Part shown: piece after piece, positions 1-64,000 of the stretch
Numbering within the stretch: the stretch's first letter is position 1
How the letters are laid out: every line of letters starts with the position of its first letter
From: Anthoceros angustus
Lineage: Eukaryota; Plantae; Anthocerotophyta
Direction of reading: 5' to 3'
Assembly (NCBI GenBank): GCA_010909165.1
Contig: MU008198.1
Location: 340,216 to 404,215, forward strand
DNA length: 64,000 bases
Notes under the pieces: generated by a model
What the model was told of the DNA's origin: nothing
Seen by the model: the letters and a program-made list of their open reading frames with translations, nothing else
Databases searched by the model: none
Translations under genes and position numbers: made by a program

Positions 1-271
1 GAGCACGGTCCGTCCCTAAGCCTGGACCATCTCAGACCACCATCGCTAGGCCCTCATCTCACCCACCCACCCTTGTCTTGGGTCGGGTTGATTTTCCTTC
101 CGCCCTTTCAGTGGCCCCCATCTCTATCCTCCCGACAGTTATGGACTTACCCCGAGGTCTCATAGGCTGGCTGCCCGCCTCGAGGCTCTTCTCCGCCGCT
201 GCCGCTTCCAAACAGGCCACTAGGGTCCCTGCTGTCCCCATGTCCTTCTGCTTGTCAACCCAAGAGGGGTG

Positions 272-842
272 TGTTGACTAGCTAGATAGGAATGTTGACA
301 GGAGCCATTAAGGCTCACGTAGGTGAGGTTGCTAGAATAGAATTTTACCAAAAATGCTTCAATGTCAGAACTTAAAGTCTGACAGTAGGATACACTAAAA
401 TAAGGAGTGAGGCAGCGTCAGGATGGCGCGCCAGGGGGAGGTTGTATGTGAGGTCCTCCCTATAAAAGGAGGGAGCTTGTGAAGTAAAATTATCGTGTCT
501 TGCACTCCCCACCTCGCGAGTCCTTTGCTCCTTGTGAAGGAATTTCGTGCCGGCTGCAAGCCAACGCAGCGTCTGGTAGAGAGAGAGTTTGCGACGGTCG
601 GAGTGCTTGGCGGAGGGCTTGCTCCCTGCGAGTGTCTCTGCGAGTTGCTCCCCTTGTGAATGGTTGCTGTGTGAATTGCTTTGCTTTGAGTGTGTGGCGA
701 TGCTCAAGGAACTCTCGGCTTGAGGGTAGACTGCAGGGAAAGACTCGAGGTTCTCATTATCGTGTAAACTACACAACCGCCCAAGGAAAACTTGTTGATT
801 CGTAGAGCGGACCCAGGCGGTTATGGAGAGTTGGAATCAATA
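272..842 (+). mobile_element. LTR-like segment (solo or 3' LTR) of an LTR retrotransposon
   Basis: Purine tract AAGAGGGG just before TGTTGAC at 272; TATAAAA at ~462; ends ...TCAATA (degenerate TCAACA). No clean TSD found. Confidence 0.4.
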
Positions 843-1469
843 AGCTAGAGGGTGGTGTTAGAGTAGGAGATCATGGAAGGAGAGTAAGTAGGTGTGTAGG
901 ATGAAGAAAAGTGTTGATGATGGTAGAGGAACGGAATATTGAGGAGGGAATTAGTGTGTAGATCATAGCCCATGGCCCAAGGCAGAGCCTAAGGGAGGGG
1001 TCCCAAATCTGCAGCGAGAACGTGCTCCAGGTGGTGGGGAGCTAGCCCCCGGGAGGATAACATACGATACGAATCGGGGTCCCTGGATGCCCACGGTGAT
1101 TCCACGCTTGTTGAGGCATGGCCTATGATAGTGTCGTGTCGTTGTAGGCCGTGAATTGGTGAATTTTCAGCAAGTGGTGTAGCCGCTGTTGAGGGAAGTA
1201 GGATGATGCCTTGTTGAGGCTGGGTAGTTGTAAATAAAGGTGTGCATGGTTGAACCTTGATGCCATCAACCAAGATCCCATGGGACGAAACCCAACGTGC
1301 TAAGCAACAGTGGGATAAGTGTGGCCGCTACAGGGTGAATCTCGGAAGCCCCGGGATCTGCCCACCACAACTCCGGACTTATTTCTTCCTTTCCGCCTTA
1401 TTTTCTACTCCGCACCTACGAAAAAAAACAAAACCTCACTCATTTCCTACCCCCGGGGAGAGTGCGTGG

Positions 1470-2950
1470 TCCACAGGGAGATCCTCTCACACTTCATGAA
1501 GCATATGCTAGACCTGAGGCTAACAAGTGGAAAATGGCTGTTGACGATGAGTATAACTCTTTAGTCAAGAATAACTTGGGCATTAGTTGATCTACCCCCA
1601 GGAAGGACTACTGTCAAGTGCAAGTGGGTACTCAAAACAAAGTTTCAAGAAGTTGAGCCCCGCATACGTTATAAAGCGAGGCTAGTGGCCAAGGGCTATA
1701 GTCAGAAAGAGGGAGTCGACTATCAAGGCGATCAAGTCTACTCACATCGTCAAAGCGACTTGATAAGGATGCTCCTTGCTTTATGTACTGAACTTAACTT
1801 GGACATCTATCAGCTGGACGTTTGTACAGCTTTCCTCTATGGTCACTTGGAAGAAGAGATCTACATGGATCAACCTGAGGATTATGAGGATAAGAGATTC
1901 CCGCACAAGGTGTGTAAACTCCTTCGTTCTATTTATGGGCTCAAACAAAGTCCTCGACTGTGGTACAAGAGAATTGACTCTTATCTTAAGAAGATTGGCT
2001 TCGTGCAAAGCGAAGCAGATACTAACCTGTATGTGCTACAAAAGGACAGCTTACTTGTTTTGATAGCGTTATACGTAGATGACTTAGTTATCCCCGGTAA
2101 CAATTTGAAGTTGGTTAACCAGATCAAGGCTGATCTCAGCAAGGAGTTTGAAATGAAAGATCTGGGTCTGGTTAAATACATTCTTGGAATGCACGTACAC
2201 AAAGCTAGATCCACTCGAGCTATCTACCTTCATCAAGGTAGATATGTAGCCGGGATGCTCAAGAGGTTCAACTTGGAGAATGCACGCTACCACTCCAGTC
2301 TTTGTTGGTGTTAAGCTCTCCTCATCTTCTTGTCCCCCCCGAAGAGAAAAGGAAATGGAGAGTGTACCTTATCGTATGGCGGTTGGCACTCTCATGTTTC
2401 TAAGCAACGGACAAGACCGTATATATCTAATCAAGTAATGCAGCCAATTCTCGAGAACCCGTGAAGGGATCACCGGGTAGCACTTAAAAGAATTATGCAC
2501 CTCAAGGGTACTTCTAACTATGGTCTCGCAAGCCTAGTGGCAAAAGGAGTCTACAATTGACTTGCTATGTCGATGCATTGGCTTCATGCATACCCGAAAG
2601 AGTCTATCGGCTTATTGCTTCCTCGCCGGGCTCCATCTGTAAATTGGTCTTGTAGGAAACAAGCCTCAATATCTTTATCTTCCACGAGTCGGAGTACAAA
2701 GCTCTAAGCCACTAAGGAGGCAGTGGGAAAGGAAGTTATGCGAAGACTTGGGTATGCAACAAGGTGACCTACGCTTATTAATCGTGATAATATGTCAGCC
2801 ATCGCCCTGGTTTCTAACCCTGTTTCACGCCCGCACTAAGCACATTGAGATTCAACATCATTATGTTAGAGATGCTCCTGAGAGGGGCTTAGTGAAGATA
2901 CATGTGTCAACAGATGATAATACCGATGTTCGACGTCTCTCACAAGTTTA
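1470..2950 (+). mobile_element. Ty1/copia pol remnant (RT + RNase H), frameshifted
   Basis: Translates to DPLTLHEAY..KWKMAVDDEYNSL..KCKWVLKTK..YKARLVAKGYSQKEGVDY, QLDVCTAFLYGHLEEEIYMDQP, YGLKQSPRLWY, LYVDDL, and RNase H HARTKHIEIQHHYVRD. Confidence 0.95.
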
Positions 2951-3240
2951 AACACTTGTTTCCACAGAGAAGGGCTTGGACTTGTAGATTGTAGTAGCTA
3001 TATGACGCTAGACAAATCACTCATTTGGTGAGGCTTTCCATGTTTGTTCCATCATCTACGAAGATAACTTAAGTTGAAGACTTGCTTCCGCCTCGGTCAT
3101 GATCGGTGCTCTCTGCGTGAGTTGTCACGACGAGACTCACAGGCGACTAGAAGATGTGAAAGCCGTCAAGATGGTAGCCTTCGCTGGCGCTTTTAGTAGT
3201 GATCTCCTTTTCTTAGTTCGGAGCCTTTAACGCAACGTGT

Positions 3241-3446
3241 CCGAGAGGAGAGTTAGAAATAATAGCACCACGCTGGTTGCATCAATATGGTTAGTCACTA
3301 GACCTAGTAGTTAGTATAGGTAGTTAGCTAGGCTAGCGAAAGGACACACCCCTTACAAGACCACCTATAAAAGCCCACCTATGAACACACTTGATTCATT
3401 GTTAATATAGCATCTTTGCTTAAGACGCCCGCATGCAATTTAACTA
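3241..3446 (+). mobile_element. Polypurine tract and 3' LTR (~195 bp) of the copia element above
   Basis: GAGAGGAG followed by (A/T)GTTAG at 3251; TATAAAA inside; ends TTAAC(T)A; lies downstream of RNase H. Confidence 0.6.
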
Positions 3447-4567
3447 TCCAAATAAGGGGCTACAGGATTTGCTGCATGTGAGGCGATGACCAAAACAGCC
3501 TTTTGGGTTGCGTAGGTGGAGAACCTAGATTTACCGTGACGAACCGCACTGGTCGCAATGGTGGGTAACGGAGAATGAGTGCATTTGAAGGTCATATACC
3601 AAGAGATTTTGCCACCCAACCATGCGGACAAGAATGCTCGTCAAAGGCGGAAGCCCACATCTCGATCGCCTTGCGGCGGAGACCTTTATTCTTTCATATG
3701 GATTTGGCCTGACGCGAGAGAGCACGCTTTATGTGAGAACCCAAGAGCTCATAAAGACCAAGCTATTTGAACTCCACCATATGCAAAGTGCGAAAGCTGG
3801 GAATAACGACAAGGGCTCAGCCCACCACCTTGAGGCACGAGGAGAAACGCTGTACGTCATGGTCAATGATATTAAAACCCAAGACCATGTTCGAGTTGAG
3901 GATGATCCGCGAGTCCATGCCGCCAAAGCATTAGTTCTCGACCAATTAAGTAGACGGACATGGACGAGGTATTGGAGATCCTAACCCCACGGGTTTTCGA
4001 AGGCATGTTTGAAGAGAGCTCCCAACCAGGCGTCCGACGGACTAGAAGGAAAAAACGGGCAGCATAACGATCATGTTTGTCCTCTATAATTGCGATCCCT
4101 AATGGTAGATGGAAGAGATGATCTTGCTGTACACCAGCCAGTGAGTAGCACCTTTATTGGAAAAATAGCGATTTTGCATTGCAGTTGATTTGCAAACTTC
4201 ATCTGTCCAATAATTTCATATGTTAATCATTCTCTGGACAACAGACCCAATATATAATTCTCCGCATGAGGAACGTGAGTGCGCGCACTCATATATGGAG
4301 GCAAGCCGGCCGAGCAAACCCCACGTTTTGGATCACATGAAGACATGCTGAAAAACCTATCAAAACACATATTTCATTTCATTTACACCTTGAGATACGG
4401 TAGCGGCCAAAACATGCAGAACCGGGCACCCTGGAATTGATCACTCTATTCCAAGTCGAGTGCACATGCTGAAAACCAGGAAAACATCCTCATGGTTTTT
4501 TGCCTAAGAAAAGACGGACTTTTGCCTAAACCCTTATTACCGAGAAACCCTTTCTACCCGATAACAA

Positions 4568-5465
4568 GTGTTACTTTCTAGATTTGAAATGAGTGATTTA
4601 GGGCAACTCACTTTCTCTTTAGGAGTTCAGTTCCATTTCAATGGCAGAGATAGCACTGTCGATATACACCAAGAACACTTTGTGCACCAGCTCCTACAAA
4701 GGTTCAATATGGCAAATTCCCGTCCGGTCTCTATCCCCATGAGTGTAGGAGAGAAACTATTCCATCAGCAGTGTCCTAGTTTAGAAGCAGAAAAGCTTGA
4801 AATGGCTACTAAGCCATATAGGCAGGCTGTGGGGTCACTCATTTACTTGTCAAATTGGACCAGACCTGATATTACAAGAGTTGTAGGCACGGCTACCGCT
4901 TAGAAAACCCATTTTGCTCACCGGATGCTCAAGAGGATTTTTCGGTACTTGAAAGGCACTCCAAGGAAGGGACTGCGCTTTGGCAAGCATAAGGATGGTC
5001 TTCAACTCACAGCCTACTGCGATGCAGACTGGGCTGGTGACCCAGACACCAGGAAAAGTGTGGCAGCTTACTGTATGTTTCTTGGAGTATCTCTGATATC
5101 TTGGTCCTCTAAGAAGTTGAACACCATCTGTTTATCCTTGACGGAGGCTGAATATGGGGCCATGACTCAGGCTACCAAAGAGATCTTATGGGTTCGAAGT
5201 TTCTTGACAGGCTTGCAGCAACTTCAACCAGGCCCAACTCAACTATGGTGTGACAATCAATCTGCCATTGCCTTGTCGAAAAATCCAGTATTTCATTCGA
5301 GATCTAAGCACATAAAATTTCTCATCATTTCATAAGGCAGGTAGTGGACAGCAAGGAGGTAAGTGTGTCTTATGTTTCAACTAGTGAGAACACTGCAGAT
5401 TTACTTACAAACAGTCCATGAGACAGTACAGAACAGTCCATGAGAAACATACTGTTGCCATGGGT
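4568..5465 (+). mobile_element. Second Ty1/copia RT C-terminus + RNase H remnant
   Basis: FEMSDLG, PYRQAVGSLIYL..TRPDI, AYCDADWAGDPDTRKS, SWSSKK..LSLTEAEY, CDNQSAIAL..NPVFHSRSKHI; purine tract AGTGGGAG at ~5533. Confidence 0.93.
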
Positions 5466-6550
5466 GTCTGTGACATTCCCACAGTGGAAAAGAAAGGCAG
5501 AGCTCACTAGATTTTCTCTACTCTAATCACTCAGTGGGAGCTATATTGTGGTACTGGTCATGTGCTCCTCACTGTTCTTCTCTTCAGTGTCTTTCCCTTG
5601 CACCAAGTCCTTTGTCTTCTCACAGGTTTTGTTGGGTCCCTTTGTACCTTGCTTCACCTTAGCCTTTGGACTTCCTCAGTTTCCTTGCTGTAGATCTCTC
5701 TACAAATTCTTCGTCGTCTGAATCTGGGGGGAGTTGAGTTCTATAAATCTGGTCAAATCAGCAGTAGTTGGCAAGAAGCCCAAACCTTCTATTTCTCCAG
5801 GATGGACTTTATCGAAGTCCTCCCTCTTGGCAACATAGAGTTTTCTAGGATTTCCCCCTGCATCCAAGTTCTGTTTCATCCTCGCAGCCCTTGCTCGAGG
5901 AGTTTCTGTCAAGCCTTCGGATCCTGCAGCTGCTTCAAATGCAACTATGTTGGGAGCCTCAGAATGCATGGCGTGGAGATGGGAGGAGCGTTCGGAGAAT
6001 TTCCTCATAGGAACCCACATTCTGGTACACCCAAGGCAACGAAGGCCACTCTGGAGTTTGGAGTCCATCACGAAGAAGAGGATAGGAGCAATGGCGAACA
6101 CACTGTCGACTGCATCCAGACTTGTTACTGTTTATAGGACTTGGAGGAACGCAAAGGCAAGATCATGAAGATGCTTTCACGTTTTCCTCAACATGTGCGG
6201 TACAACGACTCATGTCCTGGTGCACATGTGGTTTTAAATTCAAGCATAAGGAATCATTCCTCTTTTGCTCTAGGGCTATGAATGCCAACAACTACTAGTT
6301 CATAGTACATGTACCAAATGCTCACTAAGTGGGAGTATTGGGATTTACACATGTAGTAATTATGCTTTACTGCATGTTACGATCACAGTTATGGCAGTTC
6401 GCATTTACGGTTAGAGCGGTTACCATTTCTAGGCTATTTAAGAACCTTTTGTTACCTTACTTGACAATCAATGACAAATCTCTTCTCTGGATTCCTTGCT
6501 CTCGTGCACGCTGTAATACTATTCACATAGCATAATGCATTTATTGATTG

Positions 6551-6652
6551 TATTAGAGACCACACGTACACACATGAATCAGGGGTAATCTTGCGTAGAG
6601 ACCACACACAGATACATACAGTAGGGGTAATTTGGTGCAGAGACCACACACG
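6551..6652. repeat. Short degenerate tandem repeat (~43 bp, 2.3 copies)
   Basis: AGAGACCACAC...AGGGGTAAT..G unit repeated at ~6552, 6596 and 6639. Confidence 0.7.
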
Positions 6653-6682
6653 AGGGAGGCCAGAGCGCCTAGGTCAACTGGG

Positions 6683-8305
6683 GCGATTTTGACTCTAATC
6701 TAAGACATCAAATAGTTACCAACCGGGCTGTAAATGAATGAAAGATTGTGGAAGAATGGTTCCCCATCCAAGCATTGATCCGTCGAGCGGGACGTTTAAC
6801 TGTGGAGTTCTGATCTCATCTGCTGGCATGTAGATGTCCCACGCAGATGATAATGTGGCTGATGCTCAGGCTTACTGAAACTGTCACTTTGAATAGGTTA
6901 GGTCGTGAATCAGTTACATGCCATGTCATTGTGTGGGCCAAGCTTAAGTGACACTATTGAGCTCATTGAACCAGCTCGGCTTGCTTCCAGTCGATGGCAA
7001 TCTCTCCTTCCCAGGAAAAACCAATTCAGCTGCAACGTTAATGGGCAAGTCTCCAGGCGGTCTTAAAGTAATTATTGGCTTTTGCAAGCCAATTACTTAA
7101 CTTTAAATTCTAAAACAACATGGGTCTCTTTCAGTGTTGTATATGATATCAATTACAATAATTATATATATCCATATAATCTTTATATACATATATATAC
7201 AAGGATATTGTTCACGTGTATATTTCCATGATTAGGATGTCAACATTGTATAAAAGATTTATGGAAGCGCCAAGGGCTTGCCGCATGGTTCGTTACAAAT
7301 ACAACTTTGTGTCATTTTTTATTTTGTAAAGCTATTTTTGACAAACTTCTTTGTGATGTTTTAAACTTCTTCTTGCGGCCCAGGCACACTAGATGGTTTT
7401 CTTTGTCATCCCTGAGATAAGCCAAGCAACACTCCCTTGACCGATTATTTTACATGAGACCACCAAAGTCAATCTGAATCTTAAACCTGAAGTAGAACAA
7501 TTTCAAGTCAATAGTGCTCCTATCTTGTGTCTTGAAAATGGGTTAGGATAACTTTAAGTTAATATGTGAGCTCCAAAATTTTGCATGCTTCATTGGATAG
7601 CTACAGATTGAGAATTGCACCATATTTTTTACCACCTTCCATTCCAACCGAAATTTAAAAATGGACAAAATATGGTGAAAGGATATTCGAACTTGTTCAT
7701 ACTTGACTGAAAACTTGTTTCCGTTCAGTCCAATAGGATTTACTAAATTAATGTGATCGAGGTTAATATTTTTTTCCTATTGAAAGCGAGATAGCTATTG
7801 GAGTATGTTGTTACTGAGAGATTAATTTCAAAACCTTTTGTTGGTCGAAATGTGATGTTAAAATCTTATTCATTCGTGGACATAAGGGAAAGCACGTTCA
7901 AAGTTAATAAAGGTTGCCAAATGTTTGAAATCTGATTCAAATCTTAGTCTATTGTGTTCCATTATGTATTTGCCATAGACATTTTGTATTACTCCAGGTG
8001 ACTTTACTTTAGGTCCTCAAACCATGGAGCCTAGCTTCGGCTTCCTTTCTCAGTCACCGGTGTACTTTCACCTAGGCATTCGATAGATACAAATTCAATA
8101 TTTTTCTTATTAGTTCTGACTTAATGTGTTATATATTGGCAACTAATTAATAATTAGGTTCTCCTTTGAAGAGTGACATGGTAGTCAGCCAGGAGTTCAT
8201 CAGGAATGTGGCTAAGCAACCCTCCGGTCATATTGCTACTACGATGGGATACCACCCATCCCAACTCCTTGGTGACCTGCTTGTTTTGAAGTCCTTCGAA
8301 GTTGC
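6683..8305 (+). repeat. 1.6 kb dispersed direct repeat, copy 1 (copy 2 at 31819-33357)
   Basis: Near-identical sequence starting GGCGATTTTGACTCTAATCTAAGACATC in both places and ending ..TTTTGAAGTCCTTCGAAGT; the copies differ by an internal inversion and indels. Confidence 0.95.
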
Positions 8306-8625
8306 CTAACATATGATCTTTGTTGTCTCGCCGGTAAAAAGGGTCGTTGTTGTTGTAAGGTTCAGCTAGTCATCCCCAAACATCATCTTGTCACATTACC
8401 CACAATTATTGGTGGAAAACACTAGCTGATGATATTTTAATAAAAGAATACATTGAAATAACAAGAAGATAGGAAACAAGGCATCTGAAAACCTACTTTG
8501 ACGGGCGTGTTTGGAAAGGATTAAAAAATATAAGCCAAAAATTATAGGGACGTCAATTTGGTGAGATAGTGTTGGGAATAGTTAGAGATTCTAACCTCCA
8601 TATAATACGAAGTATGTAAAATTGC

Positions 8626-8632
8626 TATTATT

Positions 8633-8675
<43 letters not shown>

Positions 8676-8682
8676 TTATTAT
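8626..8682. repeat. (TTA)n microsatellite
   Basis: About 19 TAT/TTA units with one interruption. Confidence 0.98.
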
Positions 8683-8849
8683 CATCCTCGAAGTATACCA
8701 AGACTAAGGGGTATATATGTAGTGTTCCTATATACCATTATATTAAGATATTATACTATGCGTGTCTTCCATAACTCCAGCAGCCTTGGGGGGGTTCTTT
8801 GTGATGCTGAGTTGTTGTTTCTTGAGTTGAGTAGATATTACAGATACGG

Positions 8850-9060
8850 TAGGTGTTCCCCGCTGTTTGCTGCCTGTACCTCTTGGGAAGGAGGAGCAGC
8901 CCTGACCACGTGGTGTCTGCAGAGTTTTGACAGGAATGATGAATCCACATTGCGGAGAATTCGTGTGCTGTGGCTGCGGGATCCCGAGGTCAGGAATGTG
9001 GCGATCATCACAAGCAGGTGTATGTGATTGGTGGCAGTGAAAGTAATGAGAGCCTTTGTA
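8850..9060 (+). pseudogene. Possible kelch-repeat (F-box/kelch) gene fragment
   Basis: Across a frameshift it reads VLTGMMNPHCGEFVC and SCAVAAG...HKQVYVIGG, resembling the kelch motif W..l..M..pR..fa.av...iYViGG. Confidence 0.35.
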
Positions 9061-10257
9061 CAGACGGCACCGAGAGTGAAGGGGACGCCGTTGTTGAGGC
9101 GGAGCGCCACTTCAAACCGCAGGATTTGAGCGAGGGCACCATTTACAATCATATATCTGGAAGCTTCATTTCTCGTTCACCCTTTCCTTTCTTTTCTGTG
9201 GTCATTGTTTACTTTGGTTTGGTCGATGGAGGGGCGCCTGGGGAGGTGTCCGTCTTGCGGCTGACGGTTTTCCTGCGGAAGGAAGGGTTGTCTTTGACTT
9301 GAAACAAGGCGGAGCTTCAACGAGTTTAGAACTCTTTCAGGTTTGACCCGCCAGAATGACAATGACAATGGAGTGTTCAGGCTGATGCTGAGGCTCGTTC
9401 AAATTGTCACTTTGAGCAGGTTGGGTCGTGAATCAGCTACATACCATTCTCATTATGTGGGCTATGCTTGTAATACTTTTGAAAGGCAATCTCTCTGTCC
9501 TGAGAAAAGCTTTCAGCTGCAAGACGCACAGATCTCCAGGTTGCCTCCCATCTGCAAACCAAAGCAAACAATGCATGCAGACGAGCGCAATCAAAGGAAG
9601 GGGAGATTTCGCTCTAAGACTTGCAACACTTCATGAAGGTGGGTGCCAACTGTGTTTCCGCACCAGGTGATTGGTATTTGGTTGGGCTGATGGATGCATG
9701 CCTGCTGCATAATGTTCATTGCAGTATCATCTTGTTCATACTTGAGGCACACGGCTCCTGACAGATGCTCATCATGTCTTGAACCAGAGAGATAGCGGTG
9801 ACCCTGGGGAAAGCGACGACAAGGCTGATGGTGGGTGATCACATACATGTATACAGCTTTCATTCTTGGCAGCAGATAGATAGGTGGGTGGTCCTCAATA
9901 TTACGCTGCTGCTGCAAAGAAATTCGTATTGGACGAGGTACGTTCAAGCTGCTGACCGTATTTTGTGTCAGGATCAGCGTCGCTATAGTTTTGCAGAAGA
10001 AATACAGGAGACATGCCATGTGCATAGATCGTTTTGCCTCAAGAATCCTACAGCAAGAAGAAACTAGTGATGGTTTGGAGGTATGCTTCGCTACGCGTGA
10101 CACTTGTGGCGGTGCCCACCAGAACATAAGGTCCCAGCTAGATAGACGTGGCCCCAACATAATGCATTAGACACCATAGTGTCCTTTTTGTGGACCAGCT
10201 AACCTCCCCAATGTCAATCTTTCCCACAGGTGGTTATCTTAATGCAGAGAGCTCCAA

Positions 10258-10332
10258 GGAAACACATGCTGCAAGAGCTTGGATTTCAGCCGGCCCATCT
10301 CGTTTGCTTCTCCGTGAACCAGAATAATATTA
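10258..10332 (-). pseudogene. Captured CPSF73 fragment ([23 protein letters not shown]), copy A
   Basis: Matches the intact gene at 38638-38711 with two substitutions. Confidence 0.92.
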
Positions 10333-11266
10333 ATGTAGGCATGCCAAAGTAGCTTGATAAGCCTCATCATGGCCTGAAGCTCACAGAAAGAGTGGTTTCC
10401 CTTCCTTGTTTTCACATGATGAATTCGGGTGCCAAGGAAGATATGGAGTGCAATGGACCTCCATCAGACTGAGTGGGTGGTCCACAATGTTACAGTGCTG
10501 CCGCAATTAATTTTGTATTAGACGACAATACGTGCGAGATATGTACATGCCGCCGGTGTGGCTGCAGGAGTACCTGAAAGATTGAAAAGACCATCTTGCT
10601 AGGCTATCACCATGCTGCTCCAACTAATGCCCATCCATGCTGCTAGCCTAAAGTGCTCGGCAGGAAGCGGGAGGCGCAAAAGCACTCTTGTAGAGCCCAC
10701 AAATATTGGAGGGAGGAGGCAAAACATGCATGCATGGACGATTGTCAGGCCTGGAAACAGTACCGAAATTGTCATGGCACCTGGTCAACAATGCAGTCAT
10801 GTCATCTGGTCAGTGTATCTATCTCGTCAACATTGGCTTCTGCCATGAGAATCTGAGCAAAGTCTGTACTACCTGGCCATCACTAGACATCCAAACCCGT
10901 AGAAGGAAAAATATCGATGTACAACATTGTAAGGAAAGTGGCGGCTGAAGCGGGTCGTAACCTCGCACAGACTGGTGTAAGTAAGTATATAATGGGAGGA
11001 CTCGTTTTCCGGGTGAGCCGGACTCCATTGTGCGAGTTCAAAAGTGCGAGATACTAGGGTTTCCGGACATCGGCAAGCCCGTTAATTCAGGGTTCGGCGG
11101 GATTGTGTCCTGCGGCTTCTGTTCTCTGCTGGTGCCACCAGAAAGCAGAAAGCAGGCGGCTGGGGTTGGAAGACCTGACCAAAGTGGGGGATCGATATGG
11201 CGCGACCTGGACAGCAGCAAGCGCAGCAGGAGCGATGGCTGGAGGTGACGGCAACAGGAGGGGCCC

Positions 11267-11860
11267 GTGTTGGATAGGGCCTACTTCTGTAGCATGGGCC
11301 TGAGTGACACAGGCCTTGATCCAAGGAAGTCCCATGCCTGGGACGGAATTGTGACTCGCCAGGACGTGGTGGACGAGTTCGGTTGGACCGGCAAGGGTCT
11401 CGTCAACCTCCGAAAGGCGCGCACAATAGAGCGCCAATTTCTCAGAGACTTAAGGAACAAGGTGTATCCCTATCAAAACGCGAACTGGAGTCAAGCTAGC
11501 GTTGCTTTTGCAATAGGCGCCATCGCCTCCCACAGGCGTCTGCAGGTGGACTGGGCAACCTTCGCCTTCCAGACCCAGTTTATGGGCAGATTGGCGAAGA
11601 GCACAAGAAGAGCCTACGTGCCTGTGAGTATGGCTGATCCCAAGCAAGGATACGGAGAGGTCGCCGGAATGCTCCCGATGTGGCGCGGAAGGTGGAACAT
11701 GAGACCCGACCTCAGGGAATGCCTGTTTGCACGGGCCAGGAGGAAGCGCGCGGATGAGTCCGAGTCCAAATCTCACTCCGAGATGGACGCGGGATTAAGC
11801 AGGCCCAGCGCCTCCGGGGTCTCGTCCAGAACCTCCGTGTCCAGCTGCTTCTCCCGGTGA
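11267..11860 (+). CDS. Orphan hypothetical ORF (~200 aa), probably TE-associated; possibly extends 5' to ATG 11197 across a 1-bp shift and 3' via an intron at 11858-11975
   Basis: 197 aa open frame (…ERQFLRDLRNKVYPYQNANWSQASVAFAIGAIASHRRLQVDWATFAF…) retained in all three units; GTGAGT donor and TGCAG acceptor follow. Confidence 0.45.
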   Translation: MLDRAYFCSMGLSDTGLDPRKSHAWDGIVTRQDVVDEFGWTGKGLVNLRKARTIERQFLRDLRNKVYPYQNANWSQASVAFAIGAIASHRRLQVDWATFAFQTQFMGRLAKSTRRAYVPVSMADPKQGYGEVAGMLPMWRGRWNMRPDLRECLFARARRKRADESESKSHSEMDAGLSRPSASGVSSRTSVSSCFSR

Positions 11861-14724
11861 GTTCCTGCCCTTGATTCATAAATCTCAGGAGTTTTCATGT
11901 ACTTCGCCCATGACGTGCAAAGCAATGCACAGAATGTCACGAACTGAAACCATATTAATGTGGTGTTAAATGCAGGTTTGAGGGTTTGAGGAAGACCCAA
12001 GACTGTTGGAGCTCTCAAGGGCCATGTTCAACTTGGGGAAATGAGCAAATCTATCTACCTGCATGAACCTGCGTGAGTGTGTTGAGCACTACAGAAACTC
12101 ACTTATATACTCAAGGCGTGACCAGCGGTCCTACCTATTACGCCTCTGGCGTTCTACCGACTTGGCCCTTGGAATTCTATCTGATGGCTGTCTATCTACT
12201 AAAGTAGCACTCGCCTGAATCTGTAACAAGTGAGCAGCGACTGTGCGGGAGAGGGTCAAGGGCCGGGCCTTCAACAATTAACATCAGCAGGGTGTTGACA
12301 TCCTTTGAGGAAGGAGGCTATGGAGAGTCTGTTGAGTGTTGGAAAGGCTTCCCTGATTTTGGGAAAGTTCCAGTACCCTTGCTGGACGTGGTTCAATTCC
12401 TTTGCAGTTTAGAAAATTGTTTGGAGTGTCTCTTCAGTGTTGGAAAGGCTCCCTGGTTTTGGGAAAGCTCCGTTGCTGGACGTGATTCAATTCTTTGTAA
12501 ACTAGAACTTCTTTGTATTGTGATCATGATGTCTTTAGAAAAAATTAAACAATGCAAATCTTTGTCAAAGAAGAGTACTTCCAGAATTCTACAGACTCTT
12601 CAGCGGTGGTGATGCTTCTAAGCACGTCCTGCTGGAACATCACTATGTGCTCCCTATGATAATGGCTGAAGTGGATGAATTCTCACCTGCACCTGATCCC
12701 CAGGACAAGGCTGGCCTGATGTGAGAAATTCTACTGCTAAGACAATGAGATCGAAGCTCATCGATGCAGGAATATTTGTTCGCAGGGACCAGACGGTGGC
12801 ACAAGCCAGCGACAGGGGCTTTTGGGTACCAACAAGTTACGTGTTCCATCCCTTCACAAGTCTAATCCGAGCTAAGACAGTGGCATGCCCGAGTAGTGGT
12901 GCTGCTCCCAAGGGACCGGCTGTATCAATATTTGCTGCTACACCTGTGGATTCCGGGGTCAGATCAGCTTGGATTGCAACTGAGTAGTCTCTTTCTGGCC
13001 ACGTCTATTTTCTCCCAGTTGTTAATTTCCCGCTTTGCCCTGCGTATTCTTTCTGCGTGTTGGACTTCCTTGACATTCTCCTGGATTGAGTCTTGCAGGT
13101 CATGTCTGAAGCTTCTCGAGGCTTCGCTCTCAAACTCCCTTGTTGAAATGAGGCCATCAAGGCAGCCAAATTTCGCTGTCTTAGACACGTACGAGTGGTC
13201 CTGGTCAAGCTTGGCTCCAGTTTAGAGTGGACTGTCTTCTTTGTTCCAGCTTGGTTGCTAGTCCAGGTTGCCTATGCTTTGTGTCATGATCAGCTTTAGT
13301 TTTGCAAGAGATGTACAGGACACATGCCATGTGGGTCGTTTTGCCTCAAGAATCCTGCAGCAAAAGAGACTCTTAATGGTTTGAAGGTATGTTTGTAGGC
13401 ACTAGCTTGAAGTAAATGGGCATACCCATCCTTGTGTTACATAAGCCCAGTATGCTGAGTTTGCATTCAATTGAATATCCCGACACCGATCACGCTACCT
13501 TGTGAGGTCGTCAGGATTTCGACCGGTAATAGCTTCGTCCCCAAGGGTGGCTTGCGGGCTTGAATAATGCCAAATATAACATACTCATACATTCATCAAC
13601 ATGCCATGACGTCCATTGGGGTCCCTCAGGAGCTTGGGCATTGGAAAGCAGTCCCCAAAACCTGGTTAAGCTTTAGGGTGTATCACCAAGCGACATGAAA
13701 TTTTCAATGTGGTTCTTCTCCATATTTTCAACGTGCTTCCGGAATGGTTTCAAAGCGAAGAAAAGTGTCACTTCCAAGGGCGCTGCACCCGAGATACGCA
13801 CATGTGCACTTCGCACTCGTTCTTTCGCCTGCCCGTCCGTCCGTGCCGCCCGGAAGCCTGCCCGCCCATCCGCCCTCGTCGTGTGAATCTGCACCCCACC
13901 CTGAGCCTTCTCCTTGAGGTGCTAGTGCTGTGCTTCGATTTGCCTTGCCGTGCGTTGCTCTTCCTCGGTCATGACCCCGCTCTGTTCCCTAGTCTGCCTT
14001 GCATCGCTGTTAATTGTTTGCAAGCGGAATTTGCCAGCTTCCTCCTTGAGCTCGTGCTGTGGGAACCTCAAGCTGCAAGCTTACCCTGCTAGCACTGTTG
14101 GCTCCGCCGCCGGTACTGGTTTGTCGAGCGCATTGCTTGGCTTGTTGGGGTTACACGTTGCCGAGCCGCTTGCGTAAAGCTGCTGCTGAGATTTTCAGCT
14201 TGAGACCCGGCTCGAGATCCGGCTTGAGTTAATCCACCACGCCTCCACAGCAAGGTCCCCTCGGCTTTGTGCAGTCTTCAGCCGCTGAAGTTCAGGTGGT
14301 TCCTGCCCCGAGGTGAGCTCCCCTCTGCCCTGCCCTTGTCCTACGTTGTTTCTCCGCTGTTGTGTAGCCTAGCGGTGCAATGCTTTCGCGCGCGCATCCA
14401 TATCCGTATCGGCAGCAGCCGCGCTAGCTTGTGTCCGTCCTTCTGTCGTGTTCGTTTGTTTCTGTGCTGCGTCGGGCTCGCCCTGTCGGACCCTTTCATA
14501 CATATGTACATAGTTTATAGCATGATGGGAGTTTGACTCATGCTGATGTTTAGGGTTCTTGCGCAGTTGTCGTTGTCGGAGAAAAGGTTGTTTCCTTTTT
14601 CCTGCTCAGAGACATGAAGATGGTGATGGTGCTCCCTTCTGTTAGCTAAAAGAACTGTGTCGGTGGATACATTTGGTTTCACGTGCGTGTGCAGACGACA
14701 GATCGAGCGAGAAAGGAAGGTGAA

Positions 14725-16712
14725 ATGGCTTCAGTCAGCCGGCCTTCAGCTGGGCATGGACATAGGCATGGTCATGGCTGGAGCGTGGCACATTCTTCCA
14801 GAACGTACAATGTCGACGGATGGGGTGCCCCATACTTTAAAATCAACGACATGGGGCACATGTGTGCAGCCTCACGGGCAGGACAGGCAGCCCGGAGAGG
14901 AGATTGACCTGGCAGGAGGCCGTGGAGCATATCGTGGGCAGGGCTGGCTCCCGGGTCGGGCACCACCTCATCATCCAGTTCCCCGACATTCTGAGGCACA
15001 GGCTTCACACTTTGAACCATGCCTTTGTTGAGGCCATGGCCAGACCGGGCTACAATGGAGTGTTCCGTGGGGTTTTCCCATGAAGTGCAACCCCGACCGG
15101 CAGATCATGGAGGACATCCTGGACTGCGGAGGGAATTCGACTACGGCCTGGAAGCGGGGTCGGAGCCGGAACTTCTCTCGGCGATGGCATATCTCTGCAA
15201 CGCCAGCCCCGAGCTTTTCTGATCTGTAATGGTTACAAGGACGTAGAGTACATCGCCCTTGCCCTGACAGCCAGGAAGATGCTGCTCAATTCCATCATCG
15301 TGTTGGAGCAAGAGCAGGAGTTGGACATCGTGGTGGCAGCCAGCCGGGACATGGACGTGAAGCCCATCATGGGCTTGAGGCCGAAGGTCAGCACGAAGCA
15401 CAGTGGTCATTATAGGGAGGAGACGTCTGGGGATGATCCCAAGTTCGGACTGACATCCCGGAAATTGTGAGGGTGGTGGGCAAGCTGAGGGATCTGGGCA
15501 TGCTGGACTGCTTGCAGCTGCTCCATGTTCACATCGGATCGAACATCTCGGGGCTGATCAGAGTTGTGAGGGAGGGAGTCTTTGAGGCGGCACACATCTT
15601 CTGCGAGCCGTCTTTGTTGGAGCCCCATGAGCATCATCCACATCGGAGGGGCTCGATCGGTGTGGACTTTGACGGTTCTCATTCCGAGAACTCGGACCTC
15701 CATGGGGTACAGTGTGGAGGAGTACGCGGAGGTGGTGGTTGAGGCCATCCGAGGTGCATGCCAGCTCAAGAATGTGCAGCAGCCCACTCTGTGCTGTGAG
15801 ACTGGGCGGGCCCTGGTGTCGTATCACTCGGTAGTTCGATGTGCTTGCGGGCGACAGGAGGGACTATCTGTCCAGGGAGGTGTTGCTGGGTTCCGGGACC
15901 AGCTGGAGATTCTTCACAGGGGCCTGCGGAAGAAATGGGCGTCCATAGAGCTGTACTGTGACGTCCTGGATCTGTGTTTGGCTATTCGTGCAGGCTGCCC
16001 TGATCATGACGACGTTGTCGACCACTACGACCTCATTGCGATTGCTCTGAAGACTGCTGGCAGGATGAGGGCCGAGTGTGCCCACCTTTTCGACACCGGA
16101 GCTGTGAAGCTGGAGGTTCGTGCAGTCATGGACAGCATCTATGAAGTGCTGGTGACAGCGGAGGAGCACACAAGGTACCTGCGCGGAGTAGTGTCTAATG
16201 CAGCGTCGTTCACGTCTCCGGCAGCTGCAAACTGCAATTGCAGGAGGGAACGCCGGACCCCGAAGCCCCCACTCACAAAGCGACCTACTACATTAATTTG
16301 AGTGTGGTGAGATCTTTGCCAGACTACTGGGCTTTGGGACAGCTGTTCCGATTATGCCCCTGCAGCGACTGGAGGAGGAGCCCACCACCCGCGCCATCCT
16401 TTGCGACTTCACTTGTGACAGCGCTGGCAAGGTGTGCAAGTTCATCGGGAAGGATGTATGGCAACCATAAAGGAATACATGGAGGTGCACCCTTGCAGCA
16501 AGCCCTACTACATGGGCATCTTCCTTGCAGGTGCTTATCAGGAGATCCTCGGGAACATGTACAAAGTTCTGTTCGGCAACAGCAGTACTGTGCGGGTTAC
16601 ACAGAAGACGACGGGAGAGGTAAGTTATGACATTGAGGAGTCAGCTGTCCCAGGCCACGCTCAGATCGCTGATGTCGATCGGCTCATGCTGTATGAGCCC
16701 AACAATGCATGA
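14725..16712 (+). pseudogene. ADC: Arginine decarboxylase pseudogene, copy A (intronless, ~660 codons, multiple frameshifts)
   Basis: YNVDGWGAPYF, FPMKCN (PLP lysine), GLEAGSEPEL, CNGYKDVEY, IVLEQEQEL, KFGLT, LLHVHIGS, CETGRALVSYHS, YYINLSVVRSLPDYWALGQLF, TCDSAG, GAYQEILG. Several lesions are shared with copy B. Confidence 0.93.
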
Positions 16713-16829
16713 AGGACCCGGGTTGAGGAAACCAGACCCGAGGGCCACCTAACCCCTGCTGGCCAGGCAAGCTCTGAATTCCGTGCAAGACATGCTGTTT
16801 GCGCATGTTATTTCGGAGCTTTTGATGAT

Positions 16830-17740
16830 GATCTGCTGCAAGCCACTATCTCAGTCCCAAGCTGGACAGTTTCTGTCTTCACCTAGCTGGATTTTTAAGC
16901 TGCCACAGTTTGTATACATCTTTCATCAAACTGCTGCCTACAAACACATCCGCCTCATATATGTCCTAGTCCTCTGATTTGCGAATGAAGCTGCCTTACG
17001 TCCCCGACTGCACAGCTGGGGTGCATACACTTGCACATGCCTGCAAGAGACGCAGAAATGCTACCAAGGCATTTGCCTAGCTCTACCAAAGCACCTTCCG
17101 AGCAGCTTCAAGCTGCCACTTTGCGAACATGTTCACCAAGCTGCTGGCTACAAGCACATCAGCCTGATGTCCTCGTTCTCTAATTCCCCATGATCATATC
17201 GATCCTTTCCCATGTCCAAACCCAGGGTGCCCACACTTGCACATGCCTGCAAGAAGCATACAAGCGTCACAGAATGAAGAACAGTCCTCCCTCCATCTCG
17301 CATAGCGCTAGTCTGTATAGAAGGAGGGCTTCCTGACCCATGCCCGCGACGAATATCCTGCTATCATGACAGTCCAATTAGTCACCGCATCTTCCTGTCC
17401 AAAGTCCCTCAAACACTCTGCCGAGCTGCCACACTTGGCATACATGTTCACCAGACAAACACAGACAACCAAATCATCCACAAGCGCACTGTTCAAGCAA
17501 GTCATCATGCAGCTGCTGCCCAGAATCTAAGTGTGAGCTGGCCCTTGCACAGGCCTGATTGATGGCTATCAAATACATGGGGCGCTCATCCAACTTAGGG
17601 GCTGCACGCTTGCCCTTGCTGCCCTGCTCAGGGTCCACAGGAGCCAAGGCAGACTGCCGACATGCATCTGCGTGTTCATCCCTAGCTGCATATGCACAGC
17701 AGTACAGAACGCATTCTTGCTCGTTCATGAGGAGGTGTAG
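16830..17740 (-). pseudogene. PLS-class PPR pseudogene fragment, copy A
   Basis: DLVVCVCLVNMYAKCGS..TNWTVMIAGY and DVLVASSLVNMFAK; interrupted by stops and frameshifts. Confidence 0.85.
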
Positions 17741-18257
17741 CATTACAGAGTCTGATCTGTTGAGAGTTCAAGTGCTGCGAGTGTGGGGCATACTCATGAG
17801 GTCCTGAAACATATGACCCTCACGAAAATTACTCTGTTCCAGCTAGAAATTACTCTGTTCAGCCTGGCTTTCTCTGGAGGGTAAAGCTGTCAGTGTTGTA
17901 TCTCTTTCGGTGTTGTATATGATATCAATTGCAATAATCATATGTATCCATGTAATCTTCATATACATATATAAACAAGGATGTTGTAGGAGAAATACAG
18001 CAGACATGCCAGGTGCATCAATCGTTCCTGCAGAATCCTGCAGCAAGAAGAAACTAGTGATGGTTTGAGGTATGCTGTGCTACGCGTGACACTTGTGGCG
18101 GTGCCCACCAGAACATAAGGTCCCAGCTAGATAGACGTGACCCCAACATAATGCATTAGACACCATAGTCTCCTTTTGTGGACCAGCTAACCTCGCCCCA
18201 ATGTCAATCTTTCCCACAGGTGGTTATCTTAATGCAGAGAGCTCCAAGGAAACACAT

Positions 18258-18344
18258 GCCGTCAGGAAAGGAAACACATGCTGCAAGAGCTTGGATCTCA
18301 GCCGGCCCATCTCGTTTGCTTCTCCGTGAACCAGAATAATATTA
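18258..18344 (-). pseudogene. Captured CPSF73 fragment, copy B
   Basis: Same fragment as at 10258, plus a short extra GCCGTCAGGAAA piece that also matches CPSF73. Confidence 0.92.
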
Positions 18345-19691
18345 ATGTAGGTATGCCAAAGTAGCATGATAAGCCTCATCATGGCCTGAAGCTCACAGAA
18401 AGAGTTTACCGTGCAGCCAAGGTCAGGGCTTTCAGCCCAACCAAATACCCATCACTCAAATTACCAAAACACAGTTGGCACCCATCTTGAGCCTCTCGGC
18501 AATTCGGAAGAACTCTCTGATGGATGCATGCATACATGCCTGCTGCACAATCATCTTGTTCAGACTTGAAGCACACGTCTCTTGACATGTGCTCATCATG
18601 TCTTGCAGCAGACAGAGAGCGGTGCCTCTGGTGATAGCCACGACAACGCTGATGGTGGGTGAACATACGTGCATACAGCTTTCATTGTTGGCCGCAGATA
18701 GAATCTCTGTGTGAGGCATATGGGATCCGTTCCCGTACATAGATGTGCTCTACATACTGATTGGGTGTGCTAAACTTGGAGCAAAGGATTCAGAGGAGGA
18801 ATTGGAGCCACCACGTGGTTTCCTTCCTTGTTTTCACATGATGAATTCGAGTGCCAAGGAAGATATGGAGTGCAATGGACCTCCATCAGACTGAGTGGGT
18901 GGTCCACAATGTTACAGTGCTGCCGCAATTAATTTTGTATTAGACGACAATACGTGCGAGATATGTACATGCCGCCGGTGTGGCTGCAGGCGTACCTGAA
19001 ATATTGAAAAAGACCATGTTGCTAGGCTATGACCATGCTGCTCCAACTAGTGCCCATCCATGCTGCTAGCCTAAAGTGGTCGGCAGGAAGCGGGAGGCGC
19101 AAAAAGCACTCTTGTAGAGCCCACAAATATTGGAGGGAGGAGGCAAAACATGCATGCATGGACGATTGTCAGGCCTGGAAACAGTACCGAAATTGGCTTG
19201 GCACCTGGTCAACAATGCAGTCATGTCATCTGGTCAGTGTATCTATCTCGTCAACATTGGCTTCTGCCATGAGAATCTGAGCAAAGTCTGTACTACCTGG
19301 CCATCACTAGACATCCAAACCCGTAGAAGGAAAAATATCGATGTACAACATTGTAAGGAAAGTGGCGGCTGAAGCGGGTCGTAACCTCGCAATAGACTGG
19401 TGTAAGTAAGTATATAATGGGAGGACTCGTTTTCCGGGTGAGCCGGACTCCATTGTGCGAGTTCAAAAGTGCGAGATACTAGGGTTTCCGGACATCGGCA
19501 AGCCCGTTAATTCAGGGTTCGGCGGGATTGTGTCCTGCGGCTTCCGTTCTCTGCTGGTGCCACCAGAAAGCAGAAAGCAGGCGGCTGGGGTTGGAAGACC
19601 TGACCAAAGCGGGGATCGATATGGCGCGACCTGGACAGCAGCAAGCGCAGCAGGGAGCGATGGCTGGAGGTGACGGCAACAGGAGGGGCCC

Positions 19692-20286
19692 GTGTTGGAT
19701 AGGGCCTACTTCTGTAGCATGGGCCTGAGTGACACAGGCCTTGATCCAAGGAAGTCCCATGCCTGGGACGGAATTGTGACTCGCCAGGACGTGGTGGACG
19801 AGTTCGGTTGGACCGGCAAGGGTCTCGTCAACCTCCGAAAGGCGCGCACAATAGAGCGCCAATTTCTCAGAGACTTAAGGAACAAGGTGTATCCCTATCA
19901 AAACGCGAACTGGAGTCAAGCTAGCGTTGCTTTTGCAATAGGCGCCATCGCCTCCCACAGGCGTCTGCAGGTGGACTGGGCAACCTTCGCCTTCCAGACC
20001 CAGTTTATGGGCAGATTGGCGAAGAGCACAAGAAGAGCCTACGTGCCTGTGAGTATGGCTGATCCCAAGCAAGGATACGGAGAGGTCGCCGGGAATGCTC
20101 CCGATGTGGCGCGGAAGGTGGAACATGAGACCCGACCTCAGGGAATGCCTGTTTGCACGGGCCAGGAGGAAGCGCGCGGATGAGTCCGAGTCCAAATCTC
20201 ACTCCGAGATGGACGCGGGATTAAGCAGGCCCAGCGCCTCCGGGGTCTCGTCCAGAACCTCCGTGTCCAGCTGCTTCTCCCGGTGA
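19692..20286 (+). pseudogene. Orphan ORF, copy B (1-bp frameshift near 20093)
   Basis: Same sequence as 11267-11860, split across ORFs 19692-20183 and 20095-20286. Confidence 0.45.
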
Positions 20287-23160
20287 GTTCCTGCCCTTGA
20301 TTCATAAATCTCAGGAGTTTTCATGTACTTCGCCCATGACGTGCAAAGCAATGCACAGAATGTCACGAACTGAAACCATATTAATGTGGTGTTAAATGCA
20401 GGTTTGAGGGTTTGAGGAAGACCCAAGACTGTTGGAGCTCTCAAGGGCCATGTTCAACTTGGGGAAATGAGCAAATCTATCTACCTGCATGAACCTGCGT
20501 GAGTGTGTTGAGCACTACAGAAACTCACTTATATACTCAAGGCGTGACCAGCGGTCCTACCTATTACGCCTCTGGCGTTCTACCGACTTGGCCCTTGGAA
20601 TTCTATCTGATGGCTGTCTATCTACTAAAGTAGCACTCGCCTGAATCTGTAACAAGTGAGCAGCGACTGTGCGGGGAGAGGGTCAAGGGGCCGGGCCTTC
20701 AACAATTAACATCAGCAGGGTGTTGACATCCTTTGAGGAAGGAGGCTATGGAGAGTCTGTTGAGTGTTGGAAAGGCTTCCCTGATTTTGGGGAAAGTTCC
20801 AGTACCCTTGCTGGACGTGGTTCAATTCCTTTGCAGTTTAGAAAATTGTTTGGAGTGTCTCTTCAGTGTTGGAAAGGCTCCCTGGTTTTGGGGAAAGCTC
20901 CGTTGCTGGACGTGATTCAATTCTTTGTAAACTAGAACTTCTTTGTATTGTGATCATGATGTCTTTAGAAAAAATTAAACAATGCAAATCTTTGTCAAAG
21001 AAGAGTACTTCCAGAATTCTACAGACTCTTCAGCGGTGGTGATGCTTCTAAGCACGTCCTGCTGGAACATCACTATGTGCTCCCTATGATAATGGCTGAA
21101 GTGGATGAATTCTCACCTGCACCTGATCCCCAGGACAAGGCTGGCCTGATGTGAGAAATTCTACTGCTAAGACAATGAGATCGAAGCTCATCGATGCAGG
21201 AATATTTGTTCGCAGGGACCAGACGGTGGCACAAGCCAGCGACAGGGGCTTTGGGTACCAACAAGTTACGTGTTCCATCCCTTCACAAGTCTAATCCGAG
21301 CTAAGACAGTGGCATGCCTGAGTAGTGGTGCTGCTCCCAAGGGAACGGCTGTATCAATATTTGCTGCTACACCTGTGGATTCCGGGGTCAGATCAGCTTG
21401 GATTGCAACTGAGTAGTCTCTTTCTGGCCACGTCTATTTTCTCCCAGTTGTTAATTTCCCGCTTTGCCCTGCGTATTCTTTCTGCGTGTTGGACTTCCTT
21501 GACATTCTCCTGGATTGAGTCTTGCAGGTCATGTCTGAAGCTTCTCGAGGCTTCGCTCTCAAACTCCCTTGTTGAAATGAGGCCATCAAGGCAGCCAAAT
21601 TTCGCTGTCTTAGACACGTACGAGTGGTCCTGGTCAAGCTTGGCTCCAGTTTAGAGTGGACTGTCTTCTTTGTTCCAGCTTGGTTGCTAGTCCAGGTTGC
21701 CTATGCTTTGTGTCATGATCAGCTTTAGTTTTGCAAGAGATGTACAGGACACATGCCATGTGGGTCGTTTTGCCTCAAGAATCCTGCAGCAAAAGAGACT
21801 CTTAATGGTTTGAAGGTATGTTTGTAGGCACTAGCTTGAAGTAAATGGGCATACCCATCCTTGTGTTACATAAGCCCAGTATGCTGAGTTTGCATTCAAT
21901 TGAATATCCCGATACCGATCACGCTACCTTGTGAGGTCGTCAGGATTTCGACCGGTAATAGCTTCGTCCCCAAGGGTGGCTTGCGGGCTTGAATAATGCC
22001 AAATACAACATACTCATACATTCATCAACATGCCATGACGTCCATTGGGGTCCCTCAGGAGCTTGGGCATTGGAAGCAGTCCCCAAAACCTGGTTAAGCT
22101 TTAGGGTGTATCACCAAGCGACATGAAATTTTCAATGTGGTTCTTCTCCATAAATTTTCAACGTGCTTCCGGAATGGTTTCAAAGAGAAGAAAAGTGTCA
22201 CTTCCAAGGGCGCTGCACCCGAGATACGCACATATGCACTTCGCACTCTTTCTTTCGCCTGCCCGTCCGTCCGTACGCCCGGAAGCCTGCCCGCCCATCC
22301 GCCCTCGTCGTGTGAATCTGCACCCCACCCTGAGCCTTCTCCTTGAGGTGCTAGTGCTGTGCTTCGATTTGCCTTGCCGTGCGTTGCTCTTCCTCGGTCA
22401 TGACCCCGCTCTGTTCCCTAGTCTGCCTTGCATCGCTGTTAATTGTTTGCAAGCGGAATTTGCCAGCTTCCTCCTTGAGCTCGTGCTGTGGGAACCTCAA
22501 GCTGCAAGCTTACCTGCTAGCACTGTTGGCTCTCCGCCGCCGGCACTGGTTTGTCGAGCGCATTGCTTGGCTGTTGGGGTTACACGTTGCCGAGCCGCTT
22601 GCGTAAAGCTGCTGCTGCTGAGATTTTCAGCTTGAGACCCGGCTCGAGATCCGGCTTGACTTAATCCACCACGCCTCCACAGCAAGGTCCCCTCGGCTTT
22701 GTGCAGTCTTCAGCCGCTGAAGTTCAGGTGGTTCCTGCCCCCGAGGTGAGCTCCCCCTCTGCCCTGCCCTTGTCCTACGTTGTTTCTCCGCTGTTGTGTA
22801 GCCTAGCGGTGCAATGCTTTCGCGCGCGCATCCATATCCGTATCGGCAGCAGCCGCGCTAGCTTGTGTCCGTCCTTCTGTCGTGTTCGTTTGTTTCTGTG
22901 CTGCGGCGGGCCTGCCCTGTCGGACCCTTTCATACATATGTACATAGTTTATAGCATGATGGGGAGTTTGACTCATGCTGATGTTTAGGGTTCTTGCGTG
23001 CAGTTGTCGTTGTCGGAGAAAAGGTTGTTTCCTTTTTCCTGCTTAGAGACATGAAGATGGTGATGGTGCTCCTTCTGTTAGCTAAAAGAACTGTGTCGGT
23101 GGATACATTTGGTTTCACGTGCGTGTGCAGAAGACAGATCGAGCGAGAAAGGAAGGTGAA

Positions 23161-25145
23161 ATGGCTTCAGTCAGCCAGCCTTCAGCTGGGCATGGACATA
23201 GGCATGGTCATGGCTGGAGCGTGGCACATTCTTCCAGAACGTCCAATGTCGACGGATGGGGTGCCCCATACTTTAAAATCAACGACATGGGGCACATGTG
23301 TGTGCAGCCTCACGGGCAGGACAGGCAGCCCGGAGAGGAGATTGACCTGCAGGAGGCCGTGGAGCATATCGTGGGCAGGGCTAGCTCCCGGGTCGGGCAC
23401 CACCTCATCATCCAGTTCCCCGACATTCTGAGGCACAGGCTTCACACTTTGAACCATGCCTTTGTTGAGGCCATGGCCAGACCGGGCTACAATGGAGTGT
23501 TCCGTGGGGTTTTGCCCATGAAGTGCAACCCCGACCGGCAGATCATGGAGGACATCCTGGACTGCGGGAGGGAATTCGACTACGGCCTGGAAGCGGGTCG
23601 GAGCCGGAACTTCTCGGCGATGGCATATCTCTGCAACGCCAGCCCCGAGCTTTTCTGATCTGTAATGGTTACAAGGACGTAGAGTACATCGCCCTGCCCT
23701 GACAGCCAGGAAGATGCTGCTCAAGTCCATCATCGTGTTGGAGCAAGAGCAGGAGTTGGACATCGTGGTGGCAGCCAGCCGGGACATGGACGTGAAGCCC
23801 ATCATGGGCTTGAGGCCGAAGGTCAGCACGAAGCACAGTGATCATTATAGGGAGGAGACGTCTGGGGATGATCCCAAGTTCGGTCTGACATCCCCGGAAA
23901 TTGTGAGGGTGGTGGGCAAGCTGAGGGATCGGGGCATGCTGGACTGCTTGCAGCTGCTCCATGTTCACATCGGATCGAACATCTCGGGGCTGATCAGGGT
24001 TGTGAGGGAGGGAGTCTTTGAGGCGGCACACATCTTCTGCGAGCCGTCTTTGTTGGAGCCCCATGAGCATCATCCACATCGGAGGGGCTCTCGATCGGTG
24101 TGGACTTTGACGGTTCTCATTCCGAGAACTCGGACCTCTCCATGGGGTACAGTGTGGAGGAGTACGCGGAGGTGGTGGTTGAGGCCATCCGAGGTGCATG
24201 CCAGCTCAAGAATGTGCAGCAGCCCACTCTGTGCTGTGAGACTGGGCGGGCCCTGGTGTCTTATCACTCGGTAGTTCGATGTGCTTGCGGGCGACAGGAG
24301 GGGACTATCTGTCCAGGAGGTGTTGCTGGGTTCCGGGACCAGCTGGAGATTCTTCACAGGGCCTGCGGAAGAAATGGGCGTCCATAGAGCTGTACTGTGA
24401 CGTCCTGGATCTGTGTTTGGCTATTCGTGCAGGCTGCCCTGATCATGACGACGTTGTCGACCACTACGACCTCATTGCGATTGCTCTGAAGACTGCTGGC
24501 AGGATGAGGCCGAGTGTGCCCACCTTTTCGACACCGGAGCTATGAAGCTGGAGGTTCATGCAGCCATGGACAGCATCTATGAAGTGCTGGTGACAGCGGA
24601 GGAGCACACAAGGTACCTGCGCGGAGTAGTGTCTAATACAGCGTCGTCCACGTCTCCGGCAGCTGCAAACTGCAATTGCAGGAGGGAACGCCGGACCCCG
24701 AAGCCCCACTCACAAAGCGACCTACTACATTAATTTGAGTGTGGTGAGATCTTTGCCAGACTACTGGGCTTTGGGACAGCTGTTCCGATTATGCCCCTGC
24801 AGCGACTGGAGGAGGAGCCCACCACCCGCGGCATCCTGTGCGACTTCACTTGTGACAGTGCTGGCAAGGTGTGCAAGTTCATCGGGAAGGATGTATGGCA
24901 ACCATAAAGGAATACATGGAGGTGCACCTTGCAGCAAGCCCTACTACATGGGCATCTTCCTTGCAGGTGCTTATCAGGAGATCCTCGGAACATGTACAAA
25001 GTTCTGTTCGGCAACAGCAGTACTGTGCGGGTTACAGAAGACGACGGGAGAGGTAAGTTATGACATTGAGGAGTCAGTTGTCCCAGGCCATGCTCAGATC
25101 GCTGATGTCGATCGGCTCATGCTGTATGAGCCCAACAATGCATGA
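23161..25145 (+). pseudogene. ADC: Arginine decarboxylase pseudogene, copy B
   Basis: Same motifs as copy A, with shared and private frameshifts. Confidence 0.93.
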
Positions 25146-25259
25146 AGGACCCGGGTTGAGGAAACCAGACCCGAGGGCCACCTAACCCCTGCTGGCCACG
25201 CAAGCTCTGAATTCAGTGCAAGACATGCTGTTTGCGCATGTTATTTCGGAGCTTTTGAT

Positions 25260-26170
25260 GATGATCTGCTGCAAGCCACTATCTCAGTCCCAAGCTGGAC
25301 AGTTTCTGTCTTCACCTAGCTGGATTTTTAAGCTGCCACAGTTTGTATACATCTTTCATCAAACTGCTGCCTACAAACACATCCGCCTCATATATGTCCT
25401 AGTCCTCTGATTTGCGAATGAAGCTGCCTTACGTCCCCGACTGCACAGCTGGGGTGCATACACTTGCACATGCCTGCAAGAGACGCAGAAATGCTACCAA
25501 GGCATTTGCCTAGCTCTACCAAAGCACCTTCCGAGCAGCTTCCAAGCTGCCACTTTGCGAACATGTTCACCAAGCTGCTGGCTACAAGCACATCAGCCTG
25601 ATGTCCTCGTTCTCTAATTCCCCATGATCATATCGATCCTTTCCCATGTCCAAACCCAGGGTGCCCACACTTGCACATGCCTGCAAGAAGCATACAAGCG
25701 TCACAGAATGAAGAACAGTCCTCCCTCCATCTCGCATAGCGCTAGTCTGTATAGAAGGAGGGCCTCCTGACCCATGCCCGCTACGAATATCCTGCTATCA
25801 TGACAGTCCAATTAGTCACCGCATCTTCCTGTCCAAAGTCCCTCAAACACTCTGCCGAGCTGCCACACTTGGCATACATGTTCACCAGACAAACACAGAC
25901 AACCAAATCATCCACAAGCGCACTGTTCAAGCAAGTCATCATGCAGCTGCTGCCCAGAATCTAAGTGTGAGCTGGCCCTTGCACAGGCCTGATTGATGGC
26001 TATCAAATACATGGGGCGCTCATCCAACTTAGGGGCTGCACGCTTTCCCCTTGCTGCCCTGCTCAGGGTCCACAGGAGCCAAGGCAGACTGCCGACATGC
26101 ATCTGCGTGTTCATCCCCTAGCTGCATATGCACAGCAGTACAGAACGCATTCTTGCTCGTTCATGAGGAG
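25260..26170 (-). pseudogene. PLS-class PPR pseudogene fragment, copy B
   Basis: Near-identical to 16830-17740. Confidence 0.85.
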
Positions 26171-26697
26171 GTGTAGCATTACAGAGTCTGATCTGTTGAG
26201 AGTTCAAGTGCTGCGAGTGTGGGGCATACTCATGAGGTCCTGAAACATATGACCCTCACGAAAAATTACTCTGTTCCAGCTAGAAATTACTCTGTTCAGC
26301 CTGGCTTTCTCTGGAGGGTAAAGCTGTCAGTGTTGTACCTCTTTCGGTGTTGTATATGATATCAATTGCAATAATCATATGTATCCATGTAATCTTCATA
26401 TACATATATAAACAAGGATGTTGTAGGAGAAATACAGGAGACATGCCAGGTGCATCCATCGTTCCTGCAGAATCCTGCAGCAAGAAGAAACTAGTGATGG
26501 TTTGAGGTATGCTGTGCTACGCGTGACACTTGTGGCGGTGCCCACCAGAACATAAGGTCCCAGCTAGATAGACGTGGCCCCAACATAATGCATTAGACAC
26601 CATAGTCTCCTTTTTGTGGACCCGCTAACCCTCGCCCCAATGTCAATCTTTCCCACAAGTGGTTATCTTAATGCAGAGAGCTCCAAGGAAACACATG

Positions 26698-26783
26698 CCG
26701 TCAGGAAAGGAAACACATGCTGCAAGAGCTTGGATTTCAGCCGGCCCATCTCGTTTGCTTCTCCGTGAACCAGAATAATATTA
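26698..26783 (-). pseudogene. Captured CPSF73 fragment, copy C
   Basis: Same as 18258-18344. Confidence 0.92.
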
Positions 26784-28123
26784 ATGTAGGCATGCCAAAG
26801 TAGCATGATAAGCCTCATCATGGCCTGAAGCTCACAGAAAGAGTTTACCGTGCAGCCAAGGTCAGGGCTTTCAGCCCAACCAGATACCCATCACTCAAAT
26901 AACCAAAACACAGTTGGCACCCATCTTGAGACTCGGAATTCGGAAGAACTCTCTGATGGATGCATGCATACATGCCTGCTGCACAATCATCTTGTTCAGA
27001 CTTGAAGCACGTCTCTTGACATGTGCTCATCATGTCTTGCAGCAGACAGAGAGCGGTGCCTCTGGTGATAGCCACGACAACGCTGATGGTGGGTGAACAT
27101 ACGTGCATACAGCTTTCATTGTTGCCCGCAGATAGAATCTCTGTGTGAGGTATATGGGATCCGTTCCCGTACATAGATGTGCTCTATCTACTGATTGGGT
27201 GTGCTTAAACTTGGAGCAAAGGATTCAGAGGAGGAATTGGAGCCACCACGTGGTTTCCTTCCTTGTTTTCACATGATGAATTCGGGTGCCAAGGAAGATA
27301 TGGAGTGCAATGGACCTCCATCAGACTGAGTGGGTGGTCCACAATGTTACAGTGCTGCCGCAATTAATTTTGTATTAGACGACAATACGTGCGAGATATG
27401 TACATGCCGCCGGTGTGGCTGCAGGAGTACCTGAAAGATTGAAAAGACCATCTTGCTAGGCTATCACCATGCTGCTCCAACTAATGCCCATCCATGCTGC
27501 TAGCCTAAAGTGCTCGGCAGGAAGCGGAGGCGCAAAAGCACTCTTGTAGAGCCCACAAATATTGGAGGGAGGAGGCAAAACATGCATGCATGGACGATTG
27601 TCAGGCCTGGAAACAGTACCGAAATTGTCATGGCACCTGGTCAACAATGCAGTCATGTCATCTGGTCAGTGTATCTATCTCGTCAACATTGGCTTCTGCC
27701 ATGAGAATCTGAGCAAAGTCTGTACTACCTGGCCATCACTAGACATCCAAACCCGTAGAAGGAAAAATATCGATGTACAACATTGTAAGGAAAGTGGCGG
27801 CTGAAGCGGGTCGTAACCTCGCAATAGACTGGTGTAAGTAAGTATATAATGGGAGGACTCGTTTTCCGGGTGAGCCGGACTCCATTGTGCGAGTTCAAAA
27901 GTGCGAGATACTAGGGTTTCCGGACATCGGCAAGCCCGTTAATTCAGGGTTCGGCGGGATTGTGTCCTGCGGCTTCTGTTCTCTGCTGGTGCCACCAGAA
28001 AGCAGAAAGCAGGCGGCTGGGGTTGGAAGACCTGACCAAAGCGGGGATCGATATGGCGCGACCTGGACAGCAGCAAGCGCAGCAGGGAGCGATGGCTGGA
28101 GGTGACGGCAACAGGAGGGGCCC

Positions 28124-28720
28124 GTGTTGGATAGGGCCTACTTCTGTAGCATGGGCCTGAGTGACACAGGCCTTGATCCAAGGAAGTCCCATGCCTGGGA
28201 CGGAATTGTGACTCGCCAGGACGTGGTGGACGAGTTCGGTTGGACCGGCAAGGGTCTCGTCAACCTCCGAAAGGCGCGCACAATAGAGCGCCAATTTCTC
28301 AGAGACTTAAGGAACAAGGTGTATCCCTATCAAAACGCGAACTGGAGTCAAGCTAGCGTTGCTTTTGCAATAGGCGCCATCGCCTCCCACAGGCGTCTGC
28401 AGGTGGACTGGGCAACCTTCGCCTTCCAGACCCAGTTTATGGGCAGATTGGCGAAGAGCACAAGAAGAGCCTACGTGCCTGTGAGTATGGCTGATCCCAA
28501 GCAAGGATACGGAGAGGTCGCCGGGAATGCTCCTGATGTGGCGCGGAAGGTGGAACATGAGACCCGACCTCAGGGAATGCCTGTTTGCACGGGCCAGGAG
28601 GAAGCGCGCGCGGATGAGTCCGAGTCCAAATCTCACTCCGAGATGGACGCGGGATTAAGCAGGCCCAGCGCCTCCGGGGTCTCGTCCAGAACCTCCGTGT
28701 CCAGCTGCTTCTCCCGGTGA
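28124..28720 (+). CDS. Orphan ORF, copy C (198 aa, compensating internal indels)
   Basis: ORF track 28124-28720; same N- and C-termini as copy A. Confidence 0.45.
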   Translation: MLDRAYFCSMGLSDTGLDPRKSHAWDGIVTRQDVVDEFGWTGKGLVNLRKARTIERQFLRDLRNKVYPYQNANWSQASVAFAIGAIASHRRLQVDWATFAFQTQFMGRLAKSTRRAYVPVSMADPKQGYGEVAGNAPDVARKVEHETRPQGMPVCTGQEEARADESESKSHSEMDAGLSRPSASGVSSRTSVSSCFSR

Positions 28721-30133
28721 GTTCCTGCCCTTGATTCATAAATCTCAGGAGTTTTCATGTACTTCGCCCATGACGTGCAAAGCAATGCACAGAATGTCAC
28801 GAACTGAAACCATATTAATGTGGTGTTAAATGCAGGTTTGAGGGTTTGAGGAAGACCCAAGACTGTTGGAGCTCTCAAGGGCCATGTTCAACTTGGGGAA
28901 ATGAGCAAATCTATCTACCTGCATGAACCTGCGTGAGTGTGTTGAGCACTACAGAAACTCACTTATATACTCAAGGCGTGACCAGCGGTCCTACCTATTA
29001 CGCCTCTGGCGTTCTACCGACTTGGCCTTGAATTCTATCTGATGGCTGTCTATCTACTAAAGTAGCACTCGCCTGAATCTGTAACAAGTGAGCAGCGACT
29101 GTGCGGGGAGAGGGTCAAGGGCCGGGCCTTCAACAATTAACATCAGCAGGGTGTTGACATCCTTTGAGGAAGGAGGCTATGGAGAGTCTGTTGAGTGTTG
29201 GAAAGGCTTCCTGATTTTGGGGAAAGTTCCAGTACCCTTGCTGGACGTGGTTCAATTCCTTTGCAGTTTAGAAAATTGTTTGGAGTGTCTCTTCAGTGTT
29301 GGAAAGGCTCCCTGGTTTTGGGGAAAGCTCCGTTGCTGGACGTGATTCAATTCTTTGTAAACTAGAACTTCTTTGTATTGTGATCATGATGTCTTTAGAA
29401 AAAATTAAACAATGCAAATCTTTGTCAAAGAAGAGTACTTCCAGAATTCTACAGACTCTTCAGCGGTGGTGATGCTTCTAAGCACGTCCTGCTGGAACAT
29501 CACTATGTGCTCCCTATGATAATGGCTGAAGTGGATGAATTCTCACCTGCACCTGATCCCCAGGACAAGGCTGGCCTGATGTGAGAAATTCTACTGCTGA
29601 GACAATGAGATCGAAGCTCATCGATGCAGGAATATTTGTTCGCAGGGACCAGACGGTGGCACAAGCCAGCGACAGGGGCTTTTGGGTACCAACAAGTTAC
29701 GTGTTCCATCCCTTCACAAGTCTAATCCGAGCTAAGACAGTGGCATGCCCGAGTAGTGGTGCTGCTCCCAAGGGAACGACTGTATCAATATTTGCTGCTA
29801 CACCTGTGGATTCCGGGGGCAGATCAGCTTGGATTGCAACTGAGTAGTCTCTTTCTGGCCACGTCTATCTCTCTCCCAGTTGTCAATTTCCCGCTTTGCC
29901 CTGCGTATTATTTCTGCGTGTTGGACTTCCTTGACATTCTTCTGGATGAGTCTTGCAGATCATTTCTGAAGCTTCTCGAGGCTTCGCTCTCAAACTCCCC
30001 TTGTTGAAATGAGGCCATCAAGGCAGCCAAATGTCGCTTTCTTAGACACGTACGAGTGGTCCTGGTCTCAAGCTTAGCTCCAGTTTATGTCGAGTGAACT
30101 GTCTTCTTTGTTCCAGCTTGGTTGCTAGTCCAG

Positions 30134-30201
30134 CTCATTACGAATACTCTGAAGACTGCTGACACGATGAGGGCCGAGTGTGCCCACCTTTTCGACACCG
30201 G
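30134..30201 (+). pseudogene. ~68 bp ADC snippet at the end of the array
   Basis: CTCATT...CTGAAGACTGCTG...GATGAGGGCCGAGTGTGCCCACCTTTTCGACACCGG matches ADC copy A at ~16031-16100. Confidence 0.9.
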
Positions 30202-30224
30202 TATCCAATTCCGTTACATTTCTG

Positions 30225-30315
30225 TGCCTCCTGCAGGTATCTGCAAGTGTGGGCAGCCAAGCTTTGGAGAAGGGCAAGCAGCTTCATGCAGAAATTAGGA
30301 AACGAGCCAGGTTCC
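30225..30315 (+). pseudogene. PPR motif fragment
   Basis: SASVGSQALEKGKQLHAEIRKR, a typical PLS-PPR L-motif ending. Confidence 0.65.
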
Positions 30316-30704
30316 CGTTGCTCGGAGGTATTGCCTGCAGTGATATCGATCTCGACACCCCTGTTTTCCCTCCCCGTAAGGCATGCTGTGTTTCATGCAA
30401 CCATGGGTCTGGCAGTGACCAGTTGGAATCAATTCCAGCCTGGTTCCGGTAGTGGTACTGGGATTCACATGGCACGATCGGATCAGCATGCCGTTCGTCA
30501 GGACTTTCAGCTGGACTGAATCCAAACTTGGCATGTGAGGAACAACATTCCACCGTGGAGCAAAACCCCTCTTCTTCGCAATAACTCGAGCAACCAACCA
30601 ATGCCATTAATCCCTAAACCTTGCAAATTCATACTCAGTGGCAATACCAGTGGGCTTTTGTCGTCGTTAGTAATATTACTCAGCTTTGCCTCCAATTTTT
30701 GTCT

Positions 30705-30787
30705 GTCTAGATGGTGTTCATGGTCATCATGGTCCTCACGCTAGACTCACACACTGGCAGTCCCCGGTTCGATCCTGGGTCCAGACT
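30705..30787 (+). tRNA. tRNA-Val(CAC) pseudogene
   Basis: GTCTAGATGGTGT…TCACGCTAGACTCACACACTGGCAGTCCCCGGTTCGATCCTGGGTCCAGAC follows the plant tRNA-Val(CAC) layout: anticodon CAC at 30748-30750, T-loop GGTTCGATCC. The D-arm has a TCATGGTC duplication and stems are mismatched. Confidence 0.8.
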
Positions 30788-30869
30788 CGACACATGCCGA
30801 TTTAATCCACGGTAGCAATTTGATACGAATGATTTTGTCCACAAAAACCCACTAGGTCAGTATCATACC

Positions 30870-31110
30870 TCAGGTCGAAACATACACGTGGTTCTGATGA
30901 AAACAGGCACAAACGCACGCCTTGTGGCCATTCCATGAGAGTGTGCTGTCGCCTGCCCGTCTTGCCCGGTTTTTAACATGATCATGGAAGACCACATAAA
31001 ATTGCATCTGGCTAAGCAACCATTTCAAACACATCCATGGCGTCTTGCAACCTGCCATAGGAAGCACAGCTCCGCAGGATGTGGTTGCACAGGAACATGG
31101 CTACCTCACG
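30870..31110 (-). pseudogene. PPR fragment
   Basis: MFLCNHILRSCASYGRLQDAMDVFEMV resembles a PPR S/P motif. Confidence 0.6.
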
Positions 31111-31818
31111 AGTTTTAGCCGTTACCACGCTTTCACATCCTGCAGGCCTGCCAGGGTCAGGATCTTCAGGTAAGCTCCAGTTGGATGTGCTGGAAGATCC
31201 GTGTCCAGCCAGACATCCACCTGGGGGCCTGGCAAATTTGGTGCAAATGTTCTGCACCGTGCGGCTTTGTTGTTTGCCAACAATTTATTCCTTGGAGTCC
31301 AACAAGCAGGAGGCGGAGGGCTCCGTGCCATACCCCCCACCACTCGGCGAGGTCCGCCACGGCTCCTGTTACCCCCTCAGAGTGCCTCAATTGCAGCAAG
31401 CAATGCAGAGACCGTGCGTGCCCGACGACGCACCACGCCTGGTGCGTTGCATGTTTTCATCACTCATGTAATGTGTTTGCTGCACACACTTTTGGTGCTC
31501 CAGCTGGTGATGGTGCTCCCATCTGTTAGCGAAAAGAAATGTACTGGTGGATAATTTGTTTTCGGGCCGTGCGTGTGCACAAGACAGCCCGAGCGCGGAA
31601 GGAAGCTTGTGAAATGGCCCCACCGGCATCGACCGGAGCGGCAGACGAGGTCACACACGTGGATGCTACAGTCGGCCTGCCTGGATCTGGCCATGTTAAG
31701 TTTTTCTATAAAAGGAGGGGTTGTCTTTGACAAGAACAAGGGGAAGCGGATCCAACGAGTTAAGAGTTATTTCAGGTTGTCCCACACATTAAGATACAGA
31801 TACAAAAACAGATACAGA

Positions 31819-33357
31819 GGGCGATTTTTGACTCTAATCTAAGACATCAAATAGTTACCAACCGGGCTGTAAATGAATGAAAGATTGTGGAAGAATGGTT
31901 CCCCATCCAAGCATTGATCCGTCGTGCGGGGCGTTTAACTGTGGAGTTCTGATCTCATCTGCTGGCGTGTAGATATCCACGCAGATGATAATGTGGCTGA
32001 TGCTCAGGCTTATTGAAACTGTCACTTTGAACAGGTTAGGTTGTGAATCAGTTACATGCCATGTCATTGTGTGGGCCAAGCTTAAGTGACACTGTTGAGC
32101 TCGTTGAACCAGCTCGGCTTGCTTCCAGTCGATGGCAATCTCTCCTTCCCAGGAAAAACCAATTCAGCTGCAACGTTAACGGGCAAGTCTCCAGGCGGTC
32201 TTAAAGTAATTAATGGCTTTTGCAAGCCAATTACTTTAACTTTAAATTCTAAAACAACATGGGTCTCTTTCAGTGTTGTATATGATATCAATTACAATAA
32301 TTATATATATCCATATAATCTTTATATACATATGTACAAAATAAAAAATGACACAAAGTTGTATTTGTAGCGAACCATGCGGCAAGCCCTTAGCGCTTCT
32401 ATAAATCTTTTATACAATGTTGACATCCTAATCATGGAAATATACACGTGAACAATATACTCAATAGTGCTCCTATCTTGTGTCTTGAAAATGGGTTAGG
32501 ATAACTTTAAGTTAATATGTGAGCTCCAAAAGTTTGCATGCTTCATTGGATAGCTACAGATTGAGAATTGCGCCATATTTTTTACCACCTTCCATTCCAA
32601 CCAGAATTTAAAAATGGACAAAATATGGTGAAAGGATATTCGAACTTGTCGGTAACTTTCCATCCAACTTTTTGTCCAAAAAAATCTTGCTTTTCCTAAA
32701 AGCTCAACCAAATCTGGGCAAGCCCTAATGGCTAAAAAACACAATACTTGACTCAAAACTTGTTTCCGTTCAGTCCAATAGGATTGACTAAATTGATATG
32801 ATCGAGGTTAATATTTTTTTCCTACTGAAAGCGAGATAGCTATTGGAGTATGTTGTTACTGAGAGATTAATTTCAAAACCTTTTGTTGGTCGAAATGTGA
32901 TGTTAAAACCTTATTCATTCATGGACATAAGGGAAAGCACATTCAAAGTCAATAAAGGTTGCCAAATGTTTGAAATCTGATTCAAATCTTAGTCTATTGT
33001 GCTCCATTATGTGTTTGCCATAGACATTTTGTATTGCTTCAGGTGACTTTACTTTAGGTCCTCAAACCATGGAGCCTAGCTTCGGCTTCCTTTCTCAATC
33101 ACCGGTGTACTTTCACCTAGGCATTCCATAGATACGAATTCAATACTTTTCTTATTAGTTCTGACTTAATGTGTTATATATTGGAAACTAATTAATAATT
33201 AGGTTCTCCTTTGAAGAGTGACATGGTAGTCAACCAGGAGTTCATCGGAACTCTCTGGCTAAGCAACCCTCCGGTCAGATTGCTACTACGATGGCCCATC
33301 CCAACTCCTTGGTGACCCATGGTGGCTTGCTTATTTTGAAGTCCTTCGAAGTCACTT
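31819..33357 (+). repeat. 1.6 kb dispersed direct repeat, copy 2
   Basis: Matches 6683-8305; segment 32335-32459 is the reverse complement of ~7205-7329. Confidence 0.95.
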
Positions 33358-35548
33358 GACATATGTGCCTTCATCTGCCTTTCATTGCTGTTGATCCGCA
33401 GCCCCGGCCCTCCTCCTCGCGATTGTTATCAAGCGGAAGATTTCGCCTTGAGCTCATGCTGTGGGCACCTCAAGTTGCCTTGCCTTTGCTAGCGCTGTTC
33501 CTCTCTGCTTCCGTTGCCGATTTGTATCCAGCATCATCGCTTGGCTTCCGAGGTTAACATTACTGGGCCGTTAGCTTACAGCTGCTCCCATGAGTGGTAG
33601 CTCGAGATCCCGCTTGGGTTATCCTCCGGACCTCTATAGCAGGTTCCTGTCGGCTTTGTGCAGTCTTCAGCCGTTGAAGTTAAGGTGCTTCATGTCCCCG
33701 AGGTGAGCTCCCATTCTTCCCGCCTGCCGCCTGCTTCTGATTTTGAGGCCAAAGGCGGTTACTGCCGCCTCGCTTTCTGCATTTTGAGGCCAAAGGCCTG
33801 GTTACCAAGCCGCCATGTCATGACTCGTACCCGGACATACATAGCTTATACCATGACATGACGTCGGGGAGTACTGTGACAGTGGACTGGTGTTGAGGTC
33901 GTCGACTGATGTTAAGCGTTCTTGCATTGCATCCCACTTGTGTTAATCCACCGCTCCTGCTCTCCCCTGCTTGTTTCTGCCTTGTTTCTCCGCTCTTGTA
34001 TGCTCTGCACAGAGTGGGAACCTGTGCTTGTGTAGCCTACCTCTGCAATGCGTTCGCGCGTGCAGCCGCATCGGTGTCGAATTTGAATGCACCCGTGGCA
34101 ATTGTGTCCGTCGTTCGTTCAGTGGTTTTGTTTGGTGTTTGGTTTTTGTTTTGCGCATGTCATGTCGTACCCATTCACACATACATACTGTGATGGAGAG
34201 TATTTGGCATACATGATTTATATTTATACCATGATGGGGAGTTTGCAGCATACACTATTTATACCATGATGCGCAGTTTGTGGACAAGTGTTGAGTTTCA
34301 AGACTGATTGTTTAGCCTTCTTGCGGACACTTGTCAAAGAACTATAGCTTGTTTCCTTCTTTCTGCTTAAAGACATGAATGTGGTATATTACCTTGGTTT
34401 GGTGATGGTTGTTGATGAAGAGAAGAAGAAAGCTATTAGCTTTCTTCTAATAGCTAAAGCAAACCTTGTTTGCACATAGTATGTGCAAACAGGGTTTGTG
34501 CAAAACTTTTCTTGCAAGCTTGCCTGACATTTGTTGGTTATATGCGGAAGACTGAGCTCTCCATTATTAATCGGAATCGTTGTGTTGCTCACTTCTGTTA
34601 GCTTGAAAGAACTGTGTTGGTGGATAAATTTATTTCACGTGCGTGTGCACAATACAAGTCGAGCGGGGAAGGAAGGTACAATGGCCTCACCACTGGCATT
34701 GGCCACGGTGGCAAACGAGCTCATGCAAACATGGATGCTACAGTTAGCCAGCCTGCAGCCGGGCATGGGCATGGGCACTGATGGGCATGGGCATGGCTGG
34801 ACCCGCCTGGAGGGTGCAGTCCGTCTTGCAACTGGAGGTCGTTGTGCGGAAGGAAAACTTTTGTTGGACTAGAAACAGGGCGAAGCTGGTGGAACGAATT
34901 CAGAGTATTTCAAGGTTGTCCAGCGCACGATGACAAAGGACGTGGCTGATGCTCAGGCTTGCCGGGATTGTCACTTTGGGCAGGTGGTAGATCGGTTACG
35001 TACCACATGTTGTCATTGTGTCGGCCAACTTGCGATACATTTGAATTCGAGCCATGAGGACCGCCTTGTTTCCAGTTGGATAGCTCCGCTGGTGGCCTCC
35101 TATCTACAAACCAATTAAACAATGCATGCAGATGATGGCAATCAAGGAAGGCGAGATTTTGCTCTCAGACTTGCAACGCTTCACACGATGGCCTGAAGCT
35201 TAGCGAACGGTTTTACCGCGTGTAGCCGAGGTCAAGGCTTTCACAGAATTCTTCCGCATTGTTGAGAGGCTCCAGGTGCAGGTGCCAATTGTTTTTCGCA
35301 TCAGGTGGCTGGTGTGTGGTGTAGGTGTCAACTGGTTTCCGCACTAGGTGATTGAAGAAGAAGAAGAAAAATTTTATTTAAGTCCACTAAGGACGGATTT
35401 CTGTCATGGGACTGAAATATGATAACTACATAGATTAGTTAGATTATTAGACTACATAGATTACGGTAAAATGGCCTCAATGAGGCTTAGTAAGTGATAG
35501 GGGTGATGGATGCATGCCTGCAGCTGCAGAATGTTCATAGTAGTATCA

Positions 35549-36022
35549 AGTTGGTAGGAAAAGAGCTGAGTTTTTACAGAAAGCAAACACAACACTCCCA
35601 AACGATATGGGTTATATGCACTAGGCACACTAGGTTCTAGCACACAAGCACACAAGAACACTTGTATACACCACACCGTACATGTAGGTGGGCTTGGCCT
35701 TATATAGTCCTAGCCTTGAATCCTATTGGTCACTTGACTTTGAATCTTGGTCACTTGACCTTGAATCCTATTGGTCACTTGACCTTGAATCCTATTGGTC
35801 ACTTAACCTTGAATCCTATTGGTCACTTAACCTTGAATCTTACTAATCAGTTGACTCACCCTTTACTTTTGGGCTTTCTAGAAGATACTTTCTAGAAGAT
35901 GCATGACTTTCTGGAAAGTATACAAGTTACTTTTTATGGCACTCTTCATAACCTTTTTTTAGGGCACTCTTCATAACATATTTTGATATATTTTGATATG
36001 TTGTAATAAATCGATTCTAACA
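35549..36022 (-). mobile_element. Solo LTR (~474 bp) with an internal 24-bp tandem repeat
   Basis: Minus-strand termini TGTTAG…CCAAC(T); minus-strand TATATAAG at ~35700; interrupts a module that is uninterrupted at ~9725; (TTGAATCCTATTGGTCACTTGACC) x~5 at 35715-35840. Confidence 0.7.
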
Positions 36023-36556
36023 CATCTTGTTCAGACTTGCCACACACGGCTCTGACATATGCTCATCATGTCTTGCACCAGAGACAGAGCGATCACCCTG
36101 GGGAAAGCGACGACAAGGCTGATAGTGGGTGAACATACATGTGCACAGCTCTTTCATTGTTGCCTGCAGATCCATCTGTGTGAGGCATATTGGATTCGTT
36201 TCCCATACATAGATATGCTCTATATACTGATGCGCACAGCTCTTTAACGGAGGAATTGCAGCCACCACGTGGTTTCCCTTTTTCTTTCAGACGAGGAAGA
36301 TTTCGAGGGAGATGGATCTCCATCAGTAGGTGGTCCTAAATATTACAGAGCTATCGCAATGAATTTCGTATTAGACGAGGTACGTGCAAGCTGCTGGACA
36401 TGTTTTGTGTCATGATCAGCGTCGCTACAGTTTTGCAAGGAGATATTCAGAGACATGCCATGTTGCCTCAAGAATCCTCCAGCAAGAAGAGGCTAGTGAT
36501 GGTGTCCATGTATGCTAGTAGTCACTAGCTTAAAATTTGTGGCGCTGCCCATCATA

Positions 36557-36720
36557 AGAACATAAGGTCCCTAGATAGACGTGGCCCCAACATAATGCAA
36601 TGGGCACCGGAAGAACATAAGGTCCCTAGATAGACGTGGCCCCAACATAGTGCAATGGGCATCGGCAGAACATAAGGTCTCTAGATAGACGTGGCCCCAA
36701 CATACTGCAATGGGCACCCG
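36557..36720. repeat. 3 x 55-bp tandem repeat
   Basis: AGAACATAAGGTCCCTAGATAGACGTGGCCCCAACATA.TGCAATGGGCA at 36557, 36612 and 36667; single copy in units A, B and C. Confidence 0.95.
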
Positions 36721-36869
36721 AGTGTCCTTTTTCGTGAAAGAGGTAATCCTTGCCCCAACACCAATCTTATTTTTAAGTGAATGGGCCATGCCCTCCTTGT
36801 GTGATGCCTAAGCTCATAGTATTTGGATACCGATCACGCTACCTTGTCAGGTTGTTAGGCTTTCGACTT

Positions 36870-37200
36870 CGATTGGGGACACCTTGAATCCTTAGACACA
36901 ACATTCATTCATCCATTCACCCAAATTACAGTGCAACTCCGAGGTCGCCAGTTAAGTTGATGTCCACGCACAACACTGTAGTCATACATTCATCACGAGC
37001 CGCTAAAGTCCATCGAACCCTCGGGAGCAGAGCAGTTGTCAACCGTGATCCCCTGCCCGAGAGCTCTTAACATCCTTAGTACTACTACTACGGTTTGTAC
37101 AACCCCTCCAATGAAGACATCCTGTAACTTTACGAAACACCTGGGCTGCAAACCCCTCCTGTAAAGACATCCCGTTAATTTACAAAACACCTGGACCTTC
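36870..37200 (-). mobile_element. Possible Ty3/gypsy 3' end (PPT + LTR remnant)
   Basis: The minus strand reads GATGTCTTCATTGGAGGGGT then TGTAC…; the PPT-containing ~50 bp is duplicated. Confidence 0.3.
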
Positions 37201-37714
37201 CGGGCATCAAACTCACCCTACAAGTATGAGATGATACAGTTGCACGGCTTACAGGTCATCCATGTCTACCCTGCCCAGACTATGTGGTATGGCACCCATT
37301 TCAAAAACATACATTCACGCCTTGCAGGACTGCTAACAGTGTGAAAGGCTGGGATGGCAGCACTCAGGACAACACAACGACGGATTTCGGGAAATACAAG
37401 AGCGTGCATATTACTGTAGTAGAGGGTTGGACAGGTCGGCTCTCACAGCTCGCATTTCCTCGAAGGGTGTGCCTGCCTCATTTTCCACTTCCCGGTCTCC
37501 AATTCTGGCTAGATTTTCAACAAGAAGCTCGCCCTGACGAGGACCGTGACTGACCTGACCTGACAGAGCACAGCACAGCACAGCACAGCCGTGGGCAGTG
37601 AGCAGTTCATGCTGCTCATTCGAAAGTAACCGCCAAAGCTGCATCCAAAGTTCCCATCCCATGGCCGATGCTTTTGCTTGGTGCATTACTTGTTCAGTGT
37701 GGATGGTTTTGGCC

Positions 37715-37830
37715 ACTAGTAATCTGCTCACGATTGCCAATTCCAAGCTGTCCCCTGTGGAAGCACTGCACGGTGATGATGTCCAAGTTACTGTGTCAAC
37801 TGTGCCAACCAGCCTCTGTCAGCACCTCAG
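37715..37830 (-). pseudogene. Possible RCC1-repeat fragment
   Basis: One minus frame reads AGWHS*…HRGQLGIGN with RCC1-like spacing. Confidence 0.3.
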
Positions 37831-37921
37831 ACTGCACTGAATCTGTGATGCTTCAGCATGAGTATGGCTGGATTTAGAAAGCCAACAAGATCCATGTGTC
37901 CTGGTTCTCTATGTAGCAATG

Positions 37922-40550
37922 TTACAAATCTAGAGGATACAACGCTGTTTGGACTCTTCGGAGAGCCACCTTGATTCGCTCCTTCAAGTTCTCATCTCCA
38001 CAATCGATATCCTTTTTGGCATGGTCAATTGTTGCGATGAGCCCATCCACCCCAACAGTCAGGGTCTGCAATTCGTCATTTAACTGAACATCTGGTCCAA
38101 ACAACGAAAGCAACAGCGAATACACTATCCTAATCTCATCTCTCTCTACTCGCTCCCCCAAGTTGCTCCCCTGCTCACACTGAGCCTCCAAGTTCAAAAT
38201 CATGGCCACCACCGCATCTGCGATCATATCGCTCACTGGGTCCGAAGCCCACTCCATCACCACATGCTCACTACTCTCCTGAACCAGTTTCACATTTTCA
38301 CTTATCTGCAACGTGACCCCACCACCGCTGTTTTGTGTCGTCACTCCGTCAAACATGCTTTGCACCCGTTGCCGCAGTACTGCAAATGCTCCTTTGTAAG
38401 GGATGGACTGCCTTTGCAAAACACTGCCTGTGGACAGTTGTGTGTAAGTGTGCAGGTCATCTGGTGCCATCAGCTGGTAGTTGAACCCCTTCCTTGTCAA
38501 CAATCCACTAACAGGTTCCCCCTCTTTTGGAAGCTTCTCTGCTAAACGTCCCACCGCTTTTGCTGTCTTCTCTCCCTTGAAATACATCTCCACAGTCTGA
38601 CAATTCTTCGGGGTCAACACCTTCACCTGGCCGTCAGGAAACACATGCTGCAAGAGCTTGGATTTCAGCCGTCCCATCTCGTTTGCTTCTCCATGAACCA
38701 GAATAATATTAGGTGGCCTCAGCTCGCTCAAGAAGCCACTTGTCTGTGCAAAGTCTGCATGTGCAGAAAAAGATATGTACTGCACCCGCATATGCAGTGG
38801 TACTACTAGTCCACTTGTCAAAGTGACCTCCTTAGGGTCGTTGATTATGGTCTTTGCCAAGGTACCTTCAACCACATACCCAGGAATAACACACACATTC
38901 TTCTTGTCCTGACACCAAAGATCAAAAAGCTGGCGAGAAAGTCCACTTTGAAGCCCACCAGGACTGGCCATCACTACACATGCTCCGTTGTCCTCAAAGT
39001 GGTCAATACTCTTCAGAGGCTGAATGTGCTTGAAATCAAATGGATTTGCCACTTCATACTGGCTCCTAATCTTGTCATTCATGGCATTGATATAAGTCTG
39101 ATACACTGCCATACACCTCTTCGCCAACGGAGAAGCATAGAATATCGGTACTCTGTGCAGCTCTGGGTGAGCCTCCCAAAACTCATCCAGAATCAGCAAT
39201 AACTCTTGAGCTCGACCCAGAGCAAAAGCTGGAATCAAAACTCTACCACCCTGGCTAACTGCCTGTGCTACCGCATCTGTAAACTTTTTCTCCCTCACAT
39301 GCCGCGGTTGGTGACTCTGCACTCCATAGGTTGATTCGATTATACACACATCTGGTGAGAATTGAGGCATCTCAGCTGCTTTCAAATGGCGATCTTCTTC
39401 TCTCGAATAGTCACCAGTGTATAGAACCCGCACACCTGCTATATCTACCATGAACATCGCAGCACCAAGCACATGACCTGCTGTATAGCACCAGAAGCGA
39501 ATCCCATTAACCTCCATGGTCTGGTGGAAATCAATGACCTGCACCCAAGGCAATACACCCATGACATGGCACATCAGATACCATCAGTAACAAAGCAACC
39601 TCCTTGATTCCACCTTCTGAGCTGCAAATAACTAATCAGACCCCATCATTGACTCCACACCTCCCCTCGGCGCCCCCACCTTCCCCACCCCACCCTCCCC
39701 ACTCCTCCCTGCACGCCCCCTTCTCCCCCGCCCTCTGTCCTCTGAACGTAGACCAGTAGTCGCCATCAGAACATCCACAGAAGGAAAAAAGGTGGCACCT
39801 CAATTTTCTCCATTGTGTTCACAATATCCTGCTCATCGTACAACATTTCATCAACAGACACCTTGCTGATCTTAACATAGTCCGAGAGCAGCAATTTGTA
39901 AATCGCTTTAGTAGCATGCGTCATGAATACTCTTCCCCTGAACGTGGTCTGAAAAATGTCAAAATGGACGGATGAATTCTTTGTATGTTTCACAACGCAG
40001 AAGCTGGTCATCAGCACTTGCACACCACCTATATCTGAAAATCAACATAAGAAGCAAATACCTTTTCCAAAAAATAGGGTAGAGAAGCACAGTGATCCAG
40101 GTGGAAACTGCACGCAAAGAGATATCCGTTAGGCAGGACAATCAAGTAAGTCAGGACATCCATTGGTCACCCCACACAAGGAAAGCAAAATTGCGAGACA
40201 AAATCAATCCGCGAGGCCTCACTGAGTGATGAGAAGGACATCGACTGTAGATATATCAATTTCATCAAAGTAAGGCAGGGCAGCCATTCCCGAATAGGCT
40301 GGATGAATCCCGCAGTCGAACTGCAACATCCAGTAAACCAAGCTTCGACAAGGTCAGGACTAGCAAGCATAGCACAGGGATGAAAAGACTAAGCAGGTGG
40401 TCAATAAACTGTGATCACCAGAACAGTCTTGCCCTTGTAAGTCATGTACACGCATGATCGACCAACTTCATTCCCTGCGCCAAGAGGCGTGACTTCCAAC
40501 TTATCACCCTCGTCGGGTGCCGAGAAATCCTTCCGCTTCGCTGTGGCCAT
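37922..40550 (-). CDS. CPSF73: Cleavage and polyadenylation specificity factor 73 kDa subunit (CPSF73-I / CPSF3), ~680 aa, 5 exons
   Basis: Exons 40550-40419, 40320-40223, 40107-40062, 39948-39799, 39538-37922 with GT/AG ends. Motifs [60 protein letters not shown]. Confidence 0.98.
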
Positions 40551-40654
40551 GGCGCCGCGTCCAGCAATATCGACTGTAGTGACTGTATGTATAATGTTAG
40601 TGCCCGACAACCCTAAACAGACGAGGCCTTCAGTCTCCCGAGGAACAAGGAAAC
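40551..40654. promoter_or_regulatory. Very short divergent intergenic region (candidate bidirectional promoter) with a telo-box-like AACCCTAAA
   Basis: Only 104 bp between the two ATGs; AACCCTAAA at 40609-40617. Confidence 0.6.
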
Positions 40655-42133
40655 ATGGCGACAGAATCTCAGTGGAGCCTGCAGCATCAGCACGGGAAGT
40701 CCCGGGTCCGCGTCGGCCGTGTCTGGCGACAGGGCTCGCGGCACGTATTCGTGGAGTGGAGCGTGGACGTGTCGCTCACATCCGTCTGCGATGACGCCTT
40801 CACTATCGGCGACAACTCTGCTATTGTGGCCACCGACACCATCAAAAACACGGTACCGGCTCCAGCGCTAGATTTCGCACTTAGTGGGAACCTCCAACCT
40901 GCAATCTGTCACTTTGCCGACATTTTCCAGCTGCTGTGCAGATCTACTGGCTTGCCAAGCAGTGCAGTCAGCCTTTGTCTCTGGAAGACTTTGGCATAGT
41001 TGCAGCCAAACACTTCGTTTCCGTTTACGATGAGGTGGTGTGATCTATCCGGCTTTCTTGTCAGAACGTGCTCTGTGGTTATGTTTTTCTCTGTGCTGAA
41101 TTTTTGTGTTGGCGTGGCAGGTGACAGGAGCTAAGATTTCCCTGACCGAGAAACCTTGGCAACGTGTGCAGGAAAATGGCCAGCAGCATGACCATGGTAG
41201 CTTTGAGCTAAGGGAATTTTGAGAAGGTCCGAGCTGTGTGCCACTTCTGATGGTCTGCCCGACTTGCGACACGCAGGCTTTCGGCTGGGATCAGGTGTTC
41301 GAACAGCAGAAGTTGTGACAGCTAACGGTCTCCTCAGCGTGACATCTGGCTTTCAAAACGTCTCTGTGCTGAAGACAACACAGGTGCACTGCGTTCTGTT
41401 GTGATCTAATGCGGTGTCGATGTTTTCTTCTTGTTAAGGACAATCTCAACTTTCCAACATGGCTGCCCCCCAGTCAGGATTTGAGAACTTCATCCACGAC
41501 CAGTACACGCTCCTTCCAGATGTGACAGAGCGGATGTTAGCTTCGTCAATTACTGCTGCATGGAGGTTGATGTCTCTCCCTGGCTTTGCCTTATAGAGGA
41601 GTCAAAGATGGGGAGGATACTAACGTTCTTCACTCCGTCCTGCAGGTACAAGGGCAAACCAAAGTTGTCTTACGATGATACTTTTTCAGCGGTGCAGACG
41701 CTGCTTTTGAACAAGTTTTATGGCCCCCCTTCAGGGGGAGTATACAGCCCGTCGGTGCAGAACACCCTGTTCCTTCTGGCTGAAGCTGTGCTGAAGAGGT
41801 GGGCAGGTGGTTGCCTCGTGCTTGAATGATGACTTGCCTTGTGTCTTGTAACTGACCTGCCCCTCTGTTGCTGCTACAAAGCTTTCCGGAAGTGGAATCG
41901 ATCAAGCTGAAAATGCCCAATCTGCATTTCCTGCCAGCTCACATGCCGGGCATTGGAGTAAAGGTACGCCATTGGCTGTGTCCCTCCTCGTGGTTAACCA
42001 GGAATGGCTTAGCTGAGCCCGCCGTTTGTGGTCGCAGTTTGAGAATGACGTCTACACGCCTACAGACGAGCCGCATGGCACCATCGAGGCGTCCCTGGCC
42101 AGGCCACATGCTCTTGTACAGTCCAGGTTGTAG
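40655..42133 (+). CDS. UOX: Urate oxidase (uricase), 298 aa, 8 exons, C-terminal PTS1 (SRL)
   Basis: Exons 40655-40852, 40942-41034, 41121-41196, 41277-41383, 41474-41565, 41646-41798, 41882-41963, 42038-42133. Motifs HGKSRVRV, IVATDTIKNT, VLKTTQSGFENF, YSPSVQNT, MPNLHF, TDEPHGTI. Confidence 0.98.
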
Positions 42134-42863
42134 ACTTCTCCCACTAACCTATCGTCATACCATCTCGTGTAAGTTGGAAGTGTACATACATACGTAGGTA
42201 GGTAGTCGCGCTAATGTACATGAATTGCAAGTAACATGTACATCACTAACTATGGAAGTTATTACGTCAAGTGGATATTGTTCTTTTAAATATCCTGCTG
42301 CCGGTAAATCTGCATCGGGCTTCGATGCTTGTGCTAGCACCAGAATGACCTGCAAAAATTTGTACACAGTAATGTTCTGCAAAGGCATTCCATCCCTTAC
42401 AAAGGCTCATCAGTATGATCAAGAGCGGGTGAGCAACTTGGGGGAAGAAGTTGTGCCTTTCAACACAACTTTACGACTAAAGGGAAGTAAGGGTTATTAA
42501 GTTATATAGGAACTTCTTTTTTGGCCTTGCAACTTACTTTGCGATTTGCCCTGCTGCCAGTAAATTTGCAGCTTCGATTCTATTACTCGTGCTAAAGTTC
42601 TGGGTAGGGCTCGCCATTGTCATGAAATGTTACATTGTAGGAAAGGCAACCCTCTTCCGTGCTCTGCTGCTTGGACAAAAGGAAGTGACAGCAGCTTTTG
42701 GACACCGTGCGAGTGCCGCCATTGGCAAGCGAGCCGTGGTGGTGAACAAGTGAAAGCACGGACGCAGCTCGGGCACGGTAATTAGGAGGAAGGCGACTAA
42801 GGATGAGTTCATAGAGTTAGGGCAAGGTGAGTCTTGTGGGAGCGGCATAGCAGTTTTGGCTCC

Positions 42864-44417
42864 ATGGACCGGGAGTGGGGCAGCAAGCCTGGCAGCGGAG
42901 GGGCCGCGACTGCGCAGAATGAAGCCATCGATCGGCGGGAGCGGCTCCGCCGACTGGCGTTGGAGACGATCGACCTGGCCAAGGATCCCTATTTTATGCG
43001 CAATCATCTTGGAAGGTGCGGAATTGCCTCAGGATTCCTTACGATGGCTCAAAATTGTTGCAGCTGCGGAAATTGCTGACTCTCGGCTGTGCTTTCCAGT
43101 TACGAATGCAAGCTGTGTCTGACACTTCACAACAACGAGGGAAACTACTTGGCGCACACGCAGGGGAAGCGGCATCAGACGAATTTGGCCAAGCGGGCAG
43201 CTCGAGAAGCCAAGGATGCTCCTGCTCAGCCGCAGCCGAACAAGCGGAAGATAGCTCCTCGAAAGACAGGTTAGCAGGTCTTACTTTTTGGTGGCATGGA
43301 GTTTGGTAGGGTTTCGTTCTAGTTTGCAGATGACTGACCTCTGTCTTTGAACTCCAGTTAAGATTGGGAGGCCTGGGTACAGAGTGACGAAGCAGTACGA
43401 TAATGAAACCCGCCAGCGATCCCTGCTTTTCCAGGTTTGTATGGCTTTTCATGTACCAAAGCACGTGACAACGCATATGTGCATCTGGCAAAGAAAACTG
43501 ATATCCGCCATCTGTGCAGATTGAATATCCAGAGATTGAGGACAACGCGAAGCCAAGACATCGTTTTATGTCGTCGTATGAGCAGGTATACTCTCTGTGG
43601 CAAGAGTGTTGGAAAACATGCCTGCTGGTTACAATGTGTGCAGTTGAAAGTAAGCTGGTAAACAGCTTTTCCATGTGCTGTGTGAGTCTACAGAGAGTGC
43701 AAGCATGTGACAAGCAGTATCAATACCTTCTGTTCGCGGCAGAGCCGTATGAGATCATTGCTTTCAAGGTATGGAGCGTTTCTCAAGATCCTCACTTTGT
43801 GTTTGAGGTCAGCACACTCAACATTGTCTGTATCGTGTGCAGATTCCAAGTACAGAAATCGACAAGGTAGCCAACAAGTTCTTCACTCACTGGGACCCTG
43901 ACTCCAAAATGTTCACGGTGAGGCTTGGATATCAGGGTTTTGCTGGAGCAGTGTTTGGGAGGCTTTGCTTGTCGTGGATTCAGACTTTGCTGAAGAGCTG
44001 GTACTGTCCGTGTGCAGCTGCAATTGTATTTCAAATCCAAGCTGCAAGAAATGATGAAGACTGCCGCTGCACCTGTGAATGGTGTACCTGCTCCTCCAGC
44101 AGGGGCACCTCCTGCCCGACCACCTCCTCCCCCAGGGGGTGCCGGTTCTGAGGCTCCTGCTGGCCCTCCCCTGCCGTTGGGCCCACCTCCTCATGGAGCT
44201 CCAGGCCAAATAGGAGCCCTCCACCCCTCCTCCCAGTATGAATGGGCCGCCCCGGCATCCCCACCCTCAGGTGCATTTCCTCCACCCCACCCCACCTCCT
44301 CCTCAGCTTTTGGGAGGCCCAGGCCCCGGCCCTGGCCCTGGCCCTGTCCCCGGCCCACCCCGCAGCTTCCCGCAGGGTCCTCCCCTTCCCCCTATGGGAT
44401 TTACCCCGCTCATGTAG
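42864..44417 (+). CDS. SF3A2: Splicing factor 3A subunit 2 (SF3a66/SAP62), 7 exons, Pro-rich tail
   Basis: Exons 42864-43015, 43100-43269, 43358-43434, 43520-43585, 43694-43768, 43843-43917, 44018-end. MDREWGSKPGSGG, DPYFMRNHLG, zinc finger CKLCLTLHNNEGNYLAHTQGKRH. The tail probably ends TAG 44417 after an apparent C-run frameshift near 44220 (stop at 44464 if read literally). Confidence 0.96.
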
Positions 44418-44791
44418 TTTTACAACGTGAAAGCTCCCCTGTAATTGATTCGAGCGTCTGGTAGAATGTATCATGCACAATTGACTTCATTTGCAAGGAG
44501 TTGTCTGAGTCGGAGTTTTGTAAGTATTCATCCAAGGCTCCTAGTGAAATTTTCAAAGACGTTTGTGTGAACCAAAGTCTCACAATTTTCTGTCTTTCCT
44601 ACATCCTGATCGGGAACAGTTGTAATCTTTGCCTGAAGATGGAGAGACAGATAAGCTGCAGTTAACTGGCACTGGCCACCTGCAACCAACAGCTGTGGAA
44701 GCGTGAGCCCTCAAGCCATGCAAAAATGCTCAAAACCTGACCTCGGTCTTTCAAAAGAGCCAAACGTGGGCTTGTAGTCAGATCTGGCCAA

Positions 44792-47058
44792 ATGACGAGG
44801 GTCGGGGTTGGATTCTGGCCGCTGCTGGCTGCAACCACTGCTCTGCTACTGCTTTGTGTCCCTGGTAAGTCGCGACTTCTGGCCAGATTGAGATAACAAT
44901 TTTGATATCAAGTTGTCTTTCCCGTTGCCAGTGTACTGAACCATCTGAGGCAACACTAATTCAGCTGCGGGACAGCCGACGAAGCCAGCAGCAATCTTCG
45001 TATTTGGCGACTCCTACGCGGACACTGGAAACAGCAATAAGACCCGTCCTGTCCAAAATTCCAGCTGGAAGTATCCGTACGGCATCACATGGCCCGGGCA
45101 TCCAGCAGGCCGCTATTCCAACGGCAAGGTCTCCACAGACTACCTAGGTAACTAGTCTATGTCGATTGCAGCATGCTTGAAAGTTCACAAAGCTTTAGAT
45201 CTTGAAAAGCTGAGCTTTCAGTTCTGTCCTTGTCCAAACACTCATCACCCATTCTGCATGTTGCTATGTGTCTGTGCTTGCAATCGTAGCTGAGTTGATC
45301 AGGCTTCCCCGTCCGAGGGCCTACCGATCCATAGGACGCAGGTCCAACCCAGGGGGCTTCCGCCAGGGCATCAACTTCGCCGTGGGAGGCGCAGGCGGGC
45401 TCCCGTACGACGACTTGCCCCCCATCTCCCAGCAGGTGGTCCAGCTGAAGGGCGTCTTGAGGCACCATCCCAATCTCTTCGACCTTCGGCGTTCTCTGGT
45501 TTTCCTCTTCGTCAGCGGCAACGACTACCTCTACACCGTGGCCCAAAATCCGTCTACAACACAGGCAGTAAGTGTTTTGTCACAAGCCTACTCACGATGC
45601 GTGGAAGTCGATTTGAAATAGGCATGGAGGAATGGAATTGACGGATCTCACCGATGCGGTGTGGTGAATTGAATCAGGATTTGATTGCGCTCGCAAACAG
45701 AGTGGTGGCAGGAATCGGAGACAACGTGGTGGCCCTCCACCAGGTCGGGTTCCGCTACTTCGCGCTGGGAAACCTGGAGCCAGTGGAATGCCTCCCGGTA
45801 TCCAATCCACAGGGCTACACTACCTGCAACCAAACCCTGCGGGAGCTGAGCGGCTACCATAACCAGCAGCTGCTCGCCGCCATAGCGCATCTCCGGACGT
45901 CGCTTCCAGGCTCCGAGATTGTGGAGCTGGACCTGCACAAAGCGTTCAGCTACGTCATCCAGTACCCGCGCTGGTTCGGTAATGAAGCCCTCTCCCTCCC
46001 TCTCATCAAGCGCATGCATTCCTCACTGCATGCAGCCGGCGCCTTGTTCTGCATGAAATTCTGTCCAGCATCACTCCCGTCTCATTTCTTCCAGGGCTCC
46101 GTGCATATCTCATCTCAAACTTGTTTCAGACGGTGGTGGCCTTGTTGTGAATGACATGCCTTGCAGGAATCAAGCAGCCGCTGGGAGCCTGCTGCCAGCC
46201 CGTGAACCAGTCGCACATCTGCGGGGACTACGATGCCAACAACAACCCTCTCTTCACAGTGTGCTCCAATCCTGAGGAGTGGTTCTTCTGGGACGCCATC
46301 CACCCGACCTCGGCGGGCTGGAGATCCGTCACCTCCCTCTTCTTCTCAGGCTTCAACGTCACGGCCCTGACGCCCAACCTCCTGTGCTGGCTCAACACGC
46401 TCGACCTGGGCGCCCCCCGTCCCAGATCATCCTTCACCCGCGGTAAGCCTTCCCCTTCGCTCCCCTCCTTCCACAATCCTGTCCAGCTGCATCCGAGCTG
46501 ATCACCAATTACCCCGTACTGAGCTACCCCTTCGGCGCGCCCCCGCTCTGTGCAGCCGAGTACGTCGCGCTCGCGTCCAGGCTCCTGCAAGCGGTGAAGA
46601 GGACCGGAGATTACCCGCAGCTGTTGCGCCTGGAGAGAGAGAAGAAGGCCACCCTGGCAGCGCTGCTCCACAGCAACCAGCTCCCAACCGGCGTGCTCAA
46701 CCGGCTGTGGCCGGTGACCGTCTTCCTTCCCACGGAGGCCGCGGTGGAGCGGGAGCTGGGGACGCAGTTCCTGCGCCAGACCCGGTTCCCGGCCGTGGCC
46801 ACCGAGATTGCTCTGCAGCAAGTGGTGTACGGCGCTTGGCCCCTGTCGCGGCTCACGGCCAGCCACGGCCTGTGGTTGGAGACTCTGGCAGGATACAGCG
46901 TGCAGGTGGTGGTGCGAGATGGCGTCGTTTACCTCTCCAGTGGCACGGCCAGGAAGAACGTCACCTTGGCTCGCCCTGATCTCTTCGTTGCTCGGGGCGT
47001 CGGGGTGGTTCACCAGACCACTTCCCTGCTCCTCCCTCCCCACTTATATTTCCCTTAG
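44792..47058 (+). CDS. Secreted GDSL (SGNH) esterase/lipase with a C-terminal fasciclin (FAS1) domain, 537-560 aa, 6 exons
   Basis: Exons 44792-44864 (signal peptide), 44965-45147, 45290-45567, 45678-45978, 46167-46442, 46556 (or 46487)-47058. Motifs FGDSY, INFAVGGAG, SGNDY, WDAIHP; FAS1 VTVFLPTEAA, LETLAG, PDLFVARGVGVVHQTTSLLLP. The GDSL part is high confidence; the fusion is inferred from phase-compatible splice sites. Confidence 0.8.
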
Positions 47059-47148
47059 CCCACGGGTGTCGCACTTCTGTTTGTTGTAACACGATGGAAA
47101 ACGATAAGTGGGGTGTTTTGGTTTCTCTACTACCTATATGTATTGGAC

Positions 47149-47354
47149 AAATGGATAATTTATTCAGGTGAAAGAACGATGGACAGAGACAAATGGATGA
47201 TTTATTGAGGTGAAAGAATGATGGAAAGAGACCATCTAAGAGGGACAACAAATGGGGACCTGGGGTGGAAAGAGACCATCTAAGAGGGACAACAAATGGG
47301 GACCCGGGGTGGAAAGAGACCATCTAAGAGGGACAACAAATGGGGACCCGGGGG
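47149..47354. repeat. Tandem repeats in the putative 3' UTR of the non-LTR element (2 x ~44 bp and 3 x 44 bp)
   Basis: GGAAAGAGACCATCTAAGAGGGACAACAAATGGGGACC.GGGGT at 47223, 47267 and 47311. Confidence 0.95.
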
Positions 47355-47369
47355 TCGGGAGTGAAGAGG

Positions 47370-50300
47370 AGCAACTGAGCTCCCTACCTAGTGACAAACT
47401 GCACCCACAACAATGTCATATGCAGGTAGAATAAACGGCCTGCAAACCATGGAGGAAGAGGAAAAGGCATCACCCACCGTCGTCGCCTTATGGAGAATCG
47501 CCATTGAGAGCGCCCGTTGAAGAGCAATAGAAACCCGCCGGAAGTATGCCGTGAAGTACGAGAGGGACATGCACTATGCCTCACAAGATGGTAAGCTTTG
47601 GCACAAGACTTGATGAATTTGTCAAAGTCCTCACCATTGCCCCATACGCTTTAGAGCAAGCGGATAAAGAGGTGGCCCGCTTGCATCCCGCTATACTTGA
47701 CCTTGAGAGTCAGACGGCAAGGACGGTGGTGATGACTGCGAGGTGGCGCCACGCGTGTGGTCAAGAACCACTACATCCGCCACCACAACCTCGTCGCCAC
47801 GACAAGGTATAAGTCCGCCTCGATTGAACGACCGTAAGAAGAGTATACTCCCGCCTCCTCCAGCCATATAGCCACTTTCGCGAGCAATGGCAAACATGAC
47901 GCCACGGATGGCGCTGAGTGGCAATGCGGCGACTGGGGACAACGAGCAAGGTGGACACCGAGACGCCAAGAGCAGAGCCGCACTCACAAGTGAGGAGCCA
48001 AGAAGCCACAGCCGGAGTAGGCCGAGACGGAATCGCATCGCAAAGAGTGAAGGTGGTGGTGCGATGTGAAATCCTGATGCATGGGCGGGCCAAGAGCCAA
48101 GCACCCGCCTCCTTCCTGCAACAAGAGCGAGCCGCCTAGTGGACCTGGAGATGGAGGGGTCCCGGAGGATGATCAAAAGCTCGGCCGAGCCGCTCGAGTA
48201 GAGATGCCTCGCGCATGGTAAGCTTTGGCACAAGACTTGATGAATTTGTCAAAGTCCTCACCATTGCCCCATACGCTTTAGAGCAAGCGGATAAAGAGGT
48301 GGCCCGCTTGCATCCCGCTATACTTATGACCTTGAGAGCCGACGCAAGCACCGACGGTTGGTGATGACTGCGAGGTGGCGCCACGCGGTGGTCAGAACCA
48401 CTACATCCGCCACCACAACCTCGTCGCCACGACAAGGTATAAGTCCGCCTCGATTGAACGACCAGAAGAAGAGTATACTCCCGCCTCCTCCAGCCATATA
48501 GCCACTAAAGCAATGGCAAACATGACGCCACGGATGGCGCTGAGTGGCAATGCGGCGACTTCGTGGGGACAACGAGCAAGGTGGACACCGAGACGCCAAG
48601 AGCAGAGCCGCACTCACAAGTGAGGAGCCAAGAAGCCACAGCCGGAGTATCTTTGTGAAATCTGAGAGGACACCTGCACTATACTGCAGCGCATGGTAAG
48701 CTTTGGCACAAGACTTGATGAATTTGTCAAAGTCCTCACCATTGCCCCATACGCTTTAGAGCAAGCGGGATAAAGAGGTGGCCCGCTTGCATCCCGCTAT
48801 ACTTATGACCTTGAGAGCGCGCACGGCGGCCTGACGGTTGGTGATGACTGGCGGAGGTGGCGTCACGTCGGTCGGTAACCACTACATCCGCCACCACAAC
48901 ACAGTCGCCACGACAAGGTATAAGTCCGCCTCGATTGAACGACCAGAAGAAGAGTATACTCCCGCCTCCTCCAGCCATATAGCCACTTTCGCGAGCAATG
49001 GCAAACATGACGCCACGGATGGCGCTGAGTGGCAATGCGGCGACTCGTGGGGACAACGAGCAAGGTGGACACCGAGACGCCAAGAGCAGAGCCGCACTCA
49101 CAAGTGAGGCGAAGAAGCCACAGCCGGAGTAGGCCGAGACGGAATCGCATCGCAAAGAGTGAAGGTGGTTGGTGCGATGTGAAATCCTGATGCATGGGCG
49201 GGCCAAGAGCCAAGCACCGCCTCCTTCCTGCAACAAGAGCGAGCCGCCTAGTGGACCTGGAGATGGAGGGGTCCCGGAGGATGATCAAAAGCTCGGCCGA
49301 GCCGCTCGAGTAGAGATGCCTCGCAATCCCTAAAGCCATCTGATAAATGTAGAGAAAGGAGGGAAGTCCTTCCGAGCATCCGCCGATAACATGTCTCCGG
49401 CCCGCCTCAAGGACGATTGAGAGAGAAGGTTCCCTCCTCCACACTTGATACGAGATCCTCGAGAAAGGGCTTGTCATGGAGGATGAAACGGGAAGCCAAG
49501 GCAGGCAGAGGGCCCAACTCCCAAGAAAGCCGGGAAGAGACCTCGATGAGAGCACCCCACGCCCAAATTGCACAGTGGATGCTTGCCACCAGACGCCCTG
49601 TGGCACTCAAAAGCCCCGAGCCCAAGATGTCCCCAAGAGTATCCATAATCTTCAGATCAAACCCCGAGCCGGACAAAAGGACCGAGACTGAGGCAGACGG
49701 ATGAGGTACCTGTGGCGCCTAGCAAAAAGGAAAGGATTCCAAAGGCCACCCGAGCATCCTCCAAAGAAAGGAGGTCTTCAATATGGGAGAGGTCCTCTGC
49801 AAGGGCCTTGTCCAGAAGCTCCCAATGAAGTCTGGGAACCAAAGGGGACCCCAAGAACTGCATCAAGAGCCGAGCAATCTCCCAGCAGAAACCGCAGAGT
49901 AGGCGTGATCCCCGACGGAGACCACGCTGCACTTGGACATCTTGACCTTCAAGCCCACCAACGAAAGCTCTAAGAGAATATCTCAAAGGCCTCCTTGACT
50001 TTGTCCCTGTGCCCGAGGATGTGAGAATCGCCAACGAAGGGAAGACACACTGGCTGGAGAGGGCGGCCCAGACAGGCCCTATAGTGAGCAATAGCGAAGA
50101 GAGCACCAGCGGTCGCCTTGCTCGGTACCGTGGCCGATTCCAAGACGAGACGGCAAACTCAAGAGACGTTTGTGCCGGTAGTAGAGGTTGGAGGACCTCC
50201 GTAGAAGCACCGGACAAAGGGTATAAGACTCAGACGCCGCCAAGATCCCTAAGCTCCTCAAAGATGACGCCCGGAAATGGTATTGAAGGCGCTCGACATC

Positions 50301-53300
50301 CACCGTAAGACTACCCAATCCGGGTGGGTATCAAGGCAAGCTTTCACCCCTAGCACCATGCATCAGCCTGAGTGGCAATGCCAAATTGAAGGGGTTGAAG
50401 TGCCGGAGAAGGGAGCGGCATCAGAGGGCGATAGTGCGGCCGAGTAGCCGCATGAAGGCCTCCCAACCGCGAGTGGGCGACGCCGAGTGAAGGTGCTTGT
50501 CCATAGCGACAAGCCTACTAGCCGCAAGAACAAATCCGGTGAGGCATCTCTCCACGAGCCACCGCAGCAGAGAAAAGAGCTCGAAAGCCGCTAGATGGAT
50601 CTTCGGGAGAAAGAGGTCCCTAAGGTGTTCGAACACCATTCCCGACAAACCGCAGATGAAAGACGAGGGGTTGTGGAGAGAGCTGAGCAAAAGCCGCCCG
50701 TGGGAGAAGGGATCCTCGGGACATAGTCGGATATGTCCGGGAATGGCATCCTTAGGTGGCGGATGGAGGGCAGAGGGCAATTGTCTCTTCAAGCGGAGGC
50801 CGAGGCAGATCGCATCGCAGAGTGAAGGTGGTTGGTGCGATGTGAAATCCCGTATGCATGGGCGGGCCAAGAGCCAAGCACCGCCTCCTTCCTGTAACAA
50901 GAGCGAGCCGCCTAGTGGACCTGGAGATGGAGGGGTCCCGGAGGATGATCAAAAGCTCGGCCGAGCCGCTCGAGTAGAGATGCCTCGCAATCCCTAAAGC
51001 CATCGATGATAAATGTAGAGAAAGGAGGGAAGTCCTTCCGAGCATCCGCCGATAACATGTCTCCGGCCCGCCTCAAGGACGATTGAGAGAGAAGGTTCCC
51101 TCCTCCACACTTGATACGAGATCCTCGAGAAAGGGCTTGTCATGGAGGATGAAACGGGAAGCCAAGGCAGGCAGAGGGCCCAACTCCCAAGAAAGCCGCC
51201 GGGAAGAGACCTCGATGAGAGCCCCACGCCCAAATTGCACAGTGGATGCTTGCAGGCGGGCAGGCAGGCACTCAAAAGCCCCGAGCCCAAGATGTCCCCA
51301 AGAGTATCCATAATCTTCAGATCAAACCCCGAGCCGGACAAAAGGACCGAGACTGAGGCAGACGGATGAGGTACCAGGCGCCTAGCAAAGCAGAAGGAAA
51401 GGATTCCAAAGGCCACAGGCATCCTCCAAAGAAAGGAGGTCTTCAATATGGGAGAGGTCCTCTGCAAGGGCCTTGTCCAGAAGCTCCCAATGAAGTCGGG
51501 GAACCAAAGGGGACCCCAAGAACTGCATCAAGAGCCGAGCAATCTCCCAGCAGAAACCGCAGAGTAGGCGTGATCCCCGACGGGACCGCTGCACTTGGAC
51601 ATCTTGACCTTCAAGCCCACCAACGAAAGCTCGAAGAGAATATCTCAAAGGCCTCCTTGACTTTGTCCCTGTGCCCGAGGATGTGAGAATCGCCCCGCCA
51701 ACGAAGGGAAGACACACAGGCTGGAGAGGGCGGCCCAGACAGGCCCTATAGTGAGCAATAGCGAAGAGAGCACTAGCGGTCGCCTTGCTCGGTACCGTGG
51801 CCGATTCCAAGACGAGACGAAACTCAAGAGACGTTCAGGCCGGTAGTAGAGGTTGGAGGACCTCCGTAGAAGCACCGGACAAAGGGTATAAGACTCAGAC
51901 GCCGCCAAGATCCCTAAGCTCCTCAAAGATGACGCCCGGAAATGGTATTGAAGGCGCTCGACATCCACCGTAAGACTACCCAATCCGGGTGGGTATCAAG
52001 GCAAGCCACCCCTAGCACCATGCACTCAGCCCCTGAGTGGCAATGCCAAATTGAAGGGGTTGAAGTGCCGGAGAAGGGAGCGCATCAGAGGCGATAGTGC
52101 GGCCGAGTAGCCGCATGAAGGCCTCCCAACCGCGAGTGGGCGACGCCGAGAAGTGTGCTTGTCCATAGCGAAGCCTACTAGCCGCAAGAACAACCGGTGA
52201 GGCATCTCTCCACGAGCCACCGCAGAGAAAAGAGCTCGGAAGAGAATATCTCAAAGGCCTCCTTGACTTTGTCCCTGTGCCCGAGGATGTGAGAATCGCC
52301 AACGAAGGGAAGACACAGCTGCTGGAGAGGGCGGCCCAGACAGGCCCTATAGTGAGCAATAGCGAAGAGAGCACCGCCTAGCGGTCGCCTTGCTCGGTAC
52401 CGTGGCCGATTCCAAGACGAGACGGCAAACTCAAGAGACGTTTGTGCCGGTAGTAGAGGTTGGAGGACCTCCGTAGAAGCACCGGACAAGGTATAAGACT
52501 CAGACGCCGCCAAGATCCCTAAGCTCCTCAAAGATGACGCCCGGAAATGGTATTGAAGGCGCTCGACATCCACCGTAAGACTACCCAATCCGGGTGGGTA
52601 TCAAGGCAAGCCACCCCTAGCACCATGCACTCAGCCCTGAGTGGCAATGCCAAATTGAAGGGGTTGAAGTGCCGGAGAAGGGAGCGCATCAGAGGCGATA
52701 GTGCGGCCGAGTAGCCGCATGAAGGCCTCCCAACCGCGAGTGGGCGACGCCGAGAAGTGTGCTTGTCCATAGCGAAGCCTACTAGCCGCAAGAACAACCG
52801 GTGAGGCATCTCTCCACGAGCCACCGCAGAGAAAAGAGCTCGGAAAGCCGCTAGATGGATCTTCGGGAGAAAGAGGTCCCTAAGGTGTTCGAACACCATT
52901 CCCGACAAACCGCAGATGAAAGACGAGGGGTTGTGGAGAGAGAGCAAAAGCCGCCCGTCCAGTGGAGAAGGGATCCTCCGGCAAAGGGAGGTCTTCAATA
53001 TGGGAGAGGTCCTCTGCAAGGGCCTTGTCCAGAAGCTCCCAATGAAGTCGGGGAACCAAAGGGGACCCCAAGAACTGCATCAAGAGCCGAGCAATCTCCC
53101 AGCAGAAACCGCAGAGTAGGCGTGATCCCCGACGGGACCGCTGCACTTGGACATCTTGACCTTCAAGCCCACCAACGAAAGCTCTAAGAGAATATCTCAA
53201 AGGCCTCCTTGACTTTGTCCCTGTGCCCGAGGATGTGAGAATCGCCCGCCAACGAAGGGAAGACACACAGGCTGGAGAGGGCGGCCCAGACAGGCCCTAT

Positions 53301-55255
53301 AGTGAGCAATAGCGAAGAGAGCACTAGCGGTCGCCTTGCTCGGTACCGTGGCCGATTCCAAGACGAGACGAAACTCAAGAGACGTTCAGGCCGGTAGTAG
53401 AGGTTGGAGGACCTCCGTAGAAGCACCGGACAAAGGGTATAAGACTCAGACGCCGCCAAGATCCCTAAGCTCCTCAAAGATGACGCCCGGAAATGGTATT
53501 GAAGGCGCTCGACATCCACCGTAAGACTACCCAATCCGGGTGGGTATCAAGGCAAGCCACCCCTAGCACCATGCACTCAGCCCTGAGTGGCAATGCCAAA
53601 TTGAAGGGGTTGAAGTGCCGGAGAAGGGAGCGCATCAGAGGCGATAGTGCGGCCGAGTAGCCGCATGAAGGCCTCCCAACCGCGAGTGGGCGACGCCGAG
53701 AAGTGTGCTTGTCCATAGCGAAGCCTACTAGCCGCAAGAACAACCGGTGAGGCATCTCTCCACGAGCCACCGCAGAGAAAAGAGCTCGGAAGAGAATATC
53801 TCAAAGGCCTCCTTGACTTTGTCCCTGTGCCCGAGGATGTGAGAATCGCCAACGAAGGGAAGACACAGCTGCTGGAGAGGGCGGCCCAGACAGGCCCTAT
53901 AGTGAGCAATAGCGAAGAGAGCACCGCCTAGCGGTCGCCTTGCTCGGTACCGTGGCCGATTCCAAGACGAGACGGCAAACTCAAGAGACGTTTGTGCCGG
54001 TAGTAGAGGTTGGAGGACCTCCGTAGAAGCACCGGACAAAGGGTATAAGACTCAGACGCCGCCAAGATCCCTAAGCTCCTCAAAGATGACGCCCGGAAAT
54101 GGTATTGAAGGCGTTCTCGACATCCACATAAGACTACCCAATCCGGGTGGGTATCAAGGCAAGCTTTCACCCCTAGCACCACGGACTCACGGCCCGGGTA
54201 TGCCAAATTGAAGGGGTTGAAGTGCCGGAGAAGGAGGCGGCTGCGAGGCGATAGTGCGGCCGAGTAGCCGCATGAAGGCCTCCCAACCGCGAGTGGGCGA
54301 CGCCGAGTGAAGGTGCTTGTCCATAGCGAAGCCTACTAGGCTGCAAAGAGTGAAATCCGGTGAGGCATCTCTCCACGAGCCACCGCAGCAGCCAGAGAAA
54401 AGAGCTCTGGAAAGCCGCTGGATGGATCTTCGGGAGAAAGAGGTCCCTAAGGTGTTCGAACACCATTCCCGACAAACCGCAGATGAAAGACGAGGGGTTG
54501 TGGAGAGCGAGCAAAAGCCGCCCGTCCAGTGGAGAAGGGATCCTCGGGACATAGTCGGATATGTCCGGGAATGGCATCCTTAGGTGGCGGATGGAGGCAC
54601 ATAGGGCAGCAATTGTCTCTTCAAGCGGAGGCCGAGGGACGGGTCAAGAGCCCTAGCAACATGGCATATTCACCCACTTTGGCCAAGCAACCCGAGGTTT
54701 GTTGCATTACCCGCACTGCTCCAACCGGCCGATTCCGCCCGGACTTGGCAAAGACGCACGCCTCCTCCTCAAGAGCCGCCTACCGCCACCAAACGTCAAG
54801 ACGGCTAGCAACTTCACGGTGCCCAGAAGCCCCTCCTAGTGCACCGAAGACACCATCGGGGGAGAAGAAGGAGGAGGCACCAAGCTAACTCATCCCGGGG
54901 ATCGAGCGCAAGGCGATCTAGGGAAGACGAAATGCCAGACGGCATCATCGTGAAGGTGCCGAGGAAGCCTGCGGAAGATGCGCGGACATGGAAAGCGGGT
55001 TTCGAACATCCCAAGGATGTGATCCAGCGACCGCAACCATTCCCAGGAAGAAAGAGGCACCACAAGGAGAAAGCTCACTGGCGGGCCGGGCGTGGAGGAG
55101 GTCGCACAGGCACTTGGGCAGCCTGTAGTCCGGTCGAAATCTTTATGCATGTGCCCGAGGTGAGTTTTCACCCCTTGGCCTTGTGATGAGTTGAGCATGA
55201 TCGACAAGGAGTGTCCTTGACAGTCACGGAGGGTGTGGATCGCCCCATTGGATGG
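47370..55255 (-). mobile_element. R2/CRE-superfamily non-LTR retrotransposon (RT + RLE), degenerate and internally multiplied
   Basis: Minus-strand pieces: WEWLRSLD, FEHLRDLF, LQPLQFGIA, DTHPDWVVL..AFNTIS, GTEQGD, FPSLAGDSHILG (RT motif 5 region), and RLE-type SAIRGVMFAIARESGY…VVVADVVV…HLFIPLA. No APE or integrase motifs seen. Confidence 0.85.
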
Positions 55256-55877
55256 GGGACGAAAAGGTATTTAGTTGTTTTCTTCTCCAATGCTTACAGT
55301 ACATGGACAGAAATTGGTGCTAGGACAAACCAAGACTAAGATTTTGTGTGATTTTAGCTCAAGTATTTGTTATTAGTATCCACTAACAAGCCGTCTTCTA
55401 CGAAATAATGCACCTCACGGTGCAATTTTTTGAAGGGGGTACACTTTGGAAATCCTTGGGGCACACTGAGATGTTTCCATTGAAATCCTTAACTAACCTT
55501 AGCTTGTGTAAGTCTCCTTGAAAGCATACAGAATGAATTATTATTTAAATTAATTAGATAGATATATAATTATATAAGTAAATATAAATATTTTATATTG
55601 AATAAAATATTATTTTATTTATTCAAAACATATCTTCTTTAATGGGACTTCATGCTGATTCTGAGTTCTACCTACAATGAATTATCCATCCTATCTTCAT
55701 AAGATAGATAAAAATTTAAGAGAAACCATTGATTGCAAAATGGCTATCTATCTTGACCCATAATTGATTGGAGCTATGGGTATGAATTATAAGTTAACTA
55801 TATTTCAAGGAAAAAGAGTGACATTCTTAAATACACTCTTCCCAAATTAGGAAATATTTTTATTACACATGTGAGTT

Positions 55878-56487
55878 ATGGCAGCAGACACAGGTAACGT
55901 GCACTCCATTCATACACCAGAGGAGTGGCATGCAAAGTTAAAAGAAGCTGCACAAATTCATCGAATTGTAAGTAATATCTTTTCTAGAAGCATATATGTG
56001 ACCTTTATAAACATTCAATAAGGAGTGAAATTCTCAAAGAATACTTAGCGTATCATGTTTAGCATATTCATTTCATAATTCAATTTTATTCTAAAATTCC
56101 TTGTGCATAGATTGTAGTTGACTTTACTGCCACCTGGTGCGGGCCTTGTAAATTTATGGCTCCTTATTTTGTTGAGCTTTCAAAGAAATTTCCTGAAATT
56201 ATTTTCTTGAAAGTTGACGTAGATGAGCTCAATGTGAGTAAACAAATTATTGAGAAGCATTCTTTCAATCTAACGTAGGACCTCTTGCTTGCTCTACAAA
56301 ATCTAGACTATTGACACTAATTGTTGTTGATAACCTAAATAATCTATAGGATATCGCAGTGAAGTGGGATGTGCAAGCAATGCCCAGCTTCATTTTTATC
56401 AAGGACCAAAAGGAGGTTGATAAGCTTGTAGGAGCAAGCAAGGAAGAATTAGATAAAAAGTGTCGATTTTTCTCACAACAACATTAA
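55878..56487 (+). CDS. TRXh: Thioredoxin h (116 aa, 3 exons, WCGPC)
   Basis: Exons 55878-55967, 56111-56233, 56350-56487: [13 protein letters not shown]…[18 protein letters not shown]…FLKVDVDEL…[11 protein letters not shown]…LVGA. Confidence 0.96.
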
Positions 56488-58139
56488 TGACTCAAGGACC
56501 CATAAGCTCAAACAACTTACTACCACATTGTATTATAATTGGCTCATTTTTTCATCATTTAAGAAGATCAACAAAGAACGGATTTCTCAAGAATAATTAC
56601 ACTTCAGCTTCTTCTTTGAAATTAACAGAATAAAGAGCTAAGACAAATGAGAAATTGTATTGGACAAAACTTGTCATGTACCCAACATAAGCACTAGCAC
56701 AATACTTGCTTAACGTTCTTTGTTTGCTGAGAATATTGATAACTCATGAATTCATCCATGTGTTGAGAAAATGATACCCCAAGAATATTCCAAATATCTA
56801 GATACACAAAGACAATCTTACCTTATTTCATGTATCCAAATAAAACCCCCATCCATCTCATTATTATATGTATAATGAATACAAGAGGTCTAATACTTAC
56901 TACTACATAACCACTAACAAGTTAAGTGTCCCTACCTAATTGGATTTCCCGTCGTTTTTTCACCTTAATAAAAACATTTTCCATTGTATATATAAGGTAT
57001 GGGATTTTATTTCAATCCTTTTATTGCTGAAAATCATACATAATACCTTTGCCACATTTATCTAGTCTTACATCTTTTGAAATGGGCAAGTCTATTTCTT
57101 TTCCACTAAACTAGCAAGCCTATCTTATCACCACCCTTGAAATTGACAATGTTCTTTATAGTGGTTGTATTTTAGTGATAAAAATTGCCATCCCAACTAC
57201 CACATTTTGTCTTCATGTTGTTCTTTTAAGGGATCGTCTTGTCCCTCGTTAGGGCTGTCGTCATTACTAGCTATGTAATCTCATTATCAAATATTTTGAT
57301 TTTTTATTGTTCATTATTGAACCTAATTAAAAATTAGGGTGTATGGGTGACTACATAAAGGTCTAAAAGTAAGAAAATGTGCAGCTAGACATGATATTAC
57401 TAAGATCAATTCACCTAAACTTTAAACTAGTATATAGTTTAAAGTTTAGGTGAACACTACATTGTCTTGGTGTGGATGGGACTTCCCATCTTTGCATATT
57501 TTGACAATCGCAATTTTCAAGACAGTTTCGAATGTGGGGAACATAGCATCTTTAGCCTCGGCGGTTAGTAGGCCCTTCCCTATTCCAGATTATGACATCT
57601 TTGGAGAAGTAGGTAGCTTTGGAGTAGACATTCGGGGGGCCTAATCCCCTTTGGTCTAAGGTCCTCCATAGGGTTGTTCCCCATTGCCCTGGTGTAGATT
57701 GGACTTCGCATCTCTACATATTTATAAAGTCTCCACTTTTATTTACATGTGTATATATTATTTTTAATATCTTTATGATATGATCTTGTTATAATTATAG
57801 GAAATTAGGTCTATTGTTTGACAGCCTGTGAGCATTACCCATCAATTTCACCAATAGTAAAATTGATGGGGTATGTTATACTCCATATAATTTTGAGTTT
57901 GCCAAAGGGCCTTACAACATGAGCTCTTTTTAGCAGATCACTAGGTAATTAGAATAAAACTAATAATTTATAAAAATTATTTGATCTTTACAACTCAGCC
58001 AGTCTCGAAGACATCCGCATATACCCGATATATACCTATATGGATTACTGCTCCCTAATTTGCTCACAAGAGACTAGGGCTTCACTTGTGATGTGTTCCA
58101 TCTATCCATTTTATCGCCGTTCAACTTCAAATTATGCTT

Positions 58140-58766
58140 TCTTTCTATTCAATTCTCTTATTGGTTGAAACACGAAGTCGCAAACCTATTGTTGCTCTTT
58201 CTTTTGTGGAGGCGGAATATATGGTAGCATCTCATGCTACTAAAGAGGCAGTTTGATTGGTCAAGTTTACTATTGTTGCTCTTTCTTCTCTCCGAGTTTG
58301 GTCATCGTCATACCACACCAACTATTTTTTACATGGATAGTCAAGGTTCTATAAGGTTTGGACATAACCCTGAGCTTCTCCATCGTGCAAAATTTATTGA
58401 TATTGCTTTCATTATGTTCAGGAAAAAGTTGAAGCACGGGTGATTGAGTTTCGATATATTATTGCGGCAACTATGAAGGCAAATGGTTTTACTAAGATTT
58501 TACCTTTGACGTCTGAGGAGTTATCTAACTCTAAACAAGATGCGGTGAAAGGGTGTTGAATATTCCTAGATATTGTTAAGGACTCATAAGCATGGTTTTT
58601 TCCTTGGTCGTAGGTTTTTTCTAGGGTCTTTACTATTATAAATAGTTTAATATTGTTTCGGACCTCATTGTACACATATTGTCATGCATCTTAAGTGTTC
58701 ACACCTCTTGTTATAAAGCTACTTTTGTGCTACTTGCTTGTCTTGTACTTATTCACTATTCTAATA
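58140..58766 (+). mobile_element. Ty1/copia RNase H remnant with PPT and ~213 bp 3' LTR
   Basis: EAEYMVASHATKEAV, YMDSQGSI..NPELLHRAKFIDI, FTKILP; GAAAGGG then TGTTGA at 58554 through CTAATA at 58766. Confidence 0.85.
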
Positions 58767-60050
58767 TGCTATCATAGTCCTCATGTACCTTCGAACTCAC
58801 ACCAGGGTAGTGCATCTAGAAATTGGAAAACAACGAAGGGACTTTGCTCGATGATAACTCATTAACATTTACAGTACTTAATGCCGCTTCAAGACTGCCC
58901 ACTGCCATTTAACCAAATAAAGCAGCATACAGTAGGCATGCTTTCACACCTTTAGCAACCACCCTACACTGTTTGTTGGACGAATGATCTTTGTTTTGTG
59001 TTTGTGATTAGTTGCCCCTCTATAAAGGGCAAGTTAGGCTCTGTTGTATGAGTCATTTTGCATGAGACCACCATTTCTTTAAGTAAAAAGACCACCTGGC
59101 TCATTGCCCTGTTAAATGATGAATCACTAGGAGGAGATAAGTATCCCCTACACACGACTTGCTGGTAGGTTTTGACACATAGTGTTAGGCACATGTACTA
59201 AGGAAATAGCAGGCTTGTCATAACATCAACTTCTGTTCATACAGGAGGTTAGCCAGGTCGACCCGTCAGGCTAGCAAGCTCTTTGAAAGAAAAAGGGCGT
59301 GTGAGGAGCAGCAGTTTATAAGAGTAATAATTGAATGGAAATGGGACCTGGTTCAAGATCAGCAATAGAAACGAATGCTCAACTCAACAGTCACGAAGTC
59401 TTGCGACGAGCTGGAAACGACTATACACCGTAGCTGGACACATATAGTTCCGTGGGTTGTAGCAACAATTGAAAAGCAAGAAAGTGGCAAGCTTTGTAAG
59501 CCTGCTAGCCAGCCAACTGTCATCATGTACAGGAGCAGGCCCATATTTTGTAAAAGCCCTACAGTTTGCAAAGCCTGCTATTACAAAATATGGGCAGTCT
59601 CTAGCCCATCTTTCTCCCTAGTACATAATCAAAAGATGGCAGTCTCACCAAGCCCGAGGCTCCAGCATATTATGAGAAATGCTAAACTACTCCTTGTCAG
59701 CCCTGGTGGGGACCCATATTGTTTTAGAGCTCAGCTAGCATTGAAGGCCGTTTCTTCCGCCGTTCCTACCAAGCCCATAGGGAAAGTAAAATTAATTTTA
59801 TTACCTAAAACAATGCAATGTATGTAGGTCGAAACGTATTTTCCTCAAGTTCCAAGCCAAGGTCTACCAAAACTGTGATCACCGACGCGTTGGTGTAGGT
59901 ACTCGCAAGCGCCGGCCTGCCTGCCTGCCTGCAGAGCGTTTGAAGTATCGGAGCAAGTGGCGTACGGCGCCATCGTGTTTGCGCATTGCATTGTTGGCGG
60001 TGTTTTTGCGCACTCGCTCGCACGCAGGGGTAGCGGCAGAGCAGCCGAGC

Positions 60051-61539
60051 ATGGCAGGCACCGGGGGAGGCGCAGCGCAGTATCTGCAACACCTGCCCTC
60101 TAGGGGCTACTTCTCCACCTGCGTCCCTTCCTCCACTCCCGTACGTGTGCCGCAATCCTACCCTACCTGCCCTGCTCTTGCCCCTCCCTTACGCTGGTCC
60201 ATTGTGTTGTGTCGGCTCGTGGTCGCTGTCTGCTGCGGGTTGCCCTTGGAGAAGAGTGGATTTCCCAGGGGTGCGGTTCCGCAAATTTGGTGCACCTGGT
60301 GTCCTGTCGTGATGCAGCCGTTCTCCCGTTTGCCGGCCATGTGTGGGACTGGATGTGGAGTGCTATGGCTGGCACTGGCTCGCTCGCGAACTGTTGGTAG
60401 TTGGAATCCGCTTATTCTGTGAGCACTTTGTTTGGAGGATACCGTGAGACCAGATGTCTAAGGTTCAGGAGGAGAATCCTGCCGATCTCAACGGGGAGCG
60501 CAATCTCCATGTATTGTCTAGGGTTGGGCAGGGTTGCTTAGGGCATGAGTGGCTGGAAATTATGAAAGTTCTGCCCCTGTTGTGGATGAACACATGGTAA
60601 TTGAAGCGCTGTAAACTAGTTGCATCCTCGTTTTTGTGTGTGGCAGGGGGGTCTGCGGGTGTATATTTGCGACCATGATACTGCTCCACCAGGTGGGATG
60701 TGCGATTCATGAGGATTTACATTTGTTTGGCTGTGAAGTGTCTTGTGTTTGACGGTCTAAATTGTTACTTGATATTGCAGACGAACAGCTTATAAGGACT
60801 GATGCCACAAACATTTTGATCAGAGCTTTGACACTGAAGAAAGGAAGAAGTGATCAGAAAGGGAAGGAAAGCAAAGCCAAAGCCACCACGGAAGATGGCA
60901 AGGGCAAGAGGTAGACTCGGCATTCTTGGCATGGCTATCATGTACTGTACCTCTCCTTCGAGCCGTTAGATCTTTCATCAGTGGTGCTCGAGCTTGTTTT
61001 GATGTCTCTCATACTCTGTGCAGGCCTGCAGAAGGGCATAGTGATGAGAAAAACCCATCCAAGAGAGCAAATACAGGGTCTAGGAAAGGTGATAAAGCAA
61101 TGCCCTTTGTGTTTTGTATTTTGTAGGTCCCTGTTTGTTTCTACTGGAGTATCGAAGCCAGTGACAGGAATAGATTGTGTATGTCTCTGCTACAACCATG
61201 TGGATACCTGGGCTCTCCTGAGCCCACTTGTTGCTTATTGAAATACTTTGTCACTTTTGAGCTGATCAGAGGTTGACTGGTGTACCTGTGAGATTTCCCA
61301 TTCTTTCAGAGGCTGCATCGAGTCGACCCTCTGACAGGGAGCTACAAAGTTACACAGTTGAGAAATTGAAACAGCTGTTGAAAGAAAAGGGTCAGCCGGT
61401 AAAGGGGAAGAAGGTAGCCCTCTCCATCCTCTCTGTATGCCTTTGGCTTTCCATCAAGTCCGGCTTCAAGTTTTACATTATTGTGTTCGTCCTTACTGTT
61501 CAGGATGAACTCATCACACGCCTAAAGCGGCATTTATGA
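60051..61539 (+). CDS. DDA1-like N-terminal domain + SAP domain protein (156 aa, 6 exons)
   Basis: Exons 60051-60140, 60647-60692, 60781-60910, 61024-61088, 61310-61413, 61504-61539: YLQHLPSRGYFS…[32 protein letters not shown]…[31 protein letters not shown]. Confidence 0.88.
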
Positions 61540-61948
61540 TTACACATGGTTTTGGTTGCTGGAAGCTTCTGCTATTTCCTTGGATCAACTGACCTCAGCT
61601 GTCGTAAGTGAAATCTGGTGGCTGTACATACAAGCAGGTCGTGCTCCTCAGTTTGAGATGTCTGAGAAATGCCAGTACACCATGGGACCTTTCCATGTAC
61701 AGGGATTTCTAAGGCACTCTGCTGGACGCTTTTCATGATAAATTGTTGTTTTCAGGGAGGCTCTCAAGGGATGAAGCCACACGCTGCTGCCACGCAGTTT
61801 GTCCATGTTTGACCGCTAGATGGTCTTCCAGGTCCTAAGTTACGTTTACATCAGACTTGACAAGGCTAGAGACTTCAGTGTAGCTGGGGATGTGCTATCA
61901 CATTGACTTCGCTTCAACCTCTGGTGGCAGAGTCAGGATTGCCACCAA

Positions 61949-62347
61949 CTAAAGTACATAACGTGACTTACATCTGGAGATCGCACGTGTGTACTTGGTT
62001 CCGGCTTTCTGGCTTTTGATGTCGATTCTGCTTTTATCTTTTGTGAACATAATTTTGAGAGCTAAGTCTCGGAGAACATTTTTGTCATACTGTTCCACAG
62101 CTTCGCGTCTGTTGAACAGCTGTATGCTCAGGAAAGCCACCCTGAAGCAATGCGCTATGTAGCTGGCGGGTGCAGATTGGACCATTATTGTTTTGTGCTG
62201 TGCATTGCTGACGTCGATCTGCTGCTGGACCTCGGATACCTGTGTTCTTGGTGGAGGCACGTCACGCTTTGTGACAGGGATTGTGAAACATTGATTCATA
62301 GAATGACTGCGGTCGGCGGAAATCGAGAATCGCGATTCGCTTGACAC
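61949..62347 (-). CDS. Hypothetical ORF (132 aa)
   Basis: Only an open frame with protein-like composition; no family recognised. Confidence 0.2.
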   Translation of the reverse strand: MSSESRFSISADRSHSMNQCFTIPVTKRDVPPPRTQVSEVQQQIDVSNAQHKTIMVQSAPASYIAHCFRVAFLSIQLFNRREAVEQYDKNVLRDLALKIMFTKDKSRIDIKSQKAGTKYTRAISRCKSRYVL

Positions 62348-62813
62348 TGGTGCTCAGAGCGTGCTGAGAGTGCTAGCCTGACTAATCACACTTCTGTCTT
62401 CACCTGTATCGCAACTGAGTAACTTGCGATCAGAGTCGATCACGACTCCGCGTCCGTTCACACAGGGACATGCTTTGAAAATATCACCGCTCACATGCTA
62501 AAATGCAAACTCGCTCTCTGCCATGTTCCGTACATACAGTTTTTGCTAGATGGGGGAAACGGAGCCTTACGGAAATCATTTGGCGTTCTAAACATGAAAA
62601 CGTTCCATGCTATACGACTGGAGAAACGTTAAGATGGTGGCTATGGCTACCAGCAACGGTCCGATTTCGGATATTGAGTTCAAAGAAGCATTTCTGGCTG
62701 CCGAGTTTCCGTTTCCAGATGGCCGGTAACTAAACGAGTATGTAAACTCGTTTACTTACCGAATTCATCACTAGCTTGATGTCTATTTGCGCTTCCTAAG
62801 GAGAACTGCCCTG

Positions 62814-63070
62814 TAAACAATATTCATGGGAATGCTCTTTCTGGTGGGGGCTCAGAGGCTGTGCCAGGACTCATGGATCTTCTGAACGAGCTCTTGGAGA
62901 CGGGCAAACATGTACGGGAATGGTGGCAGGAGCAGCCTGTCCACAATATTCATGGGAATGCTCTTTCTGGTGGGTGCTCACAGATTGTGCCAAGACTTGC
63001 AAATCATCTGACCGAGCTCTTCGAGAGGTGAATACAAGTACGGGAAATATGGTGGCAGGAGCAGCCTGCT
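62814..63070. repeat. ~127 bp degenerate tandem duplication
   Basis: ACAATATTCATGGGAATGCTCTTTCTGGTGGG and GTACGGGAA..TGGTGGCAGGAGCAGCCTG each occur twice. Confidence 0.9.
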
Positions 63071-63114
63071 GCAGTTGTATGCACTGCGTGCCGAGCTGCG
63101 GCCTGAAGTCTTGA

Positions 63115-64000
63115 AGCAGGGGTATTGTACTATTGTGGGGCGAAGGTGAATTCGTAGTATCTATCATGCATTCGTGGAACAAGCAGTTGCACCTCACGTG
63201 GGAGGCTGCCCGTAAAGCTTTCCCTGCTCAGCAATCCGCTGACCGGTCAAAGACGTGTGACCGATTATCCTCTGCAAGCTCTACGAGCGGGGCTGCTTTG
63301 AAGCACAAGTTCGATGTCCTCTTGGAGGAATTCTATCAGAAAGCGCAGAGTGAATCAACAAATGGCCCAGACGTGTTAACAGAGCTGCAGGCGTCGGACA
63401 CTGTACAATCTACCGGATGCATTTATACTGCTACATCAGTCCAGTTACCTGCGACAGGATTGAGCATGGTCCCCTCAGAAAAGGCACTAGGGCATGATCC
63501 TAGCCCTAGGCCTGGAAATTATGGTCATGCTAAAGTGCTGGTGCTAGCGTTTTCAGATCAGCCATTGCCTATGCAACGCGCGGACCATAGGGGTCATGGC
63601 CAACTGGCACCGGTTGTAATTGGGCCATTGCCTGGAATGCCCTCTCTGGACAACCTTACACTGGCAGTGGCCTGGAACAAATGGCAGATGTGGGAGCTCG
63701 AGGCCACAGACCTCGACCAGACGCAGCTACCTTTTGTTACTACATGGACTCCGTTTGAAGATGCATATGATGACGTGGATCCGGAGCAGCAACTTGGTTT
63801 TCCAGGTCATTCTACAGATGATGAGCCGATCAGGGTTTCAACGCCGGGATCCAGTAGCCGTGGTGGTTCGTGGTCTGTTATTCATAGCGCGTTTAGTGAT
63901 TCATTGTCTGGTATTGCAAATGGCGAGTGTAGTGATTCATGGTCTCTAGTTGATAACGAGTTTTGTGATTCAAGGGCTTCAGTTGATAGCGAGTTTTCCG
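63115..64000 (+). CDS. Open-ended 295-codon reading frame, possibly retrotransposon gag-like
   Basis: No stop from 63115 to the window end (ATG at 63166), so it is absent from the ORF track. SWNKQLHLTWEAARKAF loosely resembles gag W…TWeefkkaF. Confidence 0.35.

Follow-up and report, generated by a model that had tools for sequence, protein, structure and literature searches.

Does a gene of the hornwort Anthoceros angustus encode a GDSL lipase fused to a fasciclin (FAS1) domain, and, if so, what would such a domain contribute to a secreted enzyme? The question is raised by positions 44792 to 47058 of a 64,000-nucleotide stretch of contig MU008198.1 (assembly GCA_010909165.1; the whole stretch is referred to as the window), where an earlier note, made from the sequence alone, had described a fusion of this kind. 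FAS1 function in plants is poorly understood, and nearly all plant FAS1 domains occur in heavily glycosylated fasciclin-like AGPs (FLAs).

An intact six-exon gene

The region was read in three frames, and splice sites were checked to build a gene model. The model comprises six exons on the + strand with 1614 coding nt, i.e., 537 codons and a stop (Table 1). The joined 537-codon frame contains no internal stop, all five introns (5/5) follow the GT-AG rule, with lengths of 100, 142, 110, 188, and 113 nt, and the start ATG is the first one after an in-frame stop upstream. The GC content is 0.57 to 0.65 in the exons, 0.42 to 0.52 in introns 1 to 4, and 0.62 in intron 5. An antisense open reading frame (ORF) at 46228-47043 has no Pfam match. 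The frame reading, the splice-site check, and Pfam searches of the individual exons thus confirm the exon coordinates and features of the GDSL-FAS1 gene as noted earlier.

Table 1. Features of the GDSL-FAS1 gene at 44792-47058 (positions in the window)
Feature	Position	Strand	Content	Boundary, profile match, or basis
Exon 1	44792-44864	+	Start codon, hydrophobic signal-peptide-like segment	Phase-1 donor CTG/GTAAGT
Exon 2	44965-45147	+	GDSL block I (GDSY) and block II (GRYSNGK)	Lipase_GDSL profile 1-30
Block I nucleophile Ser	45012-45014	+	Codon in FGDSYADTGN	Direct reading, aligned to P0107
Block II	45108-45128	+	GRYSNGK, Gly present	Direct reading, aligned to P0107
Exon 3	45290-45567	+	GDSL block III (GNDY)	Lipase_GDSL profile 34-95
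Block III Asn	45520-45522	+	Codon in SGNDY	Direct reading, aligned to P0107
Exon 4	45678-45978	+	Middle part of GDSL	Lipase_GDSL profile 111-176; borders common to L001 and L002
Exon 5	46167-46442	+	Block V (DAIH), usual GDSL C terminus, short Pro/Arg/Ser-rich tail	Ends at phase-1 donor
Block V Asp	46292-46294	+	Codon in WDAIHPT	Direct reading, aligned to P0107
Block V His	46301-46303	+	Codon in WDAIHPT	Direct reading, aligned to P0107
Intron 5	46443-46555	+	113 nt, GC 0.62	GTAAGC...TGCAG, phase 1
Exon 6	46556-47058	+	One complete FAS1 domain	Stop TAG at 47056-47058
H1 motif	about 46711-46740	+	VTVFLPTEAA	
[YF]H position	46816-46821	+	QQ	
H2 motif, invariant His	47011-47013	+	Codon in VVH...LLLPP	

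The GDSL half reads as an ordinary plant GELP

The hydrophobic segment on exon 1 bears out the signal peptide proposed earlier. Downstream of it, the window protein shares with plant GELPs of the type labeled At5g03610-like by NCBI, represented here by a GDSL-only protein of the conifer Cryptomeria japonica (P0107), the signal peptide, the four SGNH blocks with Ser, Gly, Asn, and Asp/His, and the order of the segments. Identity to the conifer protein is 57% for the window exon 2 and 36% overall for a homolog from the hornwort Nothoceros (P0019; see below). By these signatures, the GDSL half falls among the ordinary plant GELPs of that type; no assigned function for At5g03610 was found in the literature.

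The gathering score of the Lipase_GDSL profile (PF00657) is 23.6 bits. The window exons were scored one by one, and each alone lies below that value: exons 2, 3, and 4 scored 16.2, 21.0, and 22.8 bits, respectively, against consecutive parts of the profile. The cutoff is passed in relatives, with 44 bits for P0019 and 31.9 bits for exons 3 and 4 of a transcript-like contig (L004). The earlier description of a catalytically complete enzyme stands for the window copy, which has 4/4 blocks, but not for some relatives, which lack catalytic residues. The window GDSL half is thus predicted to be a catalytically competent esterase or acyltransferase.

The last exon is predicted to fold as a divergent FAS1 domain

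On the grounds of its profile match and its modeled fold, exon 6 is a genuine but divergent FAS1 domain. The Fasciclin profile (PF02469) matched it with 24.4 bits against a cutoff of 22, over profile positions 5 to 123 of 123, and an AlphaFold model built with 23 homologs (mean pLDDT, 84; pTM, 0.79) adopted the FAS1 fold, in agreement with the uninterrupted FAS1-like domain that had been read from the sequence. The AlphaFold check that had been proposed for a two-domain fold succeeded in part: the fold was recovered for exon 6 alone, but the model of full-length P0019 (pLDDT, 54), derived from a shallow and partly misaligned fragment alignment, was too poor for domain placement, and domain packing is not readable from it.

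Structural comparison supported the assignment. All Foldseek matches to the exon 6 model with an E value of ≤0.001 were FAS1 proteins, except for the FAS1-like viral p15 and mitoribosomal chains. With a second structural aligner, the best match was AstaP-pink1 (PDB 22iy; Z, 15.0; root mean square deviation, 2.6 Å; 136/161 residues aligned), followed by CupS (Z, 12.7) and by TGFBIp and insect fasciclin I (both Z, 12.6). In total, 30 FAS1 or FAS1-like entries had Z scores of 7.5 to 15, compared to ≤3.6 for unrelated entries. In searches against PDB sequences, the exon 6 ORF alone returned chance matches only, and the family profile matched FAS1 chains (E value, 4e-5).

The structural matches span residues 3 to 166 of the model. 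What might be taken for a linker consists mostly of two N-terminal helices (exon residues 2 to 38) that belong to the FAS1 fold itself. Exon 6 is therefore one domain, and the true interdomain tail is formed by only the last approximately 12 residues of exon 5.

Of the sequence motifs that characterize FAS1 domains, H1 and H2 are present, and the [YF]H motif is replaced, as had been observed. The corresponding residues are QQ in the window, SQ, RQ, or SN in three related loci (L001 to L003), and VH in Nothoceros, and they are followed by a family-specific motif, VYG[WA]WP. The protein ends 6 residues past the H2 motif without a hydrophobic C-terminal tail, and exons 5 and 6 contain only two [AST]P dipeptides, which are not clustered. 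Read from the sequence, the protein therefore has neither an AGP region nor a GPI signal, in line with the earlier note, which saw no obvious AGP or GPI tail.

We consider it most likely that the FAS1 domain serves an apoplastic esterase as a noncatalytic binding or targeting module. The same fusion can be read otherwise, with the FAS1 domain acting as a carrier of a hydrophobic ligand rather than as the tether to wall or cuticle matrix that the earlier note had proposed. Its helical "jaw" would offer a lipophilic molecule to the GDSL site, be it a xanthophyll or an acyl chain of the wax or cutin type, and the protein would be an esterase or acyltransferase that handles insoluble substrates by itself. 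We give this reading a small chance. AstaP-pink1 is the best structural match by 2.3 Z units over the next, with the two N-terminal helices included; AstaP is a secreted single-FAS1 protein in which the α1 and α2 helices form a carotenoid tunnel (PMC10147662), and the wheat GDSL enzyme XAT forms xanthophyll esters in the apoplast (PMC13415971). Nevertheless, a common fold is no proof of function, the identity to AstaP is low, and the window H1 motif retains a Phe (VTVFLPT) that, in our own reading, may be equivalent to position 57 of AstaPo1, where a bulky Phe accompanies nonbinding in a cyanobacterial homolog (PMC10147662). It is improbable that the GDSL acyltransferase or esterase has been combined with an AstaP-like ligand holder such that one secreted protein both carries and modifies a lipophilic molecule of the apoplast, such as a xanthophyll or a cutin or wax precursor. 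If this were true, land plants would have in it their first FAS1 domain that binds a small ligand, and the catalytically dead paralogs would be pure carriers. A binding or targeting module remains the reading that we adopt below.

Splicing is predicted to join the two domains in frame

The splice-site check confirmed the phase-1 donor CGCG/GTAAGC at 46442/46443 that had been proposed as the end of exon 5. All in-frame GT...AG pairs at the exon 5-exon 6 junction were listed exhaustively. The two acceptors named in the earlier note, 46486 and 46555, both keep the frame and would give introns of 44 and 113 nt, respectively, but they are not equal, because only 46555 is conserved. The 44-nt intron (AG at 46485-46486) was rejected as the main form: the other loci have no counterpart, and it would add a further 23 residues to an interdomain stretch that already exceeds that of the Nothoceros protein. 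The 46442/46556 junction of the window is inferred from the relatives described below.

Retention of intron 5 ends the GDSL frame at 46499-46501, in line with the GDSL-only stop previously assigned to 46501. Splicing out the 113-nt intron would bypass this stop, and its retention would yield an isoform without FAS1. An independent ATG was sought in the exon 6 frame, and none was found: the FAS1 frame (46447-47055; 203 codons) contains no Met, and no ATG occurs in any frame between 46443 and the H1 motif. Thus, exon 6 cannot start a protein alone.

The fusion is conserved and transcribed in relatives

Exon 6 was used as an HMMER query on 1.84 billion cluster representatives, and the 103 matches returned were scanned for a GDSL part. 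P0019 was the only two-domain protein among them. It has 533 amino acids and passes the Fasciclin cutoff as well (33.6 bits). P0019 and a 90%-identical partner (P0104) come from EukProt, where both are labeled "complete" ORFs on Trinity transcripts from the hornwort Nothoceros aenigmaticus. The closest match to the window exon 6 in the protein collections is 46% identical. The best exon 6 matches also include three short ORFs (P0002, P0006, and P0025) on contigs L001 to L003 of a single read set, SRR33208241. In another protein, P0105 (233 amino acids), a single ORF runs from GDSL block V into the FAS1 domain.

At the genomic level, tBLASTn showed that each of these three paralogous loci (L001 to L003) has GDSL exons 3 to 5 followed by a FAS1 exon on one strand, in the order of the window. 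The window and L001 to L003 all have, 6 to 11 codons past the W..N.L.L motif, a phase-1 donor of consensus type (GTAAGC, GTAACT, GTAAGT, and GTGAGT). At 109 to 136 nt past this donor, just before a conserved (V)YE..A..L helix, lies a YAG acceptor that keeps the frame. The acceptor position common to the four loci corresponds to 46555 and not to 46486. Exon borders are common to the window, L001, and L002. No synteny outside the gene was detected between the window and L001 to L003.

Direct evidence of splicing comes from L004 (read set SRR33208242), the contig of P0105, which is L003 minus three introns and is otherwise identical to it. Intron 5 is excised exactly at the predicted bases (...CCCGCG/CCGACG...), and intron 2 is still present, so the contig represents a partly processed transcript. 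The excised L003 intron has a GC content of 0.57, similarly high to that of intron 5 in the window.

The FAS1 exon has diverged in step with the enzyme. Between the window and L001, identity is 42% for exon 6, 43% for exon 3, and 41% for exon 4, and the invariant FAS1 positions of the family sit at the H1 and H2 motifs. Because exon 6 is as conserved as the GDSL exons and its invariant positions coincide with these motifs, it is under constraint. The same is not true of catalysis. In Nothoceros, the blocks read GGGY, GDDY, and WNSIHPT, so that the Ser, Asn, and Asp are missing, and L002 has a stop within block V. The paralog with direct splice evidence, L003/L004, looks degenerate in its GDSL half, with a frameshift in exon 2, a block I without TGN, and an intron 4 donor used after an in-frame stop. 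Given these lost or decayed residues next to the intact window copy, catalysis is not fixed across the family.

Word-index searches with exon 6, P0019, and a four-member family alignment found no further family members; the search with P0019 returned only one conifer GDSL protein and one bacterial GDSL protein of the autotransporter type. The nearest exon 6 matches from outside the family are bacterial or metagenomic multi-FAS1 proteins with approximately 30% identity, whose scores are summed over repeats. These matches are uninformative with regard to the origin of the FAS1 module.

The results confirm the fusion as genuine and not an artifact: the layout is conserved, and transcribed, in relatives that stem from two or more further sources. 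The fusion family is small and multicopy and is so far found only in hornwort-type material.

There is very little chance that Anthoceros angustus itself makes a GDSL-only product ending at 46499-46501, with the FAS1 exon an untranslated remnant and the fusion active only in relatives. The exon-like GC content of intron 5 and the decay seen in some relatives would fit this possibility. However, the window retains a 203-codon open frame in the correct phase, a consensus donor and acceptor at the conserved position, all FAS1 core positions, and a Fasciclin score that passes the cutoff and is the highest among the genomic loci, and its exon 6 has diverged no more than the GDSL exons. From these features of the sequence, an unused relic is an unlikely reading of the window exon. 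That two separate, adjoining genes for a GDSL and a FAS1 protein only seem to be joined is scarcely credible and was rejected: although in plants the two domains ordinarily occur in different proteins and exon 5 reaches about the end of the GDSL-only conifer protein, the FAS1 frame offers no start, the antisense ORF matches no Pfam family, single ORFs of the Nothoceros transcript and of the spliced contig L004 contain both domains, and the arrangement recurs at four loci.

A probable secreted enzyme with a C-terminal FAS1 module

The explanation that we favor, and hold to be probable, is that 44792-47058 forms a single gene whose product is secreted and has two domains. Behind the N-terminal signal peptide would come an At5g03610-like GDSL/SGNH esterase or acyltransferase, a tail of approximately 12 residues, and a C-terminal FAS1 domain contributed by a single phase-1 exon and acting as a binding module. 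Such a gene probably originated through exon capture: a donor near the old GDSL stop would have taken up the phase-1 domain exon of a neighboring secreted FAS1 gene, whose signal-peptide exon would have been lost. The FAS1 domain may position or retain the enzyme at an apoplastic partner, such as a wall polymer, a glycoprotein, or the cell surface, much as a carbohydrate-binding module does on a glycosidase.

Full-text literature searches found no paper that describes the combination of GDSL and fasciclin domains, and it is absent from a review of FAS1 proteins (PMC6032426) and from a survey of hornwort AGPs (PMC12209756). No annotated protein with this combination was found either, consistent with the earlier impression that it had not been described. 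The GDSL-FAS1 protein is thus a real, conserved, and undescribed architecture made from two well-known extracellular domains. Unrelated combinations of the two domains may exist outside the relatives of exon 6, e.g., in bacteria, which lie beyond the scope of a search with this exon.

The family offers several opportunities. With its naked FAS1 domain attached to an enzyme whose activity can be read out, the protein is a simple test system in which localization, binding, and activity can be compared in the presence and absence of the domain. Copies with an intact catalytic set and copies that have lost it occur side by side and form a natural series in which to ask if the GDSL part now serves as a scaffold. 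Furthermore, gene predictors can halt at the retained-intron stop at 46499-46501, and fusion genes could thereby be annotated as plain GDSL lipases.

Comparison with known extracellular proteins

Ordinary GELPs stop approximately 12 residues past the W.N.L motif, whereas the window gene has at this place a phase-1 donor that adds a whole FAS1 domain. FLAs are likewise secreted plant proteins whose FAS1 domains carry H1 and H2 motifs. In contrast to FLAs, the window protein has neither an AGP glycomotif region nor a GPI signal and has an enzyme domain in front; its family also differs in the replaced [YF]H motif (QQ in the window) and in VYG[WA]WP. The hornwort AGP survey required at least three clustered [STAGV]P dipeptides for an FLA (PMC12209756). 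Since it lacks an AGP region and a GPI signal, the window protein is not an FLA and would fail the criteria of that survey.

AstaP of green microalgae (PDB 22iy and 8c18) is likewise a secreted-type single FAS1 domain with two N-terminal helices, but it stands alone, without an enzyme; its identity to the window FAS1 domain is only approximately 21%, and the likeness found here is one of fold only. A parallel in architecture is the moss amidase PpFAAH8 (PMC7033180), which also joins a FAS1 domain to a hydrolase in a non-seed plant, although the enzyme is of a different class. PpFAAH8 thus provides a bryophyte precedent for an enzyme-FAS1 fusion, and the analogy between the two proteins suggests that FAS1 has served repeatedly as an accessory module in non-seed plants.

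Apparently degenerate GDSL-FAS1 copies

Two 90% identical proteins from expressed transcripts of the hornwort Nothoceros aenigmaticus, P0019 and P0104, lack the catalytic Ser (GGGY) and the catalytic Asn (GDDY) of the GDSL esterase. The catalytic Asp is also missing from both (WNSIHPT in P0019, WSSIYPT in P0104), and the catalytic His is missing from P0104 as well. P0019 and P0104 are likely pseudoenzymes in which the FAS1 domain has been retained.

In the GDSL-FAS1 copy on contig L002, from a relative, block V, the segment with the catalytic Asp and His, is interrupted by an in-frame stop (FF*DGVHPS). About 4 kb upstream of this copy the contig carries another sequence resembling GDSL exon 2, oriented head-to-head with it, and a PBP (PF01161) gene sits between the two. 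On contig L003, use of the expected phase-1 donor of intron 4 at position 656 would not restore the frame; the donor used in the matching transcript contig, L004, is at L003 position 719, past an in-frame stop. The L003 locus may therefore be a pseudogene that is still transcribed; alternatively, its splice pattern may have gone unrecognized.

Surroundings of the window gene

The stop codon of the upstream neighbor, whose C-terminal exon contains PPPPGG... and GPGPGPGP runs, is about 375 nt from the GDSL start codon, and the two genes are thus closely spaced. Shortly past the GDSL-FAS1 stop are two adjoining short tandem arrays, and farther downstream long tandem or nested repeats containing short repeated ORFs occupy positions 47576-52000 and beyond.

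Features of the GDSL-FAS1 loci and their surroundings
Feature	Location	Strand	Description
C-terminal exon, upstream neighbor	window 43800-44417	+	very proline-rich
Short tandem array	within window 47146-47353		period 42, 2.1 copies
Short tandem array	within window 47146-47353		period 44, 3.0 copies, 98% identity
Repeat unit, ~630 nt	window 47588-49130		3 copies
Repeat unit, ~1665 nt	window 49190-52000		at least 2 copies, 98-100% identity
Second GDSL exon-2-like sequence	L002:96-284	-	
GDSL-FAS1 gene copy	L002:4399-6561	+	
Intron-4 region	L003:656-814 / L004:2440-2510
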